This document shows positions 1 to 64,000 of a stretch of 64,000 bases of DNA, piece by piece. Source of the stretch: Candidatus Scatocola faecipullorum. Its GTDB lineage: Bacteria > Pseudomonadota > Alphaproteobacteria > RF32 > CAG-239. Numbering within the stretch: the first letter of the stretch is position 1; each line of letters opens with the position of its first letter. Made by a program: the position numbers and the translations under genes. The notes beneath the pieces are model-generated. The model searched no databases, had not been told where the DNA came from, and saw only the letters and a list, made by a program, of their open reading frames with translations. The stretch spans positions 43,459 to 107,458 of the forward strand of contig DVNC01000028.1 of the NCBI GenBank assembly GCA_018714685.1, in the 5' to 3' direction.

Positions 1-452
1 GCTGCGCGTCGCTGCTGAATGTTGCCAAAAAACTGAGTATCCCCTTTCTGATTGCCGAGCAGGATCGCAGCAAGTTCGGCCCGACCATGATTGATTTGCG
101 AAATGTTTTGGGCGATGACGGTGCCTATTTTGAAAAAGATACGCTTTCCTGCTACAAAAATGACAATATCCGCCGCGCTATCGAAAAATCAGGCAAAAAA
201 CAGCTGATTATTGCCGGACTGGAAACGCATCTTTGTGTGCTCCAGACGGCGATTGATTTTGCCGAGGCCGGATATAATGTCTTTGTGGTTGCTGACAGCA
301 GTTCATCGCGCAACGGCATGCAAAGCGTTATGGGCGTTCAGCGTCTGCTGCGCAACGGTGTGGACGTGGTGACCCGTGAAATGGTTATGTTTGAATGGAT
401 GGATCAGTCCGGCAGCCCGCTGTTTAACGAATTGTGGGAGCGCCGTCCCTGA
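1..452 (+). CDS. isochorismatase-family hydrolase (5' end lies upstream of the window)
   Basis: The frame of ORF 87..452 stays open back to nt 3. LIIAGLETHLCVLQTAIDFAEAGYNVFVVADSSSSR resembles the isochorismatase/cysteine-hydrolase core. Confidence 0.7.
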   Translation, partial: CASLLNVAKKLSIPFLIAEQDRSKFGPTMIDLRNVLGDDGAYFEKDTLSCYKNDNIRRAIEKSGKKQLIIAGLETHLCVLQTAIDFAEAGYNVFVVADSSSSRNGMQSVMGVQRLLRNGVDVVTREMVMFEWMDQSGSPLFNELWERRP

Positions 453-468
453 AGCTTTTCCCGTAAAT

Positions 469-500
469 AAAACCTCTGCGGCAAAGCAGAGGTTTTATTT
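469..500. terminator. bidirectional intrinsic terminator between convergent genes
   Basis: 11-bp perfect stem AAAACCTCTGC/GCAGAGGTTTT (469..479 / 486..496) with a 6-nt loop, flanked by A/T runs. Confidence 0.6.
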
Positions 501-525
501 TGTTTGTTTTCTTGCGGGCGGCCAG

Positions 526-894
526 TTATTTGCCGGCTCGTCCGTAAGAGTCCTCATAACGGATAATGTCGCTCTCGTCCAGATTGTCTCCGGTTTGAAC
601 TTCGATGAATTCCATCATGTCGTTCGTGTCGTTTTGAATCCGGTGTTTGGTTTTGGCCGGAATAAAGACGGCGTCATTGGCTTTTTTGAACAGCTTGTCC
701 TCGCCCAGGGTGACAACGGCTTCGCCTTTGATGATAATCCAGTGCTCGTCGCGGAAGTTGTGTGACTGCAGGGAAAGGATGTTTCCCGGCGTTACGCAGA
801 TTCTTTTAACGCAGAAACCGTCGCCCGCGTCCAGAACTTCCCATGTTCCCCACGGTCTGGTGTCGCGGTCGCCTTTTTGATAATTGTTACTCAT
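526..894 (-). CDS. cupin-domain protein resembling the type II phosphomannose isomerase C-terminal domain
   Basis: 122 aa. RPWGTWEVL...SLQSHNFRDEHWIIIKGEAVV...IPAKTKHRIQN is the cupin pattern seen in ManC-type PMI domains. Confidence 0.65.
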   Translation of the reverse strand: MSNNYQKGDRDTRPWGTWEVLDAGDGFCVKRICVTPGNILSLQSHNFRDEHWIIIKGEAVVTLGEDKLFKKANDAVFIPAKTKHRIQNDTNDMMEFIEVQTGDNLDESDIIRYEDSYGRAGK

Positions 895-990
895 AATTTT
901 CTCTGTTAATTATTAAAATAAAATAAGATTATTCTTGATGAAAAGATATAGATATTATATAAAAAATCAAGTTGAATTTTTTTTAGGCAA

Positions 991-3270
991 TTGGATAAAA
1001 TTATGCAGTCACCCGCCATTAACCAGGCTATGGACATTCTGAAATTATTGCGTCAGGTTACTGAAAGCCCCGATGAAGTCCCCGTCAAGCTGTCTAAAAT
1101 CATCCGTATTATTGCCGAGCAGACTTCATCTGACGCGGCTTCCGTTTATTTTGCCGTCGATGACAATTATCTGGAGCTTTTTGCCTCATACGGCCTGAAC
1201 GAAACTGCCGAACACAAGCTGACTATCCGTTTCGGTGAAGGGCTGATCGGCGAAGTGGCCAAAAACAACCGCTCTTTATCATCGGCCGATGCTGCCAAAC
1301 ATCCGAAATTTGCCTACAAAGCCGAACTCGGGGAAGATGCTTATCATGCCTTTCTCGGCGTTCCGCTGATTCGCTGGAACCGGGCCATCGGCGTTTTGGT
1401 CGTGCAGAAAAAAGAGGTTCACGAATATTCGCAGACTGAAATCGAAATTCTGGAAACCGTTGCCATGGTTTTGTCTGAGGTTTTCTCTTCCGAAGAGGTT
1501 TCCAATTATAAAAAAACGCTGATTAAAGAACGCGGACTGACCGCACGGGAACGCATCAAGGGAATCAGTCTGAGCAAAGGCTATGGGTTGGGACAGGCGA
1601 TTATTCACCGCCGCCGTCAGGCTGTCAGCAAAATTTTTGCCGAAGACAAAGAAAAAGAACTGCAGCGTTTGGAAACCGCCCACCGGCAGATGAACGCCGA
1701 CCTGGATGAAAAGCTGAACGCCACCAAACTCGGCATCGGCGAACATGTTGACATTCTTGATGCTTATCGGATGTTTGCCAAAGACAAAGGCTGGTATAAA
1801 AAAATTGCCGACAATGTTAATTCGGGCTTAACTGCGGAAGCGGCGGTCGAGCGCGCTTATGAAGACATGTGGAACCGTCTGTCGGCCACGAATGACCAAT
1901 ATCTCAAAGAGCGTCTGCACGACCTGCGCGATGTGGCCGACCGTTTGCAAAACTATCTCAGCGGCGATTATTGCCGGGCCTGCGAGGTTGTCAACAGCCG
2001 GGACATCGTCGTCGTTGCCCAAACCATGGGGCCGGCGGATCTGATGGATTATGACTATAACAAAATCCGCGGTTTGATTATTGAAGACGGTACGCCGACC
2101 ATGCACGTGGCCATTGTTGCCAAAGCGTTGAATATTCCGGTTATTGCCAAAATCAAAGGCGTGTTTAACGATATTAAAACCGGGGACAATCTGGCGGTTG
2201 ACGGCAACGAAGGTTATGTTTATATCAATCCGAACCAAAGCGTGCTGGAAAAATTCCGCGCCAAAATTGCCGAAAAGCAAAAGCTGCTGGCCCGTTTGGC
2301 CGAGTTGAAAAAACTTCCCTCCAAAACCCTTGACGGCGTGCGTATTGGGTTATATCTCAATGTCGGCCTGTCTTTTGATTTGGACTATATCGAAACCACC
2401 AACTGCGACGGCATCGGTCTGTATCGTACCGAAATTCCTTTTATGGCTTCCGATGTGATGCCTAATGTGGAACGTCAGATTTCCTATTACAAGGAACTGA
2501 TGGATCGCGCCGGAAACAAAAAGGTTATTTTCCGCAGCCTTGATGTCGGTTCCGACAAACTGTTGCCTTACTGGAGCGCCATGGGGGAGGAGAACCCGGC
2601 CATCGGCTGGCGTTCGATTCGCATTACGCTTGACCGCCGGGCAATTCTGCGCAAACAGGTGCGTGCTTTTCTGCGCGCCGCAGCCGGCAAAGAATTGAAT
2701 GTTATGTTTCCGATGATTTCCGATGTTTCGGAATTTGAAGAAGCCAAAGAAACTCTGCTGATTGAACTGGAAAAGGAAAAACGCCGCGGCACGCCCATCC
2801 CTTCCAGAGTTAATGTCGGCCTGATGATTGAAGTGCCTTCAATCGTTTTCCAGTTGGAAGACGTTTTGAAACAGGCCGACTTCATTTCCATCGGCACCAA
2901 TGATCTGGCGCAGTTTACCTTTGCCTGCGATCGCGGCAATCCGCGCCTGACCGAACGTTATGACGTTCTTTCTTCGCCTTTTCTCAAACTGATGGGCGAT
3001 ATTGTCGCCAAGGCGGATGCCGCCGGCGTTTATTGCTCCGTCTGCGGCGAAATGGCCTCCAATCCGATTGAGGCCATGGCGCTCATCGGGCTGGGCTACC
3101 GCAACCTTTCGGCCTCCGGGTCGTCTTACGGCCGGGTTAAGTCGATGATTCGTTCGGTCAATGCCGCCGAAGTCAGTGACTATGTGAAAAGTTTATTGAA
3201 ATCTCAAAAAAGGACTTTACGTCCGCAATTAATGGCCTATGCTTATGACCATGGTATTGAAATCTATTAA
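991..3270 (+). CDS. ptsP: phosphoenolpyruvate-protein phosphotransferase PtsP (EI-Ntr, GAF + PEP-utilising domains)
   Basis: 759 aa. It has an N-terminal GAF-like region, a phospho-His segment GTPTMHVAIVAKALNIPV, and the C-terminal TIM-barrel motifs IGTNDLAQFT and CGEMA. 991 is TTG, so ATG at 1003 is an alternative start. Confidence 0.9.
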   Translation: MDKIMQSPAINQAMDILKLLRQVTESPDEVPVKLSKIIRIIAEQTSSDAASVYFAVDDNYLELFASYGLNETAEHKLTIRFGEGLIGEVAKNNRSLSSADAAKHPKFAYKAELGEDAYHAFLGVPLIRWNRAIGVLVVQKKEVHEYSQTEIEILETVAMVLSEVFSSEEVSNYKKTLIKERGLTARERIKGISLSKGYGLGQAIIHRRRQAVSKIFAEDKEKELQRLETAHRQMNADLDEKLNATKLGIGEHVDILDAYRMFAKDKGWYKKIADNVNSGLTAEAAVERAYEDMWNRLSATNDQYLKERLHDLRDVADRLQNYLSGDYCRACEVVNSRDIVVVAQTMGPADLMDYDYNKIRGLIIEDGTPTMHVAIVAKALNIPVIAKIKGVFNDIKTGDNLAVDGNEGYVYINPNQSVLEKFRAKIAEKQKLLARLAELKKLPSKTLDGVRIGLYLNVGLSFDLDYIETTNCDGIGLYRTEIPFMASDVMPNVERQISYYKELMDRAGNKKVIFRSLDVGSDKLLPYWSAMGEENPAIGWRSIRITLDRRAILRKQVRAFLRAAAGKELNVMFPMISDVSEFEEAKETLLIELEKEKRRGTPIPSRVNVGLMIEVPSIVFQLEDVLKQADFISIGTNDLAQFTFACDRGNPRLTERYDVLSSPFLKLMGDIVAKADAAGVYCSVCGEMASNPIEAMALIGLGYRNLSASGSSYGRVKSMIRSVNAAEVSDYVKSLLKSQKRTLRPQLMAYAYDHGIEIY

Positions 3271-3334
3271 AAACTGTGGTTCAATAACCGGCAGATTCGC
3301 AAATCATACTTAATGACATTAAAGGGATAAAACC

Positions 3335-4372
3335 GTGAAAAAGGAAATCAGAAAAGAAAAAGACACCGCTGCGGAAAATGCTTCCCCCGCCGCTCAGTCC
3401 GACGTAAAGGAAAAAATGTCTGAGAATGAGGGAAAAGTCGGCGGCATGCTTCATGATGCACGCCTTAAAAAAGGCCTTAAAATCGAAGATATTGCCAAAG
3501 AGCTTTATATTCGTCCGGCTTATCTGGAAGCCATTGAAAGCAGTAATTATGATGAAATTCCCGAACCGCCGTACGGGGTTGGTTTTATCCGTACTTATGC
3601 AGAATTTCTGGGGCTGAATTCTGCCCGCGTGGTTCAGCTGTTTAAGGAAGAGACCGATGCCAATGCTCAGGCTGATGACCTTTATGTGCTTGAACCTCAG
3701 GCCGAAGCGACCGTTCCCAACAAAAAATATCTGTTAATCAGTCTGGCTGCCGTTGCTCTGCTCTATGCAGCCTGGTTTGCCTATAACGAGAGTCAGAATG
3801 CCGTCGTTGAAGAACCTGTTGCCGAGGAAGTCTTGACCGATGTTTCCGTGCCGGCGGATGATTTTCCTCTTCAGGTGGAAGATTTTGCCACCTTGGACGA
3901 AACTGTTCCTCCCGCAGATGAAAATGAAATTGCCGTCGTTGATGTGACGACGGCTGCTCCGGTTGAATCTTCGCCGCAGGTAACGGTCAGCGAAGCCAGC
4001 TTTGTTGAGCCGGAAACTCCTGCCGTTCAGCCGGAAACACCGGCAGTTGAAACTCCTGCCCCGGCGGAAGCGGCACAGCCCGCAGCCGAAGCCGAAAAAG
4101 CCCCCGTGGTTGATACCAAGGCCGGTTCCCGCGTTCTTTTGAAGATTAACAAAGAAACCTGGGTTGAAGTTAAAGACCAGGACAAACTGTGGATCAGCAA
4201 GGTGCTCCAGCCGGGTGACACTTACAAAGTTCCTGCCGGCAGCGGCAAGATTCTTTCCGTCGGCCGGGTGGACGCGGTAGAAGTCCTGATTGACGGCAAA
4301 GTCGTGCCGGTTGTTTCTGCCGCCAAGAAAACCGGTATTGCACTCGACAAGTTTCTTGACGCAAACCATTAG
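3335..4372 (+). CDS. rodZ: RodZ-like cytoskeleton/HTH membrane protein
   Basis: It has an XRE-type HTH (LKIEDIAKELYIRPAYLEAIESSNYDEIPEPPYGVGFIRTYAEFLGL), one TM segment, a Pro/Ala/Glu-rich linker and a C-terminal beta domain. The rodZ-ispG-hisS order matches enterobacterial synteny. GTG start. Confidence 0.65.
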   Translation: MKKEIRKEKDTAAENASPAAQSDVKEKMSENEGKVGGMLHDARLKKGLKIEDIAKELYIRPAYLEAIESSNYDEIPEPPYGVGFIRTYAEFLGLNSARVVQLFKEETDANAQADDLYVLEPQAEATVPNKKYLLISLAAVALLYAAWFAYNESQNAVVEEPVAEEVLTDVSVPADDFPLQVEDFATLDETVPPADENEIAVVDVTTAAPVESSPQVTVSEASFVEPETPAVQPETPAVETPAPAEAAQPAAEAEKAPVVDTKAGSRVLLKINKETWVEVKDQDKLWISKVLQPGDTYKVPAGSGKILSVGRVDAVEVLIDGKVVPVVSAAKKTGIALDKFLDANH

Positions 4373-4388
4373 CCCGTCTTCATATTCA

Positions 4389-4429
4389 GGAAAATAGCAG
4401 GTTGCCCGCTTGCTATTTTCCTTTTATTT
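4389..4429 (+). terminator. putative intrinsic terminator after rodZ
   Basis: Stem GGAAAATAGCA/TGCTATTTTCC (4389..4399 / 4411..4421) followed by TTTTATTT. Confidence 0.5.
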
Positions 4430-4474
4430 ATGAAAAATTGAAAACGCCGCAAAAACAAAGAAAAGGACTGTAAT

Positions 4475-5542
4475 ATGGAAAAAATAATTCGTCGCAAATC
4501 CCGTCAGATTATGGTAGGAAAAGTTGCCGTCGGAGGCGATGCCCCGATTTCGGTTCAGTCTATGACCAATACGCCGACATCCGATGTTAAGGCAACCGTT
4601 GAACAAATTCAGCGTCAGGAACGGGTCGGCTGCGACATCACCCGCTGCTCCTGTCCGGATGAAGCTTCTGCCCGGGCTTTGAAAGAGATAACCAAAGCCG
4701 TTGATATCCCGGTGGTGGCCGACATTCATTTTGATTACCGTCTCGGGCTGCTGGCGGCAGATAACGGCGCTGCCTGCCTGCGGATTAATCCCGGCAACAT
4801 CGGCGGAGCCGACCGCGTAAAAGAAGTTGTCAAAGCGGCCAAGGCAAACGGCTGCTCGATTCGTATCGGGGTTAACGGCGGCTCGCTGGATAAACGCCTG
4901 CTGGAAAAATACGGCGAACCGACAGCCGACGCCATGGTCGAAAGCGCTTTGGAACAGGCAAAAATGCTGGAAGATAATGATTTCTTCGAATTTAAAATCA
5001 GCGTTAAATCTTCTAATACCCTGATGATGATTGACGCTTATCGGAAACTGGCGGCAGCCTGCGATTATCCGCTGCATTTGGGCGTAACCGAGGCCGGCGG
5101 TCTGCGTGCCGGAACCGTGCGTTCGGCAATCGGTATCGGCAGTCTGCTGATGAGCGGCATCGGCGATACCCTGCGCGTATCCCTGACGGCCGATGTTGAA
5201 GAAGAAGTCAAAGCCGGTTATGAAATTTTGAAAGCGTTGGATCTCCGACATCGGGGAGTAAGGATAATCTCTTGCCCGACCTGCGCCCGCCGGGGGTATA
5301 ATGTCCAACAAACCGTTGAAGAACTGGAAAAGAGACTGGCTCATATCACCAAACCGCTGACCCTTGCGGTAATGGGCTGCGTGGTGAACGGCCCCGGAGA
5401 ATCCGCTCATGCCGATTTCGGCGTCTGCGGCGGCAAAGGCGGCGAGAATATGATTTATGTCGGCGGCAAACCCGACCACAAAGTAAAAAGTGAAAATATT
5501 GTTGACGAACTGGTTCGTCTGGTAGAAGCAAAGGTAAGTTAA
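4475..5542 (+). CDS. ispG: 4-hydroxy-3-methylbut-2-en-1-yl diphosphate synthase
   Basis: 355 aa. Carries [22 protein letters not shown] and the Fe-S Cys motifs CPTCAR and GCVVNGPGE. Confidence 0.95.
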
Positions 5543-5543
5543 A

Positions 5544-6779
5544 ATGGCTAAAATTCAAAATGTGCGCGGTACGTATGATCTCTATGGCGAGGCAAAGCGC
5601 AAAACCAAAAAAGTGATTGCCACCGGTGGCGAAATTGTCGAGAAATACGGCTTTGAAGAAATTGAAACTCCGATTTTCGAGTTTACCGAAGTTTTTTCCC
5701 GCAATCTCGGTGACACTTCTGATATCGTAACCAAAGAAATGTATTGTTTTCAGGATCGCGGCGGCGAAAGCCTGACCCTGCGTCCGGAAGGTACCGCCGG
5801 TGTTGTCCGTTCGTTTATCTCTGAGGGGATGCAGCAGAACCTTCCGGTCAAACTCTATTATGCCGGGCCGATGTTTCGTTACGAACGTCCGCAGAAAGGG
5901 CGTCAGCGCCAGTTTACCCAGTTTGGCGTTGAACTTCTTGGTGTCGAAAATCCGCAGGCGGATATTGAAGTTATTTCCATGGCCTATGAGTTTGTTGAAA
6001 AATTAGGCCTGGCCGGCAGTGTGACTGTTGAAATTAACTCTTTGGGCGACCAGGAAAGCCGTGATGCCTATCGTACCAAACTGGTGGCTTATTTGCAGGA
6101 ACACTATGATGAGCTGTCGGAGGACAGCAAAGCCCGCCTGGAAAAAAATCCGCTGCGCGTGCTTGATTCCAAAGAAGACTGCGATAAAAAAGTAGTCGAA
6201 AATGCACCGTTGTATAAAGACAGTTTGAATGAAGCCTCGACTTCTTTCTTTAATCAGGTCTTGACCGGATTGGATAAATTGGGTATTAAATACCGCGTCA
6301 ATAACCGTCTGGTGCGCGGGCTGGATTATTATTCCCACACCGTTTTTGAATTGGTGACCGATAAGCTGGGCGCTCAGGGAACGGTTTTGGCTGGCGGCCG
6401 CTATGACGGTTTGGTCGAACAGATGGGCGGCGGCAAAGTCGCCGGCATCGGTTGGGCCTGCGGGGTCGAGCGTTTAAGCATGTTGCTTGAAGCCGATGTT
6501 TCGCTGCCGCGCCCGGTAGCGGTTATTCCGGTAACCGAAGATGTTAATTTGCAGGCCGTCGAAATTGCTTATCGTCTGCGCAAAGCCGGTTTCAGCGTTG
6601 ACCAGAGTTACGGCGGCAATATGAAAAAGCGGATGATAAAAGCCAATAAGGCAAATGCATTTGCCGCGGTAATCGTCGGACCCGACGAACTGGCAAACGG
6701 TGAAGTTACCGTTAAAAACCTCGACAGCGGCGAGCAGAAAACCGTTGCTTTGAATAATATTGAAAAGGAAATAAATTAA
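5544..6779 (+). CDS. hisS: histidine--tRNA ligase
   Basis: 411 aa. Carries the class II aaRS motifs [24 protein letters not shown] and GGRYDGL. Confidence 0.95.
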
Positions 6780-7855
6780 TGGCCTCTTTTGCTGAAAAAC
6801 TGGCGAATGTGGTAAGCCGCCACGATGAAATTTCGGCTTTGCTGTCTTCTCCCGACGTCGGTGCCGACGATTTGGTGCGCATGAATAAGGAATTGGCGGC
6901 CTTAACCCCGGTAGTGGAAGCAATACATGAATATAATCATGCCGAAAAAAATATGGCCGATGCCAAGGCGATGATGGATGATTCCTCGCTGGATAAGGAA
7001 ATGCGCGAAATGGCCGAAGCCGAATTTTACGAGCTGAAAGAAAAGCTGCCGGAACTGGAAAAGCAGATTAAAATTCTTCTGCTGCCCAAAGATGCCGAAG
7101 ACGAAAAAAACGCGATTCTCGAAATTCGTGCCGGCACCGGCGGTGATGAAGCCGCTTTGTTCGGAACCGTGCTGTTTGAAATGTATCAACGCTATTCGGC
7201 TTTGCAGGGCTGGAAATTTGAAACCATTGACGTGGATGAAAACGGCCTGGGCGGCTACAAGCAGGCAACCGCCAAAATCACCGGCAAAGATGTTTTTGCC
7301 AAATTAAAATTTGAGTCCGGCGCACACCGTGTACAGCGAGTGCCGGTAACGGAATCGCAGGGGCGGGTGCACACGTCGGCCGCTACCGTAGCCGTTCTGC
7401 CCGAGATTGAAGAAGTTGATATGTACATCAATCCGGCTGATTTGAAAATTGACGTTTACCGCGCCTCGGGAGCCGGCGGACAGCACGTTAACCGGACGGA
7501 ATCCGCCGTTCGCATTACGCATATTCCCACCGGGGTTGTCGTACAGTGTCAGGACGACCGTTCGCAGTATAAAAATAAGGAAAAGGCGATGAACCACCTG
7601 CGGGCCAAGTTGTATGACTTGCAGAAATCGACCATTGACAAAGAATATTCCGAACGCCGCAAGTTGCAAGTCGGTTCCGGTGACCGTTCCGAACGGATTC
7701 GCACCTATAACTATCCGCAGGGGCGGGTAACCGACCATCGGATTAACCTTACTTTGTATAAATTGGACGAAGTGGTTTCCGGCGATGCTCTGGGCGAAAT
7801 TATCGATGCTCTGGTCATGGAAGACCAGGCAGAACGTCTGGCTGAACTGGATTAA
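6779..7855 (+). CDS. prfA: peptide chain release factor 1
   Basis: 358 aa. Carries the GGQ motif ([23 protein letters not shown]) and a PVT tripeptide in [14 protein letters not shown], which is RF1-type (PxT). Its ATG overlaps the hisS stop. Confidence 0.95.
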
Positions 7856-7994
7856 AAACGGTAAATCCAAACGCTCGGAAACCGGCGGGGCAGAGATGAA
7901 CTGCCGCCGCCGTACGATGCTTGTATATGAGTCGCATTTTTTGATTGTGTCAGAAGCGGTTTCCTTTTATGATAACGACAATTAAGAGGAAAGA

Positions 7995-10900
7995 ATGTCA
8001 GAGCCTAAATTTGTACATTTAAGAGTTCATACCGCCTATTCGTTGTCGGAAGGCGCCATGCAGGTGCCGGCTCTGATTCACAAATGTCATGCTCAGGGCA
8101 TTGCCGCCATTGCCGTAACCGACACCGCCAATATGTTTGGCGGCAAGGCTTTTTCCAAATATGCCTCGGAAGAAGGGGTCAAGCCGATTATGGGCTGCCA
8201 GTTCTATCTGCGCAATCCTGATGCCGATGACGTGTTAAAGTCCAAAGGGCGCGTGATTGAGCCGGATAAGATTATCCTGCTGGTCATGAATGATGAAGGC
8301 TATCATAATATTATGAAGCTGATGAAAATCGCCTACCTCGACGGTCCAAACCTTGAAAAACCGCAGATTCGCCTGCAAAACCTGCGTGAGCTGAATGCCG
8401 GGCTGATTGCCCTGACCGGTGGTGTTGAAGGGCAGATTGGCCGTTTGCTTCTGGAAAATCGTAAAGATGAAGCCGAAAAAACGCTGGTCGAACTGAAGGA
8501 GATTTTCCCCTCCCGTTTGTATATGGAGATTATGCGCATCGGTCTCGAAACCGAGCAGCGCACTGAGGAAGATTTTATCAATTTGGCCTATAAATATGAT
8601 ATCCCGCTGGTTGCCACCAACGAAGCATTCTTTTTTGATGCTGATATGTATGAAGCGCATGATGCGCTGGCTTGCATTGCTGCCGGTGAATATGTTGCCA
8701 ACGATAACCGCAAAAAGTTTTCGCCCAATAACCGCCTCCGCTCCGAAGCGGAAATGATTGAACTTTTCAGCGACCTGCCGGAAGCGGTCGAAAGCACGGT
8801 TCGCATTGCCGAGCGTTGCAATTATCTTTCCAAAAAGGTTAATCCGCTGCTGCCGATTTTTGAATGTCCGGACGGCAAAACCCAAGATGAATTTATTACC
8901 GAAGAGGCCTATAAAGGACTTGATGAGCGAATGAAAGCTCAGGTTTATTTTGAGGGAATGACGGCGGAAGAGAAGGCTGAAATTGACGAGCGTTATTATG
9001 CCCGCCTTGAATATGAATTGAGCGTTATCAAAAAAATGGGCTTTCCCGGCTACTTCCTGATCGTATCGGACTTCATCCGCTGGTCCAAAGGGCATGGCGT
9101 GCCGGTCGGTCCGGGCCGCGGTTCCGGTGCAGGCTCAATCGTGGCTTGGTCTTTAAAAGTAACCGACCTTGATCCGCTGAAACTGGATCTGCTGTTTGAA
9201 CGTTTTCTTAATCCGGAACGTATTAACATGCCGGATTTCGACGTCGACTTCTGTCAGGAAAACCGCTACAAAACCATTGAATATGTGCAGAACAAATACG
9301 GTTTTGACCATGTGGCGCAGATTATTACCTACGGTAAGCTGCAATCCAAAGCGGTGATTCGTGACGTGGCTCGTGTGCTGCAGATGCCCTATGCTCAGGC
9401 AGACCGCATCAGCAAAATGATTCCGCCCGGCGTGCAGGGTAAAAATCCGACCTTGCAGGAATCTCTCGATCAGGTTCCTGAGTTGGAAGAAATGCGTCAA
9501 AACGACCCGCAGGTCAATAAACTGTTTGACATTGCGATGAAACTGGAAGGACTGTATCGCCAGTCCGGTGTCCATGCTGCCGGTGTGGTTATCGGCGACC
9601 GCCCGCTTGACCAGCTGGTTCCGCTTTATAAAGATCCGAAGTCGGATATGCCGGTGACCCAGTATGATATGAAATATGTCGAGGAAACCGGCCTGATTAA
9701 GTTTGACTTTCTCGGCCTGAAAACTCTGACCGTGATTAAACGCGCCTGTGACTGGGTTAAAAAAGTGCACGGCGTTGAGCTGGATATGGACAATATCAAT
9801 CTGGATGACCGCCCGACCTACGAATTGTTGCAGCGCGGCGATACTTCCGCGGTGTTCCAGTTTGAATCTCCCGGCATGAAAGACGTTCACAAGCAAATCA
9901 AGCCTGACCGTTTTGAAGACCTTATCGCTATCGTTTCCCTCTACCGCCCGGGCCCGATGGACAATATTCCGAGCTATATCAAACGCAAGCACGGGGAAGA
10001 AGACATTACTTACCTGCATCCGCAGCTGGAGCCGATTCTTAAGGAAACCTACGGCATTATGATTTATCAGGAGCAGGTTATGAACATCGCCCGCGCATTG
10101 GGCGGCTACACCATGGGCGGTGCGGACAAGCTGCGTAAAGTTATGGGTAAAAAAATGCGCGACGAAATTCCGAAACAGCGCAAAATGTTTACCGAAGGCG
10201 CCATTAAAAACGGCATTGAACAAGCTACGGCCGAAGCAATTTTTGACCAGATGGAAAAGTTCGCTTCTTACGGATTTAATAAGTCACACGCCGCTGCTTA
10301 TTCGCTGATTTCTTACCAGACGGCTTATCTGAAAGCGCATTACCCGGTTGAATTCTTGTGCGCGGTTATGTCTCTTGATATTACCAACACCGAGAAACTG
10401 CTTCTTTATAAGGAAGAATGCAAAAAGATGGGTTTTGAGGTGCTGAAGCCTGATATTAACAAATCCGGTGCCGACTTTGCGGTGGAAGACGGCAATATCC
10501 GTTATGCCCTGGGCGCCATTAAAGGCGTCGGTGCCGCCAATATGCAGGCGATTGAAGATGAACGCCGGGCGCACGGCCCTTATAAGGACTTGTCTGATTT
10601 CATTCATCGTACCGACATCAAGCAGATTAACCGCCGCCAAATGGAACAGCTGGCCAAGGCCGGGGCTTTTGACTGTTTGGATAAAAACCGCGGCAAGATT
10701 TTTGCCAACATTGAAACGATTATGCAGCATATTGCCGCAGCCAGCGAACTGAAGACCAGTTCTCAGGCTTCGCTGTTCGGTACCGAGGAGCTGCATACCA
10801 CCGTCAAACTGGCCGATAAGCCGGATTGGCCGGAGCTGGAAAAGTTGAAGCTTGAAGCTGAGGCCGTCGGCTTTTATCTTTCCGCGCACCCGCTCGACAG

Positions 10901-11465
10901 CTATGCCCGCGGCATGGAGCGGCTGGGGGTTAAAACTGCGGTGGAGGTTTTCCATAACATTAAAGTCGGCGATACGATTCGCGCCAAACTGGCCGGCTGT
11001 GTCAATTCGGTGCAGAAACGCATCAGCAAAAGCGGCAACAAATATGCCTTTGTCGAATTTTCCGATGCCACCAGCAACTTTGAAGGGCTGCTGTTTTCCG
11101 AAGGTTTGGCCCGGTTTGAAAATGTGCTGAGTTCCGGTTTGCCGGTATTGGTCAGCATGAGCATCGACAAGCAGGAAGAGGACGGCCGCCCTCGCTGCAT
11201 GATTAATAATGTCGATACGCTGGACAAGGCAATTGCCGATGTCGCCAACGGCCTGGAAATCGAATTGAACGATGCCAGTGCGTTGCCCGGTTTGAAGGCC
11301 ATTCTTTCCAAAGATAGAAATGGCAAAAATAAAATATATATTAAACCCGATAACAAGGACTGGGACGTCCGCATAGAACTGGCCGGCGGCTTTGCCTTTG
11401 CCGACCAGGACTTCTTAAGCCGCATCCGCAGCCTGCCCGGGGTAACTACAGTAAAGGAAATCTGA
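7995..11465 (+). CDS. dnaE: DNA polymerase III alpha subunit
   Basis: 1156 aa. N-terminal PHP domain (FVHLRVHTAYSLSEGA), then the PolIIIA core (MPDFDVDFC, GLIKFDFLGLKTL) and a C-terminal OB region. Confidence 0.95.
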   Translation: MSEPKFVHLRVHTAYSLSEGAMQVPALIHKCHAQGIAAIAVTDTANMFGGKAFSKYASEEGVKPIMGCQFYLRNPDADDVLKSKGRVIEPDKIILLVMNDEGYHNIMKLMKIAYLDGPNLEKPQIRLQNLRELNAGLIALTGGVEGQIGRLLLENRKDEAEKTLVELKEIFPSRLYMEIMRIGLETEQRTEEDFINLAYKYDIPLVATNEAFFFDADMYEAHDALACIAAGEYVANDNRKKFSPNNRLRSEAEMIELFSDLPEAVESTVRIAERCNYLSKKVNPLLPIFECPDGKTQDEFITEEAYKGLDERMKAQVYFEGMTAEEKAEIDERYYARLEYELSVIKKMGFPGYFLIVSDFIRWSKGHGVPVGPGRGSGAGSIVAWSLKVTDLDPLKLDLLFERFLNPERINMPDFDVDFCQENRYKTIEYVQNKYGFDHVAQIITYGKLQSKAVIRDVARVLQMPYAQADRISKMIPPGVQGKNPTLQESLDQVPELEEMRQNDPQVNKLFDIAMKLEGLYRQSGVHAAGVVIGDRPLDQLVPLYKDPKSDMPVTQYDMKYVEETGLIKFDFLGLKTLTVIKRACDWVKKVHGVELDMDNINLDDRPTYELLQRGDTSAVFQFESPGMKDVHKQIKPDRFEDLIAIVSLYRPGPMDNIPSYIKRKHGEEDITYLHPQLEPILKETYGIMIYQEQVMNIARALGGYTMGGADKLRKVMGKKMRDEIPKQRKMFTEGAIKNGIEQATAEAIFDQMEKFASYGFNKSHAAAYSLISYQTAYLKAHYPVEFLCAVMSLDITNTEKLLLYKEECKKMGFEVLKPDINKSGADFAVEDGNIRYALGAIKGVGAANMQAIEDERRAHGPYKDLSDFIHRTDIKQINRRQMEQLAKAGAFDCLDKNRGKIFANIETIMQHIAAASELKTSSQASLFGTEELHTTVKLADKPDWPELEKLKLEAEAVGFYLSAHPLDSYARGMERLGVKTAVEVFHNIKVGDTIRAKLAGCVNSVQKRISKSGNKYAFVEFSDATSNFEGLLFSEGLARFENVLSSGLPVLVSMSIDKQEEDGRPRCMINNVDTLDKAIADVANGLEIELNDASALPGLKAILSKDRNGKNKIYIKPDNKDWDVRIELAGGFAFADQDFLSRIRSLPGVTTVKEI

Positions 11466-11467
11466 CC

Positions 11468-12346
11468 ATGTCTGGAAAAAAGGAAAAGCTTAAAAAAAGC
11501 AAGCCTGCCGAAAATTGCACTTTTCTGCCGCCGCGGGTTTCTGATGACGGGGCGGTTCGGCTGCCGGCCGTTAAACTGATTTATCTGCCTTTCGGAATTA
11601 TGGTTGACAAATTTGTTTTGCTTCTGAAACTCGGCAGTTTTTATGCTTTGCTGCTGAGCCTGGTTTCCTTTGTTTTCGGCTATGCTTATATTTGCAATTT
11701 GCCTTTGGTGCGTAATTTCCCTTGTGCCGTGGGGGGCAGTTTTTTGCCGCTTTATTTTTTGTTTAAATATGTTTTGCTGCTGGGCTTTGCCGTAAAGTGG
11801 TATCAAACGGCGTTTCTCGGCTGTACTCTGGGATGGAAGAATATTTTTCCCGTCTGCCGGCGTGATTTTCTGTCAATGGGACTGTTGGCCGGGTTCTTTT
11901 TGCTGAATCTGGCTCCCGTGTTGTCGTTTTACCTGCTGCTGATTCGCGAGCCGAATCCCGACGCTGCGATAGAAGTTGCCTATTTTGCCTGTGTTTCGGT
12001 CGGTTTCTTGGTTCCTTTTGCGGTTATGCGTTTTTATTCGCTGTTCGGTCTGGCGGTTGAGGGTTGTCGCCTGCCTTCCTGGTCAGAGGTCTGGCAGCTC
12101 AGCCGCGGCAACACGTTGCGGATTCTGATTGCGCTGTTTTTTATTTTCTTTCTGACGCTGTTTGCTTTTCTGAATTTTTATCTTTTGATGCGCGGCTATG
12201 AAACCCAAAGCACGCTCTGGCTCGGCATTTCGTCAGAATTTGTTTATGACCTGATGCTGTTGATGCTGCTGAGCCTGTTCGTCAATCACTGCTATATCCA
12301 GAAGTTGTTTATGTTTGGAGAGACTGTTAATGAAACCAATGATTAA
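11468..12346 (+). CDS. polytopic membrane protein, unknown function (paralogue of the next gene)
   Basis: 292 aa with multiple hydrophobic helices. It starts 3 nt after the dnaE stop. It shares the LPFG and (S/T)xGNT(L/V)(R/K)I motifs with 12315..13154. Confidence 0.5.
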   Translation: MSGKKEKLKKSKPAENCTFLPPRVSDDGAVRLPAVKLIYLPFGIMVDKFVLLLKLGSFYALLLSLVSFVFGYAYICNLPLVRNFPCAVGGSFLPLYFLFKYVLLLGFAVKWYQTAFLGCTLGWKNIFPVCRRDFLSMGLLAGFFLLNLAPVLSFYLLLIREPNPDAAIEVAYFACVSVGFLVPFAVMRFYSLFGLAVEGCRLPSWSEVWQLSRGNTLRILIALFFIFFLTLFAFLNFYLLMRGYETQSTLWLGISSEFVYDLMLLMLLSLFVNHCYIQKLFMFGETVNETND

Positions 12347-13154
12347 TCTGCCTTTCGGCGAAAGTCTGAAACGGACTTATCTGTATGTCTTTGCCAACTT
12401 CGGCAAGGCGATGAAAATCTGCTCTTTTTGGATTGTTTTGATGCTGGCGGCCGATGTTCTGATGTCCTTTCCGTCCCAGTGTCGGGAAGGGCAGAATTGT
12501 ATCGGCTGGCAGAGCAATGTCTCCATGCTGCTGTCGGTAATTGCCTCGGCAGCCGTATCGGTGTCTTTTGCACGGACGGTCATTTTGAAAGAGGAATATG
12601 ACTGGTTCCGCATTTCGCTTGGCGGACGAGAATTAAAATATCTGCTGTTCAGCCTGCTTATCTTGCTGTTGATGTTGGCTGCTGCTCTGATTGTCGGCGT
12701 TGTCCTGGCCTGGCTTTGGCAAATGTTTAATCCCGGCAGTGTCGGCGTACGGCATCCGGGTTATCTCGGCACTTATTTTCTGTCGGTTCTGGTTATTGCC
12801 GCTTTTGCGTCACGGCTTTGTCTGGCTCTTTCGGCCGTAGCGGTTGACAATCGGGAAATCGGGCTGCGCAAAGCGTTTGACATAACCTCAGGCAATACCG
12901 TTAAAATTTTTCTGGGACTGATTCTTTCCACTTTTCCGGTTATGGTGTTGCTGCTGCTGATCGGCAATCTGGCTCAGGGGATATTTGCCGACAGTTGGAT
13001 GGGTAAATTTGTCGTTTCTGCGCTGGTTGTTTTTTTCTCGGCACTGAATGCAGTGTTCAAATCCTGTTATCTGGCACATATTTACCAATATTTTCTTTAT
13101 TTTTACAATCGCCGCCCGCAAGAGGAAAGTGCGGACAAAAGCCTGCTGGATTAA
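12315..13154 (+). CDS. polytopic membrane protein, unknown function (paralogue of the previous gene)
   Basis: 279 aa and hydrophobic. INLPFGESL and DITSGNTVKIFLGLIL parallel IYLPFGIMV and QLSRGNTLRILIALFF in the upstream protein. Confidence 0.5.
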   Translation: MERLLMKPMINLPFGESLKRTYLYVFANFGKAMKICSFWIVLMLAADVLMSFPSQCREGQNCIGWQSNVSMLLSVIASAAVSVSFARTVILKEEYDWFRISLGGRELKYLLFSLLILLLMLAAALIVGVVLAWLWQMFNPGSVGVRHPGYLGTYFLSVLVIAAFASRLCLALSAVAVDNREIGLRKAFDITSGNTVKIFLGLILSTFPVMVLLLLIGNLAQGIFADSWMGKFVVSALVVFFSALNAVFKSCYLAHIYQYFLYFYNRRPQEESADKSLLD

Positions 13155-13186
13155 AAAGAAAGGCGTTGTTAAACGCCTTTCTTTTT
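13153..13186. terminator. bidirectional intrinsic terminator
   Basis: 15-bp perfect stem AAAAAGAAAGGCGTT/AACGCCTTTCTTTTT with a 4-nt loop, between convergent genes. Confidence 0.65.
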
Positions 13187-15280
13187 GCCTGTTTTACCAA
13201 AATATTCCGTCATCAGGTCAAGTTTGTAATAATCTTTGATTGCCGGGGCCGGTTCAAAAAATTCGGCCGTATCCAGCGCCAGAATATTGGCCTGCTGATT
13301 AAGAAAATCGCGGCCGAGCTTGATTGTCTCCGCATTGCGGATAAGATATTCCCTGTACTGCTGGGCATCTTTGACATTGCTTTTGATAAGGCCGCTGCGT
13401 TTGGCGAAAACCGAAGTATAGGCGAAAATAACATAAACCGCCGCCAAAATCATTACCGCGGAAACCAGATGCAGATACGCGCTCATTACCAGAACTGAAA
13501 AGGCTATGATAATAACGGCAAAAACTTTTCCGAGGAACCCGAGCCAACGGTATTTGAATTTAGTTTTCAATACCCACAGATAAAACGCGATGGTAACCGT
13601 GCAGGCGGTCAGCACGGCAAAAGCCTGTCCGCTGTTGATGTTGAGCAGGGCCATGGCCGCTTCGGCAACCAGCAGCATGCCTATGCTGAAAAGCAAATAA
13701 CCGATATTGAGCTTGAGTGCCAGCTGTTTGACTTTTCGCAGGGTGTTGGCTTCAACTTGCTTATAGGCCCGTTTCAGTTTCAGCTGATTGGCCGCGTTCA
13801 GCGCCAGCACGGCTTCGCTGCGTGAAAACAGGGCGTTTACGGCTTTGCGTTCTTTTCTTTCCAGCGATGAGAGATTATCGGTCCGTTTGACCAGCAGAAT
13901 ATCTTTGTCGCCGCGCTGAATGTCAATGATGTTTTTGCGGTAAAGCTCCAAAAGAAAGGCCGCAAAGGAAATCTTGTCAAACACGCCCATGGCCAGATAA
14001 CGCATCAGCGGTGCCCCGCGCTTGAAGCTGTTGCTGTTTTTGAGATTGTTTTTGGCAATGTATTTCCATGACAGGTAATAAGAAATCAAAATGCTCAGCA
14101 GACCGACTGTTGCAACAAGAATGTCGCCGTAGTCTTCCAAAAACCATGTCAGCCGGCGGTTCCGATCTGCCGGAACAAAATCGGTTTTCGGCAGGGCGAC
14201 AATCACATGCATTCCTTCACCGATATACAACGGAACCAAAGCCGCAAAACCCAAAACGTTTTCATGCTCGCTCATCATGGTTCCGGCACTGGTCAGCTCA
14301 TCCGGATAGCCCAGAAACACCAGAGAACTGAGCGGCTTGCTGCTGCCGGGCAGGCGGATGGAAACCATTGCTTTGCCGATAATCAGATTCCAGCGGCTTC
14401 CGGTGGCGTCCCAGTAAAACTCGTTAAAGTCGTTGTATTGCCATAACTGCCGGTCAACCAGATATTGGAAATTATAGGTATAAACACCCGGCTCCAGTGT
14501 GTATTCTTCCTCCGGCACAATCACATAGCTGTCGCTTTCTTCAATAATTTTGTGGGGAACCTCCTGACCGTTAATGCTGACGGAAGCCAGATTTAAATCG
14601 ATTTTGTTGGATACCCCCTCGCGGGAAGTGGATATTTTCGGAATAATCCGGGACAGGCCGTTTTTGAGCTTTTTACCTGCCGCCACCACGACGGCCGTAT
14701 CATTGATGCTGGCGGTGCCGTTCGGCAGAATTTCAATCTGAGTGGAAAAGTACGGAATATGTTCCTGAGCCGGAACCAAAGTCCTTTCTCCGCCCGGAAA
14801 CTCAACCGTCACCACCGGAAAATCAGGCGCCTGAAACTGCTGCATATCGTCCTGCTTAAGTTCAATATAGCGGGTGCCGCTGCTTTGGGCGTCACCGCGC
14901 GGACGGGTATCGCCTGAAGAAATGCGGTTGATAGCTTCATCGTAAATCCGTTCAAAAAAAGATTTGTTTTTTTCATTCATCTTGGCGATGTAGTCATCGC
15001 TGTGCTGCATATTGACCGAGGAGGGCTTGTCCATGGAATCCGTCGGTCCCAGATTGGAAATGGTTGCTTTTTTCAAACGCTCCATAATATATTTTTCCAT
15101 GGCGCGGGTATCACGCGGGTCGGGAGAGTCGTCTTCCGGCGGCGGAGGGGGCAGATTGTCTTGCGAGGCTTTGTAAGCCTGGGCGGCTTCCATGTCTTCA
15201 AAAGCGACGGTTTTGGCCGAGGCGTCGATAATTTGCCAGCCGATGATACTGAAACAAATCGTAAGAAAAAGTTTTTTCAT
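13169..15280 (-). CDS. large secreted/membrane protein, DUF2207-like architecture
   Basis: 703 aa. It has a signal peptide (MKKLFLTICFSIIGWQIIDASA), an extracytoplasmic domain of ~380 aa, and then several TM helices separated by a soluble loop. The family assignment is from memory of this architecture only. Confidence 0.45.
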   Translation of the reverse strand: MKKLFLTICFSIIGWQIIDASAKTVAFEDMEAAQAYKASQDNLPPPPPEDDSPDPRDTRAMEKYIMERLKKATISNLGPTDSMDKPSSVNMQHSDDYIAKMNEKNKSFFERIYDEAINRISSGDTRPRGDAQSSGTRYIELKQDDMQQFQAPDFPVVTVEFPGGERTLVPAQEHIPYFSTQIEILPNGTASINDTAVVVAAGKKLKNGLSRIIPKISTSREGVSNKIDLNLASVSINGQEVPHKIIEESDSYVIVPEEEYTLEPGVYTYNFQYLVDRQLWQYNDFNEFYWDATGSRWNLIIGKAMVSIRLPGSSKPLSSLVFLGYPDELTSAGTMMSEHENVLGFAALVPLYIGEGMHVIVALPKTDFVPADRNRRLTWFLEDYGDILVATVGLLSILISYYLSWKYIAKNNLKNSNSFKRGAPLMRYLAMGVFDKISFAAFLLELYRKNIIDIQRGDKDILLVKRTDNLSSLERKERKAVNALFSRSEAVLALNAANQLKLKRAYKQVEANTLRKVKQLALKLNIGYLLFSIGMLLVAEAAMALLNINSGQAFAVLTACTVTIAFYLWVLKTKFKYRWLGFLGKVFAVIIIAFSVLVMSAYLHLVSAVMILAAVYVIFAYTSVFAKRSGLIKSNVKDAQQYREYLIRNAETIKLGRDFLNQQANILALDTAEFFEPAPAIKDYYKLDLMTEYFGKTGKKKGV

Positions 15281-15370
15281 AAAAACCTGCCCTCTGTTAA
15301 CAAATAAAACATATTTGCTAGTATAGATTACAGTTATTAAGAAAAGATAAAATTTTAAGGAGACCAGACT

Positions 15371-16105
15371 ATGACAAAACCCGCAATTGCCGCCGTAATT
15401 TTAGCCGCCGGCAAAGGAACCCGGATGAAATCCGATCTGCCGAAAGTAATGATGCCTCTCTGCGGAAAGCCGATGATTCGCTATCCGCTGGAAACGCTGG
15501 AAAAAATGGGCGTTGAGAAAATAGTGGTCGTCACCGCTCCCGACGGTGATCTGGTGCGGCAGGAGGTTGCCCCCCATGAAAGCTGCATCCAGCGTGAACA
15601 GCTCGGCACCGGACATGCGGTTCTTTCCGCCAAAGAAAAGCTGGGCAATTTTGACGGGGCCGTCCTGGTTATTTTCGGAGACAGCCCGATGGTTACCGAG
15701 CAGACTTATCAAACGGCGGTTGACAAGCTGAACGAAGGCTATTCGATTGTCGTTTTGGGCTTCCGCCCCGAAGATGCCGCCCGTTACGGACGTCTGGTGG
15801 TTGAAAACGGCGAACTGAAAAAAATTGTCGAATTCAAAGATGCCTCGGATGCCGAAAAAGCGATTAACCTGTGCAATTCGGGCTGTATGTGCTTTGCCGG
15901 AAAAACCATGTTTGAAATTTTGGAAGCCGTCGGTAATGAAAATGCCGCCGGCGAGTATTATCTTACCGATGCAATTGCCATTGCCCGCGCCAAAGGGCTG
16001 AAATGCGCGGTGGTTGAATGTTCGGCTGAAGAAGTTGCCGGAGCCAACACCCGCGAAGAACTGGCATTGCTGGAGAGTTTTTATAAACAACGTAAGGCCG
16101 GTTAA
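15371..16105 (+). CDS. GlmU-like UDP-GlcNAc pyrophosphorylase domain protein lacking the acetyltransferase half
   Basis: 244 aa. Carries LAAGKGTRMKSDLPKV, QLGTGHAV, YGRLV and GEYYLTD, as in the GlmU N-terminal domain. There is no left-handed beta-helix repeat region. Confidence 0.75.
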   Translation: MTKPAIAAVILAAGKGTRMKSDLPKVMMPLCGKPMIRYPLETLEKMGVEKIVVVTAPDGDLVRQEVAPHESCIQREQLGTGHAVLSAKEKLGNFDGAVLVIFGDSPMVTEQTYQTAVDKLNEGYSIVVLGFRPEDAARYGRLVVENGELKKIVEFKDASDAEKAINLCNSGCMCFAGKTMFEILEAVGNENAAGEYYLTDAIAIARAKGLKCAVVECSAEEVAGANTREELALLESFYKQRKAG

Positions 16106-16611
16106 TGGGGTTTGTCAGACAGCATTGGTTCGGGTTCATCGTCACGCTGGTTTTGTTGCTCAGCGCGCTGCTGTTTCTGATTGTGCTTTTTTCGCCTCGG
16201 CAGGATAATCAAAAACGCGGTTTTATTCCCTGTACCGAAACCATGGCTGCCGCGCTGTACGATTGTCGCGGGCGCAGTTTCTGCATGCTCGGCGCGATTT
16301 TGGAAAACAGCCGCTGCGACGCGGCAGTGGTGCTTACCGGTCTGGGCGACTGGGTTAAGGGAAAACAGCCGTCACCTTGGAGCAATTACTTCTTTACGCC
16401 GGACTTGGAACCGGAGGAAGAGCTGGCTCCTGAGGTTCAGGAGTTTTATCAGGACAATCCGAACCTGCGTCGGGATATGAAACAGCTAGAGGCAATGCAC
16501 GAACAGCTGCTTAAAAATCAGGTTGCGGACGGCGGGGAGGCGGCGGAGCTTCCCTCGCCGCAGCAGCCGCAAACACAACGGAAGGAAACAAACGAAAATG
16601 TCGGAAAATAA
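16105..16611 (+). CDS. small membrane-anchored protein, unknown function
   Basis: 168 aa with one N-terminal TM helix. Its ATG overlaps the upstream stop (TAATG). Confidence 0.4.
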   Translation: MGFVRQHWFGFIVTLVLLLSALLFLIVLFSPRQDNQKRGFIPCTETMAAALYDCRGRSFCMLGAILENSRCDAAVVLTGLGDWVKGKQPSPWSNYFFTPDLEPEEELAPEVQEFYQDNPNLRRDMKQLEAMHEQLLKNQVADGGEAAELPSPQQPQTQRKETNENVGK

Positions 16612-18391
16612 ACCAACGCTTCCCGCATGGGATTTGAGCGATATGTATAAGGGGATTGATGACCCGCAGATCGCCGCAGATATGGAAAGCTACCGCAAAA
16701 CCGCGGCTTCTTTTGCCCGAAAATATAAAGGCCGCCTGGCCGGTCTGTCGGCGGAAGAATTTGCCCGGGCGCTCGAAATTTATAATAAGCTTTCGGAAAT
16801 GGCCGGCCTGCTGGGCGGTTTTGCCTACCTCAATATGTGCACCCAGATGAAAAATAAAGAAGCGATGGCTTTTTTCCAGAATACCAGCGAAAAGCTGACC
16901 GATTACGGCAAACCGGTCATCTTTTTTGAATTGGAATTAAACCGTCTGCCGGCCGCCACATTGAAAGAATGGCTCAAAAATAAAAAAGTTGCTTTTTATA
17001 AACCGTTTATCATGCGGGCGCAGCGGTTTAAAAAATATGATCTTCCCGAGGCCGTGGAAGAAGTCTTTGTCGAGAAATCGGTTACGTCGTCGGAGGCGTG
17101 GGTCCGCTTTTATGAGGAAACGTCTTCCCGTTTGGAATACACGGTTGACGGACAAAAATACAACGATGCCGAAATAACCAAGCTGCTGTTGGATAAAGAT
17201 GCTGAAGTTCGTGAAAAAGCCGGACGGGAAATCTGCCGCGTCAGCAGCGAAAATGCACCGTTTATGAGCTTTGTTTACAATATGGTGGTTAAAGACAAGG
17301 CCATTTCCGATATGAAACGCGGCTTTAAAACACCGGTTTCCGGACCGAACCTCGGTGAAGACGTTAAAGATGTCACGGTTGAAACACTGGCACAGACCGT
17401 CCGCGACAATTACGGGAAAATCGCTCATCGCTTTTATAAACTTAAAGCCAAATGGCTCGGTGTTGACAAGCTTAAGTACTGGGACCGCAACGCGCCGCTG
17501 CCGTTTTGCGATGATCGCCGTTATTCCTGGGAAGAGAGCGTTAAAATTGTTTTGGACGCTTATAATGAATTTTCGCCCAAGCTCTATGATATTGCCCGCA
17601 ATTTCTTTGATCATCCGTGGATTGACGTTCCCCCGCGCGACGGCAAACGGGGAGGGGCTTTTGCCTCCGGTCCGGTCAACAGCCGTCATCCTTATCTGTT
17701 TTTGAACTTTGTCGGCAAACAGAATGATGTTCTGACGCTGGCACACGAGCTCGGCCACGGCTGCCACATGATGACCCGCCGTAAAAACGGCGACCTGAAT
17801 GAAACCAGCCGTATGACCACCGAGGAAGTTGCATCGGTCTTCGGCGAGATGATGACGTTTCAGTCATTGTTGAAACAGACAGCCGATGATAAGGAAAAGC
17901 TCTGCCTGATTGCCGGAAAGGTCAGTGATATGATTAATACGGCCGTCCGCCAGATTGCTTTTCATTTCTTTGAAACCCGGGTGCATAACGAGCGCCGCGA
18001 GGGTGAACTCTCCGCCGACCGTCTCGGTGAAATCTGGCTTGAGGAAATGCGCGCCGCGCAAGGCCCTTATGTGGAAATGGGCGATGAAAATGCGCAGATA
18101 TGGTCACAGGTCGGACATTTCTTCTTCCGTCCGTTCTATGTCTATTGCTACTCTTTTGCCGATTGTCTGGTTAATTCGCTTTATCAGGTTTATCAGGAAG
18201 GAAATGTCAAGGACTTTCCTGACAAATATCTGGATATGCTGTCAAAAACGGCCATAACCGATTATGATAAACTGCTCAAACCTTTCGGACTGAATCCGGA
18301 TGACCCGGCTTTCTGGAATAAAGGGCTGGGGCTGATTTCGCATTATATCGACGAATTGGAACGCCTGGATAAAAAAGTCTTCGGCAAATAA
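16598..18391 (+). CDS. pepF: oligoendopeptidase F-family M3B metallopeptidase
   Basis: Zinc motif HELGHGCH and M3B-like length. The start is placed at ATG 16598 (MSENKPTLPAWDLSDMY) rather than at ORF-track 16523. Confidence 0.85.
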   Translation: MSENKPTLPAWDLSDMYKGIDDPQIAADMESYRKTAASFARKYKGRLAGLSAEEFARALEIYNKLSEMAGLLGGFAYLNMCTQMKNKEAMAFFQNTSEKLTDYGKPVIFFELELNRLPAATLKEWLKNKKVAFYKPFIMRAQRFKKYDLPEAVEEVFVEKSVTSSEAWVRFYEETSSRLEYTVDGQKYNDAEITKLLLDKDAEVREKAGREICRVSSENAPFMSFVYNMVVKDKAISDMKRGFKTPVSGPNLGEDVKDVTVETLAQTVRDNYGKIAHRFYKLKAKWLGVDKLKYWDRNAPLPFCDDRRYSWEESVKIVLDAYNEFSPKLYDIARNFFDHPWIDVPPRDGKRGGAFASGPVNSRHPYLFLNFVGKQNDVLTLAHELGHGCHMMTRRKNGDLNETSRMTTEEVASVFGEMMTFQSLLKQTADDKEKLCLIAGKVSDMINTAVRQIAFHFFETRVHNERREGELSADRLGEIWLEEMRAAQGPYVEMGDENAQIWSQVGHFFFRPFYVYCYSFADCLVNSLYQVYQEGNVKDFPDKYLDMLSKTAITDYDKLLKPFGLNPDDPAFWNKGLGLISHYIDELERLDKKVFGK

Positions 18392-18395
18392 GCCA

Positions 18396-18422
18396 AGCCC
18401 CTCTTGCGAGGGGCTTTTCTTT
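18396..18422 (+). terminator. intrinsic terminator after pepF
   Basis: AGCCCCTC-TTGC-GAGGGGCT followed by TTTTCTTT. Confidence 0.6.
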
Positions 18423-18464
18423 GTTTGCAAACAATGTCCTTGGCAGAGAAACGCTGATAAATCC

Positions 18465-19265
18465 TTACTCCCGCCGCGGCGCATTATAGCGTCTGTATGC
18501 GTCCTGCGTTTCCTGTTTGACTCTTTCCAGATAATGGGCGGAAGATTCCGAAGAACCGTGATAAGCCAGCGAGAAGTTTTGCACCAGAAAACCGAACGGA
18601 TTGGCAATGGCGTCTTCGCGTTTGGCAAACGGGATACGTACATAGGTAATGCGCATGGTAGCCCGCCAGATGCTGGTGGTCGGTTTGTCTGAACCGGGCA
18701 GATAGTCCATTGTGCGGAACTGTACCTGCCACAGGCCTAAAGCCGCCGGTTTGATCCAGTCGATTTCCACGTCGCGCTGTAACGATTTCTGCCTGAACTG
18801 CATAATGCTGTAAGCCACGTCGTTTTCACTGAATTCACGGAACACGGCCGGCGACGAATACCAGTAAATTGTCGAGCCGGGACCCCAGCGGGTAACCAGT
18901 TCGTCATAATCTGAGCTCACCAGATAGCGTAGCAGAATATATTCGGTAATATGCTGCTCGGTAATCAAATCCGAAACCGGAAAGTTGATTTCCGCCGGCT
19001 GCACCTGCTCCAGCATGCTGAAATATTTGTTGATCTGAAACAGCTTGGGCTGTACCGTCCGCTGCGGCAGCAGCAGATAGATTGTTGCGGCCAGCATCAT
19101 GTTCAGGCAGATGCTCAGGCAGGCCAGAATAACCAAAACCCTTGAGGTCCACAGATAACGGCGTTCGGGCATGGCGTTGACATGCACCCGTTCCGGATAA
19201 AAGCCGAGCTGGTCGGGGCTCTGCTTTTCCTTGTATTTGAAGACCGTATTAAAAATTTCTAACAT
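18465..19265 (-). CDS. VirB8/TrbF-like bitopic membrane protein (orphan)
   Basis: 266 aa. It has a short cytoplasmic N-terminus, one TM helix (VLVILACLSICLNMMLAATIYLLL) and a periplasmic domain ending in NPFGFLVQNFSL, which resembles the VirB8 NPLGFxVxxY signature. Confidence 0.5.
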   Translation of the reverse strand: MLEIFNTVFKYKEKQSPDQLGFYPERVHVNAMPERRYLWTSRVLVILACLSICLNMMLAATIYLLLPQRTVQPKLFQINKYFSMLEQVQPAEINFPVSDLITEQHITEYILLRYLVSSDYDELVTRWGPGSTIYWYSSPAVFREFSENDVAYSIMQFRQKSLQRDVEIDWIKPAALGLWQVQFRTMDYLPGSDKPTTSIWRATMRITYVRIPFAKREDAIANPFGFLVQNFSLAYHGSSESSAHYLERVKQETQDAYRRYNAPRRE

Positions 19266-19403
19266 CTTGAAAATTTAACCTCAAGTTAAGCCTCACCATG
19301 TATTCTATACATGAAAGTGGAATAAAATCAAATAAATACTGTTCAGATTCGAAATCTTGATATAATGATAATAACATAGAGAAGTATATAAAGGGTTTAT
19401 GTT

Positions 19404-21302
19404 ATGAAGAAAATTTTATTGTCGGTCGTTGGCGCGGGTTTGGCGCTGACCGCCTGCATGAGCAATGACAACGGCTACAACGGAAACGGAACGCCCCCGG
19501 CCTATTACACCGACTGGGACCGGGCCGTCCGCGTAGATGTTGATATGCAGAATATGTATGTCGGCACGCCGCAGAAAATTGAAAAGCCGATTGACATGTA
19601 TATGGCCATGGCTCTGGCATTAAAATATAACTATACCCGCCGCCTGATCTCCTATCAGCAGAGCTTGATTGAAGCGGGAAAGGTTCCGACTGACAAACTG
19701 AGCGAGATTGCCAGCCATGCCGGTTATGACAATGCCACGCTCAACACGCGCATGAGCCCTGATTTGAAAGTTGCCTGGAACGTGCTCGACATTTCGACCG
19801 TTTATTATCAGAACATTGATCCTACCTATAAAAATGGTGTTGCCACCGAGCAAAGCCGCAAAGTTATCCATAACATTCTGCAGGAAACCCGCAGCCTCTA
19901 CTGGCAAAGCCTGGCTGCTCAAAAACTGATTCCCGTTATCGACGACATGACCGAGTATATGACGCTTGAGGTGGATGAAATGAACGCCCGAGCCAAAGAG
20001 CTGGCGGAACAGGGAAAATACCTGACCACCGAGGAGCTTCAGAAAAAACGCGATTATATGGAAGCGGTCAAAAAGGCTTCGGATCTGCGCCGCAAAATGG
20101 AAACCGCCGAAACCCGGCTGGCTTCATTAATGGGATTTCATCCTTCTACCGAATTTAAGCTGGTCGGTTCCGAATACGGCAATTTTGAACTGCCGGCGCT
20201 TAAAAACGAGCTGGCGCAGCTGGAATGGCTGGCTCTGACCAATCGTCCCGAAATGCGTGCCCATGATTTGTCTGCGAATGTCGAAGATTTGAAAATCGTG
20301 GTCAAAGGATTTAAAGAACCGGAACTGAACAAATATAAAAATGACCCCAACTATTACAACCGCCTGTGGTCAAAACAGGCGCAGCAGGTCAGCATGACGG
20401 TAATGGAAGACGTGCGCAATCCCAAAATCAGCGAGCTGAACGATTTGCGCCGCCAAAGAATGACCAATCTGATCATCAGTCAGGTTTATGTGGCTTGGGC
20501 GCGTTATACCTCTGCGGTTGAAGACTATCAGATTAATATGGAAATTGCCGACACCTCTGAAAATATCGCCGAAGATATCACGATCAAGGACGGCAGCGGC
20601 AATTCCAAGAGCATTCTCGAATCTGCCCGTGCGGTTGATGATGAGGTTCAGGCTTTTCTCGCTTATGCCGAAGTACAGGATGCATTGGGCAATCTCTATG
20701 CAACCATCGGCCTGGATGCGATTCCCTATTATATGTTGAACGACAAACCGTCTAAAATTGCGGTGGCACTGCATAAAACGTTGGAAAAATGGCGTGAAGG
20801 CGAATTTATTCCCGATAACCGTCCTTATCTGCTGGATGTGCCGGCCAAACGCCCGCCGGTCAATATGAGTTCTTTGATTCCCGACTATGAAGTCGAGACC
20901 GGCCAGCGTATTAAAATCGACGTGCCTTCTGCCGTATTCGATAAAATGGAACTGGTCGGTAAAATTACCACCAAAGCCGGCTTGATTGACGATTCGCCGT
21001 TGCCGAAATGGCTGAATTATGACGAAAAGAATCACCGCTTTGATGGGATTGCCATGCCTTCCAACGTCGGGCAGTATAATATCAAACTTTATGTGACCGA
21101 CGAAAACGGCAATGTCGGCTATCTGACCTTTAAGCTGAAAATTAAAGAAGTCTTTGTGCCGTCTATGCGGGTTGACGGTTTGACCGACGGGCGTAAAGCG
21201 ACGGTTTTGAAACGTTGTCTCAGTTCCGTCTGCAAAGACACTTATGTGGATGACGAGGCTGTCGGCGAAGAAGTTGAGGTTCGCGCCCCCGCCCGATTCT
21301 GA
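19404..21302 (+). CDS. lipoprotein with a TolC/OEP-like helical region and a C-terminal cadherin-like (putative Ig) domain
   Basis: Lipobox LALTAC. It has coiled OEP-like segments (WLALTNRPEMRAHDL). The C-terminal PKWLNYDEKNHRFDGIAMPSNVGQYNIKLYVTDENGNVGYLTFKLKI matches the dystroglycan-type cadherin-like pattern. Confidence 0.55.
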   Translation: MKKILLSVVGAGLALTACMSNDNGYNGNGTPPAYYTDWDRAVRVDVDMQNMYVGTPQKIEKPIDMYMAMALALKYNYTRRLISYQQSLIEAGKVPTDKLSEIASHAGYDNATLNTRMSPDLKVAWNVLDISTVYYQNIDPTYKNGVATEQSRKVIHNILQETRSLYWQSLAAQKLIPVIDDMTEYMTLEVDEMNARAKELAEQGKYLTTEELQKKRDYMEAVKKASDLRRKMETAETRLASLMGFHPSTEFKLVGSEYGNFELPALKNELAQLEWLALTNRPEMRAHDLSANVEDLKIVVKGFKEPELNKYKNDPNYYNRLWSKQAQQVSMTVMEDVRNPKISELNDLRRQRMTNLIISQVYVAWARYTSAVEDYQINMEIADTSENIAEDITIKDGSGNSKSILESARAVDDEVQAFLAYAEVQDALGNLYATIGLDAIPYYMLNDKPSKIAVALHKTLEKWREGEFIPDNRPYLLDVPAKRPPVNMSSLIPDYEVETGQRIKIDVPSAVFDKMELVGKITTKAGLIDDSPLPKWLNYDEKNHRFDGIAMPSNVGQYNIKLYVTDENGNVGYLTFKLKIKEVFVPSMRVDGLTDGRKATVLKRCLSSVCKDTYVDDEAVGEEVEVRAPARF

Positions 21303-21344
21303 TATCGGTCAGACCACAATATCTTGTGGTTACGGTTTATTCAG

Positions 21345-21385
21345 CGGATTCCCCGTAAAGGGAATCCGTTTTCTTTTTTTTGGGG
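21345..21385 (+). terminator. intrinsic terminator after the lipoprotein gene
   Basis: CGGATTCCC-CGTAAA-GGGAATCCG followed by TTTTCTTTTTTTT. Confidence 0.6.
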
Positions 21386-21699
21386 TGCAATCTTCTTTGG
21401 CATGTTTATTCCCGAAAGAAAACAGGGCTTTCGTCGAGTCGGGAATCCGATTCCCTTTTTCGGTAAGATACTGTGGACAATTATGTGGATTAAAAATAAA
21501 ACTAACTGATTGATTTATATAGATAAAATAAAGGTTAACAAACTTATCCACCCACCGGAAAAATTTTTTTGATTGTTTTATAAAGGGATAGCTCTGTCAA
21601 GTCTCAAAAGTTCCTTTTTTGCTATTGTTTATCCCCGCTGACTATTCCAATATAAGCGCAGAAAAACTGATTTGCATGTCACCGGAAAAATAATTGTGC

Positions 21700-21746
21700 A
21701 TACAATATATTGAGTGGTTTAAATCTTTGTTAAACTATATATGGTA
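21700..21746 (+). promoter_or_regulatory. tandem NrdR-box-like operators upstream of nrdD
   Basis: ATACAATATATTGAGT (21700..21715) and TAAACTATATATGGTA (21731..21746) both resemble the acaCwAtATaTwGtgt palindrome. Their centres are 31 bp apart. Confidence 0.55.
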
Positions 21747-21811
21747 TGTAAATGTCAGTTGAGACACAAAATGTAATGTAAACACCACAGTTAGGGAATA
21801 GTTGAATAGAG

Positions 21812-23866
21812 ATGTCCGAGAATACCTACCACAGCACAATCGCCAACGAGAACATCGCGATTGATTCGGTTACCAAACGTGACGGCACCCTCGCTCCGTT
21901 TGATAGCAACAAAATTTACAATGCCATTAAAAAAGCGGGGGAATCCACCGGCGAGTTCGGTGAATCCGAAAGCTGGCTGCTCACCAGTCAGGTTTTGAAA
22001 GTCTTAAAGCACAAATTCTCGGAATCCCTGCCGACTATCGAACACATACAAGATATAGTAGAACAGGTTTTAATTTCCGCCAACTATTTTGCCACGGCCA
22101 AAGCCTATATTTTATATCGTGACCAGCGCAACCGCGCCCGCACCGACCGCAAGGTTATGGTCGATGTCGAAAGCTCAATTAACGAATATCTGGAAAAACT
22201 GGACTGGCGCGTTAACGCTAACGCCAATCAGGGCTATTCCAACGGCGGTTTGATTTTGAACGTTTCCGGCAAGGTTACCGCCAACTACTGGTTAAGCCAT
22301 GTTTATCCGGCAGAGGTCGGCGAAGCTCATCGCAACGGCGATATCCATATTCACGATTTGGACATGCTGGCTGCTTACTGTGCCGGTTGGTCTTTGAAAA
22401 ACCTGCTGCATGAAGGCTTCAACGGTGTTCCGGGCAAAACCGAGGCCGGTCCGGCCAAACATCTTTCCGCTGCCGTCGGCCAGATGGTCAACTTTATGGG
22501 CACCTTGCAAAATGAATGGGCCGGCGCACAGGCTTTCTCTTCGGTCGATACCTATCTCGCTCCTTACATCCGCGCCGACCACCTGACCTATGAACAGGTT
22601 GAACAGTCCATTCAGGAGCTGATTTATAATCTGAACGTTCCTTCCCGCTGGGGTTCCCAGACGCCGTTTACCAACTTTACTTTCGACTGGGTCTGCCCGG
22701 AAGATCTGCGTGACAAACATCCGATTATTGCCGGTGTCGAACAGCCGTTCACCTATGGCGACCTGAAGGAAGAAATGCACATGATTAACAAGGCCTATAT
22801 GACCGTCATGATGAAAGGCGATATCAAAGGCCGTCCGTTCACCTTCCCGATTCCGACCTATAACATGACGCCGGATTTCCCCTGGGAAGACGACAATACC
22901 GAACTTCTGTTCGAAATGACTGCCAAATACGGTTTGCCTTACTTCCAGAACTTCATTAATTCTGTTCTGAAACCGGGGCAGATTCGTTCCATGTGCTGCC
23001 GCCTGCAGTTAGATCTGCGTGAACTTCTTGCCCGCGGCAACGGCTTGTTCGGTTCTGCCGAACAGACCGGTTCCATCGGTGTTATTACCTTCAACTGTGC
23101 CCGTCTGGGTTATGTTTATAAAGGTGACGAAGCCGGCTTGTTTGCCCGTGTTGACGAGCTGATGAACATTGCCCGCACATCGCTGGAAATCAAACGCAAA
23201 GTTATTCAGAGACTGATTGACAACGGCCTGTTCCCGTTCACCAAACGCTACCTCGGTACGCTGCGCAATCACTTCTCGACCATTGGCGTCAACGGTATCA
23301 ATGAAATGATCCGCAACTTCACCAACGACGAGCACAACATCGCCGACCAGTGGGGACAGGATTTTGCCGTTAAATTCCTGGATTACATCCGTGCCAAAAT
23401 GGTTAAAATTCAGGAAGAAACCGGCCACATGTACAATCTCGAAGCCACCCCGGCCGAGAGTGCGACCTACCGTTTCGCCCGTGAAGACAAAAAACGTTTC
23501 AAAGGCATCATTCAGGCCGGAACCGAAGAAAACCCCTATTATACCAACTCTTCGCAGTTGCCGGTCGGTTTCACCGATGACCCGTTTGAAGCTTTGGATC
23601 TGCAGTCAACCCTGCAGACCAAATACACCGGCGGCACCGTGCTGCACCTCTATATGGGACAGCGCATTTCCTCCGCCAAAGTCTGCCGTGACATTGTCCG
23701 CAAAGTGTTGACCAACTACCGCCTGCCGTATGTCACCATCACTCCGACTTTCTCCGTTTGCCCCAAGCACGGATATATTTCCGGAGAACACAAATTCTGC
23801 CCGATTTGCGATGAAGAAAAGAAGGCAGAGAAAAGAGCCGCAGCTTCCAGAACCGAAGTTGCATAG
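21812..23866 (+). CDS. nrdD: anaerobic ribonucleoside-triphosphate reductase, large polypeptide lacking the glycyl-radical loop
   Basis: 684 aa. It has an N-terminal ATP-cone, the NrdD core and a Cys-rich ribbon (VCPKHGYISGEHKFCPIC). It stops 18 aa after that, before any RVxGY motif. Confidence 0.9.
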   Translation: MSENTYHSTIANENIAIDSVTKRDGTLAPFDSNKIYNAIKKAGESTGEFGESESWLLTSQVLKVLKHKFSESLPTIEHIQDIVEQVLISANYFATAKAYILYRDQRNRARTDRKVMVDVESSINEYLEKLDWRVNANANQGYSNGGLILNVSGKVTANYWLSHVYPAEVGEAHRNGDIHIHDLDMLAAYCAGWSLKNLLHEGFNGVPGKTEAGPAKHLSAAVGQMVNFMGTLQNEWAGAQAFSSVDTYLAPYIRADHLTYEQVEQSIQELIYNLNVPSRWGSQTPFTNFTFDWVCPEDLRDKHPIIAGVEQPFTYGDLKEEMHMINKAYMTVMMKGDIKGRPFTFPIPTYNMTPDFPWEDDNTELLFEMTAKYGLPYFQNFINSVLKPGQIRSMCCRLQLDLRELLARGNGLFGSAEQTGSIGVITFNCARLGYVYKGDEAGLFARVDELMNIARTSLEIKRKVIQRLIDNGLFPFTKRYLGTLRNHFSTIGVNGINEMIRNFTNDEHNIADQWGQDFAVKFLDYIRAKMVKIQEETGHMYNLEATPAESATYRFAREDKKRFKGIIQAGTEENPYYTNSSQLPVGFTDDPFEALDLQSTLQTKYTGGTVLHLYMGQRISSAKVCRDIVRKVLTNYRLPYVTITPTFSVCPKHGYISGEHKFCPICDEEKKAEKRAAASRTEVA

Positions 23867-23898
23867 AGTAAAATTTAACCCCCTTGGAGAATAGAATA

Positions 23899-24105
23899 AT
23901 GACAACTGTTAATTTTGAAGATATCAAATTAAGCGATGAAGAAAGACAGCCTTGCGAAGTTTGGACCCGCGTTATGGGATATTTCCGCCCGGTTTCCGAA
24001 TTCAACAAAGGTAAAAAGTCTGAATTTTACTCCCGCACCTGCTTCTCAGAAAGCAAGGCAGTATGCGGCGGCTGCAGCGAAGTGATGAATATTGCGGCTG
24101 AATAA
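23899..24105 (+). CDS. stand-alone glycyl-radical segment of class III RNR
   Basis: 68 aa from ATG 23899, with GGAGA 8 nt upstream. EVWTRVMGYFRPVSEFNKGKKSEFYSR is the NrdD C-terminal glycyl-radical signature. It lies in a different frame from nrdD, and its own frame is closed by TAA at 23869..23871. Confidence 0.7.
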   Translation: MTTVNFEDIKLSDEERQPCEVWTRVMGYFRPVSEFNKGKKSEFYSRTCFSESKAVCGGCSEVMNIAAE

Positions 24106-24121
24106 TTTCCGGCTTGAAATT

Positions 24122-24826
24122 ATGAATGCAAATCTGATTGTCGGCGGTGTTGAAACTTTCAGCACCGTCGATTTTCCTGGGCACATGGCCGCGGTTGTTT
24201 TTTTACAAGGGTGCCCCTGGCGCTGCCCCTTTTGTTATAATACCCCGCTGCAGAAAATCGGTGCCGAAACGAATTTCGTCTGGAGCAAGTTTGTTGAATT
24301 TTTGGAACGCCGCAAAGGGATTCTTGATGCGGTGGTCTTCAGCGGCGGCGAACCTCTGGTTCAGGACAATCTGGCGCAGGCAATGAGCCAAGTCCGGGAT
24401 ATGGGATATAAAATCGCCCTGCACACCGGCGGCTATCGTCCGGAAAAGTTAGCCGAGGTCTTGCCTTTGGTTGACTGGGTGGGCTTTGATATTAAAACGC
24501 CTTTTGTTGAAGAACGTTATCATCAGGGGACCGGCAGCAAAACTCCGCTGAAGAATATTCTCTCCAGTTTGAATCTGCTTCTGGCCGCGGGCAAGCCTTT
24601 TGAGTGCCGCACGACCTGCGATCCTCGGCTGCTGGATATTGAAGATATTTATGCCATTGCCCGGGATTTGAAAGCTAAAGGCGTTAAGGAATATCACTTG
24701 CAGAAATACCGTCCGATTCCGTCGGATAAAGTGAGTACGGAAGCCGATTGCGATAAATTTTTCCGAGACAACGCCCTTCATGATTTTCTTAAATCTTCCT
24801 TTGAAGTTTTTGACCTCCGTTCCTGA
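24122..24826 (+). CDS. nrdG: anaerobic RNR activating enzyme (radical SAM)
   Basis: CPWRCPFCYN is a CxxxCxxC cluster motif. The start is placed at ATG 24122, after the upstream stop. Confidence 0.85.
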   Translation: MNANLIVGGVETFSTVDFPGHMAAVVFLQGCPWRCPFCYNTPLQKIGAETNFVWSKFVEFLERRKGILDAVVFSGGEPLVQDNLAQAMSQVRDMGYKIALHTGGYRPEKLAEVLPLVDWVGFDIKTPFVEERYHQGTGSKTPLKNILSSLNLLLAAGKPFECRTTCDPRLLDIEDIYAIARDLKAKGVKEYHLQKYRPIPSDKVSTEADCDKFFRDNALHDFLKSSFEVFDLRS

Positions 24827-24841
24827 ACGGAGGTTTTTGTT
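24814..24841 (+). terminator. intrinsic terminator overlapping the nrdG stop
   Basis: CCTCCGTT-CCTG-AACGGAGG followed by TTTTTGTTTT. Confidence 0.65.
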
Positions 24842-24917
24842 TTGAGTTGACAAAAGGCGGTTTTGTTCCCATACTGAAAAATATTTTTAATTATTAATCA
24901 CTTAATACGACATTATT

Positions 24918-26117
24918 ATGGCAAATATCGGATTTTACGCCGGATCTTTCTCTCCGGTGACCCGCGGACACTTGGGAATTGTCTGTGAGGCATTGAACGA
25001 CTATCAAAAAGTCATTGTCGGCGTCGGCATCAATGACAGTAAACAGCAGCTTTATTCTCTTGACGAACGTTGTGAGATGATAAATGCCGCCCTGGATGAT
25101 CTGCTCTTTGAATATGAATACCGAGATTTGGTCGGATACCGCTTTTCGCGTTCGGAAGAAAAAGCTGTCTGCCGGCTGAGGGAAAATCGCGGCTGTGTCG
25201 AAATTGTCGGCTATCGGGATTTGACCGTTGACTGCGCTTTGCGCTCGGGAGCCACGGCATTGATTCGCGGAGAGCGGATTGTTGGTGACCATGACGGCGA
25301 AATGCAGGCCTCAATTCTTAACAAACAGATTTTGGAAGTCCGCAAAGCACGGCTGAGTATGGCTACCATTCCGGTGCCCAAAGAAGATATGACATATGTT
25401 TCTTCTTCAAACGTTCGCGGTTTGTGCCGCCTCGGCGAATATATTGCGGCTCAGCGTTATGTTATGCCGGGCGTTCATGCCCTGTTGATGAGACATTGCC
25501 TGTCCGAACGCTTTGTTGCTTTAATGCAGGCAAATGCACTTTCGGCAGCCGCTGCCGCGGAAGCATATGACGAATTGGTACGGGCATATTCCTGCGGCCG
25601 CCGGCATCATACGCTGTCGCATGTCGCGTATATGCTGAATTACTGGCAGATTATGGAAAACCTCGGACGGCTGAAAGTTCAAAATCCGGCGGCAATGGAA
25701 TTGGCGTTGTTTTATCACGATGCCGTCAATACCGGAGACGATACCGATGAGGCAGCGTCCTGCCGCATGATGCGTCGTCGCGTTTTCGACCGGGAACTGT
25801 CTGAAAATGCGGCAAATCTGATTGGTGCTACGGCGCACCGTCAGTGTCAAAACGACATGACCCCGGATATGAACATAATCAGTGATTTGGACCTGGCTAT
25901 TCTTGGTGATACTTTCAATTACGGAATTTATGCCGCCAACATTCGCCGTGAATATCTCCGGTTTGATGAAAAAACTTATCGAAACGGGCGAATTGAGTTT
26001 TTGCGCGGTTTATTGAAACGAAAGCCTTTATATAAAACGGCGGCTTTTCGGGAAATGTTTGAACGGGATGCCCGTACGAATCTTCGCGCCGAACTGGCCT
26101 ATTGGCAGTCCCGCTGA
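24918..26117 (+). CDS. fusion of a phosphopantetheine adenylyltransferase-like domain and an HD-superfamily (COG4339-like) phosphohydrolase domain
   Basis: The N-terminal half aligns by eye with CoaD: GSFSPVTRGH (CoaD GTFDPITNGH), LIRGER..DHDGEMQ and VSSSNVRGL. The C-terminal half has RRHHTLSHV and LFYHDAV, an H...HD pattern. Confidence 0.65.
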   Translation: MANIGFYAGSFSPVTRGHLGIVCEALNDYQKVIVGVGINDSKQQLYSLDERCEMINAALDDLLFEYEYRDLVGYRFSRSEEKAVCRLRENRGCVEIVGYRDLTVDCALRSGATALIRGERIVGDHDGEMQASILNKQILEVRKARLSMATIPVPKEDMTYVSSSNVRGLCRLGEYIAAQRYVMPGVHALLMRHCLSERFVALMQANALSAAAAAEAYDELVRAYSCGRRHHTLSHVAYMLNYWQIMENLGRLKVQNPAAMELALFYHDAVNTGDDTDEAASCRMMRRRVFDRELSENAANLIGATAHRQCQNDMTPDMNIISDLDLAILGDTFNYGIYAANIRREYLRFDEKTYRNGRIEFLRGLLKRKPLYKTAAFREMFERDARTNLRAELAYWQSR

Positions 26118-26133
26118 CGATGTTTTAAACCTT

Positions 26134-26165
26134 AAACAGGCCTGCGCCGGCAGGCCTGTTTTTTG
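26134..26165. terminator. bidirectional intrinsic terminator
   Basis: 12-bp stem AAACAGGCCTGC/GCAGGCCTGTTT with a 4-nt loop and a T-run, between convergent genes. Confidence 0.65.
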
Positions 26166-26176
26166 TTGTCGCGTCG

Positions 26177-27019
26177 TCACGGATGCGCTTTGCTGCGGAC
26201 GGATTTTTGATGTTCCTTGGCTTTCTTTTCCAGCCATTTATAAACGTTCAGCGTATATTTGTCGGCATCAACGCTGACATCTTCCGGTTCCCAGCGCACG
26301 CAAAGAATGTTTTCTTTGCCCCAGGCCTCGGGAACATCGCCGCTGACGGCATAAATTTTCATATCGGACTTGGCATCAACCTGCAAATGCGGTTCGTCCA
26401 CCGAATAAATTTTCATTTTGCGGACGTTCCCCATAATCCGATAAAGCTCAGTCTCCGGAAAAACGGATAACAGCTTCAAACTCTTGACCCGCAGCCGCGA
26501 ACGATCGTCGGACGGAGATCTCAGCGGGCGGATACCGTGCAGACGTCCGATAATTTTGGCTCCGGCGGCAATGCCCAAAACCGGAATGCCGCGCTTTTCT
26601 GCCTCGCGCACCATATTGACATATGTCAATGAGCATAAAACCGGTTTTTTCGGCAGGGAAGGGGCTGCAAACGTGTTTAACGGATCATCCAGACGCCCCG
26701 GGAGAATGAGACCGTCAACGTCATTCAGCGCATCCGGCCCATCGCAATGGGTCAGAATTTTTAAATCAACGCCGGTCTGAGCCAAAGCCCGGACATAGTT
26801 TTCCAGCATCAGATAAAAGCCGTTCTCCCGTCCCATCAGAAAGGCAATTAGGGGGTGGGCGTTTGGGGAGGAGGCTGAGGGGTTAAGTTTTTTCCAGTCA
26901 TCCGGTGCAATCATGATTTTCGGCTGCTTTCCGGCAGCAGTAATTTTTTCGATTTCATCTTCGGAAATGCCGAAAGCGTGACGGTCAGGCATAAAGGATA
27001 AATAAACGGCGTCGGTCAT
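26177..27019 (-). CDS. class I glutamine amidotransferase / peptidase C26-like protein with degenerate catalytic motifs
   Basis: 280 aa. VLGIAAGAKII sits where the family has GICRGxQ, and VRWEPE sits where it has VQWHPE. The overall order of motifs is preserved. Confidence 0.45.
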   Translation of the reverse strand: MTDAVYLSFMPDRHAFGISEDEIEKITAAGKQPKIMIAPDDWKKLNPSASSPNAHPLIAFLMGRENGFYLMLENYVRALAQTGVDLKILTHCDGPDALNDVDGLILPGRLDDPLNTFAAPSLPKKPVLCSLTYVNMVREAEKRGIPVLGIAAGAKIIGRLHGIRPLRSPSDDRSRLRVKSLKLLSVFPETELYRIMGNVRKMKIYSVDEPHLQVDAKSDMKIYAVSGDVPEAWGKENILCVRWEPEDVSVDADKYTLNVYKWLEKKAKEHQKSVRSKAHP

Positions 27020-27103
27020 GGGTTTTCTCCCGCTGCAGGGTTGAGAATTCTCTTACGCCGCCAGTATAGGGGATAAACGAAATAAAATCAAGCAATTCCG
27101 GTC

Positions 27104-27140
27104 AAACAAAATCCCCGGGTTATCCCGGGGATTTTGTTTG
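27104..27140 (-). terminator. long perfect hairpin / terminator after the flavin-reductase-like gene
   Basis: 17-bp stem CAAACAAAATCCCCGGG/CCCGGGGATTTTGTTTG with loop TTAT. Confidence 0.55.
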
Positions 27141-27144
27141 ACGT

Positions 27145-28059
27145 TCAGGCTTTGCGAAAAGCTTTTCCGTTTGCCGGCTTATGTCCGCCCGGCTTTTTAC
27201 CAAACCCGGAAACAGGCCGACGTCCGGCACTGAAATCGCGTTTGCCCTGGCCGTCGCCGCGAAAGTCGCGCCGGTTTCCGCCGTCACGGTTAAACGGCTT
27301 GCTGTTCTCGTCGCGAACCCGGCGGTCGTCTCCTTCCGCTTTATAAGTCTTGCGAAAAGCGTCGTCTTTTTTCAGCGGACGTCTGCCGAAAGGAGACCGA
27401 CGCACCGGGAAACGTTTGCCGGTGTCTTTTTCATCGGAGGTCTTCTTTGGTTTCTTGACCTCAACTTCAACTTTTTCCATTTTCTGCATCTGTTTTAATT
27501 TGGCCTTATTGACCGAAAAGCCGAAACTTCCGAGATTGCGTCCCAGCGTATAATAGTTGCCGTGGGCATAAGCCAGAATGCCTGCTTTCTCCAAATCAAG
27601 CGCCCCTTTTGCGTTGATGTATTTATCATCGACGCTGACCCCGACCACTTCGGCCAGAAACATGTCATGAACCCCGTAATTGGTCACGCTTTTGACTTTA
27701 CATGCAATCGAAACCGGGCATTCTTCAATCTGCGGCGCGCTGACGTTGGCGCAGGGAGCTGCCGTCAGATTCATTTCTTTGAATTTGTCAATGTCCCGTC
27801 CTGATTTTACGCCGCAGAAATCAACGGCGGTCACCATATTCCAAGTCGGCAGGTTAATCACAAATTCGCCGCTTTCTTTGATGATGTCATGCGAATAACG
27901 CTGCGGGCGGATGGAGACATAAGTCATCACCGGATCGCTGCTGATAATGCCGGTCCAGGCCACGGTCATTACATTCGGCTTGTCAACGGTTCCGCACGAA
28001 ACCATCACCGGCGGCAAAGGCGATAACATTGTCCCCGGTTTCCAATTAATTTTTGTCAT
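27145..28059 (-). CDS. flavin reductase-like (FMN-binding split barrel) protein with a long basic Arg/Gly/Lys-rich C-terminal tail
   Basis: The N-terminal ~190 aa (PVMVSCGTVDKPNVMTVAWTGIISSDPVMTYVSIRPQRYSHDIIKESGEFVINL) is flavin-reductase-like. The last ~110 aa are low complexity (RRSPFGRRP, GGNRRDFRGDGQGKRDF, GFGKKPGG). Confidence 0.65.
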   Translation of the reverse strand: MTKINWKPGTMLSPLPPVMVSCGTVDKPNVMTVAWTGIISSDPVMTYVSIRPQRYSHDIIKESGEFVINLPTWNMVTAVDFCGVKSGRDIDKFKEMNLTAAPCANVSAPQIEECPVSIACKVKSVTNYGVHDMFLAEVVGVSVDDKYINAKGALDLEKAGILAYAHGNYYTLGRNLGSFGFSVNKAKLKQMQKMEKVEVEVKKPKKTSDEKDTGKRFPVRRSPFGRRPLKKDDAFRKTYKAEGDDRRVRDENSKPFNRDGGNRRDFRGDGQGKRDFSAGRRPVSGFGKKPGGHKPANGKAFRKA

Positions 28060-28168
28060 TTTATATTTACCTTTTTGCTGAAATTGTTATAGTTGTGCGT
28101 ACAGTAGCTTAAATAATGCTAATGTGCAAGCGAATAACTGAATAAAATATGGGGAGCCTGCCGCCCAA

Positions 28169-28837
28169 ATGCAACTGTCTGACTTACTGCCCGCCGTCGG
28201 CGAACTGATACCTTACGATTATGAAACCATCCGCACTCCGGAATATGAAACTCTGCTGGCCGGCCTGCTGGCGGGAGCTGTATCGCAGACTGCACCGCAT
28301 TTTGTGCAGATAGGGGGCATTCCCGGTGCCGGCAAAACGACATTCTGCAAAAATTCACATTGGGACGAACGGCTTTTTATCAGTTTTGACAAGATTATGG
28401 AAAGTCTGCCCGCTTATCGGCAGGACATTTACCGGTTGGGCGCGGTGCGGGCATTCAATCGTTGGGAAATGCCGGCTCGGATTATCGGCTATGAAGCGCT
28501 GCGCCGCGCGGTTGAAAAAAAGGCCGATATCTGGCTGGAACACAGCGGCGTAAACAATCCGCATGTCGAACTGATTAAAAACCTGAAGAAAAAAGGCTAC
28601 GCAACCGAAATGTACTTTATCCTCTGCAATCTCGATATTGCCTGCCGCCGTGCCGAACTGCGGGAAAAAATCACCCGGCGCCATACCTCCCGGGAAATGA
28701 TTGTCAAACGCAACGAATTGGTCAAAACCTATCTGGAACAATATAAAACACTGGTTGATAATCTCTATATCTACGATACTTCCGACAACAAATTCACCTT
28801 GCAAAGCAATTATCAAAAGGGCATTCAAATTCGTTAA
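28169..28837 (+). CDS. zeta-toxin-family / AAA P-loop kinase-like protein
   Basis: Walker A GGIPGAGKTT. The length of 222 aa and the helical C-terminal part resemble zeta/PezT-type kinases. Confidence 0.6.
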   Translation: MQLSDLLPAVGELIPYDYETIRTPEYETLLAGLLAGAVSQTAPHFVQIGGIPGAGKTTFCKNSHWDERLFISFDKIMESLPAYRQDIYRLGAVRAFNRWEMPARIIGYEALRRAVEKKADIWLEHSGVNNPHVELIKNLKKKGYATEMYFILCNLDIACRRAELREKITRRHTSREMIVKRNELVKTYLEQYKTLVDNLYIYDTSDNKFTLQSNYQKGIQIR

Positions 28838-28996
28838 ATGCCAAAACCATGGTGCGTTTGCCATCTTAACGGAAAGGAAAACTGCAAAAAACAAAAAAGC
28901 TCTTTAAAATCTGGTGCATATTGCTGTGGTGTTGGACTAAGTTTTATGAGGATTTTAAAAATTTAGCTGGAAATATCCGAGCTTGTTTGTGAGTAT

Positions 28997-29317
28997 CTAA
29001 TTAAAATCATACATAACAGAGCCAATATATATAATTTCACCCAGTAACAAAATAATCATTAATGTCAAATATTTGATTTTTTCAAATTTCTTTATTTTTT
29101 CAGGAAATTTATTTGCGAAAATAAGAACTGCAAAAATTACATATACAACTATAAATAAATATCCGATAACACAAAAAATATTGAAGATTACGTCAAAATA
29201 GTATTCGCTGGTAAGTACATCATTAACGATTAAAACAAATTTCCCCCAGAACATTAAACAAATGAGTAAGAAAAAAAAGGACGCCCAAAACAATAAAGAT
29301 TTAACTTTAGATTTCAT
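28997..29317 (-). CDS. small three-helix membrane protein, AT-rich gene
   Basis: 106 aa, very hydrophobic and Ile/Phe/Lys-rich. Its composition is visibly lower in GC than the flanks. Confidence 0.4.
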   Translation of the reverse strand: MKSKVKSLLFWASFFFLLICLMFWGKFVLIVNDVLTSEYYFDVIFNIFCVIGYLFIVVYVIFAVLIFANKFPEKIKKFEKIKYLTLMIILLLGEIIYIGSVMYDFN

Positions 29318-29500
29318 GTGAGAATACCCCTGGCATATAAGTATACAGAGATATTTTCACAAATTTATAAAATCGTCAATTAAGGAAGTTTTCTTTCAGG
29401 CAAATTGATACATTTACCTTTATTTTCCAAGTCATAGTGCAAAAGTTACCATTTCCAAAACCACCAAAATCGGACTGGCTCAAAGGCTTGGTTTTATATA

Positions 29501-29525
29501 ACAAAAATCGCCCTCAAAGGGGCGA
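29501..29525 (-). terminator. terminator hairpin downstream of the tRNA-Leu 3' end
   Basis: TCGCCC-TCAAAG-GGGCGA, with a T-run on the minus strand (A-run at 29503..29507 on plus). Confidence 0.5.
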
Positions 29526-29531
29526 AATATA

Positions 29532-29594
29532 TGGTGCGCTAGGCCGGAATCGAACCGGCACGTCCTTGCGGACAACAGATTTTAAGTCTGTTAC
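29532..29594 (-). tRNA. partial tRNA-Leu(UAA): 3' portion only (anticodon arm, long variable arm, T-arm, acceptor 3' strand, CCA); putative prophage att site
   Basis: The minus strand reads ACAGA-CTTAAAA-TCTGT, GTCC-GCAA-GGAC, GCCGG-TTCGATT-CCGGC, CTAGCGC-A-CCA. No matching 5' acceptor strand (GCGCTAG) or D-arm follows. Confidence 0.7.
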
Positions 29595-29635
29595 TTGTTT
29601 GTTCTAATGTATTGAAAAATAACAATAATAAATTT

Positions 29636-30751
29636 TCATTCTGACTCTGTTTTTTTATTATTCTGACTTTCTGCTTTTAATCGCTTGTTTAATGCTCTTA
29701 AACTCAACGTGTCAGTGTTGGCCTTATAAACTTCGTTAAATATTTTTTCGTTGGTATGTCCGGTTATGGAAATTGTTGCTGCAGAAGTAACGCCGGCTTC
29801 AGCATATGCGGTGCTGGCCGTATGGCGCATATTTTTGAAAACATAATCAAAACCAAGGGCATCGCGCACTTTTTTGAAATAATCGGAAAAACGTTCGACG
29901 GTAAAATTGCCGTAATCATCGCAAATAATATAATCTTCTTGTGCGAGAACTTTATCAACTAGATGCGGCGGTATCGGAATTCGGACTTCTTTGCCGGTTT
30001 TATTTTGAATAATGTCAAAAAAGTAGTTTTTGCCTTTTTTATAAATATGTTGTTTCCTCAATTTTAGTACATCAGCCGGTCGCTGAGCCAGATAGAAATT
30101 AAGTTCTATTGCCAGAGCGACAAAAGCATAGCCCAGCTCGTAAGCTTTGGTAATTAATAAATGTATATGTTCCGCCGGGATAATTTTCTTTTTGGGCTTT
30201 GGTTTGGTAATACGTAAATTTTCAAACGGATTCTTTCTGGTAAAGTAACCTTTATTCAATCCAAAATTATAAAGCAGACGTAAGACCGTGATGCAATACA
30301 TTGCTTGATACTGCTTGAAAAGTCCGACAAACTTCTCATAAAGGTTATATGCGGAATCATAATCAAATTTATCCAATGGAATGTCTTTAAAGGCTGTGCC
30401 GCTGCTGCCGGATTTTATTTTGCAGAGACGTTCAATTGCGTATGCGTATGATTTGGCAGTCCTTTCACTTAATTTTTTATATAAACGGCTTTCTTTGTAG
30501 TTCGTCCAAACAAACATTAAAGATTTTTCCCGAAGGTTATCTTTATATTTACGAAAATCATTAAGCTGACGGTTTAATTTAATGGCTTGTTCGCAGGCCG
30601 ATAAATAGTCACAGCCAAGGGCATAAGACGGCCTCATATCGCAGCCTTCCGGGATTAAGCGTTTCGGAAGGTTGAAATAATAAGCCGTCTTGCCTCCTTT
30701 TATCTTCTTAGCCGTGAGGTAAGGTATTTTATCGCGCGATCGCTTCATCAA
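29636..30751 (-). CDS. int: tyrosine recombinase / phage integrase
   Basis: 371 aa. The C-terminal catalytic region carries LAQRPADVLKLR, MRHTASTAYAEAG and TGHTNEKIFNEVY (R...H-x-x-R...H...Y pattern). Confidence 0.9.
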   Translation of the reverse strand: MMKRSRDKIPYLTAKKIKGGKTAYYFNLPKRLIPEGCDMRPSYALGCDYLSACEQAIKLNRQLNDFRKYKDNLREKSLMFVWTNYKESRLYKKLSERTAKSYAYAIERLCKIKSGSSGTAFKDIPLDKFDYDSAYNLYEKFVGLFKQYQAMYCITVLRLLYNFGLNKGYFTRKNPFENLRITKPKPKKKIIPAEHIHLLITKAYELGYAFVALAIELNFYLAQRPADVLKLRKQHIYKKGKNYFFDIIQNKTGKEVRIPIPPHLVDKVLAQEDYIICDDYGNFTVERFSDYFKKVRDALGFDYVFKNMRHTASTAYAEAGVTSAATISITGHTNEKIFNEVYKANTDTLSLRALNKRLKAESQNNKKTESE

Positions 30752-30962
30752 TTATCCAGTCATCGTTGGCAAAACTGGTTTCAGTTTCAGGATTAGGCTT
30801 ATTATCGTTAACTTCGCGGTAAAGTTTCGTTTTCCGGGAATAAGGTTTGACTTCCAATAGGCCCTGCCGGACGTATTTGTTAAGAGTTCGATTGTCGGTG
30901 TAGGGATCTAACCCAAGCTTTTTCTTCATTTCTTCCGGTGTCATAAATCCGTTATCATTCAT
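30729..30962 (-). CDS. small HTH protein, excisionase-like by position
   Basis: 77 aa immediately upstream of int and overlapping it. It has an HTH-like segment TLNKYVRQGLL. Confidence 0.4.
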   Translation of the reverse strand: MNDNGFMTPEEMKKKLGLDPYTDNRTLNKYVRQGLLEVKPYSRKTKLYREVNDNKPNPETETSFANDDWIIDEAIAR

Positions 30963-32716
30963 ACTGCGTTCTCCAATAAAAATCTTTCATTCAGATTTAC
31001 CGCGACAATGGCCCGGGCAACAGGCGGACAAACCGCGTTGCCGCATTTCTGCACCTGTGCCGTCTTGGTTATCGGGGTACCGTCGGCCTGACGGTCGAAG
31101 ATATAGTCGGCAGGAAAGCCCTGTGCGGCATAGAGTTCATGCGGCTGGAGCATACGCAAACCGATGTCAACAATCACATACGGTTCGCTGCCGATGTAAA
31201 CGGTTATCAGGGCAAAGCGGTCTTTGGTCGGTACCGTGTCCAGAGGTTCATTAAGTGGCTGGCCGTCTTTTTCATTGCCGTAGTATTTCACGAGTAAAGC
31301 CCGAACTTCGGCAAAATGCTTGCCTTGTGCGCTGATGGTCTGCAACGGTTCTTCCACGCTTTGGCCGATATTGGTACCGCGCATTTTGACAAGATGAGAA
31401 GTTACAAGGCTGTTGTGGTCGATTGCCGTTATAGTATCAACCGGCTTGTTCATCTCTGAGCCGGTGGCGCCGGTGTAGTGTTTGGCTAAAAACGCGGTTA
31501 CAACCTGACTGTGATCTATCCGGGTAATGGTGCCAAGCGGCGCGTCTGCATCTGTGCCGACAGATTGTCCGTATTGGCGAGCCAGGAAAGCCGACACAAG
31601 CGCGTGTTTCTTGCCGCCGGAGACGACAGTTCCAAGAGGAACATCAAGCCCCGGCACGCGGGCTTTTTGTCCGGGTTTCTCGCCGTAACCGATATTAATT
31701 AAGGTTGCGGCCGCAACGGCATGGCCGTTCTTGGCGGTTAATGTCGGCAGCGGGTTATCCGGCGTTTGGGTGCGGTGGTCGTTTCCGGTGTGGTTGACCT
31801 GAACCAATGTCGGAACAACAAGAGCATGATGGCCGCCTTTGGGGTTTGCGGTTACGGTTGTTAAAGGCTTATCCGCCGGATTAATGGAATCGTTCGACCA
31901 GTTGGCAATGCTGACAATAAAAGGTTTCGGGTTATTCAAAACAAACTTCTGGATTCCTTTGGCTATCCGGCGCAGGGTATTCTCTGACAACGGTTTCTTG
32001 CGCTCAAAAATTGACGGGCAGGGGATTGTCCAGTCGATAATTTCGGCCGCTGTGTGCCATGGCTTGAGTTTCTTTTTCTTTGTTTCCGGGCTTTTAGGGT
32101 CGCCGTGGGTCGGATCCGGCCAAACAATCGGCTGACCGTCGCAACGGGCAATCAGGAACAAGCGTTTGCGGCTGGTGGGTGCACCAAAATCACAGGCCGC
32201 CAAAATCCGCCATTCGACTTGATAGCCAAGCCCGCGCAGTTCTGCAATCCAGCGGTTAAAGGTTTCGCCGGCGCGGGATTTATCCGGCCGGTTGTCCGGT
32301 CCGAGCGGTCCCCAAGTCTGAAATTCCTTGACATTTTCAAGAAAAATCATTCGCGGGCGTACGGTTTTAGCCCATTTAATGACAACCCAAGCCAGCGAGC
32401 GGATTTTTTTGCTGCAGGGCGTGCCGCCTTTGGCAATAGAAAAATGGGTACAATCCGGGGAAGCCCAAAGCAAACGCACCGACCGACCGCGGGTAGCCAC
32501 CAACGGATGAACGGCAAAAACGTCTTCCTTAAAGTGCATGGTCTGCGGATGATTAGCCGCGTGCATGCCGATTGCTTCCGCGTCGTGATTGATGGCAATG
32601 TCAACGGGTGTGCCGGTCGCCTGTTCAATACCGGTATCTGCACCTCCGCCGCCGCAGAATAACACAACATCAATCTCCGGCTTGGTGTCCATCAAGATAT
32701 ATTGATTGTTTAACAT
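30959..32716 (-). CDS. DNA (cytosine-5)-methyltransferase with an expanded repeat-containing variable region
   Basis: Motif I VVLFCGGGGADTG, catalytic Cys motif ASPDCTHFS, FLENV, and motif X QKCGNAVCPPVA. Between them lie seven degenerate P-L-x-T-(I/V/L)-T-A repeats of ~32-39 aa. Confidence 0.9.
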   Translation of the reverse strand: MLNNQYILMDTKPEIDVVLFCGGGGADTGIEQATGTPVDIAINHDAEAIGMHAANHPQTMHFKEDVFAVHPLVATRGRSVRLLWASPDCTHFSIAKGGTPCSKKIRSLAWVVIKWAKTVRPRMIFLENVKEFQTWGPLGPDNRPDKSRAGETFNRWIAELRGLGYQVEWRILAACDFGAPTSRKRLFLIARCDGQPIVWPDPTHGDPKSPETKKKKLKPWHTAAEIIDWTIPCPSIFERKKPLSENTLRRIAKGIQKFVLNNPKPFIVSIANWSNDSINPADKPLTTVTANPKGGHHALVVPTLVQVNHTGNDHRTQTPDNPLPTLTAKNGHAVAAATLINIGYGEKPGQKARVPGLDVPLGTVVSGGKKHALVSAFLARQYGQSVGTDADAPLGTITRIDHSQVVTAFLAKHYTGATGSEMNKPVDTITAIDHNSLVTSHLVKMRGTNIGQSVEEPLQTISAQGKHFAEVRALLVKYYGNEKDGQPLNEPLDTVPTKDRFALITVYIGSEPYVIVDIGLRMLQPHELYAAQGFPADYIFDRQADGTPITKTAQVQKCGNAVCPPVARAIVAVNLNERFLLENAV

Positions 32717-33036
32717 TATTCTGTCTCCGTTTGTTGTAGGGAAAGGCCGAGCTTTTTTATGCGTTTTGAGACATAATCCAGCCAGTAACTTTCAAAATAG
32801 GCATCTTCCGGGTAATAAGGGGTGCGCTGGGTAAAATCCTGATAGCATTTCGGGCAGAGATAATGGTTAAGTACCGGGACATAATAACCTTCCAAAACGG
32901 CACGTCCGCAGTTGTCGCAAATTCCGGCTCCGCCTTTGAAAATGGATGTACATTCAAATAACGACATTTTAAGAACAGTATAGCCCTGAGGAGATTGGAA
33001 TCGCTTAACCATTATCAGGCCTTTCATTTTTGCCAA
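32716..33036 (-). CDS. small Cys-rich (zinc-ribbon-like) phage protein
   Basis: It has CDNCGR...CPKC. The start is uncertain (alternatives at 33012 and 32967). Confidence 0.4.
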   Translation of the reverse strand: MAKMKGLIMVKRFQSPQGYTVLKMSLFECTSIFKGGAGICDNCGRAVLEGYYVPVLNHYLCPKCYQDFTQRTPYYPEDAYFESYWLDYVSKRIKKLGLSLQQTETE

Positions 33037-33448
33037 GAACAGCGTCGATACGGGTTAGAATGTCTGTAATACTTTCTTTACAAGGGCAAATACATTTCCC
33101 TTGTATGTAAAGGTGGTTTACTTTAATCATCTCTTTGCACAAAGTTCTGCATTCTTTCAGCAGGCTGCTGAACTGTTTGTTTTTCTCTATGGCTGCATAC
33201 CCCTCTTTAAGTAGTTTGCCGATTATTCTGTCTCCCTTGGCGACTTCTTTTTCAAGCGCTTTGACCTTTTTGGTGAGGTCAACAAAATGGTTGTAATCAC
33301 AAGCTGTGAGTACTTCTCCAATTTCAAAGTCGTTTTCATTTTTCGAAACGAAAACCGGGCAAACATGATTTTTGTTGTCAATTAAAACTTTGCAAAAATA
33401 CCAACCGTTTTTAAGCTTTCCGGCTCGCCAATCATCTGTCAAACTCAT
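33005..33448 (-). CDS. hypothetical phage protein
   Basis: 147-aa ORF in the leftward early operon. No motif recognised. Confidence 0.4.
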   Translation of the reverse strand: MSLTDDWRAGKLKNGWYFCKVLIDNKNHVCPVFVSKNENDFEIGEVLTACDYNHFVDLTKKVKALEKEVAKGDRIIGKLLKEGYAAIEKNKQFSSLLKECRTLCKEMIKVNHLYIQGKCICPCKESITDILTRIDAVLGKNERPDNG

Positions 33449-33467
33449 TGCTGTACCTCCCGATCGT

Positions 33468-33950
33468 TTACAAATTCATGGGTAACGCCGAGGATGCCGA
33501 TTTTTTTGGTGTATATGTATAAATTCCGCTATCCTCTCTTATTTCTTCTCTGTTAAAAATAGATGAATCATCGGACTTTCCGTCTTCTGTTATAAATTCA
33601 TATTGAGTTTCTTCGGCAGTCATGGCTGTTATTACTGTGCAAATGACACCTTTAATCGGGAAGCCGTCAAAATCTAAATATTCAACGACGTCATCAACGA
33701 TTAAATCTTCTCGGGGAATCTCAACAAGCCTATTGCCCTCAATGCGGTGGGTTATGCCAAGCTTACCAATTATTGGCATGGCTAGGAATTTATAACTAGC
33801 CTTAACATCTTTATTCATGAATCCACCAAATTCGTTGAATGCTTGGTAATATAAAAATCCATTTGGCTTTTCTGCCTCAATCAGGATTAAATCATCAAAG
33901 TTTTTTCTAATCTGCCCAACGCGGACATCGTTAATCTCAACAAGTTTCAT
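33468..33950 (-). CDS. hypothetical phage protein
   Basis: The start is placed at ATG 33950, which overlaps the upstream stop (TGATG coupling). The ORF-track start at 34019 would overlap the upstream gene by 70 nt. Confidence 0.4.
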   Translation of the reverse strand: MKLVEINDVRVGQIRKNFDDLILIEAEKPNGFLYYQAFNEFGGFMNKDVKASYKFLAMPIIGKLGITHRIEGNRLVEIPREDLIVDDVVEYLDFDGFPIKGVICTVITAMTAEETQYEFITEDGKSDDSSIFNREEIREDSGIYTYTPKKSASSALPMNL

Positions 33951-34228
33951 CAGTCTATCCTTTCGCCGAGGTCGATTGCCCAGACTTCTGCCTGATTTAA
34001 GTCGTTGGCGCCGCGCCATTTGTGAATTTGTTTAATTTTGAACAACATCGTCGCCGGTTTCTTGTAAAAACCGCGCTGAAAGCGGACTAAATCATATTTT
34101 TTGGTGGTAAATAAGTAGTTCCAATGGTCGGAACATTGACGATATTCGGTTGTTTTTTCGCCGGACGCGATTTTATCAAACCATTCATACATCATCGGCA
34201 AATGCAAAATTTTTAATTTTTCTTCCAT
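33950..34228 (-). CDS. ASCH/PUA-like domain protein
   Basis: 92 aa. MMYEWFDKIASGEKTTEYRQ resembles the ASCH N-terminal pattern (yfd.I.sG.Kt.E.R). Confidence 0.45.
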   Translation of the reverse strand: MEEKLKILHLPMMYEWFDKIASGEKTTEYRQCSDHWNYLFTTKKYDLVRFQRGFYKKPATMLFKIKQIHKWRGANDLNQAEVWAIDLGERID

Positions 34229-34235
34229 CGTGCAC

Positions 34236-34493
34236 CTACCATTTGAGAAGCATGGTTGCGGTGGCAGCCGTCTTTTCGTCCTGAACGGAATAAAAGATTT
34301 GTTGAGCCTGACGGCGGGTCTTAACCAAACCGGCTGCGCGCATGATTGCCAGATGCTGCGATATTGCCGACTGTGACATCTTTAACTTAAGCTCCAGTTC
34401 GCCGACGCTCAGTTCTTCCGCTTTATCCAGAATTTTAATGATTTTCAGGCGCGTCAGATTGGCAATTGCTTTGATTTTTTCATTCGTAATCAT
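34236..34493 (-). CDS. ArsR/SmtB-family winged-HTH regulator
   Basis: ANLTRLKIIKILDKAEELSVGELELKLKMSQSAISQHLAIMRAAGLVKTRRQAQQIFYSV. Confidence 0.7.
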   Translation of the reverse strand: MITNEKIKAIANLTRLKIIKILDKAEELSVGELELKLKMSQSAISQHLAIMRAAGLVKTRRQAQQIFYSVQDEKTAATATMLLKW

Positions 34494-34504
34494 TGATTAT
34501 CTCC

Positions 34505-34708
34505 CTAAATGCCTTTGATAACGTTGATGATGAGATCTATCTGCTTTTGAATTTTGCTGATGAAATTGGCAGATTCGTCGGTTGAATTTACTTTTCCGGC
34601 TTGCAGTTCCTTCTCGCGTTGGATGATGCCGGTTTGGAGGCCGATTTCATAGATGATTGCCTCGCGAGGGGTTCTAAAATCTATCTCCATTGTCGTTTGC
34701 CTTTTCAA
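34505..34708 (-). CDS. hypothetical phage protein
   Basis: 67-aa ORF in the operon. No motif recognised. Confidence 0.3.
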   Translation of the reverse strand: MKRQTTMEIDFRTPREAIIYEIGLQTGIIQREKELQAGKVNSTDESANFISKIQKQIDLIINVIKGI

Positions 34709-35066
34709 ATATAAGTTTTAAGTGCTCTTTTAGGTTTTCTTCCCGATATGGGCTGCGCAAACCGTGATATTCGATCAATATCGGATGGCCGAAGAGCGTG
34801 CAGTCGGTTCGGATAATGTGGCCGTCGCGCAGATTTTTCAACAGAAGCTCAATTTCAGCCATAGCCGCAATTTTCTTGTTTGCCTCGCCGATGGTCTTGG
34901 TCTTTGCAATGACGTGTTTGGCATATACATTTTTGCGCATCCGAATTTCGCTTTGAACCTCGGCAATGAGTTCGTTTAACGTGAATTTATATCGGTTATC
35001 ATTCCGGGCATAAACTTTTTCGGCCAACGATGAAATGCATATCTCTAAAGCGCTTGAACTTTCCAT
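34674..35066 (-). CDS. hypothetical phage protein
   Basis: 130-aa ORF in the operon. No motif recognised. Confidence 0.4.
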   Translation of the reverse strand: MESSSALEICISSLAEKVYARNDNRYKFTLNELIAEVQSEIRMRKNVYAKHVIAKTKTIGEANKKIAAMAEIELLLKNLRDGHIIRTDCTLFGHPILIEYHGLRSPYREENLKEHLKLIFEKANDNGDRF

Positions 35067-35076
35067 GGCAGATTCC

Positions 35077-35367
35077 TTATGCCGTTTTGTCTGAAGCGGG
35101 CAGTGTATCGTTTGCCGATTCCAAGGCCAGAATCGTGCGGATATGCGCGGTTACATACGGGCGTAAATAAATGCCGGCAATGGTAAGCAGACGTTCCTGT
35201 CTGCGGTCAGCTTCGGCAGCCAACTCATTAATGATATAACGTTGTTCTTCCGGCATCAGGGCCTTAAGGCCTTCGATATCGTCAATATACTGCCGATAAG
35301 AGTTTTTTATGTTATCTTCGGCCTGTTTAACTTTGGCTTCAATGTGAACTGTTAGATTTGTATTCAT
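35077..35367 (-). CDS. first gene of the leftward early operon, hypothetical
   Basis: 96 aa. Strong RBS AAAAGGAGGATGT before the ATG. It lies directly downstream of the PL-like promoter. Confidence 0.45.
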   Translation of the reverse strand: MNTNLTVHIEAKVKQAEDNIKNSYRQYIDDIEGLKALMPEEQRYIINELAAEADRRQERLLTIAGIYLRPYVTAHIRTILALESANDTLPASDKTA

Positions 35368-35399
35368 TAGACATCCTCCTTTTAGGTTTATCTAATGAA

Positions 35400-35427
35400 A
35401 TAATACATATTGTAGTAATGTTGTCAA
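35400..35427 (-). promoter_or_regulatory. PL-like early leftward promoter with embedded operator
   Basis: On the minus strand: -35 TTGACA (35422..35427), a 16-nt spacer, and -10 TATTAT (35400..35405). The spacer contains CTACAATATGTAT (35403..35415), the same half-site family as the operators at 37914..37984. Confidence 0.55.
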
Positions 35428-35699
35428 TATAAAATAATACATTATATAGTAATTGATCCTGAAGTTAAAATACTATTTAGTGTTATTGTAAAATATGGAA
35501 TTATTACATGTCTTGCAGAAAACTCCAAGCTTAGCCCCTAGCAAAATGGCAAGGATGCAAGTTTGGTTTAATAAGCGGAGAGTGTATTATAAATCTGTTT
35601 ACCACGACATTTGGCTTTGCTGGAGAGATTTGTAAAATGTAAAAAAATAACGAATAAATATGCAAAATTAAGGTCTTGTTAAAATATTTTGGAAAAATA

Positions 35700-35729
35700 C
35701 AAAAAAAAGAAGCCATCAGTATGGCTTCT
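35700..35729 (-). terminator. intrinsic terminator closing the cI / Ntn-hydrolase / small-ORF transcription unit
   Basis: Stem AGAAGCCAT/ATGGCTTCT (35708..35716 / 35721..35729) with loop CAGT and an 8-nt U-tract on the minus strand (A-run 35701..35708). Confidence 0.65.
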
Positions 35730-35750
35730 TTTAGTTGATTCATTCAAAAA

Positions 35751-35921
35751 CTATTTAAATTCTTTTGAAGATGTTGTTTCTTCATCTGATTTGCTTTCTT
35801 TTATCGCTTCAATGACTTTTTTAGAAATAGTATCAGCGATTTCAGAGCTTTTTCTGTCAATATACTGGTCAGCACAAGAATAACTATACGTATAACTCTG
35901 AGGTGATGTTAATGTTTGCAT
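35751..35921 (-). CDS. 56-aa acidic Ser/Thr/Lys-rich peptide (below the ORF-track size cutoff)
   Basis: My own translation: MQTLTSPQSYTYSYSCADQYIDRKSSEIADTISKKVIEAIKESKSDEETTSSKEFK. The RBS is GGAGA in AAAAGGAGACAAAAATG. It is followed by the terminator at 35700..35729. Confidence 0.45.
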   Translation of the reverse strand: MQTLTSPQSYTYSYSCADQYIDRKSSEIADTISKKVIEAIKESKSDEETTSSKEFK

Positions 35922-35973
35922 TTTTGTCTCCTTTTAATGCATACTATGCAAATATTATGCCATAAAAACAAAT

Positions 35974-37185
35974 TTATTTAAAGTAATTTTCAAAAAAATG
36001 AAAATTTAAATCTGCAGGAAAATATAGTTTTCTTTGTTTCCAAATAAAGCCATCATGTTTTGAAATAATTGCAACATCAATTGGTCCGCCCACCTGTTCA
36101 AGATTGTTAGAAACCTTATAACTGATGGCTTGAAGTTTTATTAAATACTCTGCAAGCTCAGCCATTTCTTCTTTTGATAGGTTATCCAGAGCATCAAGTC
36201 TAGGAGATATTTGAACATGGTTTATATAATCATCAAGTCCGAAGTTAGCAACAATATCTTTTTTTATGTTATCTAATAAAGTAAGAAATATTTCATCTGG
36301 AAGCTTAAAAACAGCTTGAATTTCATTGAGGGTTTTATCTACCGTTTCATTCAACATTTTTTGAAATTGTTGTAAAACAGAATCAGAAACACCTCTTAAA
36401 AAAGTATCCATCATATCTCTTTGAGCTAAAGGAACAATACCGCAACTGGTTGATGAAACGATATTTTTATCATTAATTATGTAAAAATTATCACCAATTA
36501 AACCAATAATTTCCATCTTTGATATGGCAGGATAAATTTCTGATAAACCATACCCACAAATAGCAATGCCTGTATAGTGATAACAGATATTCATAAAAAG
36601 AAAAAAGAATTTTTTTATATCGTCTTTGGTAACTTTTACGCCAAAGGTTTGATTAAATTTATCAATGTCCAAATCATTTTTTACAAAATTATAATATTTT
36701 TCTAAATTATCAAAATTAAACCGGAGAAGTTTTCTATCTGTAATTATAGATTCCAAGGATGCTTCTTGCTGTTTTATAATATCACAAACTTCAATATTTT
36801 GAGCATTTATAATAAGAGAAGAAAAATATTGTAAAAATTCCTTATAGTAAGAGCAAAATTGCTTTTTTTTGTCATCCATAGATGTATGGGATTTTACAAA
36901 ATCTTCAACAAAGGATTTAAACGCTTCACTGCATTTGGAAATTGTTGCGTAATTATTCTTTCCATGTTGTGCACGAAATTCTTTTATAATAATTTCAACA
37001 GGAATTTCATTAATTGCTGCGTTATTGTAAACTAAAATACCAACAGGATATTCTTTTGACAAACTAAAAAGCTTATTTGCAGTATTATAAACTTTTTGTT
37101 GTATTGAACCTTGCGATATTGTAACAGCACTATCTGCAGCTAAAACTATTCCGGATTTGTTCTTTATGATAACTTCTGATGTCAT
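35974..37185 (-). CDS. proteasome beta-subunit/HslV-like Ntn (Thr1) hydrolase homologue with a large internal insertion
   Basis: 403 aa from an AT-rich gene. It starts M-T. TSEVIIKNKSGIVLAADSAVT...NKLF parallels the 20S beta pattern TTTVGI..DAVIMATERRVT...KKLF, giving Thr1, Asp17 and a Lys33-equivalent. The C-terminal GGPIDVAIISKHDGF parallels SGGMIDVAVITRKDGY. Confidence 0.6.
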   Translation of the reverse strand: MTSEVIIKNKSGIVLAADSAVTISQGSIQQKVYNTANKLFSLSKEYPVGILVYNNAAINEIPVEIIIKEFRAQHGKNNYATISKCSEAFKSFVEDFVKSHTSMDDKKKQFCSYYKEFLQYFSSLIINAQNIEVCDIIKQQEASLESIITDRKLLRFNFDNLEKYYNFVKNDLDIDKFNQTFGVKVTKDDIKKFFFLFMNICYHYTGIAICGYGLSEIYPAISKMEIIGLIGDNFYIINDKNIVSSTSCGIVPLAQRDMMDTFLRGVSDSVLQQFQKMLNETVDKTLNEIQAVFKLPDEIFLTLLDNIKKDIVANFGLDDYINHVQISPRLDALDNLSKEEMAELAEYLIKLQAISYKVSNNLEQVGGPIDVAIISKHDGFIWKQRKLYFPADLNFHFFENYFK

Positions 37186-37195
37186 TTATATATCC

Positions 37196-37873
37196 TCATA
37201 ATTTTTTGAGTTTCATCTGGTAATCAATAACGACGGCTTTTATTTCATAACCCGCATTATCATTAGCATTGGCAGCTGTAATAACAATTGGCTTATAGGA
37301 TTCGTCTGTCGATTCCGGAGACAAGATAACGGTGTTTTCGTCAACTCGCGTGAAACGCTTAACGGTGGCCTCATATTTTCCGTCTGATGAAATGCGCTGA
37401 GCAATAACATAGTCACCGTTTTGCACGCCGTCTGCATTCAAATTGTAAAAATCATTTATGTCCATACATATCAAAGTCGTTTTTTCGGCGGGAAAAATGC
37501 GGTTCATGGAATTTCCGCGTACACCTAACGCGAAAATATGAAGTCCTTTTATATTATCGTTCATTTCATAACAAACAGGTTCCCATTCATCTTGAGGAAG
37601 TTGAAAAGCTTCCTGCCAGTTTCCGGCCTCAACGAAGCCAATCTTATTAATGGTTGTTATTGATGAGCCATTGGCGTTTGAACCATTAACAAATTCGGCT
37701 GGATCTATTTTTAATACTTTGGCAAAGCGATAAATTTTATTTTCGTCAATGGTCCTTTCGCCTTTTTCAAATTTTGTAATGGATTGTTGCGAAAAGCCGA
37801 CCATTGCTCCCAATTCAGCTTGAGTTAGTCCCAGTTCAATTCTTTTTTTCTTAATTATATCCCCAGCTCTCAT
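37196..37873 (-). CDS. cI: cI/LexA-like phage repressor (XRE HTH + S24 peptidase)
   Basis: N-terminal HTH (LGLTQAELGAMVGFSQQSITKFEKGER). The C-terminal S24 domain has GNSM (Ser nucleophile) and VKRF (Lys). Confidence 0.9.
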   Translation of the reverse strand: MRAGDIIKKKRIELGLTQAELGAMVGFSQQSITKFEKGERTIDENKIYRFAKVLKIDPAEFVNGSNANGSSITTINKIGFVEAGNWQEAFQLPQDEWEPVCYEMNDNIKGLHIFALGVRGNSMNRIFPAEKTTLICMDINDFYNLNADGVQNGDYVIAQRISSDGKYEATVKRFTRVDENTVILSPESTDESYKPIVITAANANDNAGYEIKAVVIDYQMKLKKL

Positions 37874-37907
37874 TCATTGCCTCGATGCTGTTATCTATTG
37901 ATTTTGC

Positions 37908-37987
37908 ATTATATACAACAATTTGTATTATTTCAAACTACAATTTGTAGTAAAATTCTGTTGACGTGATAATACAATGTGTATTAG
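37908..37987. promoter_or_regulatory. divergent PRM/PR-like switch region with three operator palindromes
   Basis: O1 is TACAACAATTTGTA (37914..37927), O2 is CTACAATTTGTAG (37938..37950) and O3 is ATACAATGTGTAT (37972..37984). The leftward promoter has -10 TATAAT (37908..37913) and -35 TTGAAA (37931..37936) with a 17-nt spacer. The rightward -35 is TTGACG (37961..37966), with only a weak -10. Confidence 0.55.
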
Positions 37988-38012
37988 CTTTTGTTTTAGG
38001 GAGGTATCTGAG

Positions 38013-38249
38013 ATGAATTTTAGTGATTATTTAAAAAACGCCAATAAAACTTTAAGAGAAGCGGCTGCGGAGACTGGAATCAGCTATGAATTGCTCCGAA
38101 AATATAAAAATAAACAGCGCCGCCCGCGCATTGAAAATATGCTTATTCTGAGAAATTGGACTAATGGTGCAGTTACGGCTGATGACTGGTATATGCCGGC
38201 TAACGATAACAAACCTCAAGATCAAAATAGAAATGAAGCATTAAAATAA
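38013..38249 (+). CDS. Cro-like small HTH regulator
   Basis: 78 aa from ATG 38013, with GGGAGG upstream. It has an HTH-like segment LREAAAETGISYELLRKYKNK. It is divergent from cI. Confidence 0.55.
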   Translation: MNFSDYLKNANKTLREAAAETGISYELLRKYKNKQRRPRIENMLILRNWTNGAVTADDWYMPANDNKPQDQNRNEALK

Positions 38250-38260
38250 AAAAGTTTAAC

Positions 38261-38293
38261 CGTTTTGCTTTTAATTAAGCAAAGCGTTTTTTT
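38261..38293 (+). terminator. tR1-like intrinsic terminator after the cro-like gene
   Basis: CGTTTTGCTT-TTAATT-AAGCAAAGCG (one G-U pair) followed by TTTTTTT. Confidence 0.55.
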
Positions 38294-38315
38294 GTAACCA
38301 AACAGGGAGAAAACC

Positions 38316-38786
38316 ATGGAAGAAAAGAAACGCGGAAGACCAGCAGGAAAGAAGTTGTCTGCGGATTTTTACAAAAAATCGGCACCGCAGCGTGAAGACC
38401 TGGCTTTGATTGCGCAAGGGAAAATTAAACTTGGTGCTGACATGGATACTCCGGTCAAGCCGGAGTATGACAGCAAAAAAGACAAGCCAGAGTATGACGG
38501 CAAAAAAGAGAAGCCGGCGTATGACGGCAACTTAGTCGGAATTGGCCCGAACATGACGGGTAGGGACAAGCCCGGGCATGACGAGGCCGGCGGAACGCCG
38601 GAATTGACAGCACAGCAGACGGAAGCTCTCAGCAAAGTCTGCCAGACGGATGAGCTGCTGGATATGATGCTCCGCTCTTTGGAACAATCCGGCGCAAATC
38701 CGCGGTGGCTGGATGAAGCCAAAATCAGCTTTTCCGTCGGAATGATGGAAGTATGCCGCGCTATCTTAAAACCGCAGGGAATCTGA
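38316..38786 (+). CDS. hypothetical phage protein with an RGRP motif, KPEYD repeats and a C-terminal helical-hairpin motif
   Basis: 156 aa. It has KRGRPAGKK, three copies of KP(E/A)YD(S/G)KK, and a C-terminal NPRWLDEAKISFSVGMMEVCRAILKP. Confidence 0.5.
   Translation: MEEKKRGRPAGKKLSADFYKKSAPQREDLALIAQGKIKLGADMDTPVKPEYDSKKDKPEYDGKKEKPAYDGNLVGIGPNMTGRDKPGHDEAGGTPELTAQQTEALSKVCQTDELLDMMLRSLEQSGANPRWLDEAKISFSVGMMEVCRAILKPQGI
38458..38530 (+). repeat. 27-bp tandem repeat (2.7 copies) inside CDS 38316..38786
   Basis: AAGCCGGAGTATGACAGCAAAAAAGAC / AAGCCAGAGTATGACGGCAAAAAAGAG / AAGCCGGCGTATGACGGCAA. Confidence 0.8.
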
Positions 38787-38965
38787 TGGACGACTGCTGG
38801 CAAAGATATGTGAAGCGGCTTATTGACCGCGAAAGAAATCGCCAAGCGGTCCGGGACTGGTTGAGCCGGTTCTGGATCTGGCGGCCTTATTCAAAATACA
38901 GCCTCAGCGAGCAGGAACTTCGCGACCGGGGCTTTGAAAATCTTAACGAAAGGAACAATCAATGA
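38786..38965 (+). CDS. hypothetical phage protein
   Basis: 59 aa from ATG 38786, which overlaps the upstream stop (TGATG). Confidence 0.35.
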   Translation: MDDCWQRYVKRLIDRERNRQAVRDWLSRFWIWRPYSKYSLSEQELRDRGFENLNERNNQ

Positions 38966-39147
38966 ATGGCAAAAAAGCAAGAGCCTTGCGAGAAATGGCA
39001 AGAAGAATCACCGTCGGCGCGAAGGAAACCGCCTATTGTGCCCGGAAGAACAATCCGGAGACCATCTTATTGGCGCCGGATTGCACCCGCAGTTATTATC
39101 AGCGGATGAAAAAAGAGTATTACCGCCGGGATAAAAAAGCGCGGTAA
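38962..39147 (+). CDS. hypothetical basic phage protein
   Basis: 61 aa. ATGA overlap with the upstream gene. Confidence 0.35.
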   Translation: MNGKKARALREMARRITVGAKETAYCARKNNPETILLAPDCTRSYYQRMKKEYYRRDKKAR

Positions 39148-39172
39148 TGCCGAACCTTTTATTAACCTTAAT

Positions 39173-39511
39173 GTGAAAGTGAAAAAAATGTGGAAACGCA
39201 AAAAGAATGATGAAGCCGAACAAATGACAATGGAACCGGTTCAGGAGTTGGACGCGGTGGAAGAGGAGAAAAAACGCAAAGAGCGCGAGCAAAAGCTCCG
39301 CGAGAATATCAGCCGCCTTTATGACAACGAAAAAGAGCGGGCTGATATTGAGGCCGATATTACTTCCGTCTATGCTGACATGAAAAAAGAAGATTTGAAC
39401 AAAGCTCTGCTGCGTAAAATCTTTCAACTGTGCAGCTTTAAGGAAGGCATGCGGGATTTGGAAGTTAATTTTGTTTATGAAACCTATAATAAGTCAATCG
39501 ATTTGAAATAA
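39173..39511 (+). CDS. hypothetical coiled-coil phage protein
   Basis: 112 aa, Glu/Lys-rich. Confidence 0.4.
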   Translation: MKVKKMWKRKKNDEAEQMTMEPVQELDAVEEEKKRKEREQKLRENISRLYDNEKERADIEADITSVYADMKKEDLNKALLRKIFQLCSFKEGMRDLEVNFVYETYNKSIDLK

Positions 39512-39587
39512 ATGATTTGCAATGTAAAGCAATGTCTGAAAGCGACATTGCTTTACGTCATTGCGGCAGTCTAAAAAGGAAAGAAAG

Positions 39588-39773
39588 ATGGCAACCGAAC
39601 GGGAAGAAATTTTAACCCGGGAAATGAACGAAGCCTTAACCGTGATTTTGCTGGAGGTATATGCCGGCGTTATGAAAAAGTCTGACGCGCTGCTTCTGCT
39701 GCAGGCGATGCGGGCGACCATAGAACCGGCAATTAAGGCCATCGATGACACAATCGCAAAAGTTAAGAATTAA
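39588..39773 (+). CDS. hypothetical phage protein
   Basis: 61 aa from ATG 39588, with AAGGAAAG upstream. Confidence 0.35.
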   Translation: MATEREEILTREMNEALTVILLEVYAGVMKKSDALLLLQAMRATIEPAIKAIDDTIAKVKN

Positions 39774-39786
39774 GAAAGGCAGAAAG

Positions 39787-40224
39787 ATGGGATTATTGGA
39801 TAAATTCAAAAACAAACCGTTTCCCGAATGGATGCGGAAGATGAAAGCGGAAGAACAAATTGAAGAGGAACGTCAGGCTGCGCTGGACAGCATGAGAAAC
39901 GTTCCGCCACAGTATGATTGGTCGCAGGTCAGGCAGGCACCGGTATTGAACATCAGAAAGACGCTTCAGGAGATAAGCAGACAAATCGACCGCCGATGTT
40001 ACAACCGCTTTATTCTGCGCACCAGCTTGCGGGAAACGACAGACCCGATTAGGGCCGAATTGCAAAACTTTATAAAAAATCCTCTTAAGCTCAAACTTTC
40101 TGCCGGATTGAAGCGCAAATTGCGCCGCGAAAAAGCGAAATACAAGCAAATCCGGGAATGGATGGATGATGTGGAAAGGGCCGTAAATGAGGCCGTATTC
40201 GGGGATTCCGGCGATGAGCGTTAA
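39787..40224 (+). CDS. hypothetical phage protein
   Basis: 145 aa from ATG 39787 (MGLLDKFKNKPFPEWM). Confidence 0.4.
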   Translation: MGLLDKFKNKPFPEWMRKMKAEEQIEEERQAALDSMRNVPPQYDWSQVRQAPVLNIRKTLQEISRQIDRRCYNRFILRTSLRETTDPIRAELQNFIKNPLKLKLSAGLKRKLRREKAKYKQIREWMDDVERAVNEAVFGDSGDER

Positions 40225-41338
40225 AATTTATGTAGATGACGCTTTGGCGCGTTTGCGACAACTGCCGGACAGTTCGGTCAACTGCGTAATTACGTCGCCG
40301 CCCTATTGGGGGCTGCGGGACTATGGCATTGCCGGGCAGCTCGGACTGGAGGCAACGCCGGAAAAGCATATTGCTGCGCTGATTAAGGTTTTCCGCGAAG
40401 TTAAAAGAGTTTTAAAGCCGGACGGCACGCTGTGGGTCAACTACGGTGACACCTATGCTTCAAGCGTTAACGGCCGACCGGCAGCGGAGGTTGTCAACGA
40501 TAACCGTACATTCCGCGATAAGCCTTTCTCCACCGTTGTCGGCAGGTTGAAGCCAAAAGATTTGGTTGGGCTGCCGTGGCTCTTGGCTTTTGCTTTGCGG
40601 GACAGACTGGGTTTTTATCTGCGCAGTGACATTATCTGGCATAAACCGAACTGTATGCCGGAATCAGCCAAAGACCGCCCGGCCAAAGCGCATGAATATC
40701 TTTTTCTGTTCAGCAAATCGCCGCGTTATTATTATAATTATGCCGCGGTGCGGGAACCGGTGGCTGCAAATGACAACGGGATTGTGCGGCATCCGAACGC
40801 TTTAAGTTTTGCCCGGATTGTCAATGAGCCGGAGCGTCCGGGACATAGTGACAGCCAGCACCGCATAACGCGAGGCAAGGGTAACAGCCGGAGCTTTCGC
40901 GGCGGCGGCGCCTATGTGCATAGTCAGAATTTTCAAAATTCGGCGGCGATGGCGCATAAAACAGCAGGAAATCAGGAAAATATAAGCGGTTTGCGCAATC
41001 GGCGGACAGTTTGGACAATTGCCAGCCGCGGTTTTTCCGAGGCGCATTTTGCGACTTTTCCGCCGGAGTTGGTGCGGCCGTGTCTGCTGGCCGGCTGTCC
41101 GGCGGACGGTGTGGTGTTGGATCCGTTCGGCGGTGCTGGAACGGTCAGCCTTGAAGCTGAGCGGCAGCAGAAAAACTCGATATTAATTGAGTTAAACCCG
41201 GCATACGCCGAAATTGCCCGCCGCCGGATTATAGCAGACGGCGGGATGTTCTGCCAAATTGACATTATTCGCCCCAAAGTACAAAAGACCGGATTGCGGT
41301 TGTTTTGGCGGTGGTTGCGGCGAAAATTATGGCTTTGA
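40214..41338 (+). CDS. beta-class N6-adenine/N4-cytosine DNA methyltransferase
   Basis: Motif IV VITSPPYWGLRDY comes first. Motif I DPFGGAGTVSLEA is near the C-terminus. The start is placed at ATG 40214 (MSVKIYVDDAL). Confidence 0.85.
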   Translation: MSVKIYVDDALARLRQLPDSSVNCVITSPPYWGLRDYGIAGQLGLEATPEKHIAALIKVFREVKRVLKPDGTLWVNYGDTYASSVNGRPAAEVVNDNRTFRDKPFSTVVGRLKPKDLVGLPWLLAFALRDRLGFYLRSDIIWHKPNCMPESAKDRPAKAHEYLFLFSKSPRYYYNYAAVREPVAANDNGIVRHPNALSFARIVNEPERPGHSDSQHRITRGKGNSRSFRGGGAYVHSQNFQNSAAMAHKTAGNQENISGLRNRRTVWTIASRGFSEAHFATFPPELVRPCLLAGCPADGVVLDPFGGAGTVSLEAERQQKNSILIELNPAYAEIARRRIIADGGMFCQIDIIRPKVQKTGLRLFWRWLRRKLWL

Positions 41339-41368
41339 GGAATAACCCCGAACTGGAAAGAGGAACCT

Positions 41369-42550
41369 TTGGTATATATAAGAGACGCATACTTAACGCC
41401 GCGCTCAATCAGGAGAGCTTTGCAGGGACGCTTCCCCGCCGAAGTTATTCTTGAGGTTTTTTATGCCGTTGACGATTATGCCTATTACTGGGACGAACAT
41501 CGCTCCGGCAAGGGGTTTGATTTCTCTTATCTGTCACCGCCGGCACAGTCGGCTTTTGCAATGGTTTTAGACGTTATTGAAGAATTTAACGCCGATTATT
41601 ACCGCCGCAGCGATGCGCAGCGCAATAATGCACGGATAGGTGCAGACAAAAGGAGAGCGGAGAAAAGTAAAGCGAAACGTCAGACGACGTATTACGAAAA
41701 CAATCGCGAAGAAATTAACCGAAAACGCCGTGAAGCTTATAAATTAAAGAAAGAGCGGGAAAATCGTCAGGCATTGGATCGTCAAACAAAAAATAATGAT
41801 GATGTAAAGCGAAAAGTGTCAGACGAAGGCATCCAAAGCCAGAGCCGGTTTGACATTGCAGAAAATTCAGCCACGGCAGACAGGATAATTGGTTATTGTA
41901 ATTCCTCACTACGTTCAGAATTACCGGAAAATTGGAAAGGGGGTGTGGGGGAAAACCAAGTTATACACAACGCGGCTGTGGATATTGAAGATGCACAGTC
42001 CCCGACAGGCGGTCTGTCGGGCAGTAAGGCAGTCCAAACAGGGCGCACAGACCCTGTTTGCAGTAACGCAGTTGAAGGAAATGGGGCAGTTAAGGGACAC
42101 CCCGCCGCCGTTGGCGGCTCCCCTCAAGGGGAAGGCAGTGAGAGGAAATCGGCAATCAAGGACACTCTGCCGCCGCAGGCTGACGCCCTTGCTGAAGGCA
42201 ATAAGGCAGTAAACGGCGGCGAAACGCCGCCGGGCTCGGCAAGGAATGATTATGCGGCGGCCCCGCCGGCTAAACCCAAGCCTAAACCTTGGTTGTCAGC
42301 TCCGCATGAACCGGGAGAAGATGAGGTCAAAATTACCCAAAAATTCAAAATTGATTTTACCGACCCGGTTTTCAAGCCATACAGCAATGCGGATATAACG
42401 GTTCGTAACGGTTTGGAAAACTGGCTGCGCAAAAAGAAACTCGGTTGTTCGGTCGAAAAAAAATGGCTTTGCAGACAAATTGTCAGTTTTTCCCGGAATC
42501 AGGGAAAATTGTCGGTTTTAATGGGAGTTGACCCTCCTGAAGAAAATTGA
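41369..42550 (+). CDS. hypothetical phage protein, possibly replication/organiser-like
   Basis: 393 aa with a TTG start. A helical N-terminal domain is followed by a basic segment (RRSDAQRNNARIGADKRRAEK) and a long low-complexity middle. Any functional assignment is weak. Confidence 0.35.
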   Translation: MVYIRDAYLTPRSIRRALQGRFPAEVILEVFYAVDDYAYYWDEHRSGKGFDFSYLSPPAQSAFAMVLDVIEEFNADYYRRSDAQRNNARIGADKRRAEKSKAKRQTTYYENNREEINRKRREAYKLKKERENRQALDRQTKNNDDVKRKVSDEGIQSQSRFDIAENSATADRIIGYCNSSLRSELPENWKGGVGENQVIHNAAVDIEDAQSPTGGLSGSKAVQTGRTDPVCSNAVEGNGAVKGHPAAVGGSPQGEGSERKSAIKDTLPPQADALAEGNKAVNGGETPPGSARNDYAAAPPAKPKPKPWLSAPHEPGEDEVKITQKFKIDFTDPVFKPYSNADITVRNGLENWLRKKKLGCSVEKKWLCRQIVSFSRNQGKLSVLMGVDPPEEN

Positions 42551-42687
42551 AAAAGCCTTAATTTTCAAGGGATTTTGTGAATTTTAAGGGGTTTTCTGAA
42601 TCGATAATACGCGCGAAATGAATTTTTGCCGGAGGCGGGACAACAAAAAAATCGGTGTACAGGGCAATAAATAAGGGGTTTTGAGAG

Positions 42688-43080
42688 ATGATCAGAAAAA
42701 TTTTAACACTGGAAGACGTTAAAGTTGAGCTTGAAAGATATTTTGAAGTTATGAAGTGGCTGCCGGATATTCAGCGGCCGCGCTGCAAAACAACCAATTT
42801 CTACCGGGTCGCAGTGCCGCCGGTCAACCCGGAAGACGCTGAATATATGCGGCCAAGCATTACCGGGGAAGACATCTCTGACGCTTGGTACATAGACGAG
42901 CATTGGATGTCGGCGCCGCTGATTCTGCCGAACGAATATGTTTTTCTTCGCGATTTTTTGTCCGGTGTGCCTAAAAAAGTGCTGGCTTATCGGTACAGTC
43001 CCAATCAAACCGACCGAAAATATATCTATCGTTGGGCGGAGCGGTTGCTGAAAAGAATTTTTGACGCCGTCCGCAGATGA
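42688..43080 (+). CDS. hypothetical phage protein (last early gene before the late region)
   Basis: 130 aa. No motif recognised. Confidence 0.4.
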   Translation: MIRKILTLEDVKVELERYFEVMKWLPDIQRPRCKTTNFYRVAVPPVNPEDAEYMRPSITGEDISDAWYIDEHWMSAPLILPNEYVFLRDFLSGVPKKVLAYRYSPNQTDRKYIYRWAERLLKRIFDAVRR

Positions 43081-43249
43081 TTTTTATTTTGTCCAAAGTG
43101 CCACACTTTGCCACACTCTGATATGGGACATTTTTTTATTTTTGCGTTATAAAAAATTTATGATTGGCAAAGCTATGTAAGCAAAAGCCATGACTGACTT
43201 CTTTCTTGTTGACTGACATTGCCCCGGGGTCTGCCTCCCCGGGGTTCAT

Positions 43250-43322
43250 GGTGGGATAGAGCAGTTGGCAGCTCGCTTGGCTCATAACCAAGAAGTCGGA
43301 GGTTCAAATCCTCCTCCCGCAA
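43250..43322 (+). tRNA. phage-encoded tRNA with CAT anticodon (Met or Ile2 type)
   Basis: GGTGGGA-TA-GAGC-AGTTGGCA-GCTC-G-CTTGG-CTCATAA-CCAAG-AAGTC-GGAGG-TTCAAAT-CCTCC-TCCCGCA-A. CCA is not encoded. Position 1:72 is G:A. Confidence 0.75.
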
Positions 43323-43418
43323 CTCAAAAGACGAAATCGGCGTCCTATCCGTCTTTTCAAAAAATTTGACCCGCCGCGTTTTCCGGATCTTGTACGATAA
43401 CAAATCCGCCCATTTTAT

Positions 43419-43446
43419 AAGCCGCCCTGAAAGGCGGTTTTTTTAT
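43419..43446 (+). terminator. putative terminator after the tRNA
   Basis: AAGCCGCC-CTGAAA-GGCGGTTT followed by TTTTT. Confidence 0.5.
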
Positions 43447-43488
43447 GTAGCCATTATTTTTTTATTAACTTAACTGAAAGGATAAAAA

Positions 43489-43728
43489 ATGCCGGAAGAA
43501 AAAGAAGAAACCAAAGTAATTGGTTACCGTCCGCTGACCGAAGAGCAAAAACGGTTGATGAACAAAGCTAAGGAATTGGGCAATCAGCTCGGGGAATTTA
43601 TTGAAAACCTCAATTGCTCAACTGAATTTGACGCTGATGGGCGTTGTTTGGCGATTGCCCGCACTGAAATTCAAACCGGTTTGATGTGGCTTAATCGCGC
43701 CATAGCTCAGCCGGAAACATTTTGTTAA
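43489..43728 (+). CDS. small helical-hairpin phage protein
   Basis: 79 aa. The C-terminal DGRCLAIARTEIQTGLMWLNRAIAQPETF shares its pattern with the C-terminus of 38316..38786. Confidence 0.5.
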   Translation: MPEEKEETKVIGYRPLTEEQKRLMNKAKELGNQLGEFIENLNCSTEFDADGRCLAIARTEIQTGLMWLNRAIAQPETFC

Positions 43729-43766
43729 CTTTTTGGCCGCCTTTCGGAGCGGCTTTTTTTAAGAGA

Positions 43767-44240
43767 ATGAAAACTTTTAACACCAATACGGAAAATAAGG
43801 AAGAGTGGCTGACACCGCCTTACATATTGGAGGCGCTGGGAGGTTTTGATTTGGATCCTTGTGCGCCGGAATTCCGGCCTTGGGATATGGCAAAAGTCCA
43901 TTACTGCAAGGAGCAGGACGGCCTTTCTCAAAAATGGTTCGGCCGTGTTTGGTGTAATCCGCCGTATGGTCGGCAGACTTTTGACTGGCTTAAACGGTTG
44001 GCTGAGCACAAAAACGGTATTGCGCTGATATTTGCCCGGACTGAAACAAAGGGATTCCATTCCGAGGTTTGGAGAAAAGCTCACTCTGTCTTCTTTTTTC
44101 TCGGCCGTTTGAAGTTTCATTATCCTGACGGAGCGCAGGGAGATTGTGCAAATGCACCGAGCTGTTTGGTTGCTTACAATGCCGATAATACCGATGCAAT
44201 CAAAAAATCCGGATTGAACGGCAAATTGATAATTCTTTAA
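43767..44240 (+). CDS. phage Dam-family N6-adenine DNA methyltransferase
   Basis: EWLTPPYILEALGGFDLDPCA and WCNPPYGR (NPPY). The short ~157-aa format is typical of the phage Dam family. Confidence 0.8.
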   Translation: MKTFNTNTENKEEWLTPPYILEALGGFDLDPCAPEFRPWDMAKVHYCKEQDGLSQKWFGRVWCNPPYGRQTFDWLKRLAEHKNGIALIFARTETKGFHSEVWRKAHSVFFFLGRLKFHYPDGAQGDCANAPSCLVAYNADNTDAIKKSGLNGKLIIL

Positions 44241-44250
44241 TGGTGCTGAT

Positions 44251-44781
44251 ATGGGAACTAAAAAAGAAAAAGCGGTGGCAGAAGCAAAGAAAAAGGCTAA
44301 ACCGGCCGCAAAAGTTTTGCCGCCGGTATTTGAAGACAAATTTCATCTGCTGGGCGGACGGCCGCCTTCATTTAACTGCGTGGAAGAGATGGCAGCCAAA
44401 GCGACGGAGTATTTTACCGCTAAACAGCATGATGTTATCGGCTATACAAAAGACGGGAAAAAGATATACGGACAAGGTTCAATCAGTGTTAAGGGCGTTT
44501 GCGATTATATGGGCATTACCAATCAGACGCTTAATGAGTATGGCAAAAAGAAAGAATATGAATACACCGTTACCCGGATTAAGCAGATTTGCGAGGTTTA
44601 TGCGATTGACCGTTGCAACCTCAGCAAAGACCACAAGGCCGATTGGATTCTGCAAAATTGCTTTGACGGATGGAAGACCGAAAGCACGACCAAGATTGTC
44701 AGCGATGAACCGACGGCGGAGCGGCTCAAGAAGTTTTTACTTAAAAAGAAAGGCGCAAAAACAGCCAAAAAACAGGAATAA
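44251..44781 (+). CDS. terminase small subunit
   Basis: 176 aa directly upstream of TerL. It has a Lys-rich N-terminus, then GGRPPSF...EYF and an HTH-like segment KGVCDYMGITNQTLNEY. Confidence 0.65.
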   Translation: MGTKKEKAVAEAKKKAKPAAKVLPPVFEDKFHLLGGRPPSFNCVEEMAAKATEYFTAKQHDVIGYTKDGKKIYGQGSISVKGVCDYMGITNQTLNEYGKKKEYEYTVTRIKQICEVYAIDRCNLSKDHKADWILQNCFDGWKTESTTKIVSDEPTAERLKKFLLKKKGAKTAKKQE

Positions 44782-44784
44782 ATT

Positions 44785-46239
44785 ATGAATACGGAATTTG
44801 AAGAACAATTGGCGGAAGCCATGGCCGAATGTTCAGACGACCCGTATTCGTTCGTTATGCTTGCTTTCCCGTGGGGAACCGGGGCGCTTGAAGGCAAACG
44901 GCCCGAAGAATGGCAAGTGCAATTATTAAAGGATATTAGGGATAAATTATTAACGGTTCAGGAAGCGCTCAAGTTTGCGCTGGCCTCCGGCCATGGTATC
45001 GGCAAGTCGGCGCTGGTGGCGTGGTTGGTGCTGTGGGCTTTGTGCACCTTCCCGGAAACCCGCGGCATTGTAACCGCCAACACTGAAAAGCAGCTTTTAA
45101 CCAAAACATGGCCGGAAGTGCGGAAGTGGTTTAACCTTTGTATCTGCAAACATTGGTTTGAAATGACCGCAACCAGCATATACTCGGCCGATGAGCGTTA
45201 TAAGCAGTCTTGGCGGATTGATATGATTCCGTGGAGCAAGTCGAACCCGGACGCTTTCGCCGGTCTGCACAACCAAGGCAAGCGGCTGATAGTTATTTTT
45301 GATGAAGCTTCCCAAATTTGGGACAAAATCTGGGAAGTTACCGAGGGCGCCATGACCGACCTCGGCACGCAGATCTTGTGGCTGGCATTCGGCAACCCGA
45401 CCCAAAATACCGGCTGTTTTTACGACTGCTTCCATAAAAACCGGGATTATTGGGACACGCGGCAGATTGACAGCCGCACCGTCAGCTTTACCAACAAAGC
45501 GCAAATTGCCAAATGGGTCGCGCAGTACGGCGAAGATTCTGACTTTATCAAGGTTCGTGTGCGTGGCGTTTTCCCCAGCCAAGCCTCAAATCAGCTGATT
45601 CCGCTTAATGTGGTGTTGGAAGCCCAACAGCGCCAAGTTTATGAAGACAAGTCAGCGCCGCTTTTGATGATGATTGACGTAGCCAGATACGGCGACGACG
45701 AGAGCGTTATCCGCTTCCGACAGGGGCGCGACGCCCGTTCCTTTCCGATTAAGCGTTATCAGAAGATGGATAATCATACGCTGGCGCGTGAGGTTGCAAA
45801 GATGATTGATTATTATAAACCGGACGGCGTCTTTATCGACGGCGGTGGTGTTGGCGGCGGCGTAGTCGATAATTTGAGAGCATGGAAGTATCAGGTTATC
45901 GAAGTTAATTTCGGCGAAACTAAAAAATCGCTGGATCAGCCGGACCGTTATGTCAACAAGCGGGCGGAAATGTATGACGCTTTGCTGGACTGGCTGGTAA
46001 ACGGCGGCGCGATTGACGATGACGCCGGCTTAAAAGAAGATTTAACCGCTATTCAATACTTTTTCAACGGCCAGAAAATGCAGTTGATGAGTAAAGAGGA
46101 TATGAAAGCGACGGGATTGCCGTCGCCTGATGACAGCGACTGTCTGGCAATGTCTTTTTATTGCCCGGTTCGCAAAAGAGCTTCCCATGTGGGAGGCTCT
46201 TCCAGTTTTAAACGCAAAACTTATGATTGGAGTATTTAA
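44785..46239 (+). CDS. terminase large subunit
   Basis: Walker A ASGHGIGKS and Walker B LIVIFDEAS, with a C-terminal nuclease-like half (DVARYGDDES). Confidence 0.9.
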   Translation: MNTEFEEQLAEAMAECSDDPYSFVMLAFPWGTGALEGKRPEEWQVQLLKDIRDKLLTVQEALKFALASGHGIGKSALVAWLVLWALCTFPETRGIVTANTEKQLLTKTWPEVRKWFNLCICKHWFEMTATSIYSADERYKQSWRIDMIPWSKSNPDAFAGLHNQGKRLIVIFDEASQIWDKIWEVTEGAMTDLGTQILWLAFGNPTQNTGCFYDCFHKNRDYWDTRQIDSRTVSFTNKAQIAKWVAQYGEDSDFIKVRVRGVFPSQASNQLIPLNVVLEAQQRQVYEDKSAPLLMMIDVARYGDDESVIRFRQGRDARSFPIKRYQKMDNHTLAREVAKMIDYYKPDGVFIDGGGVGGGVVDNLRAWKYQVIEVNFGETKKSLDQPDRYVNKRAEMYDALLDWLVNGGAIDDDAGLKEDLTAIQYFFNGQKMQLMSKEDMKATGLPSPDDSDCLAMSFYCPVRKRASHVGGSSSFKRKTYDWSI

Positions 46240-46240
46240 C

Positions 46241-46564
46241 ATGTGTGGAGGAGATATTTTCGGCAGCATTGCCCGCCTTGCGCTGGCATCTGCATCGTTT
46301 GGCACGTCCGAGCTGTTTGGTGTCGGCAAAAAGGTCGGCAATATGTTCAGCAACAAGCCGAATATGGAAGGAAAAACGGTCGTTTCGCCGCAGCAGCAGT
46401 CTTCGGCAAAGCAAAGCGAAGCTGACGAGGCTGCGGTTCAGGCCCGGGAAGAGTCCAAGAAAAAGGCGGCAAATATGCTCGGTCGCCGTTCAACGATTTT
46501 GACCGGGTCTTCCGGTTTGACCGACCGCGCAAACACCACCAAGAAAACGCTGCTGGGGGCTTGA
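46241..46564 (+). CDS. small virion-associated protein candidate
   Basis: 107 aa from ATG 46241. It has a Gly/Ala-rich hydrophobic N-terminus (MCGGDIFGSIARLALASASFG) and a C-terminal RRSTILTGSSGL...KKTLLGA. Confidence 0.4.
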   Translation: MCGGDIFGSIARLALASASFGTSELFGVGKKVGNMFSNKPNMEGKTVVSPQQQSSAKQSEADEAAVQAREESKKKAANMLGRRSTILTGSSGLTDRANTTKKTLLGA

Positions 46565-46568
46565 GATT

Positions 46569-48212
46569 ATGGATAAATTGGAAATCCGGCAGCAGCTGAA
46601 CCGTATTAATGCGTCGCTCGAAAAGGAATATAAGGAATGGGAGCCGTCTTGGAAACGTATTGCCGAACTGTCCCGTTCTTTCCGCGGAAAATTTGAAAAC
46701 GAAAAAAACAAAGAATTTCTGCGCCGCTCGGACGATGTGATTGATAATGTTCTGAATGACTGCGCCGATACTCTGGCCGCAGGGCTGCAATCCGGGTTAA
46801 CCAATCCGACCACGCGCTGGTTCAAGTTCTCGCTGGCCGATACGGATCTGCTGAATTGGAAACCGGTTAAAACTTGGCTGTACGATGTTGAGAACATCAT
46901 TTTGACGATTCTCAACAAGTCAAACTTTTACAAGCTGACGCCGACGGTTTACAAGGAAATGGGACTCTTCGGCCAGCCCTGTCTGCTGCATGAAGAAAGT
47001 CCGGCGACAATATCGCGCTTTTATGCCTTTACCGTCGGCGAATATATGCTGGTAACCAACAATGAACTGGCAGTTGACACCTGTTTCCGTCGTTTCAGCA
47101 TGACAATTCATCAGCTGGCGGCCGCTTTCGGTTTGGTAAATCTGCCGACAACGCTGCAGAACGATTATCGCAACGGCAGGGTGGCTGATGAATATAATGT
47201 TATTCATGCAATCTTGCCGAACTTTATGCTTAATCGCGGCAAGATGGACAACAAGAACAAGCCTTATTTGTCGCTCTATTACCTGCCGGATTATAGCGCT
47301 TCGGAATCAATTCTGCGCATATCCGGCTATGACCGTTTTCCGATTCTGGCGCCGCGGTGGGAAACCGTCAGCACCGAAACCTACGGCATATCTCCGGCGA
47401 TGCACGGCCTCGGACTGACAAAATCTCTGCAAAAGTGGCATAAAACCCGCCATTTGGGGGTTGATTTGGTAACCCGGCCGCCGATGAACGTTCCGGCCAA
47501 AATGTACGAAGACGGAGCAACGCCGGATTTGCTGCCCGGCGGCATAAATATATATGACGAGCGTACCGGGCCGCAGTCGGTAACGCCGACTTTTAATGTC
47601 AATTTTGACCTTAACAATCTGAATTTGACGATTGCGGAAACGAAGGAAAACATTCGGACATCAATGTTTTACCGCCTGTTCAACGCGATTTTGTCGGTAG
47701 ATAAACGAATGACCGCGACCGAAGTCGATAAAATCAGCAGCGAGCAAATGGTGCAACTTGGCCCGGTGCTGACAAACATTATTAACGAGTTTTTAAGCCC
47801 GTGCCTGATGCGCGTTTATGACAATGCCTTTAAGCTGGGGGCTATTCCGCCCCCGCCGCCGGAACTGGAGGGGCAGTCTTTAGAAATTGAGTATGTTTCG
47901 ATGCTGGCTCAAGCCCAGAAAGCGGTTGAACTCTCTGCTTCGATGGATTTTGTGCAGTTTGTTGGTGCTGTTGCACAGTATAATCCCAAGGCAATCAACA
48001 AGCTGGACTACAATGAATTGATTGACGATTACGTCGATAAACGCGGGGTTAATCCGAAAATCATCCGTTCGACCGAAGAGGTCAACAAGATGGAGCAGGC
48101 CGAACAGGCAAAAGCCGACCAGCAGGCAATGATGCAGCAGGCACTTGAAGGTGCAAAGACCTTAAATGAAATTGCGCCGGGCAGTCTGGCAAATATGGGA
48201 GGCATGCAGTGA
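46569..48212 (+). CDS. portal (head-to-tail connector) protein, podovirus type
   Basis: 547 aa directly after the terminase. AAGLQSGLTNPTTRWFKF resembles the T7-type connector family signature, as I recall it. Confidence 0.75.
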   Translation: MDKLEIRQQLNRINASLEKEYKEWEPSWKRIAELSRSFRGKFENEKNKEFLRRSDDVIDNVLNDCADTLAAGLQSGLTNPTTRWFKFSLADTDLLNWKPVKTWLYDVENIILTILNKSNFYKLTPTVYKEMGLFGQPCLLHEESPATISRFYAFTVGEYMLVTNNELAVDTCFRRFSMTIHQLAAAFGLVNLPTTLQNDYRNGRVADEYNVIHAILPNFMLNRGKMDNKNKPYLSLYYLPDYSASESILRISGYDRFPILAPRWETVSTETYGISPAMHGLGLTKSLQKWHKTRHLGVDLVTRPPMNVPAKMYEDGATPDLLPGGINIYDERTGPQSVTPTFNVNFDLNNLNLTIAETKENIRTSMFYRLFNAILSVDKRMTATEVDKISSEQMVQLGPVLTNIINEFLSPCLMRVYDNAFKLGAIPPPPPELEGQSLEIEYVSMLAQAQKAVELSASMDFVQFVGAVAQYNPKAINKLDYNELIDDYVDKRGVNPKIIRSTEEVNKMEQAEQAKADQQAMMQQALEGAKTLNEIAPGSLANMGGMQ

Positions 48213-48457
48213 AAAGCGAAAAGTTTATTGCCGGTTTGCGGCAGATAAGCAAGGACAAGGCCGGCCGCATTGTTATCTGGGGATTGTTGGAGCATGCCCG
48301 GATACATCAGACCGTCTTCGATTCGAATGCCTCGCTGATGGCGTTTCGCGAGGGCGAACGCAACTTCGGCCTTTGGCTGGAAGACTGCCTGACAAAAGTT
48401 AACCCCAATTTAATTTATGAAATAGCAAAGGAAATAAACGATGACAACGACAAATGA
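48209..48457 (+). CDS. small head-module protein
   Basis: 82 aa. Its GTG start overlaps the portal stop. Confidence 0.4.
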   Translation: MKSEKFIAGLRQISKDKAGRIVIWGLLEHARIHQTVFDSNASLMAFREGERNFGLWLEDCLTKVNPNLIYEIAKEINDDNDK

Positions 48458-49097
48458 TGTGCCGGACACCCCGGCAGACAGCAAAACAGAAGTTAACGAA
48501 AACCCCGGAGAAAAAACTCTGGGGTTTTCTTCTATGAATGAACCGGCAACGGAACCGACAGAACCGGAAACGGATGTAAAGGCTGAAACGGATAAAACCC
48601 CGCCGGCCGACACCAAACCGGAAGAAGATGAACCGACCGAGCCGGACTATTCGGATGTAAAGGCCCCGGACGGTTATCAGGTCGATGCCGAGGTTATGGC
48701 GGAGATTACGCCGGTCTTGAAAGAACTTAAATGCTCCAAGGAAAACGCCGAAAAGCTGGTTGCCGCCGGTTCCATGCTTGTTAAGCGAACGCTTGAAGCC
48801 CAGCAGACGGCGCTGGAGGAGCAGCACGAAGCTTGGAAAAAAGAGGTGCTGGCCGACAAAGAACTCGGCAAGCCGGAAAATATCGCGATTGCCAACCGGG
48901 CAATTGATACCTTCGGCGACGAAGGCTTGAAAGAAATTACCAAAGCCGGACTGGGCAACCATCCGTCTTTTGTAAGGTTTTGCCTCAATATCGGCAAAGC
49001 CATCAGCGAAGACTCTGCGGTTATCTCGACAGGGTCGGCAAAGGCATCGAACCGGAACGAACTCGGCGAACCGATGCTTCATTTCAAAAACATGTAA
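48441..49097 (+). CDS. scaffolding protein
   Basis: 218 aa, acidic and helical, located between portal and capsid. Confidence 0.6.
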   Translation: MTTTNDVPDTPADSKTEVNENPGEKTLGFSSMNEPATEPTEPETDVKAETDKTPPADTKPEEDEPTEPDYSDVKAPDGYQVDAEVMAEITPVLKELKCSKENAEKLVAAGSMLVKRTLEAQQTALEEQHEAWKKEVLADKELGKPENIAIANRAIDTFGDEGLKEITKAGLGNHPSFVRFCLNIGKAISEDSAVISTGSAKASNRNELGEPMLHFKNM

Positions 49098-49118
49098 TAA
49101 AGTAAGGAGAAACAAACA

Positions 49119-50096
49119 ATGGCTGATAAACTCATTCAGCAGTTGTGCATGCTCGAACTGGCAAACCGTATCGCGCCGAACGGCGATATGGCGACAATCG
49201 CCGAGGTTATGTCGCGCGAGAACGCGATTTTGCTCGACATTCCCTGCATTGAGGCGAACAGCGGTTCGAGCCATAAGGACACCAAGCGCACCTTTGTCCC
49301 GAAGGGGCAATTGCGCCAGTTCGATAAAGGCGTTGGACGCGTTGCGACCAAGACCGAACCGATTACCTTCAACATTGCCATGATTGAAGCCTATTCCAAG
49401 GTGGACAAGGCAAAATGCGGCATTGCGCCGAACCCGCAGCAGTTCCGCATGGACGAAGCTAAGGGGATCATTGAAGGCATGTCGCAGACCGTTGCCGATA
49501 TGATTCTTTACGGCAACAGCAAAATGAACCCGGATGAAACCGACGGTTTGGCAACCATTTGCAGCAAGATTGACGATAAACGTGTGATTGATGCCGGTGG
49601 TACCGGCGACGCGCTGACATCTGTCTATATTGTGCAGTGGGATAAAGCCGAAGCCAAAGGCATTTATCCGCGTAATTCCAAGACCGCCGGTATTATTCAC
49701 GACGACTTGGGCGAACAAACGGTTAAGGATGATGAGGGACTGGACTATCAGGCGCTTGTCAGCCATTTCCAGTGCCACATCGGCCTTGGCATTACCAACG
49801 AACGCCGCGTTGCCCGTATCTGCAATATTCCGACGTCTGCCAAGGAAGCCGAGAAAATTAACCTGTCGAAGCTGATTATTCGGGCGCTGAACAATATGAA
49901 GCAGCAGGGTAAAAACGCGTTCATTTACTGCAACGCAACGGTCTTGAGTTACCTCGATATTGAGGCTCTGAACAAGGCAACGGTTCAGCTGCAGGATGCC
50001 TTCGGCGACTATGTAACCCAGTTCCGCCCCGGCAATCCGCTGCGTCTGTGCGAGGGTATTCTCGATACCGAAGCTCAGGTTACGGCCAAGGCCTAG
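49119..50096 (+). CDS. major capsid protein
   Basis: 325 aa. The call rests on position after the scaffold, a strong terminator downstream and an HK97-fold-compatible length. Confidence 0.7.
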   Translation: MADKLIQQLCMLELANRIAPNGDMATIAEVMSRENAILLDIPCIEANSGSSHKDTKRTFVPKGQLRQFDKGVGRVATKTEPITFNIAMIEAYSKVDKAKCGIAPNPQQFRMDEAKGIIEGMSQTVADMILYGNSKMNPDETDGLATICSKIDDKRVIDAGGTGDALTSVYIVQWDKAEAKGIYPRNSKTAGIIHDDLGEQTVKDDEGLDYQALVSHFQCHIGLGITNERRVARICNIPTSAKEAEKINLSKLIIRALNNMKQQGKNAFIYCNATVLSYLDIEALNKATVQLQDAFGDYVTQFRPGNPLRLCEGILDTEAQVTAKA

Positions 50097-50104
50097 GGAT
50101 AAAC

Positions 50105-50135
50105 AAGGGCTGGCTTGGTTCAGCCCTTATTTTTT
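50105..50135 (+). terminator. intrinsic terminator after the capsid gene
   Basis: AAGGGCTG-GCTTGGTT-CAGCCCTT followed by ATTTTTT. Confidence 0.6.
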
Positions 50136-50159
50136 AACATAACATGAGGAACAAAACAA

Positions 50160-50552
50160 ATGAGAGACGGATTATTGGTCTTTTCCGACATGGAACCGCG
50201 CGCCGCGGCCGCGTCCAGCTCGGAAGTCATTGATTTCGGTGAAGGGAAAAGCGATTACGGCAAAAGTTATCCGTGTAACTTTTTCAACGTTCGTATTACC
50301 GAAGCCTTTGCCGGTGGCGAAGGGGCAACCCTGAAGGTTGAATTGCAGCATTCGGATGACAATTCAAGCTTTACAACCGCTGTTGCCGGCGAGACTTTGG
50401 CTGTTGATAAATTAACCGGCGGAACGCTGATGGTATGTCAGCCGCTTCCGTTTAAGTTCAAACGCTATGCCAAGGTCGTCGCGACGGTCGGCACGGCGGC
50501 GATGACCGCCGGAAAAATCTCGGCATGGATTGGCGAAAGAGTCGAGGAATAA
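50160..50552 (+). CDS. capsid cement/decoration-like protein
   Basis: 130 aa. LVFSDMEP...SSEVIDFG...LKVELQHSDDNSSF...FKRYAKVV resembles the BPP-1 Bbp16-type cement family, from memory. Confidence 0.45.
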   Translation: MRDGLLVFSDMEPRAAAASSSEVIDFGEGKSDYGKSYPCNFFNVRITEAFAGGEGATLKVELQHSDDNSSFTTAVAGETLAVDKLTGGTLMVCQPLPFKFKRYAKVVATVGTAAMTAGKISAWIGERVEE

Positions 50553-50554
50553 CC

Positions 50555-50980
50555 ATGAGCAGATATGTGTGCATCAAAGATTGTTATTACAATAACAAAC
50601 GTTATGCGGAAGGCGAACTTTTGGAGGAAGGCATTGAACCGAACAGTTTTTTCAAAAAAACCGGAGATACGCCGCCCGCCGCGAAGGCTGCCGACACGGC
50701 TTCACTGTCGGCCGATGAGGTTGTCAAACTGATTGATGAGGCGGAAGAAAGCGCCGCTAAAAATCTGGAAGAGTTCAAAGCGCTGGTCGGCGACCATCTG
50801 TCCAAATTCGACGAACGGATTAAGTCGCTTGAAACCAAACTGGCGGAATCAGAAGCAAAGCTGAACAGCTTTGTTGAAACTGCCGGCGCTCAGGTTCCGC
50901 AGGGAAACGAAACCCCGGATCCGGAAAGTCAGAAAAATGACAGTCCGGTACCGGCGGCTAAGTCTTCCGCTAAGAAATAA
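50555..50980 (+). CDS. hypothetical head-module protein with a coiled C-terminal part
   Basis: 141 aa from ATG 50555, with GAGGA upstream. Confidence 0.4.
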   Translation: MSRYVCIKDCYYNNKRYAEGELLEEGIEPNSFFKKTGDTPPAAKAADTASLSADEVVKLIDEAEESAAKNLEEFKALVGDHLSKFDERIKSLETKLAESEAKLNSFVETAGAQVPQGNETPDPESQKNDSPVPAAKSSAKK

Positions 50981-50990
50981 AAACAAATAA

Positions 50991-51019
50991 AAGGCGCTTG
51001 GCAACAGGCGCCTTTTTTT
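50991..51019 (+). terminator. intrinsic terminator
   Basis: AAGGCGCTTG-GCAA-CAGGCGCCTT followed by TTTTT. Confidence 0.6.
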
Positions 51020-51030
51020 AGGTTAGAAAA

Positions 51031-51636
51031 ATGGATAAAACAACAATTTGCAATCAGGCGCTGGGTTTAATTGCCAACGGCGAGGTCTTGGACATTGCCG
51101 GCAATGAGCCGCGGGCCAAGAAATGCCGCCTTTATTATGACGCGGTTGTCTGTGCGGCTCTGGCTTTTTATGACTGGAGTTTTGCCCGTAAGCGCAAGCA
51201 GCCGGCATTATCGGCCGAAAAGTTCGACGGCTATAAATACGCTTACGTTATCCCTGAGGATTCGGTGCATATTTCGCGCTATTTGGATGAAAACGGCCAG
51301 CCGCTGGAACTGAGCGGTAACAGCACGGTTGTTTTGTCCGCCAACAACGCTTCCCGGCTGATACTGACAAACCGGAAGATAACAAACATTGTTTATACGT
51401 TCAAGCAGATGAATTCGGAATTGTGGTCGCCCGGATTCGCCGAGGCCGTTACTTTTCTGTTAGCCAGCAAAATCTGCGAAACGATTCCCAATCTCAAAAA
51501 CGAAGCCAATAACAAATTTCAGCAATATCAGGGGTTGATAGCCGTTGCCAAGAATGACGATGTGCGCGAAGAGATGAAATTTTACGACAAAAATCCGTTT
51601 AAGAATTATCGCGGCTATGACGGGAGTATTTTTTAA
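51031..51636 (+). CDS. adaptor / tail tubular protein A-like
   Basis: 201 aa. ICNQALGLIANGE...CRLYYD...YDWSFA resembles the podoviral gp11-like pattern. Its position fits. Confidence 0.45.
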   Translation: MDKTTICNQALGLIANGEVLDIAGNEPRAKKCRLYYDAVVCAALAFYDWSFARKRKQPALSAEKFDGYKYAYVIPEDSVHISRYLDENGQPLELSGNSTVVLSANNASRLILTNRKITNIVYTFKQMNSELWSPGFAEAVTFLLASKICETIPNLKNEANNKFQQYQGLIAVAKNDDVREEMKFYDKNPFKNYRGYDGSIF

Positions 51637-53699
51637 TGTCTGACTTAAATATTACCCAATCCGCTTTTAATGCCGGCGAACTCAGCCCGCGGCTCTATTC
51701 CCGTGTCAATTTGGAAAAATATGCCAGCGGTGCCAAAGTTATTGCTAATTTTTACGTTATGAAAGAAGGCGGCCTGAACAAGCGCCCCGGGTCGTATTTC
51801 ATCGGCGAAGCCTACAATCAGAGCAAGCCGTCCCGGCTTAAAAGATTTCAGTTCTCAGAAGATCAAGGCTATGCCTTGGAATTTTCCGACCATAAAATGA
51901 GGGTCATTTCCGAGGGCGGTTTTGTTGTTAAGGAAGACGGCGGCATTTTTGAGCTTGATATTCCTTTTGATATTGACGAAATCTGGCAAATGAAGTTTGA
52001 GCAGTCGGCCGACGTGGTTTATATTACCCATCCGAGCCATCTGCCGCAGATGTTAAAACGCTTCGACCATGACAACTGGACAATTGAGGACATGGCTTTT
52101 GTGCCGAAGACGCCGACCCCGACCGGATTAACCGCCAAAGGTTCCGGCACCAGCCAGACCTATAAATATAAAGTGTCGGCGATTAACGAGGAAACCGGCG
52201 AAGAGAGCCTGACGGCCATGGTCGAAGTCAAAAGCGACCAGCTTTCGCAGACAAAGCAGATTACTTTAACATGGAACAAGGTTGAGGGCTGCAAAAAATA
52301 TAATGTCTATCGCCTGTCGGCCGGTATGTATGGCTGGATTTCGACGGTTGTTGACGATGATGACGCGGCGACAATCTCCATGAGTGACGATAATGTTGCG
52401 CCGGACTTCAACATTACCCCGGCGATTAAGCGCAATCCATTTGACGGACCGAACAAATATCCGTCCGTTTGCGGTATCCATGAACAGCGGATGGCGATGG
52501 CCGCGACTTATGAGGACTACGAATTAATCGAAATGTCCCGCGCCGGCACTTACAACAACTTTACGATGAGCAATCCGCTGCAGGACGATGACGCCTTTTC
52601 CATTCGGGCGACCGGCAAGCAAATCAACACTATTTATCATTTAATCTCGCTTAACGATTTGCTGATTACCACGGCAAACGGCGTTTGGAAAGTGATGCCC
52701 GGCGATACCGGCTTTTTGTCGGGCAAATGGCCGAAAATCAAGCAGCAGAACGTCTATCACTGCGATAACATTGAACCGCTGATAATCGGCAATCAGGCTT
52801 TGTTCATGAGCGACGGCCATGTGCGTACGCTGGGCTATGCGTTAACCAGTGACGGCTATGACGGCGAAGACATCAGCATTCTGGCGACGCATCTGTTTGA
52901 CGGCCGCCAACTGGTTGCCTGGGATTACTGCTCGTCGGCGAACCTGATTTGGTTTGTGTTTGCCGACGGCGGTGCGGTGGCTTTAACTTTTATCAAAGAA
53001 CAGCAACTGGTCGCTTATACCCGCTATATTACCGAAGGGTGGTTTGAAAGCATCTGTTCGGTCAAGGAAAACGGGGTGGAAAGCATTTATGCCGTGGTTC
53101 TGCGTAATGTCAACGGGACGCCGAAACGGTTTCTTGAGCGTTTCGTTATCAATCAGGATTCGGAGAACAAAGAAGACGATTATTTATTTATGGACTGCGC
53201 TGCCCGGGCAGACTTGGAAGAACCGGTCAGCGAGGTTTCCGGTCTTGATTATCTTGAAGGTGCAACTGTCGGCGTGATGGTGGACGGCGGCTATCAGGGC
53301 GAGAAAGTCGTTGAAAACGGCAAAATCTCTTTTATTACGCCCGGAAAGCATATCAAAGTCGGTTTGCTCTATGACGCGCTGTATCACAGCCTGAGCATTG
53401 ACTATCCGCTGAACAACGGCACGTCTTCACAAGGACAGTATAAGCGAATCAGCGGCGCCCGGATAATGGTTGAAAACTCCGGCAGTTTCAAAATTGCGCA
53501 GGTGGACGACAAAAATCAGTTCGTCCGGCCGGCAATGAGTTATCAGAATTATGGCGAAGGGTACGATTTTGTCAGCGGGACGCGCCGCGTTGATTTGGAA
53601 GGCGGCTATAATTTCGCCGGCGAAATCGAGATTGTCTCGGACACGCCGACCCCGTTAACGATTAATGCCATAACGGCGGTGGTGGCACATGGCGGTTAA
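51636..53699 (+). CDS. nozzle / tail tubular protein B-like
   Basis: 687 aa. The N-terminal FNAGELSPRLYSRVNLEKYASGAKVIANFYVMKEGGLNKRPG resembles the gp12-like pattern. Confidence 0.5.
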   Translation: MSDLNITQSAFNAGELSPRLYSRVNLEKYASGAKVIANFYVMKEGGLNKRPGSYFIGEAYNQSKPSRLKRFQFSEDQGYALEFSDHKMRVISEGGFVVKEDGGIFELDIPFDIDEIWQMKFEQSADVVYITHPSHLPQMLKRFDHDNWTIEDMAFVPKTPTPTGLTAKGSGTSQTYKYKVSAINEETGEESLTAMVEVKSDQLSQTKQITLTWNKVEGCKKYNVYRLSAGMYGWISTVVDDDDAATISMSDDNVAPDFNITPAIKRNPFDGPNKYPSVCGIHEQRMAMAATYEDYELIEMSRAGTYNNFTMSNPLQDDDAFSIRATGKQINTIYHLISLNDLLITTANGVWKVMPGDTGFLSGKWPKIKQQNVYHCDNIEPLIIGNQALFMSDGHVRTLGYALTSDGYDGEDISILATHLFDGRQLVAWDYCSSANLIWFVFADGGAVALTFIKEQQLVAYTRYITEGWFESICSVKENGVESIYAVVLRNVNGTPKRFLERFVINQDSENKEDDYLFMDCAARADLEEPVSEVSGLDYLEGATVGVMVDGGYQGEKVVENGKISFITPGKHIKVGLLYDALYHSLSIDYPLNNGTSSQGQYKRISGARIMVENSGSFKIAQVDDKNQFVRPAMSYQNYGEGYDFVSGTRRVDLEGGYNFAGEIEIVSDTPTPLTINAITAVVAHGG

Positions 53700-54174
53700 A
53701 CTCAGATTATGCGAAGCGGGCGATATTGAATATATTGCGGCCAATATGCGCGCTGTGGATGCCGAAGAAATCCGCTTGGCCGGAAATCATGACCCTTTTG
53801 AATGCCTGACACAGGGAGCCAGTCATTCGGTTTATTGCCGGGTTATTGAGATTAACGGTCGGCCGGCCGCGATTCTCGGGCTGGTTCCGCTGGATAATGT
53901 GAAGGGCCGCGGCATCTGCTGGCTGCTCGGAACCGATGATATTGAGCGGTATGCAAAGGCCTTTTGCGAACTCTGCCGGCAGGAACTGACCGCCATGATG
54001 AAAAGAGCCGAACGGGTAGAGAATTTTGTCTGGGCTGAAAACAGGGTTTCGATTCGCTGGCTGAAATGGCTGGGGTTTGAGTTTGAACACCAAGAAATTG
54101 TCTGGGGGCCTGAAAAAGCCCGCTTTTTGCACTTTTATAAAGAAAAGGAGGTTTCAAAATGTGTGAACCGATGA
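53689..54174 (+). CDS. internal virion protein A-like (T7 gp13/DUF2833-like, GNAT-like fold)
   Basis: 161 aa. INGRPAAILGLVP...GICWLLGTDDI...NRVSIRWLKWLGFEF. The family assignment is from memory. Confidence 0.45.
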   Translation: MAVKLRLCEAGDIEYIAANMRAVDAEEIRLAGNHDPFECLTQGASHSVYCRVIEINGRPAAILGLVPLDNVKGRGICWLLGTDDIERYAKAFCELCRQELTAMMKRAERVENFVWAENRVSIRWLKWLGFEFEHQEIVWGPEKARFLHFYKEKEVSKCVNR

Positions 54175-54719
54175 CGATTGCGGCGACTGTTCTTGCGGCA
54201 GCCGGAACTGTCGCGCAGGTAAACGGGATAAAGCAGGAAGGCAGAGCCGAATCAAAAGCCAATCAATATAATGCCGCGATTATGCGTCAGCAGGCCGAAG
54301 ACGCCAAAGCCCGGGGATTGGAAGAACAAGTTTCGGCAGCGCGGAAGAATAAACAGCTTCTCGGCCAGCAACGGGCAATGATGGCTGCCAACGGGGTGGA
54401 TTTGAGCTCGGCCACACCGATGGAAATGTTTACGCAGACGGCCGAGTTTGGCGAAGAAGACCGTCAGACGATTATTGACAACACAAATCGCGAAGTTTGG
54501 GGCTATAATACGCAGGCAACCTTGTATGACATGGCTGCCAAGCAGGCGAAAAAGGCCGCCAAACGTAACACCATTTCCACCATTCTCGGCGGTGGCAGTA
54601 ATTTGCTGTTTAGCGGAACTAATTCGGGGTGGTTTGGTGGCGGAATTGAAGACATGAGCGGATATAACTCTCATTATAATCCGGCAACAACTGTTCCGAC
54701 CAGAAAACCGAGATATTAG
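54159..54719 (+). CDS. internal virion protein (gp14-position)
   Basis: 186 aa. It has a hydrophobic Ala/Gly N-terminus and a helical Gln/Ala-rich body. Confidence 0.4.
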   Translation: MCEPMTIAATVLAAAGTVAQVNGIKQEGRAESKANQYNAAIMRQQAEDAKARGLEEQVSAARKNKQLLGQQRAMMAANGVDLSSATPMEMFTQTAEFGEEDRQTIIDNTNREVWGYNTQATLYDMAAKQAKKAAKRNTISTILGGGSNLLFSGTNSGWFGGGIEDMSGYNSHYNPATTVPTRKPRY

Positions 54720-54774
54720 TTTATTCTTGTTTTAATTATGATTTTATATATTATTATGCAAAAGGAGATTAATT

Positions 54775-55248
54775 ATGAAAAACTTAACCAAAGCTCAAAA
54801 GATCTTAATAGTTCTGTCCATTTTATGGGAAATAATTGCTCTGGTTATTTCTTATCAAACTCAAAGAGTAAGAGGGATAGTTGTCGAATATTTAAATCTT
54901 AAGGATTTTATCCTTGCTTCTCTGCCAGTTATTCTTTTATGGTCTGTTATTTGGATATGGGGGTTTAATTGGTTAAAAAAAATAACAAATAAAAAAATAT
55001 TAGAGAATATTAAATATTTATTTTCTTTTTTGTTTGTTTTAAGTAAGTCAATGTTAAAGGCTGCTTGGTACTTTTTTATTTTTATATGTATTGTTGGCGG
55101 GATTTCCTATATTTTGAAATCAGCACCCCCCATAGTAATAAAAACTAATAAAAATACGTCTGAACAAGTTTATGAACAAACAACAAAACCGTGGAAAATG
55201 AACTGGGAACAAAGTAAAAAGAATAATATTATAAATGAGGAAAAATAG
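54775..55248 (+). CDS. small multi-pass membrane protein (AT-rich moron)
   Basis: 157 aa with 3-4 TM helices. The C-terminal tail contains KPWKMNWEQ. Confidence 0.5.
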   Translation: MKNLTKAQKILIVLSILWEIIALVISYQTQRVRGIVVEYLNLKDFILASLPVILLWSVIWIWGFNWLKKITNKKILENIKYLFSFLFVLSKSMLKAAWYFFIFICIVGGISYILKSAPPIVIKTNKNTSEQVYEQTTKPWKMNWEQSKKNNIINEEK

Positions 55249-55317
55249 TTTTACAAACAAGCATGAAGGCAATGATTGCCGGATGTAATTAAATATTAAA
55301 ATTATTAATAAAATATA

Positions 55318-55346
55318 TTGACTTTGAAGATAAAAATTGTTATATA
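55318..55346 (+). promoter_or_regulatory. sigma70-like promoter for the Abi gene
   Basis: -35 TTGACT (55318..55323), a 17-nt spacer, and -10 TATATA (55341..55346). Confidence 0.55.
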
Positions 55347-55433
55347 ACAAATCAACAAGCTCCCCCGCTAAAGACACTTCGTGTGTACAGCGAATATGGG
55401 GAGCATTTCTTATATTAGGGATTACAAAGACTT

Positions 55434-56489
55434 ATGGATATTGAAGAATTAAATACAGTACCGGAAAGTGAATTCTCTGTTGGAAATTTTGCTAAAGAAG
55501 CTAAAAATGCAAAAGATTTGATAGATTTATTAATTGAAAGAAATATGAAAATAACAGAGTCTCAAAAGGAAGAGGCTGTGGAATTTTTGTCATTGGTTAA
55601 TTATTATAAAATTTCTGGTTATTGGTTTAAATTTCAAAATAAATGGTTAAAAAAAGAAGAAGGTAATGCAGATAAATTTGTAGTGCCTGTAACTTTTCAA
55701 AATATAATTGACATTTATCGTTTTGACACAAAACTACGCTCACTATGTTTAGATGCACTGGAAAAAATTGAAATTTGTGTAATGTCGCAAATTTGTAATC
55801 ATATGTGTATCAATTATGGAGCTTTTTGGTATGGCGATTCCCAATATATAAAATCAATATATAAAACGGATAAAAGTAAAGATAAAAGATTGGTTATTGA
55901 CTATGCTTCATTTCGTGCAGAAATTGCTAAAATTATTGTTGATAATCGCTTTACTGATTCGACATTAAAAAATTTTTACAACAAATATAATAATAAATTT
56001 CCCCCATTCTGGATGATTGCTCAATTTTTGACTTTTGGAAGTATTGCCAGACTCTATTCTGCATTACCAGTTAAAGATCAAAGAGAGATTGCCGCAAAGC
56101 TGAAATTAAACAGCCGATATTTGGAGAGTGTTTTACAGGCCTTATCTTATATCCGAAACATATGTGCTCATTACAAAAGATTGTGGGATCGTTCTTTAGG
56201 TATTGTTGTGCCAAATATTAAATTAGAAACAACTTTACGCGAAACATATAGATATAATTATAAGTTTCATAAAATACCAAATGTTAATGATAATCACTTT
56301 TTTCCTGCTTTTTATACGATTTCTTTTTTACTCAGTATTATAACTCCTTACAGTAAATACAGTTCTCTAGTAAAAAAGTTAATTGATAAGTACAACGGTA
56401 GAACAAATCTTATAAACTATGAAGAAATGGGATTTCCGGACGAATGGGAAGATTTGCCGTTGTTTGAGAAAATGTTGGAAAACGAATAA
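55434..56489 (+). CDS. AbiD/AbiF-family (Abi_2) abortive infection protein
   Basis: 351 aa. NYYKISGYWFKF, FQNIIDIYRFDTKLRSLCLDALEKIEICV and IRNICAHYKRLWDR match the Abi_2 signature blocks. Confidence 0.8.
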   Translation: MDIEELNTVPESEFSVGNFAKEAKNAKDLIDLLIERNMKITESQKEEAVEFLSLVNYYKISGYWFKFQNKWLKKEEGNADKFVVPVTFQNIIDIYRFDTKLRSLCLDALEKIEICVMSQICNHMCINYGAFWYGDSQYIKSIYKTDKSKDKRLVIDYASFRAEIAKIIVDNRFTDSTLKNFYNKYNNKFPPFWMIAQFLTFGSIARLYSALPVKDQREIAAKLKLNSRYLESVLQALSYIRNICAHYKRLWDRSLGIVVPNIKLETTLRETYRYNYKFHKIPNVNDNHFFPAFYTISFLLSIITPYSKYSSLVKKLIDKYNGRTNLINYEEMGFPDEWEDLPLFEKMLENE

Positions 56490-56506
56490 ATAAAATTTAA
56501 TTAATT

Positions 56507-56534
56507 AAACCCTGCTTTTTGGCAGGGTTTTTTT
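56507..56534 (+). terminator. intrinsic terminator after the Abi gene
   Basis: AAACCCTGC-TTTTTG-GCAGGGTTT followed by TTTT. Confidence 0.65.
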
Positions 56535-56551
56535 ATGGAGTAAAAAAGAAA

Positions 56552-58069
56552 ATGGTTGAAACGCGTTTTGATAAAATCGTTGTCCGTTCCAAACTGCCGA
56601 CACCGTTTGCCAGTGCCGAGGCTTTCGGCGCCGGCGCAGGCAGAGCTTTGCAGCGCACCGGTGCCGTTATGGCAAACGTGGCAGACAAGGCTTTGGTCGA
56701 AATTGACCGGCAGAAGCAGAAAGACGCCGTCAACAAGGGTATGCAGTTTGAAAACTCTTTTGATAAACTGCGGCGCGAAAAGGTAAACAGCGATTATCTG
56801 ACGCGCAAAGGGCAGGCGGCGCTCGGTACGACGGCAGCATGGGAGAAAGACGCGGAAGAATGGTATAATCAGCAAAAAGAGCTGGTTACCAACGATTATG
56901 ACCAGAAAATTTTAGATGAAATCTACCGCCGCCGCAACGGAGCCACGCTCGACACGCTGACCCGATTCGAAGCGCAGGAAAAAGAGCGCTATTATGAAGA
57001 AAACACTGCCAACCGTTTGAAGTCGGCGCTGGACGATGCTCTGGCAAATTATAAGGATGACAGACTGGTAGCGCAGGCCTACAACTCCGGGCTTGCCGCC
57101 TTGCGCGTCAACTATGCCGACCGGCCGGATTTGCTGTCGGCCAAAGAAAAGGCATATAAAAGCGATTTTTACAAAACGCAGACCTTACGCAGGGCTGACG
57201 ATGATGCCAATGCGGCGGCCGCTTATTATCAACAGCATAAAGCGCAAATTGCTGGCAGCGAACATCAGGCGATTGAGAAACTGATAGAAAAGAGCAAACA
57301 ATTTCAGGCCGAGTTGCCTTCTAAGATGCTGGAAAAGCAGGTTAAGGCGGCGGATATGCAGGTAAAAATCAGCCAATATGAAAATCAGCGGGATTTTGAT
57401 AAAGAGACTGCCGGAATGGATGACAGTGGCAAACTTCGGTATTTGCGGAAAAATGAAGGGCAATATTCCGGCGACTGGTTCAAAGCTAAGCAGAAAGCCC
57501 TGCTGTCGGCTAAGGGAATCACCGCCGAGACCCGGGCGGAAACGGCGCAGGAAATTCTGCTGGATATTACAATGCTGGATAAAAACAACGAAGTTGATTA
57601 TTTGAACGGCGCGCAAAAGGTTCTGACAAAAATTGAAAATGAATATGCCGAAGGCCGGTTGTCGCCGACAGACCGCAAGACCTTAACCGCGCAGGTTTAC
57701 AGGGAACAAAGCAAACAGGTCGATTATCTGAAAACAAACGAAGATGATGCCGTCTGGTGGCGTTTGGGCGATTTTACCTATAAGGACGCAAACGAATATA
57801 TTGAAGAAAATTCATCATCACCCGGAAATAATAGCAAACTTTTGCTTGATTATTTCCGCAAGATTAATGACGGCGGAAAATACGACAATAAGCAAAAGCG
57901 GGTCATTTTAAGCAATATTGTCAATAAACAAAAGCAAGCCGACCTGTTGGCGGCCGTAAACGGAAATTCGGCTGAGAGAATGAAAATGCCGGAAATCGGA
58001 ACGGTAGTCAGCGGCTATCGCTATAAAGGCGGCAATGTGAATGATCGGAAATCTTGGGAGAAAATCTAA
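56552..58069 (+). CDS. internal virion/core protein (gp15-position)
   Basis: 505 aa from ATG 56552, placed after the terminator hairpin with GGAG upstream. It is long, helical and Lys/Glu/Gln-rich. Confidence 0.5.
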   Translation: MVETRFDKIVVRSKLPTPFASAEAFGAGAGRALQRTGAVMANVADKALVEIDRQKQKDAVNKGMQFENSFDKLRREKVNSDYLTRKGQAALGTTAAWEKDAEEWYNQQKELVTNDYDQKILDEIYRRRNGATLDTLTRFEAQEKERYYEENTANRLKSALDDALANYKDDRLVAQAYNSGLAALRVNYADRPDLLSAKEKAYKSDFYKTQTLRRADDDANAAAAYYQQHKAQIAGSEHQAIEKLIEKSKQFQAELPSKMLEKQVKAADMQVKISQYENQRDFDKETAGMDDSGKLRYLRKNEGQYSGDWFKAKQKALLSAKGITAETRAETAQEILLDITMLDKNNEVDYLNGAQKVLTKIENEYAEGRLSPTDRKTLTAQVYREQSKQVDYLKTNEDDAVWWRLGDFTYKDANEYIEENSSSPGNNSKLLLDYFRKINDGGKYDNKQKRVILSNIVNKQKQADLLAAVNGNSAERMKMPEIGTVVSGYRYKGGNVNDRKSWEKI

Positions 58070-61000
58070 TGAAACCTTGGGAAATGAATTGGGAACAAGG
58101 CAATACGGCGATTGAGCCTGCTTCGGCAACCCCGGCAGAGCCGTGGAATAATAATTGGCAACAGGCGGAAAACCCCGAAATTGATGTTAATGCCTATAAC
58201 GGAACGTCTTTGATTGGCGAACCCGGCGAAGATGCAAAACCTTTTGAGAAAATGAGCTTGTTTATGAAAAAGCTTTTTACCTTTGAGGTACGCGATGCAG
58301 CAGAAAACCGAAAAAACAATCCGAGGATTCAGACATTGGAGAAACTGCGGCGCGAAGGCTTTGATGATGTGAAATGGGGCGAGGTCGGAAAATCGGCCGT
58401 ACGCGGTTTTTTTGAAGTAGGTAAAGGTGTCACGGCAAGCCCGCTTAAAATATATGGCGACTGGGCCATGGATAACCGGGACACCAGCCTGATGACGCCG
58501 CGGGAAAAAGCAGAAGTTAAAAGAAACAACTTTCATGCTTCGTTATATAAACGCCTTGGCGAAGGTATCGAAAAACTGTGGAATTTGGGGCTGAATGCCG
58601 AATGGCTTAAACAGGATGAGGAAATTTTTGAAGGTTCCTTTGTTGAAAATCCGTCAATGACGCGTGCTCTGTCTCTGGGGGCTTCGGCAGCTCCGTCCAT
58701 CGGCTGGCTCGGCGGTCTTGCCAAATTGACCGGTTCCACGACTTTGGCAAGCGTTATGCTGGCCGGAGCCGATGCCGACGACATTTATTTTGAGGCAAGA
58801 GAGGCCGGAGCAAGCCAGAATAAAGCGCTGAGTTTGTTTGCCGCCGGGACAGCAGGAACGGCAGCGTTTGACAAATACGGATTTGAACGGATGTTCAGCC
58901 AAAAAGTGACGGCTCCGTTGGCTAAAAGAGTGGTTAATTCAATGTTGTCCGAAGGGGTAACGGAAGGGACGCAGACCCTCTGGCAGAATATGGTTAAAAA
59001 ATACGGTTATGACGATTCTCAAGAGCTTTGGGAAGCTGTTATAGAATCCGTCATCGGCGGCGCTTTGAGCGGTGGAGCCGTTTCGGCTGCCAATGCGGGA
59101 TATATTCGTTTGCAGGATGTCCGAGGGCGTTTGAAAGAAAAGGGTATGACTGATAATGGTTTGGATCAGGTGCAGGAAACGCTGGTTCAGGAAATGGGTT
59201 TCCATCGGGAGGGATTGGAACCATTATTTCAGACCCGTATAGAACAGTCGCTTAACAAACTGGATGACTTTGTCAAACAAAGCGAAGAAACGGCAGATGC
59301 CAAGAAAACGCAGCAGATTAAAGCCGATTTGGACGAAGTTTATAATAAAGTATTCGAGCGGATTAAAACAAGCGATACCGACAAAGTTGCCGCCGCGCAG
59401 GCCAAAGTTGTTCAGGGGGTCGCCTTATGGGGAAGCCAAGAGCTTGGAATCTCTCCGCTGGAGTATTTTGAACAGCGTTTTCCGCGGATTGAAAGAGTGG
59501 CATATCGGGACTTCGCCCGACGTCTTAACGAAGCAAAACGCGCCGGAGAGGTTGCCGAAATCAATTTATATGAGGCTTTGAAAAATCCGGCACATCTGAA
59601 AGGGCAGAAAGTCAAAGACACTCGTCAAAGCCTGACGCAGTTTTTGAAGCAAAACGGCGGATTAAAAGATTTTGGCGGCGAATTAAAGGCTATGGATGCT
59701 GACAAGCAGGTTATCGGATTAATCAATAATAAAAACGGTCGAAATCTTGACGATATGGCGCTGGCCGCGTGGGAAGCCGGATATTTTCCGCAAAACAGCG
59801 AACGTCCGACGGTTAATGATTTGCTGGACGCTATCGGCGAAGAATTGGGCGGCCGCAAACGGTATAATGAAGAGGCGCCGTACAGTCTGGAAGATGAAGT
59901 CAACCAACTGGCCGAAGATTTGGACCGCATAAATATTGACTGGCGTAATATGGAAGCCCCGGAAATTGAAATGGCTGTCGATGCCTATATGGAACGGCAG
60001 CGCGCCTATAATGAGGAAATGGGACAGGAAGATATCGGCAGCGATGAGTTGCCTTGGTTTCAGCTTCCGGTTCAGGCTTATAACAAACAAGGTAAGGCAG
60101 ATGTTAATTCAGAGGCCTTTAAGCGGTGGTTTGGCGACAGCAAGGTCGTGGATGAAAGCGGTCAGCCGCTTAAAATGGTTCATTTTTCTGGCAATGAATT
60201 TTCTCAATTTGATAAGAACCGGACAGGAATAAATAATGATGAATCCGCGGTGGGTTTTTGGTTTGCTGACAAGGACGATTTTGCCTTTAATAATGAATAC
60301 CACCCTGTAAGGTATGATGTTTATCTTAAAATGGATAATCCTCTTATTATTGAGGGAAAAGGCACAGAAACTAATCCTTGGGCTGATACTGATATTGATA
60401 ATCTTGACCCGTATACAAAATTTGAAAAAATGTTTAATGACCTTATGTATCAAGACCCTCAAATGTGGGATGAAAGAGTAAGCGAATCATTATATGGCGG
60501 CTTTGAAACACAAAAGATTAAACTGCATTTTGCAAACCTTTCGGAGGAAAGAAAAAGAGAAGTCATAAAAAGCATTGTCGATAAATTGAAAACTCAGGGG
60601 CATGATGGCATTATTATAAAAAATACCCAATTTGATTCTGTTAATCCTGATGAAAAAATAAATCAATACGTAGTTTTTGAGCCCAACCAGATAAAGTCCG
60701 TCTATAACCGCGGGACATTTGACCCGAACAATGACAATATTTATTATCAGGCCGAGAAAGTGGCTTTTTCGCCATCAAATCAGGATAAAAGAACTTATAT
60801 TGAGGATTTGCGCGCAGTTGAGCGCGGCGAAGACAGCAGAATACGAGTTGGCGAATTGCCGGTTGTATATCAGGAATTAGGCTTGTCGAAAGGTTTGGTG
60901 CGGACAAATAAAGACGTTATTTTAAAAGACAGCATCAAAAAACATTCTGTGCCGCAGAGTGTTGTTGAAAATCTGCCGGATTTGTTTGCCGATCCGTTGA

Positions 61001-64000
61001 TGGTTATGGATTCAAGAACTGTTGACGGCCGATTATTGGCTGTTGTTGATGCAGTAGACAGTAACGGACAGCAGATTGTTGTTGCAATCGCTCCCAATAC
61101 AAAGGGCGAAAAGGGTTACCATTTTATTCCCAGCTTTTATGGAAAGAATAAATTAAGCGAATTTATTGAAACAAATATAAGAGAAGGGAATTTAAAATAC
61201 TTGAAGAGTTCCCAGGCGCTGGACTCGCTCCAATTGCGGCCGCAAGCGAAAACCCTGCTGAACTCTTTAGATAATAATATACTGCAAAAGTCTGATATTG
61301 TCAAGACGATGTATCAAGATCAGACTTTGTATCGCGACCCTAAAGGTGCGTTTAGTCAACGAATAGACCGCCGGGCCGTCATTTCGCTGTTTGAACGGGC
61401 GGATGCCTCGACTTTTATGCACGAAACCGCACATTTCTTTTTTGAAGAATTAAAGGCTTTTGCGCCAACCAGCGAAAAATCTGCCCAAATGCTGAAAACA
61501 GTCAACGATTGGCTGGGCAGCGACGGTGCAAGCTATACCGTTGAACAGACGGAGCAGTTTGCCCGCGGCTTTGAACAGTATCTGCGCGAAGGCAAAGCGC
61601 CGAGCAGCTATCTGAAGCGGGTGTTTGACGCATTTATGAACTGGATGCGGAATCTGTACAAGACGGCAAAAGAGCTTAATGTCAAGCTGAACGACGAAGT
61701 TCGCGGTGTTTACGGCGAGATTTTGGGCGGTGCGGATCTGGACAGATACATGGATGCGCCGGTTGCCGAAGTCTTGGGTCAGACAAAAAGATATTGGAAA
61801 GCCAAGCGCGAGGCGATGGACGATATTTATAAACAGAATGTTGATGCCAAAAAAGCTTCGGCGCGGTTGTTTAAGCGCGGGCGGGAAACGATGCAGAATG
61901 TTTATACCGATATGCGTAACTATTTGTCTGACGCCATTGTGCCGCTGGAAGAGGAAATCAAACAGATTTCGCCGGAATTGTATAATATGAACCGCCGTCT
62001 TGAAATTGATAAGCTGCAGAAAACAAGCGCGTATTATAAGCGGGTAAAAGGGTTTGTTGACGGTATGCAGAAAATGGATGCGCCGGATTTTTACACTTTT
62101 GACCTGGCTTTGAAAAACCGTGATGTTGACACGGTGCAGCGCCTGCTGGAAAAATATGCCCTGACGGACGGGTTTGCGGAAGTCAGAAACATTTTGGACG
62201 ATTTGCGCGAGCAAATGATTGACGTCGGGGTAGATGTGGCCTATATGCCGGATTATTTTCCGCGTAAAATTAAGGATGCCGACGGTCTGCTTGATTATGT
62301 GGAACAGGAATTCGGCGGCCGGCCGGAATATTCCATTATTCAGAAAATGATTGAGGAAAAGCGCAAAGACGGCAGAATCAGAACCAAAGAAGACGAAGCG
62401 CAGATTGTCAATTCATTAATAAGAGGCTATGCCGGCGGCATAAGCATTGCCAAAATCGGCAACGTCAAAGAGCGTTCAATTGATGTCGTCGATCAGTATA
62501 TGAACCGCTTTTATAAGGTGTCAACGGATGCGTTAACCGATTATATTTCGGGCGCGGTGCAGATGATTGAGAATAAAAAGTATTTTGGCCGGGAAACCAA
62601 AGAACTGCAAAATCTGCGCAAAATGGTGGCAAACAGGGAAACGACAATCGCGGATTATAAAGCGATGGAGCCGAAAGAAGCCAAGTGGAAGGAGATCAAG
62701 GCCAGAAACTACAAAATCGGAGCGGTGGAGGCGCAAATCAGAAATACATATGATAAAGACGTTAAAGCCGAATTGCAGGACCGCAAAACCAAGCTTGAAG
62801 CCGAAGTTGAGTTTTTACGCAACCGGCGGGCCGAACAGGTCAAAGAAATTGCTATTAACCGCATGGAAGTTGAACTGGCGCAGGTTAAAAAAGAAGTTGA
62901 TGACTTGGCGGACAGTAAAATTGAAAATTCGGTCGGTAATCTGCTTCTGGAAATGGCCGAACAGGGAAAAATCAGCCATACGCAGGAATTGCGGCTGAAA
63001 GAACTGCTGTTGGCGCGTTTTTCCAATCAGGGATTGGGCAACGAGTTTTTGCGGCTGTTGCGCGACGGCGGCTATATTTGGACGCTGGGAAACTTTGAAA
63101 GCGCAATCACGCAGTTTGGCGACCTTGGAACCTCTGCTTACAAAAACGGTTTGTGGAACACGGCTTTTGAATATGTGAAGGCTTGGCAGGGAAAGTCTGA
63201 AATTACGATTAACGATTTGGGGCTTGAAAAAATTATCCAAGATGGAGGTTATGCAGATACAAGCGCATGGTCTAAGGCTTTGGATAAAGTGCTGAAATAT
63301 ACCGGCTTTGAAAAAATGGACAAGATTGCCAAACAAACGCTGGTTAATTCGGCAGTTCGAAAGGCCCGAGCAGATGCAAAGGCGGAGAGTCCGGAGCTGG
63401 AAGCCTATCTGCGGCATGAATTTGGCGAAAAGTGGGTTGATGTTAAAGAAGATTTGAAAACAGGCGCCGTAACTGACGAGATTATGGAGTATGCAATGTT
63501 TCAGCTTCTGGACGTTCAGCCGATTACAATCGACCAGATGCCGCGATATTATGCCGAGGGCGGCAAAAAAAGGCTGTTCTACATGATGAAGTCTTATTTT
63601 ATCAAGCAGCTCAACGAATATCGCAAGATTTGTTTTGAAACGGCAAAATCTAATCCGCGCAAGGCGGTGGTCGATATGACCCGATTGACGGTTTATCTGA
63701 TGCTGTTTAATGCCGGGGCGGATGTGTTGAAAGATTTATTGTTCGGCCGTCCCGTTAATGTGCCGGATTCGTTGGTGGATAATATTTTTATCGGCGGGTC
63801 AATCAATCGTTATCAGGCCATGAGCGTTAAGCGTGAGGGATTATTTAAAACTCTGCAAAAGCAGTTGCTTTTCCCGGTTATGCTGGACGAGCTGGTTGTC
63901 GATATTCTGAGCGATAAAGAGGTTAAAAACTGGGAAACATGGAAAAATGTGCCTTGGGCAGGCCGACCATGGTATTGGTGGATCGGCGGCGGGCATTTGA
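58069..64000 (+). CDS. giant polyvalent internal virion protein (3' end beyond the window)
   Basis: The frame starting at ATG 58069 (overlapping the upstream TAA) has no stop through nt 64000, which is 1,977 codons. It is absent from the ORF track because it has no stop. It contains an ART-PolyVal-like block (60109..60750), a MuF_C-like block (60853..61150) and HETAH (61420..61434). Confidence 0.75.
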   Translation, partial: MKPWEMNWEQGNTAIEPASATPAEPWNNNWQQAENPEIDVNAYNGTSLIGEPGEDAKPFEKMSLFMKKLFTFEVRDAAENRKNNPRIQTLEKLRREGFDDVKWGEVGKSAVRGFFEVGKGVTASPLKIYGDWAMDNRDTSLMTPREKAEVKRNNFHASLYKRLGEGIEKLWNLGLNAEWLKQDEEIFEGSFVENPSMTRALSLGASAAPSIGWLGGLAKLTGSTTLASVMLAGADADDIYFEAREAGASQNKALSLFAAGTAGTAAFDKYGFERMFSQKVTAPLAKRVVNSMLSEGVTEGTQTLWQNMVKKYGYDDSQELWEAVIESVIGGALSGGAVSAANAGYIRLQDVRGRLKEKGMTDNGLDQVQETLVQEMGFHREGLEPLFQTRIEQSLNKLDDFVKQSEETADAKKTQQIKADLDEVYNKVFERIKTSDTDKVAAAQAKVVQGVALWGSQELGISPLEYFEQRFPRIERVAYRDFARRLNEAKRAGEVAEINLYEALKNPAHLKGQKVKDTRQSLTQFLKQNGGLKDFGGELKAMDADKQVIGLINNKNGRNLDDMALAAWEAGYFPQNSERPTVNDLLDAIGEELGGRKRYNEEAPYSLEDEVNQLAEDLDRINIDWRNMEAPEIEMAVDAYMERQRAYNEEMGQEDIGSDELPWFQLPVQAYNKQGKADVNSEAFKRWFGDSKVVDESGQPLKMVHFSGNEFSQFDKNRTGINNDESAVGFWFADKDDFAFNNEYHPVRYDVYLKMDNPLIIEGKGTETNPWADTDIDNLDPYTKFEKMFNDLMYQDPQMWDERVSESLYGGFETQKIKLHFANLSEERKREVIKSIVDKLKTQGHDGIIIKNTQFDSVNPDEKINQYVVFEPNQIKSVYNRGTFDPNNDNIYYQAEKVAFSPSNQDKRTYIEDLRAVERGEDSRIRVGELPVVYQELGLSKGLVRTNKDVILKDSIKKHSVPQSVVENLPDLFADPLMVMDSRTVDGRLLAVVDAVDSNGQQIVVAIAPNTKGEKGYHFIPSFYGKNKLSEFIETNIREGNLKYLKSSQALDSLQLRPQAKTLLNSLDNNILQKSDIVKTMYQDQTLYRDPKGAFSQRIDRRAVISLFERADASTFMHETAHFFFEELKAFAPTSEKSAQMLKTVNDWLGSDGASYTVEQTEQFARGFEQYLREGKAPSSYLKRVFDAFMNWMRNLYKTAKELNVKLNDEVRGVYGEILGGADLDRYMDAPVAEVLGQTKRYWKAKREAMDDIYKQNVDAKKASARLFKRGRETMQNVYTDMRNYLSDAIVPLEEEIKQISPELYNMNRRLEIDKLQKTSAYYKRVKGFVDGMQKMDAPDFYTFDLALKNRDVDTVQRLLEKYALTDGFAEVRNILDDLREQMIDVGVDVAYMPDYFPRKIKDADGLLDYVEQEFGGRPEYSIIQKMIEEKRKDGRIRTKEDEAQIVNSLIRGYAGGISIAKIGNVKERSIDVVDQYMNRFYKVSTDALTDYISGAVQMIENKKYFGRETKELQNLRKMVANRETTIADYKAMEPKEAKWKEIKARNYKIGAVEAQIRNTYDKDVKAELQDRKTKLEAEVEFLRNRRAEQVKEIAINRMEVELAQVKKEVDDLADSKIENSVGNLLLEMAEQGKISHTQELRLKELLLARFSNQGLGNEFLRLLRDGGYIWTLGNFESAITQFGDLGTSAYKNGLWNTAFEYVKAWQGKSEITINDLGLEKIIQDGGYADTSAWSKALDKVLKYTGFEKMDKIAKQTLVNSAVRKARADAKAESPELEAYLRHEFGEKWVDVKEDLKTGAVTDEIMEYAMFQLLDVQPITIDQMPRYYAEGGKKRLFYMMKSYFIKQLNEYRKICFETAKSNPRKAVVDMTRLTVYLMLFNAGADVLKDLLFGRPVNVPDSLVDNIFIGGSINRYQAMSVKREGLFKTLQKQLLFPVMLDELVVDILSDKEVKNWETWKNVPWAGRPWYWWIGGGHL

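Follow-up and report, generated by a model that had tools for sequence, protein, structure and literature searches.

In an integrated temperate phage, we identified an accessory cassette of two genes that has inserted into the cI operon. It encodes a 403-amino-acid (aa) hydrolase and a 56-aa partner protein. Profile comparison and structural modeling assign the larger protein to the proteasome-beta/HslV superfamily of Ntn (Thr1) hydrolases, as a member of the PMI type ('Proteasome homolog with Multiple Insertions') with predicted catalysis and no propeptide. The reading that best accounts for the data is a lysogen-expressed role in exclusion or abortive infection, to which we assign a probability of about 0.5.

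Within the window, that is the whole stretch of 64,000 nucleotides that we analyzed, the cassette forms an AT-rich unit on the repressor strand, with a cI-type repressor on one side and a PL-like promoter flanked by operators on the other. The open reading frames lie at 35974..37185(-) for the 403-aa protein, 35751..35921(-) for the 56-aa protein, which has an AAGGAGA ribosome-binding site (RBS), and 37196..37873(-) for the repressor. GC content is 0.24-0.32 over 35400-37200, compared to 0.40-0.46 on the left side and 0.45-0.55 past 38400. The repressor matches HTH_3 and Peptidase_S24 (E-values 4.7e-14 and 8.6e-10, respectively) as well as phrog_4 (transcriptional repressor), and bears a GNSM motif. 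Three features support its co-transcription with the cassette: the gap to the 403-aa gene is of 10 nucleotides, the GAGGA RBS of this gene overlaps the cI stop codon 8 nucleotides 5' of the ATG, and the second gene is followed by an intrinsic terminator that closes the unit (35695..35732(-); 12-bp stem at 35732..35705 with 4 GC pairs, and a T-run).

The operators delimit the region on both sides. The motif ATAATACAWATTGTAGTA has 7 strand-matches in the window, where chance alone would give 0.07, and its copies are confined to PL (35400-17 and 35434-51) and to the cI-cro intergenic region (37914-31, 37935-53 and 37969-87). The latter three copies form an OR region (37908..37987), where they overlap divergent promoter-like sites, including a PRM-like site TTGAAA-17-TATAAT at 37936..37908(-). 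The former two belong to OL/PL (35400..35451(-)), together with a PL-like promoter TTGACA-16-TATTAT at 35427..35400(-) that is predicted to drive the early-left operon, which begins with the gene at 35077..35367(-). Between OL/PL and the terminator lies an AT-rich spacer (35452..35694) in which neither a gene nor an RNA family is supported: it contains weak open reading frames only, the equivalent stretch in the related locus L001 has no called gene, and an Rfam scan returned nothing above threshold. A preliminary description of this DNA had proposed a lambda-like order, with an empty spacer of approximately 270 bp; all of its sequence features and coordinates are present as given, and the order cro, OR-PRM, cI, cargo, terminator, OL-PL and early-left genes holds, with operators at OR and OL only. 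Megablast found no match to the region among GenBank phages.

The layout is that of the lambda RexAB locus. In both cases two genes lie downstream of PRM in the slot that separates cI from OL/PL, on the same strand as cI, with their own terminator and presumed expression in the lysogen. Unlike RexA and RexB, the cassette is predicted to encode a Thr1 hydrolase, and it has no sequence or fold similarity to either protein: searches for RexA/RexB homology in Pfam, PHROG, NCBIfam and PADLOC found none, and the only match was phrog_5990.

To characterize the 403-aa protein, we relied on profiles and on an AlphaFold2 model (pLDDT 86.5, pTM 0.84). When the model was compared to the PDB with Foldseek, the top 50 matches were exclusively 20S beta subunits or Anbu (probability 1.0, TMt 0.5-0.6), and the best match in BFVD was a phage 'proteasome beta' protein (E-value 2e-5). 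The best PDB match of the PMI profile was the Thermoplasma 20S beta subunit, aligned from Thr1 to Lys33 and at the GGxIDVAxI strand, with GGPIDVAIISKHDGF pairing with SGGMIDVAVITRKDGY of the beta subunit. Against a profile of genuine beta subunits, hhalign aligned only the S5/S6 segment (E-value 2.9e-5) because the insertions break the alignment, and against a single HslV sequence it returned a probability of 5%, too weak for use. The preliminary description had expected matches to the proteasome and HslV families in both Pfam and the PDB. The PDB and Foldseek results do point to the proteasome, but PF00227 is reached only by relatives: it is the sole Pfam family matched recurrently, weakly and in 10 of 46 members (best E-value 7e-4), while the protein of the window falls below its gathering threshold and has no match in Pfam, as expected of remote homology. 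Single-sequence searches of Pfam, PDB, PADLOC and NCBIfam with both cassette proteins gave nothing, phrog_5990 (function unknown) being the only family matched. Taken together, the profile match, the model, Foldseek, BFVD and the beta-subunit alignment support the Thr1 Ntn fold originally proposed.

The approximately 170 extra residues had been described as a single insertion in the middle of the protein. The model instead shows two helical blocks, with core strands S5-S8 and helix H3 lying between them. According to DSSP, helices 63-74 and 82-100 are followed by insertion 1 (residues ~101-203, 36577..36885(-)), composed of five added helices (103-200), and then by strand 205-211. Insertion 2 (residues ~267-335, 36181..36387(-)) adds three helices (268-333) between helices 257-264 and 338-358.

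The predicted active site is conserved at the N-terminus. The protein starts with Met1-Thr; T2 aligns with Thr1 of both the Thermoplasma beta subunit and E. coli HslV, D18 (mature Asp17) with Glu17 of the former and Asp17 of the latter, and K38, in an N-K-L-F context, with Lys33 in its K-L-F context after an offset of 4 residues. Each of the three is at least 95% conserved among 113 homologues with less than 80% identity, in agreement with the catalytic residues first suggested. The N-terminus reads Met-Thr in 165 of 168 homologues and Met-Ser, the only other start seen repeatedly, in 2. Keeping the nucleophile so strictly at the first mature position is the hallmark of active Ntn enzymes. G49 is near-invariant and is a candidate equivalent of Gly47 of the oxyanion hole, in an ambiguous alignment register. 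The other proteasome motifs are altered, since the Gly-Ser129-Gly site reads P-[LF]-A-Q and the Asp166-x-x-Ser169 (DSxSGG) site reads E-[TS]-V-G-G. The loss of these motifs in sequence makes the predicted catalytic geometry less certain.

The family has already been described, although not in a viral conflict. Fuchs, Alva and Lupas (Bioinformatics, 2021) catalogued PMI-3 and PMI-4, which have insertions at these same two sites, with no function, partner, genomic context or co-occurrence pattern (PMC8665760); the representative sequences of the two families are OGZ26396.1 and HDY66466.1, respectively. In line with the preliminary description, which knew of no anti-phage system of this kind, our literature search found no paper linking a proteasome-type hydrolase to phage defence. 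The 403-aa protein is probably a PMI-4, placed by insertion layout and distribution rather than by sequence clustering. It shares with PMI-3 and PMI-4 the proteasome-like core, Thr1/Asp17/Lys33, the lack of a propeptide and of an AAA+ partner, the long insertion after H1/H2 and the second one between H3 and H4. PMI-4 is also a large and very diverse family, with members in nearly every bacterial phylum, in some archaea and in phages, and it is the only PMI family marked in phages (Table 1 in PMC8665760). The small partner, the prophage and satellite hotspots and the recombining insertion are absent from that catalogue.

Compared to HslV and 20S beta subunits (MEROPS T1, PF00227), the protein has the same Ntn alpha-beta-beta-alpha sandwich, Asp/Glu17, Lys33 and C-terminal GGxIDVAxI strand and, as in HslV, Thr1 directly after Met1. 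It differs in the two helical insertions, in the unconserved GSG(129) and D166xxS169 motifs, and in being encoded by a mobile accessory rather than a housekeeping gene, with neither HslU nor any other AAA+ neighbor. The 2021 study expects insertions at both positions to block the assembly of proteasome-like rings (PMC8665760), which by analogy makes ring formation by the 403-aa protein doubtful. Rings are also improbable in archaeal connectase, a monomeric proteasome homologue acting as a sequence-specific ligase, whose helical insertions are likewise thought to confer high substrate specificity (PMC7980362, PMC8665760). However, connectase lacks H1/H2 and has its insertion between S3 and S4, whereas the 403-aa protein retains H1/H2 and has one insertion following H2 and another between H3 and H4; taxa and genomic context differ as well. 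PPH and AAH also belong to the proteasome family and are likewise disseminated by phages and prophages, but they are compact group I members with no insertions (PPH has approximately 140 aa), unlike the PMI architecture found here (PMC8665760).

The small downstream gene, originally noted as a possible partner, inhibitor or substrate, turns out to be a conserved and usually unannotated partner of the hydrolase, as judged from its recurrence and homology. A partner-like open reading frame occurs at 161 of 166 loci, compared to 47% in the control, and jackhmmer matches to the partner are found only at the 3' end of PMI genes among approximately 15,500 control open reading frames. Several seeds were required for this search, as the 56-aa peptide of the window alone reached only its closest relatives. 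The partner of the window belongs to subtype A, with a C-terminal amphipathic helix SSEIADTISKKVIEAIKES, and short conserved motifs are present. We found no HTH, RHH or other domain in it when searching domain libraries, and no match in PADLOC. The conservation of the partner is a new finding, with no counterpart in the 2021 PMI catalogue.

We next considered how the cassette is distributed. When clustered at 50% identity, the family yields 4,717 clusters, and its carriers include at least 545 species genomes, from bacterial phyla and some archaea, and at least 241 viral contigs. In E. coli it is rare (22 of 5,426 genomes, 0.4%). Among 36 viral lineages, the four nearest genes include S24 (7), HTH_3 (9), CI_repr (5), Cro/YdaS (7) and Q (4), plus lysis genes. 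In 5 lineages, an S24 repressor gene is located upstream of the cassette and in the same orientation, as counted by a scan for the GxSM motif; jackhmmer with the cI of the window gave 2 loci only. The slot downstream of the repressor is also occupied in a Rac-like prophage of E. coli. In Providencia phage PSTRCR_117lys and in E. coli ETEC-2265, the cassette is found in the Q-lysis slot. The cassette is the terminal accessory gene in 7 Streptococcus satellite phages, and within phages it is also placed in structural modules. Further copies lie on plasmids and megaplasmids, and many are solitary among housekeeping genes. Most homologues have no adjoining repressor and many are outside phages.

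These data bear out the phage association suggested by the preliminary description, with homologues in viral contigs and in prophage and satellite slots, but they also show that the cassette is not restricted to the immunity slot. Nor do they demonstrate enrichment in defence islands, as the nearest neighbors at chromosomal loci are mostly housekeeping, with few R-M, MADS or IS genes. No third gene is conserved: every neighbor family occurs in at most 4 of 112 loci, which rules out a conserved third component of the cassette, and no AAA+ partner is found among conserved neighbors at these 112 loci. These neighborhoods indicate that the two genes travel together, independently of other genes, between prophages, phage satellites, plasmids and chromosomes.

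Insertion 1 is highly variable, with a mean entropy of 3.26 bits; the value is 3.04 bits in insertion 2, which differs among the P0018-P0027 alleles. Nucleotide identity between the window and locus L092 is 55-75% within insertion 1 and 98-100% in the flanks, and the divergent patch (~36560-36900) covers the insertion. Within it dS is 0.87, compared to 0.017 in the flanks; this approximately 50-fold excess points to an imported allele. The dN/dS of the swapped insertion is approximately 0.46 which, with dS far above that of the flanks, leaves positive selection in situ unsupported. A diversity-generating retroelement (DGR) was also rejected as the origin of the patch, as there is no template repeat (a second copy of 36540-36920 was sought across the whole window and none was found), and the high dS and the indels argue for allele exchange rather than DGR activity. 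The sequence comparison therefore identifies insertion 1 as a hypervariable segment that prophages identical elsewhere exchange through recombination. Alleles whose enzymes differ at 62 residues have the same partner sequence. Since insertion 1 swaps while the partner stays the same, it probably reads an external, variable ligand.

These observations are consistent with the following mechanism. In the lysogen, the PRM transcript would cover cI and the cassette and end at the cassette terminator. Methionine aminopeptidase would strip Met1 to expose Thr1, which would serve as the nucleophile of an HslV-like site together with Asp17 (D18) and Lys33 (K38). If the insertions prevent ring assembly as expected, the enzyme may be a monomer or small oligomer that works as a site-specific protease or transpeptidase and forms no degradation chamber. 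The helical insertions would provide a specificity or sensor module; insertion 1 may represent ancient divergent alleles swapped by recombination, and its most plausible ligand would be a protein of a superinfecting phage. The small partner may regulate the enzyme as inhibitor, adaptor or bait. Upon infection, the enzyme would cleave a phage or host target, leading to exclusion or abortive infection that shields the lysogen, analogous to lambda RexAB.

The occurrence of the cassette in prophage and satellite hotspots, which are known reservoirs of anti-phage systems (PMC9122126), fits an exclusion role. Four points count against it, namely the lack of a PADLOC match and of defence literature on such enzymes, the housekeeping neighbors, the dN/dS of insertion 1 and the altered Ser129/Asp166/Ser169 motifs. 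A negative PADLOC result had been anticipated for a new system, and indeed none of the 5,027 defence models of PADLOC-DB v2 matched significantly, LeoBC reaching an E-value of 0.054 only. We propose more tentatively, at somewhat below even odds, that the cassette is the founding example of an unrecognised class of immune modules, in which a ring-free Thr1 protease would combine a swappable helical domain sensing phage proteins with a tiny gating partner, across prophages, satellites, plasmids and chromosomes in the majority of bacterial phyla and in some archaea.

Bacterial proteasome-family enzymes are housekeeping proteases, such as HslV and the 20S proteasome, or orphan homologues, and we know of none that has been tied to virus-host conflict. 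The PMI type is among the largest orphan groups (at least 4,700 clusters at 50% identity), and our analysis offers three first concrete handles on it: an obligate small partner overlooked by annotation pipelines, a recurrent location in prophage and satellite accessory slots, and a hypervariable insertion behaving as an exchangeable specificity cassette. If the exclusion role is true, the bacterial immunity repertoire would gain a threonine-protease effector, which would suggest that enzymes of the proteasome fold became linked to antiviral defence early on. Monomeric, sequence-specific proteasome homologues may also serve as tools, as connectase does in protein ligation. Tractable carriers are E. 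coli ETEC-2265 and Res13-Sevr-PER07-33, and Providencia phage PSTRCR_117lys.

Among the other readings, the one that survives best is a toxin-antitoxin (TA)-like addiction module, in which a toxic protease restrained by a labile partner stabilises the prophage, satellite or plasmid with no dedicated anti-phage role. Like type II TA and abortive-infection modules, the cassette is a compact mobile operon of an enzyme and a tiny partner, carried by prophages, plasmids and chromosomes. The strict two-gene structure with no conserved third component, the many solitary copies among housekeeping genes, the plasmid and megaplasmid copies and the presence of the TA gene hokD near the cassette in one E. 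coli prophage all speak for addiction. Unlike type II modules, however, the cassette has no known toxin or antitoxin domain and the partner no recognisable DNA-binding fold. The partner also stays unchanged across the 62-residue difference between enzyme alleles, and recombining hypervariable alleles are unexpected in a simple addiction module. We consider this reading unlikely, and since the boundary between TA and abortive infection is blurred, it partly overlaps with the exclusion role.

It is similarly improbable that the protein is a dedicated processing or ligating enzyme, comparable to connectase or to a maturation protease, that acts on the partner or on a host protein and contributes to lysogenic conversion outside any phage conflict. 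Connectase is a precedent for such activity in a monomeric proteasome homologue, the short conserved motifs of the partner could be a recognition site, and many chromosomal copies have housekeeping neighbors. A processing pathway, though, would sit poorly with the absence of an exporter, modification enzyme or other conserved neighbor, with a patchy distribution driven by horizontal transfer, as in 0.4% of E. coli genomes, and with the concentration of copies in prophage moron slots and at satellite accessory ends. The allelic hypervariability of insertion 1 favors instead a variable external target.

The altered Ser129 and Asp166/Ser169 motifs, together with a score under the Pfam gathering threshold, could also suggest a catalytically inactive proteasome-fold scaffold that acts by binding, its conserved N-terminal residues being structural; the alpha subunits are a precedent for inactive proteasome-fold subunits (PMC8665760). 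The near-universal Met-Thr start, with Met-Ser as its sole repeated alternative, and the conservation of the Asp17 and Lys33 equivalents make this very unlikely. Least probable of all is that the cassette helps control lysis and lysogeny of its own prophage, for example through processing of a host SOS factor, an antirepressor or the repressor. Here and in other phages, its translation start directly adjoins an S24 repressor gene, but most homologues are away from repressors, many are outside phages, phage copies also occupy the Q-lysis slot and structural modules, and S24 repressors (LexA/cI family) self-cleave, so that a separate protease is unneeded.

A minor observation concerns the cro-like HTH gene on the opposite strand (38013..38249(+), HTH_3 match). 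Its longest open reading frame starts at 37977, but the ATG at 38013, which follows a GGAGG sequence, is the likely true start; the counterpart in L001 is annotated as 78 aa.

The 403-aa protein (35974..37185, minus strand) had no match when searched as a single sequence against Pfam, PDB, PADLOC and NCBIfam, and at this level it matched only phrog_5990, a PHROG with no assigned function. We recovered a family of 2,313 proteins at E < 1e-3 among word-sharing candidates, and of 4,717 clusters at 50% identity in an exhaustive scan. All members are approximately 400-450 aa long and every one is annotated as 'hypothetical protein'. The best match of the family profile in PDB is the Thermoplasma 20S beta subunit, which is a weak match (E 0.015). 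The alignment pairs T2 with Thr1, D18 with Glu17, K38 with Lys33 in its K-L-F context and VGGPIDVAIISKxDGF with SGGMIDVAVITRKDGY, confirming residue by residue what the preliminary description had read at both ends of the protein. PF00227 is the only Pfam family that members match recurrently (10 out of 46, best E 7e-4), and a profile-profile comparison with genuine archaeal beta subunits aligned the S5/S6 segment (E 2.9e-5). The AlphaFold2 model of the protein is confident (pLDDT 86.5, pTM 0.84), and the top 50 Foldseek matches in PDB are all 20S beta or Anbu (probability 1.0, E down to 8e-5, target-normalised TM-score 0.5-0.6). In a viral structure library, the best match is a phage 'proteasome beta type-2 subunit' (E 2e-5). 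Together, the profile, Pfam, Foldseek and profile-profile evidence covers three collinear pieces, at the N-terminus, in the middle and at the C-terminus. By these several lines the family belongs to the proteasome-like superfamily, as first suspected.

T2, D18, K38, G366-G367 and D370 are, among other positions, invariant in an alignment of 46 sequences. The first three, proposed originally as Thr1, Asp17 and Lys, each reach a conservation of at least 95% across 113 sequences sharing <80% identity, and conservation and alignment point to them as the putative active site. GSG129 and D166xxS169, which play a secondary support role in true proteasomes, are not conserved in sequence within the family. 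The N-terminus is Met-Thr in 165 and Met-Ser in 2 of the 168 full-length homologues from the fetched loci. Methionine aminopeptidase is established to remove Met1 before Thr in HslV, and we infer that the same removal exposes Thr1 here. Past the last proteasome strand, a C-terminal tail (residues 382-403; DNA 35974-36042) without counterpart in 20S beta or HslV is strongly conserved in the family alignment (W382, R385, K386, Y388, F389, N394, Y401). It could be the surface that binds the partner or mediates oligomerisation.

The model corrects the earlier reading of one big middle insertion, as it shows two. Helices H1 (63-74) and H2 (82-100) are followed by five extra helices (103-200), which strands S5-S8 (205-254) and H3 (257-264) separate from three more (268-333) before H4 (338-358) and the last strands. 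As modelled, both insertion sites reproduce exactly the architecture of PMI-3 and PMI-4 ('Proteasome homolog with Multiple Insertions'), in which one long insertion follows H1/H2 and a further one separates H3 from H4 (Fuchs, Alva and Lupas 2021, PMC8665760). The family is therefore not undescribed, as had been supposed, but matches a catalogued and uncharacterised group of proteasome homologues. PMI-4 is abundant and highly diverse (501 sequences in nr90) and is the only PMI family marked as phage-occurring; the same authors expect such insertions to block ring and double-ring assembly (PMC8665760). Judged against the published description of PMI-4, the 403-aa protein is probably a member. 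Our literature search found neither a later mention of PMI-4 nor a proteasome-type hydrolase tied to phage defence.

Homologues at 84%, 48%, 40% and 32% identity, lying in unrelated settings, are all trailed by a same-strand ORF of 53-74 aa. We defined partner-like ORFs as those of 30-140 aa whose start falls within -75 to +70 nt of the stop codon, and considered the loci with enough downstream sequence. Such ORFs were found in 161 out of 166 loci, compared to 47% after other long ORFs. Starting from 13 seeds, jackhmmer joined 69 of the 95 unique partners and, among approximately 15,500 control ORFs, every apparent off-position match sat at the 3' end of a PMI gene. Position and sequence thus indicate that the small ORF, previously offered as a possible partner, is a conserved partner of the hydrolase gene. 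Partners diverge fast yet form recognisable subtypes. The 56-aa peptide of the window (SSEIADTISKKVIEAIKES) is of subtype A, with a C-terminal amphipathic helix (EIS[DE][IV][IV]S[DE]K[IL]I..[VI]K.QF). Subtype B is characterized by S-x-[DE]-[EQ]-[YW]-x-[KR]-x-[YF]-[FL]-P followed by G..LA, and a third, shorter type occurs in enterobacterial copies. In two complete E. coli RefSeq genomes the ORF directly 3' of the PMI gene is unannotated (locus L177, 9264-9413, 49 aa; locus L178, 9207-9311, 34 aa), which is probably the reason why the partner had escaped notice. The PMI gene of L178 is itself annotated from a start 34 codons too early, the true start being MTAEIVV. The partner ORF is weak or absent in the species-genome clade that is closest to the window (~38% identity; loci L012-L014, from uncultured proteobacterium and Alphaproteobacteria MAGs, and proteins P0030, P0033 and P0037). 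The same clade has a 15-25-aa C-terminal extension with many acidic and Cys residues (for example SKDDDCDKIKTEEEKDEDLPNCEC), which could represent a fused or replaced partner function.

In the window, the partner gene (35751..35921, minus) has its own AAGGAGA Shine-Dalgarno, the good ribosome-binding site described before, and a GAGGA Shine-Dalgarno lies 8 nt ahead of the ATG of the 403-aa gene, overlapped by the cI stop codon. The gene at 37196..37873 (minus) combines HTH_3 (E 4.7e-14) and Peptidase_S24 (E 8.6e-10) domains and therefore encodes a cI/LexA-type repressor. The cassette is closed by a terminator with a 12-bp stem followed by a T-run (35732..35705, minus), beyond which lies the PL-like promoter TTGACA-16-TATTAT (35427..35400, minus; 11/12 sigma-70 match). 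The 18-nt operator motif ATAATACAWATTGTAGTA has 7 strand-matches against 0.07 expected by chance, and occurs only at this promoter (35400-17, 35434-51) and in the cI-cro intergenic region (37914-31, 37935-53, 37969-87). The lambda-like gene order, cro / OR/PRM / cI / cargo / terminator / OL/PL / early-left genes, is real, and the proposed analogy with the rexAB slot is sound. All three ORFs are present, and the unit is indeed AT-rich (GC 0.24-0.32 across 35400-37200, against 0.40-0.46 in the early-left genes and 0.45-0.55 past 38400).

An AT-rich spacer of ~240 bp (35452-35694) extends from the cassette terminator to OL/PL; it is 97-100% conserved in a second copy of the prophage (L092) and has no match in Rfam. 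Promoter-like sites lie on the plus strand at 35421-35450 and 35465-35494, and a 46-aa plus-strand ORF (35495..35635) would run antisense into the cassette. Just 3' of cro, in a cII-like position, the ORF at 38316-38786 (plus) encodes the tandem peptide repeat KPEYDSKKDKPEYDGKKEKPAYDG, and a terminator-like hairpin (38261-38286, plus) separates it from cro.

Over the span that runs from cro to PL and includes cI, the hydrolase core and the partner, the second prophage copy (L092/L001) is 98-100% identical to the window in nucleotides. Only a stretch of ~340 bp encoding insertion 1 (~36560-36900) departs from this, with indels and an identity of 55-75%. All 62 amino-acid differences fall within residues 103-214, that is insertion 1, and the cI protein and the partner are identical. 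In the core of the hydrolase gene dS is 0.017 and dN 0.004, compared to 0.87 and 0.40 in insertion 1. This contrast indicates an allele swap in which recombination imported an old, divergent allele, and speaks against local hypermutation. A DGR is excluded because the window has no template repeat. An unrelated prophage clade (proteins P0018-P0027) shows a similar pattern, with residues 1-80 and 347-416 invariant, differences clustered in both insertions and mosaic alleles. Over the whole family, alignment columns have on average ~1.0-1.3 bits of entropy in the catalytic strands versus 3.0-3.3 bits in the insertions. Insertion 1 varies independently of the partner, and therefore more probably recognises an external, variable ligand than the partner itself. 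This hypervariable, recombining insertion is new with respect to the preliminary description.

The cassette family is present in at least 545 species genomes (Proteobacteria, Bacteroidota, Firmicutes, Planctomycetota, Chloroflexota, Cyanobacteria, Nitrospirota and some archaea), on at least 241 IMG/VR contigs and on 10 plasmids, and in only 22 of 5,426 complete E. coli genomes. Among GTDB representative genomes, the window species does not appear with this cassette. No third gene is conserved next to the pair: among the 1,140 proteins encoded around 112 representative loci, each family recurs in 4 loci at most. The cassette is autonomous, mobile and accessory, with a wide but sparse spread. 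Viral contigs give a sharper picture. Across 36 distinct lineages, the four nearest genes are mainly S24 (7), HTH_3 (9), Phage_CI_repr (5), Cro/YdaS-like (7), ImmA/IrrE (2), antiterminator Q (4) and lysis genes, and at least five lineages have a same-strand S24 repressor upstream of the cassette (gaps of 10-563 nt). An E. coli Rac-like prophage repeats the slot of the window (cro-like / HTH repressor / PMI / ... recET). In E. coli ETEC-2265 and the cultured lambdoid Providencia phage PSTRCR_117lys the cassette sits between Q/Dam and lysis genes, and in seven Streptococcus satellite phages (Javan) the PMI gene is the terminal accessory gene. The variable slots of prophages and satellites have been shown to harbour anti-phage systems (Rousset et al. 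2022, PMC9122126). Chromosomal copies are mostly flanked by housekeeping genes, with a few type I R-M, MADS or IS neighbours, and enrichment in defence islands can therefore not be claimed. In the P0024 clade (L004-L007), a different prophage with RecT/ERF, RusA and terminase genes, the cassette starts 11 nt after an S24 repressor. Human-gut metagenome assemblies contain this prophage very often, and the identical protein is indexed in 532 blocks and on 282 contigs.

The anti-phage function suggested originally is a plausible hypothesis. The cassette would be co-transcribed with cI in the lysogen up to its own terminator, and loss of Met1 would yield a site-specific protease or transpeptidase acting without ring formation. 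The helical insertions would determine its specificity and the small partner would gate its activity. On recognising a component of a superinfecting phage, the enzyme would cleave a target of phage or host origin, and exclusion or abortive infection would follow. We assign this whole mechanism a probability of about 0.5. An addiction module resembling toxin-antitoxin systems is the foremost rival, although an unlikely one, and a connectase-like processing enzyme that gives the carrier some other trait is slightly less probable still. An inactive scaffold would be surprising, and a role in the prophage's own induction control slightly more so. Three elements are new: the obligate partner, the location in hotspots and the hypervariable insertion that can be exchanged. 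Together they make an orphan family a testable candidate immune module.

The element around the cassette is a prophage, with an integrase (29636..30751), two DNA methyltransferases, a portal, a GP7-type capsid protein and a nozzle protein. The methyltransferases are orphans, one C5 and one N6/N4, and we noticed no cognate restriction gene; together with an ArsR-family wHTH gene of the early-left operon, they occupy 30959-32716 (minus), 40187-41338 (plus) and 34236-34493 (minus). A tRNA-Met (CAT) gene inside the prophage (43250-43323) separates the early genes from those for packaging and structure. The host flank (1-29000, ~50-58% GC) encodes DnaE, a PtsP-like GAF-EI phosphotransferase and anaerobic ribonucleotide reductase (NrdD).
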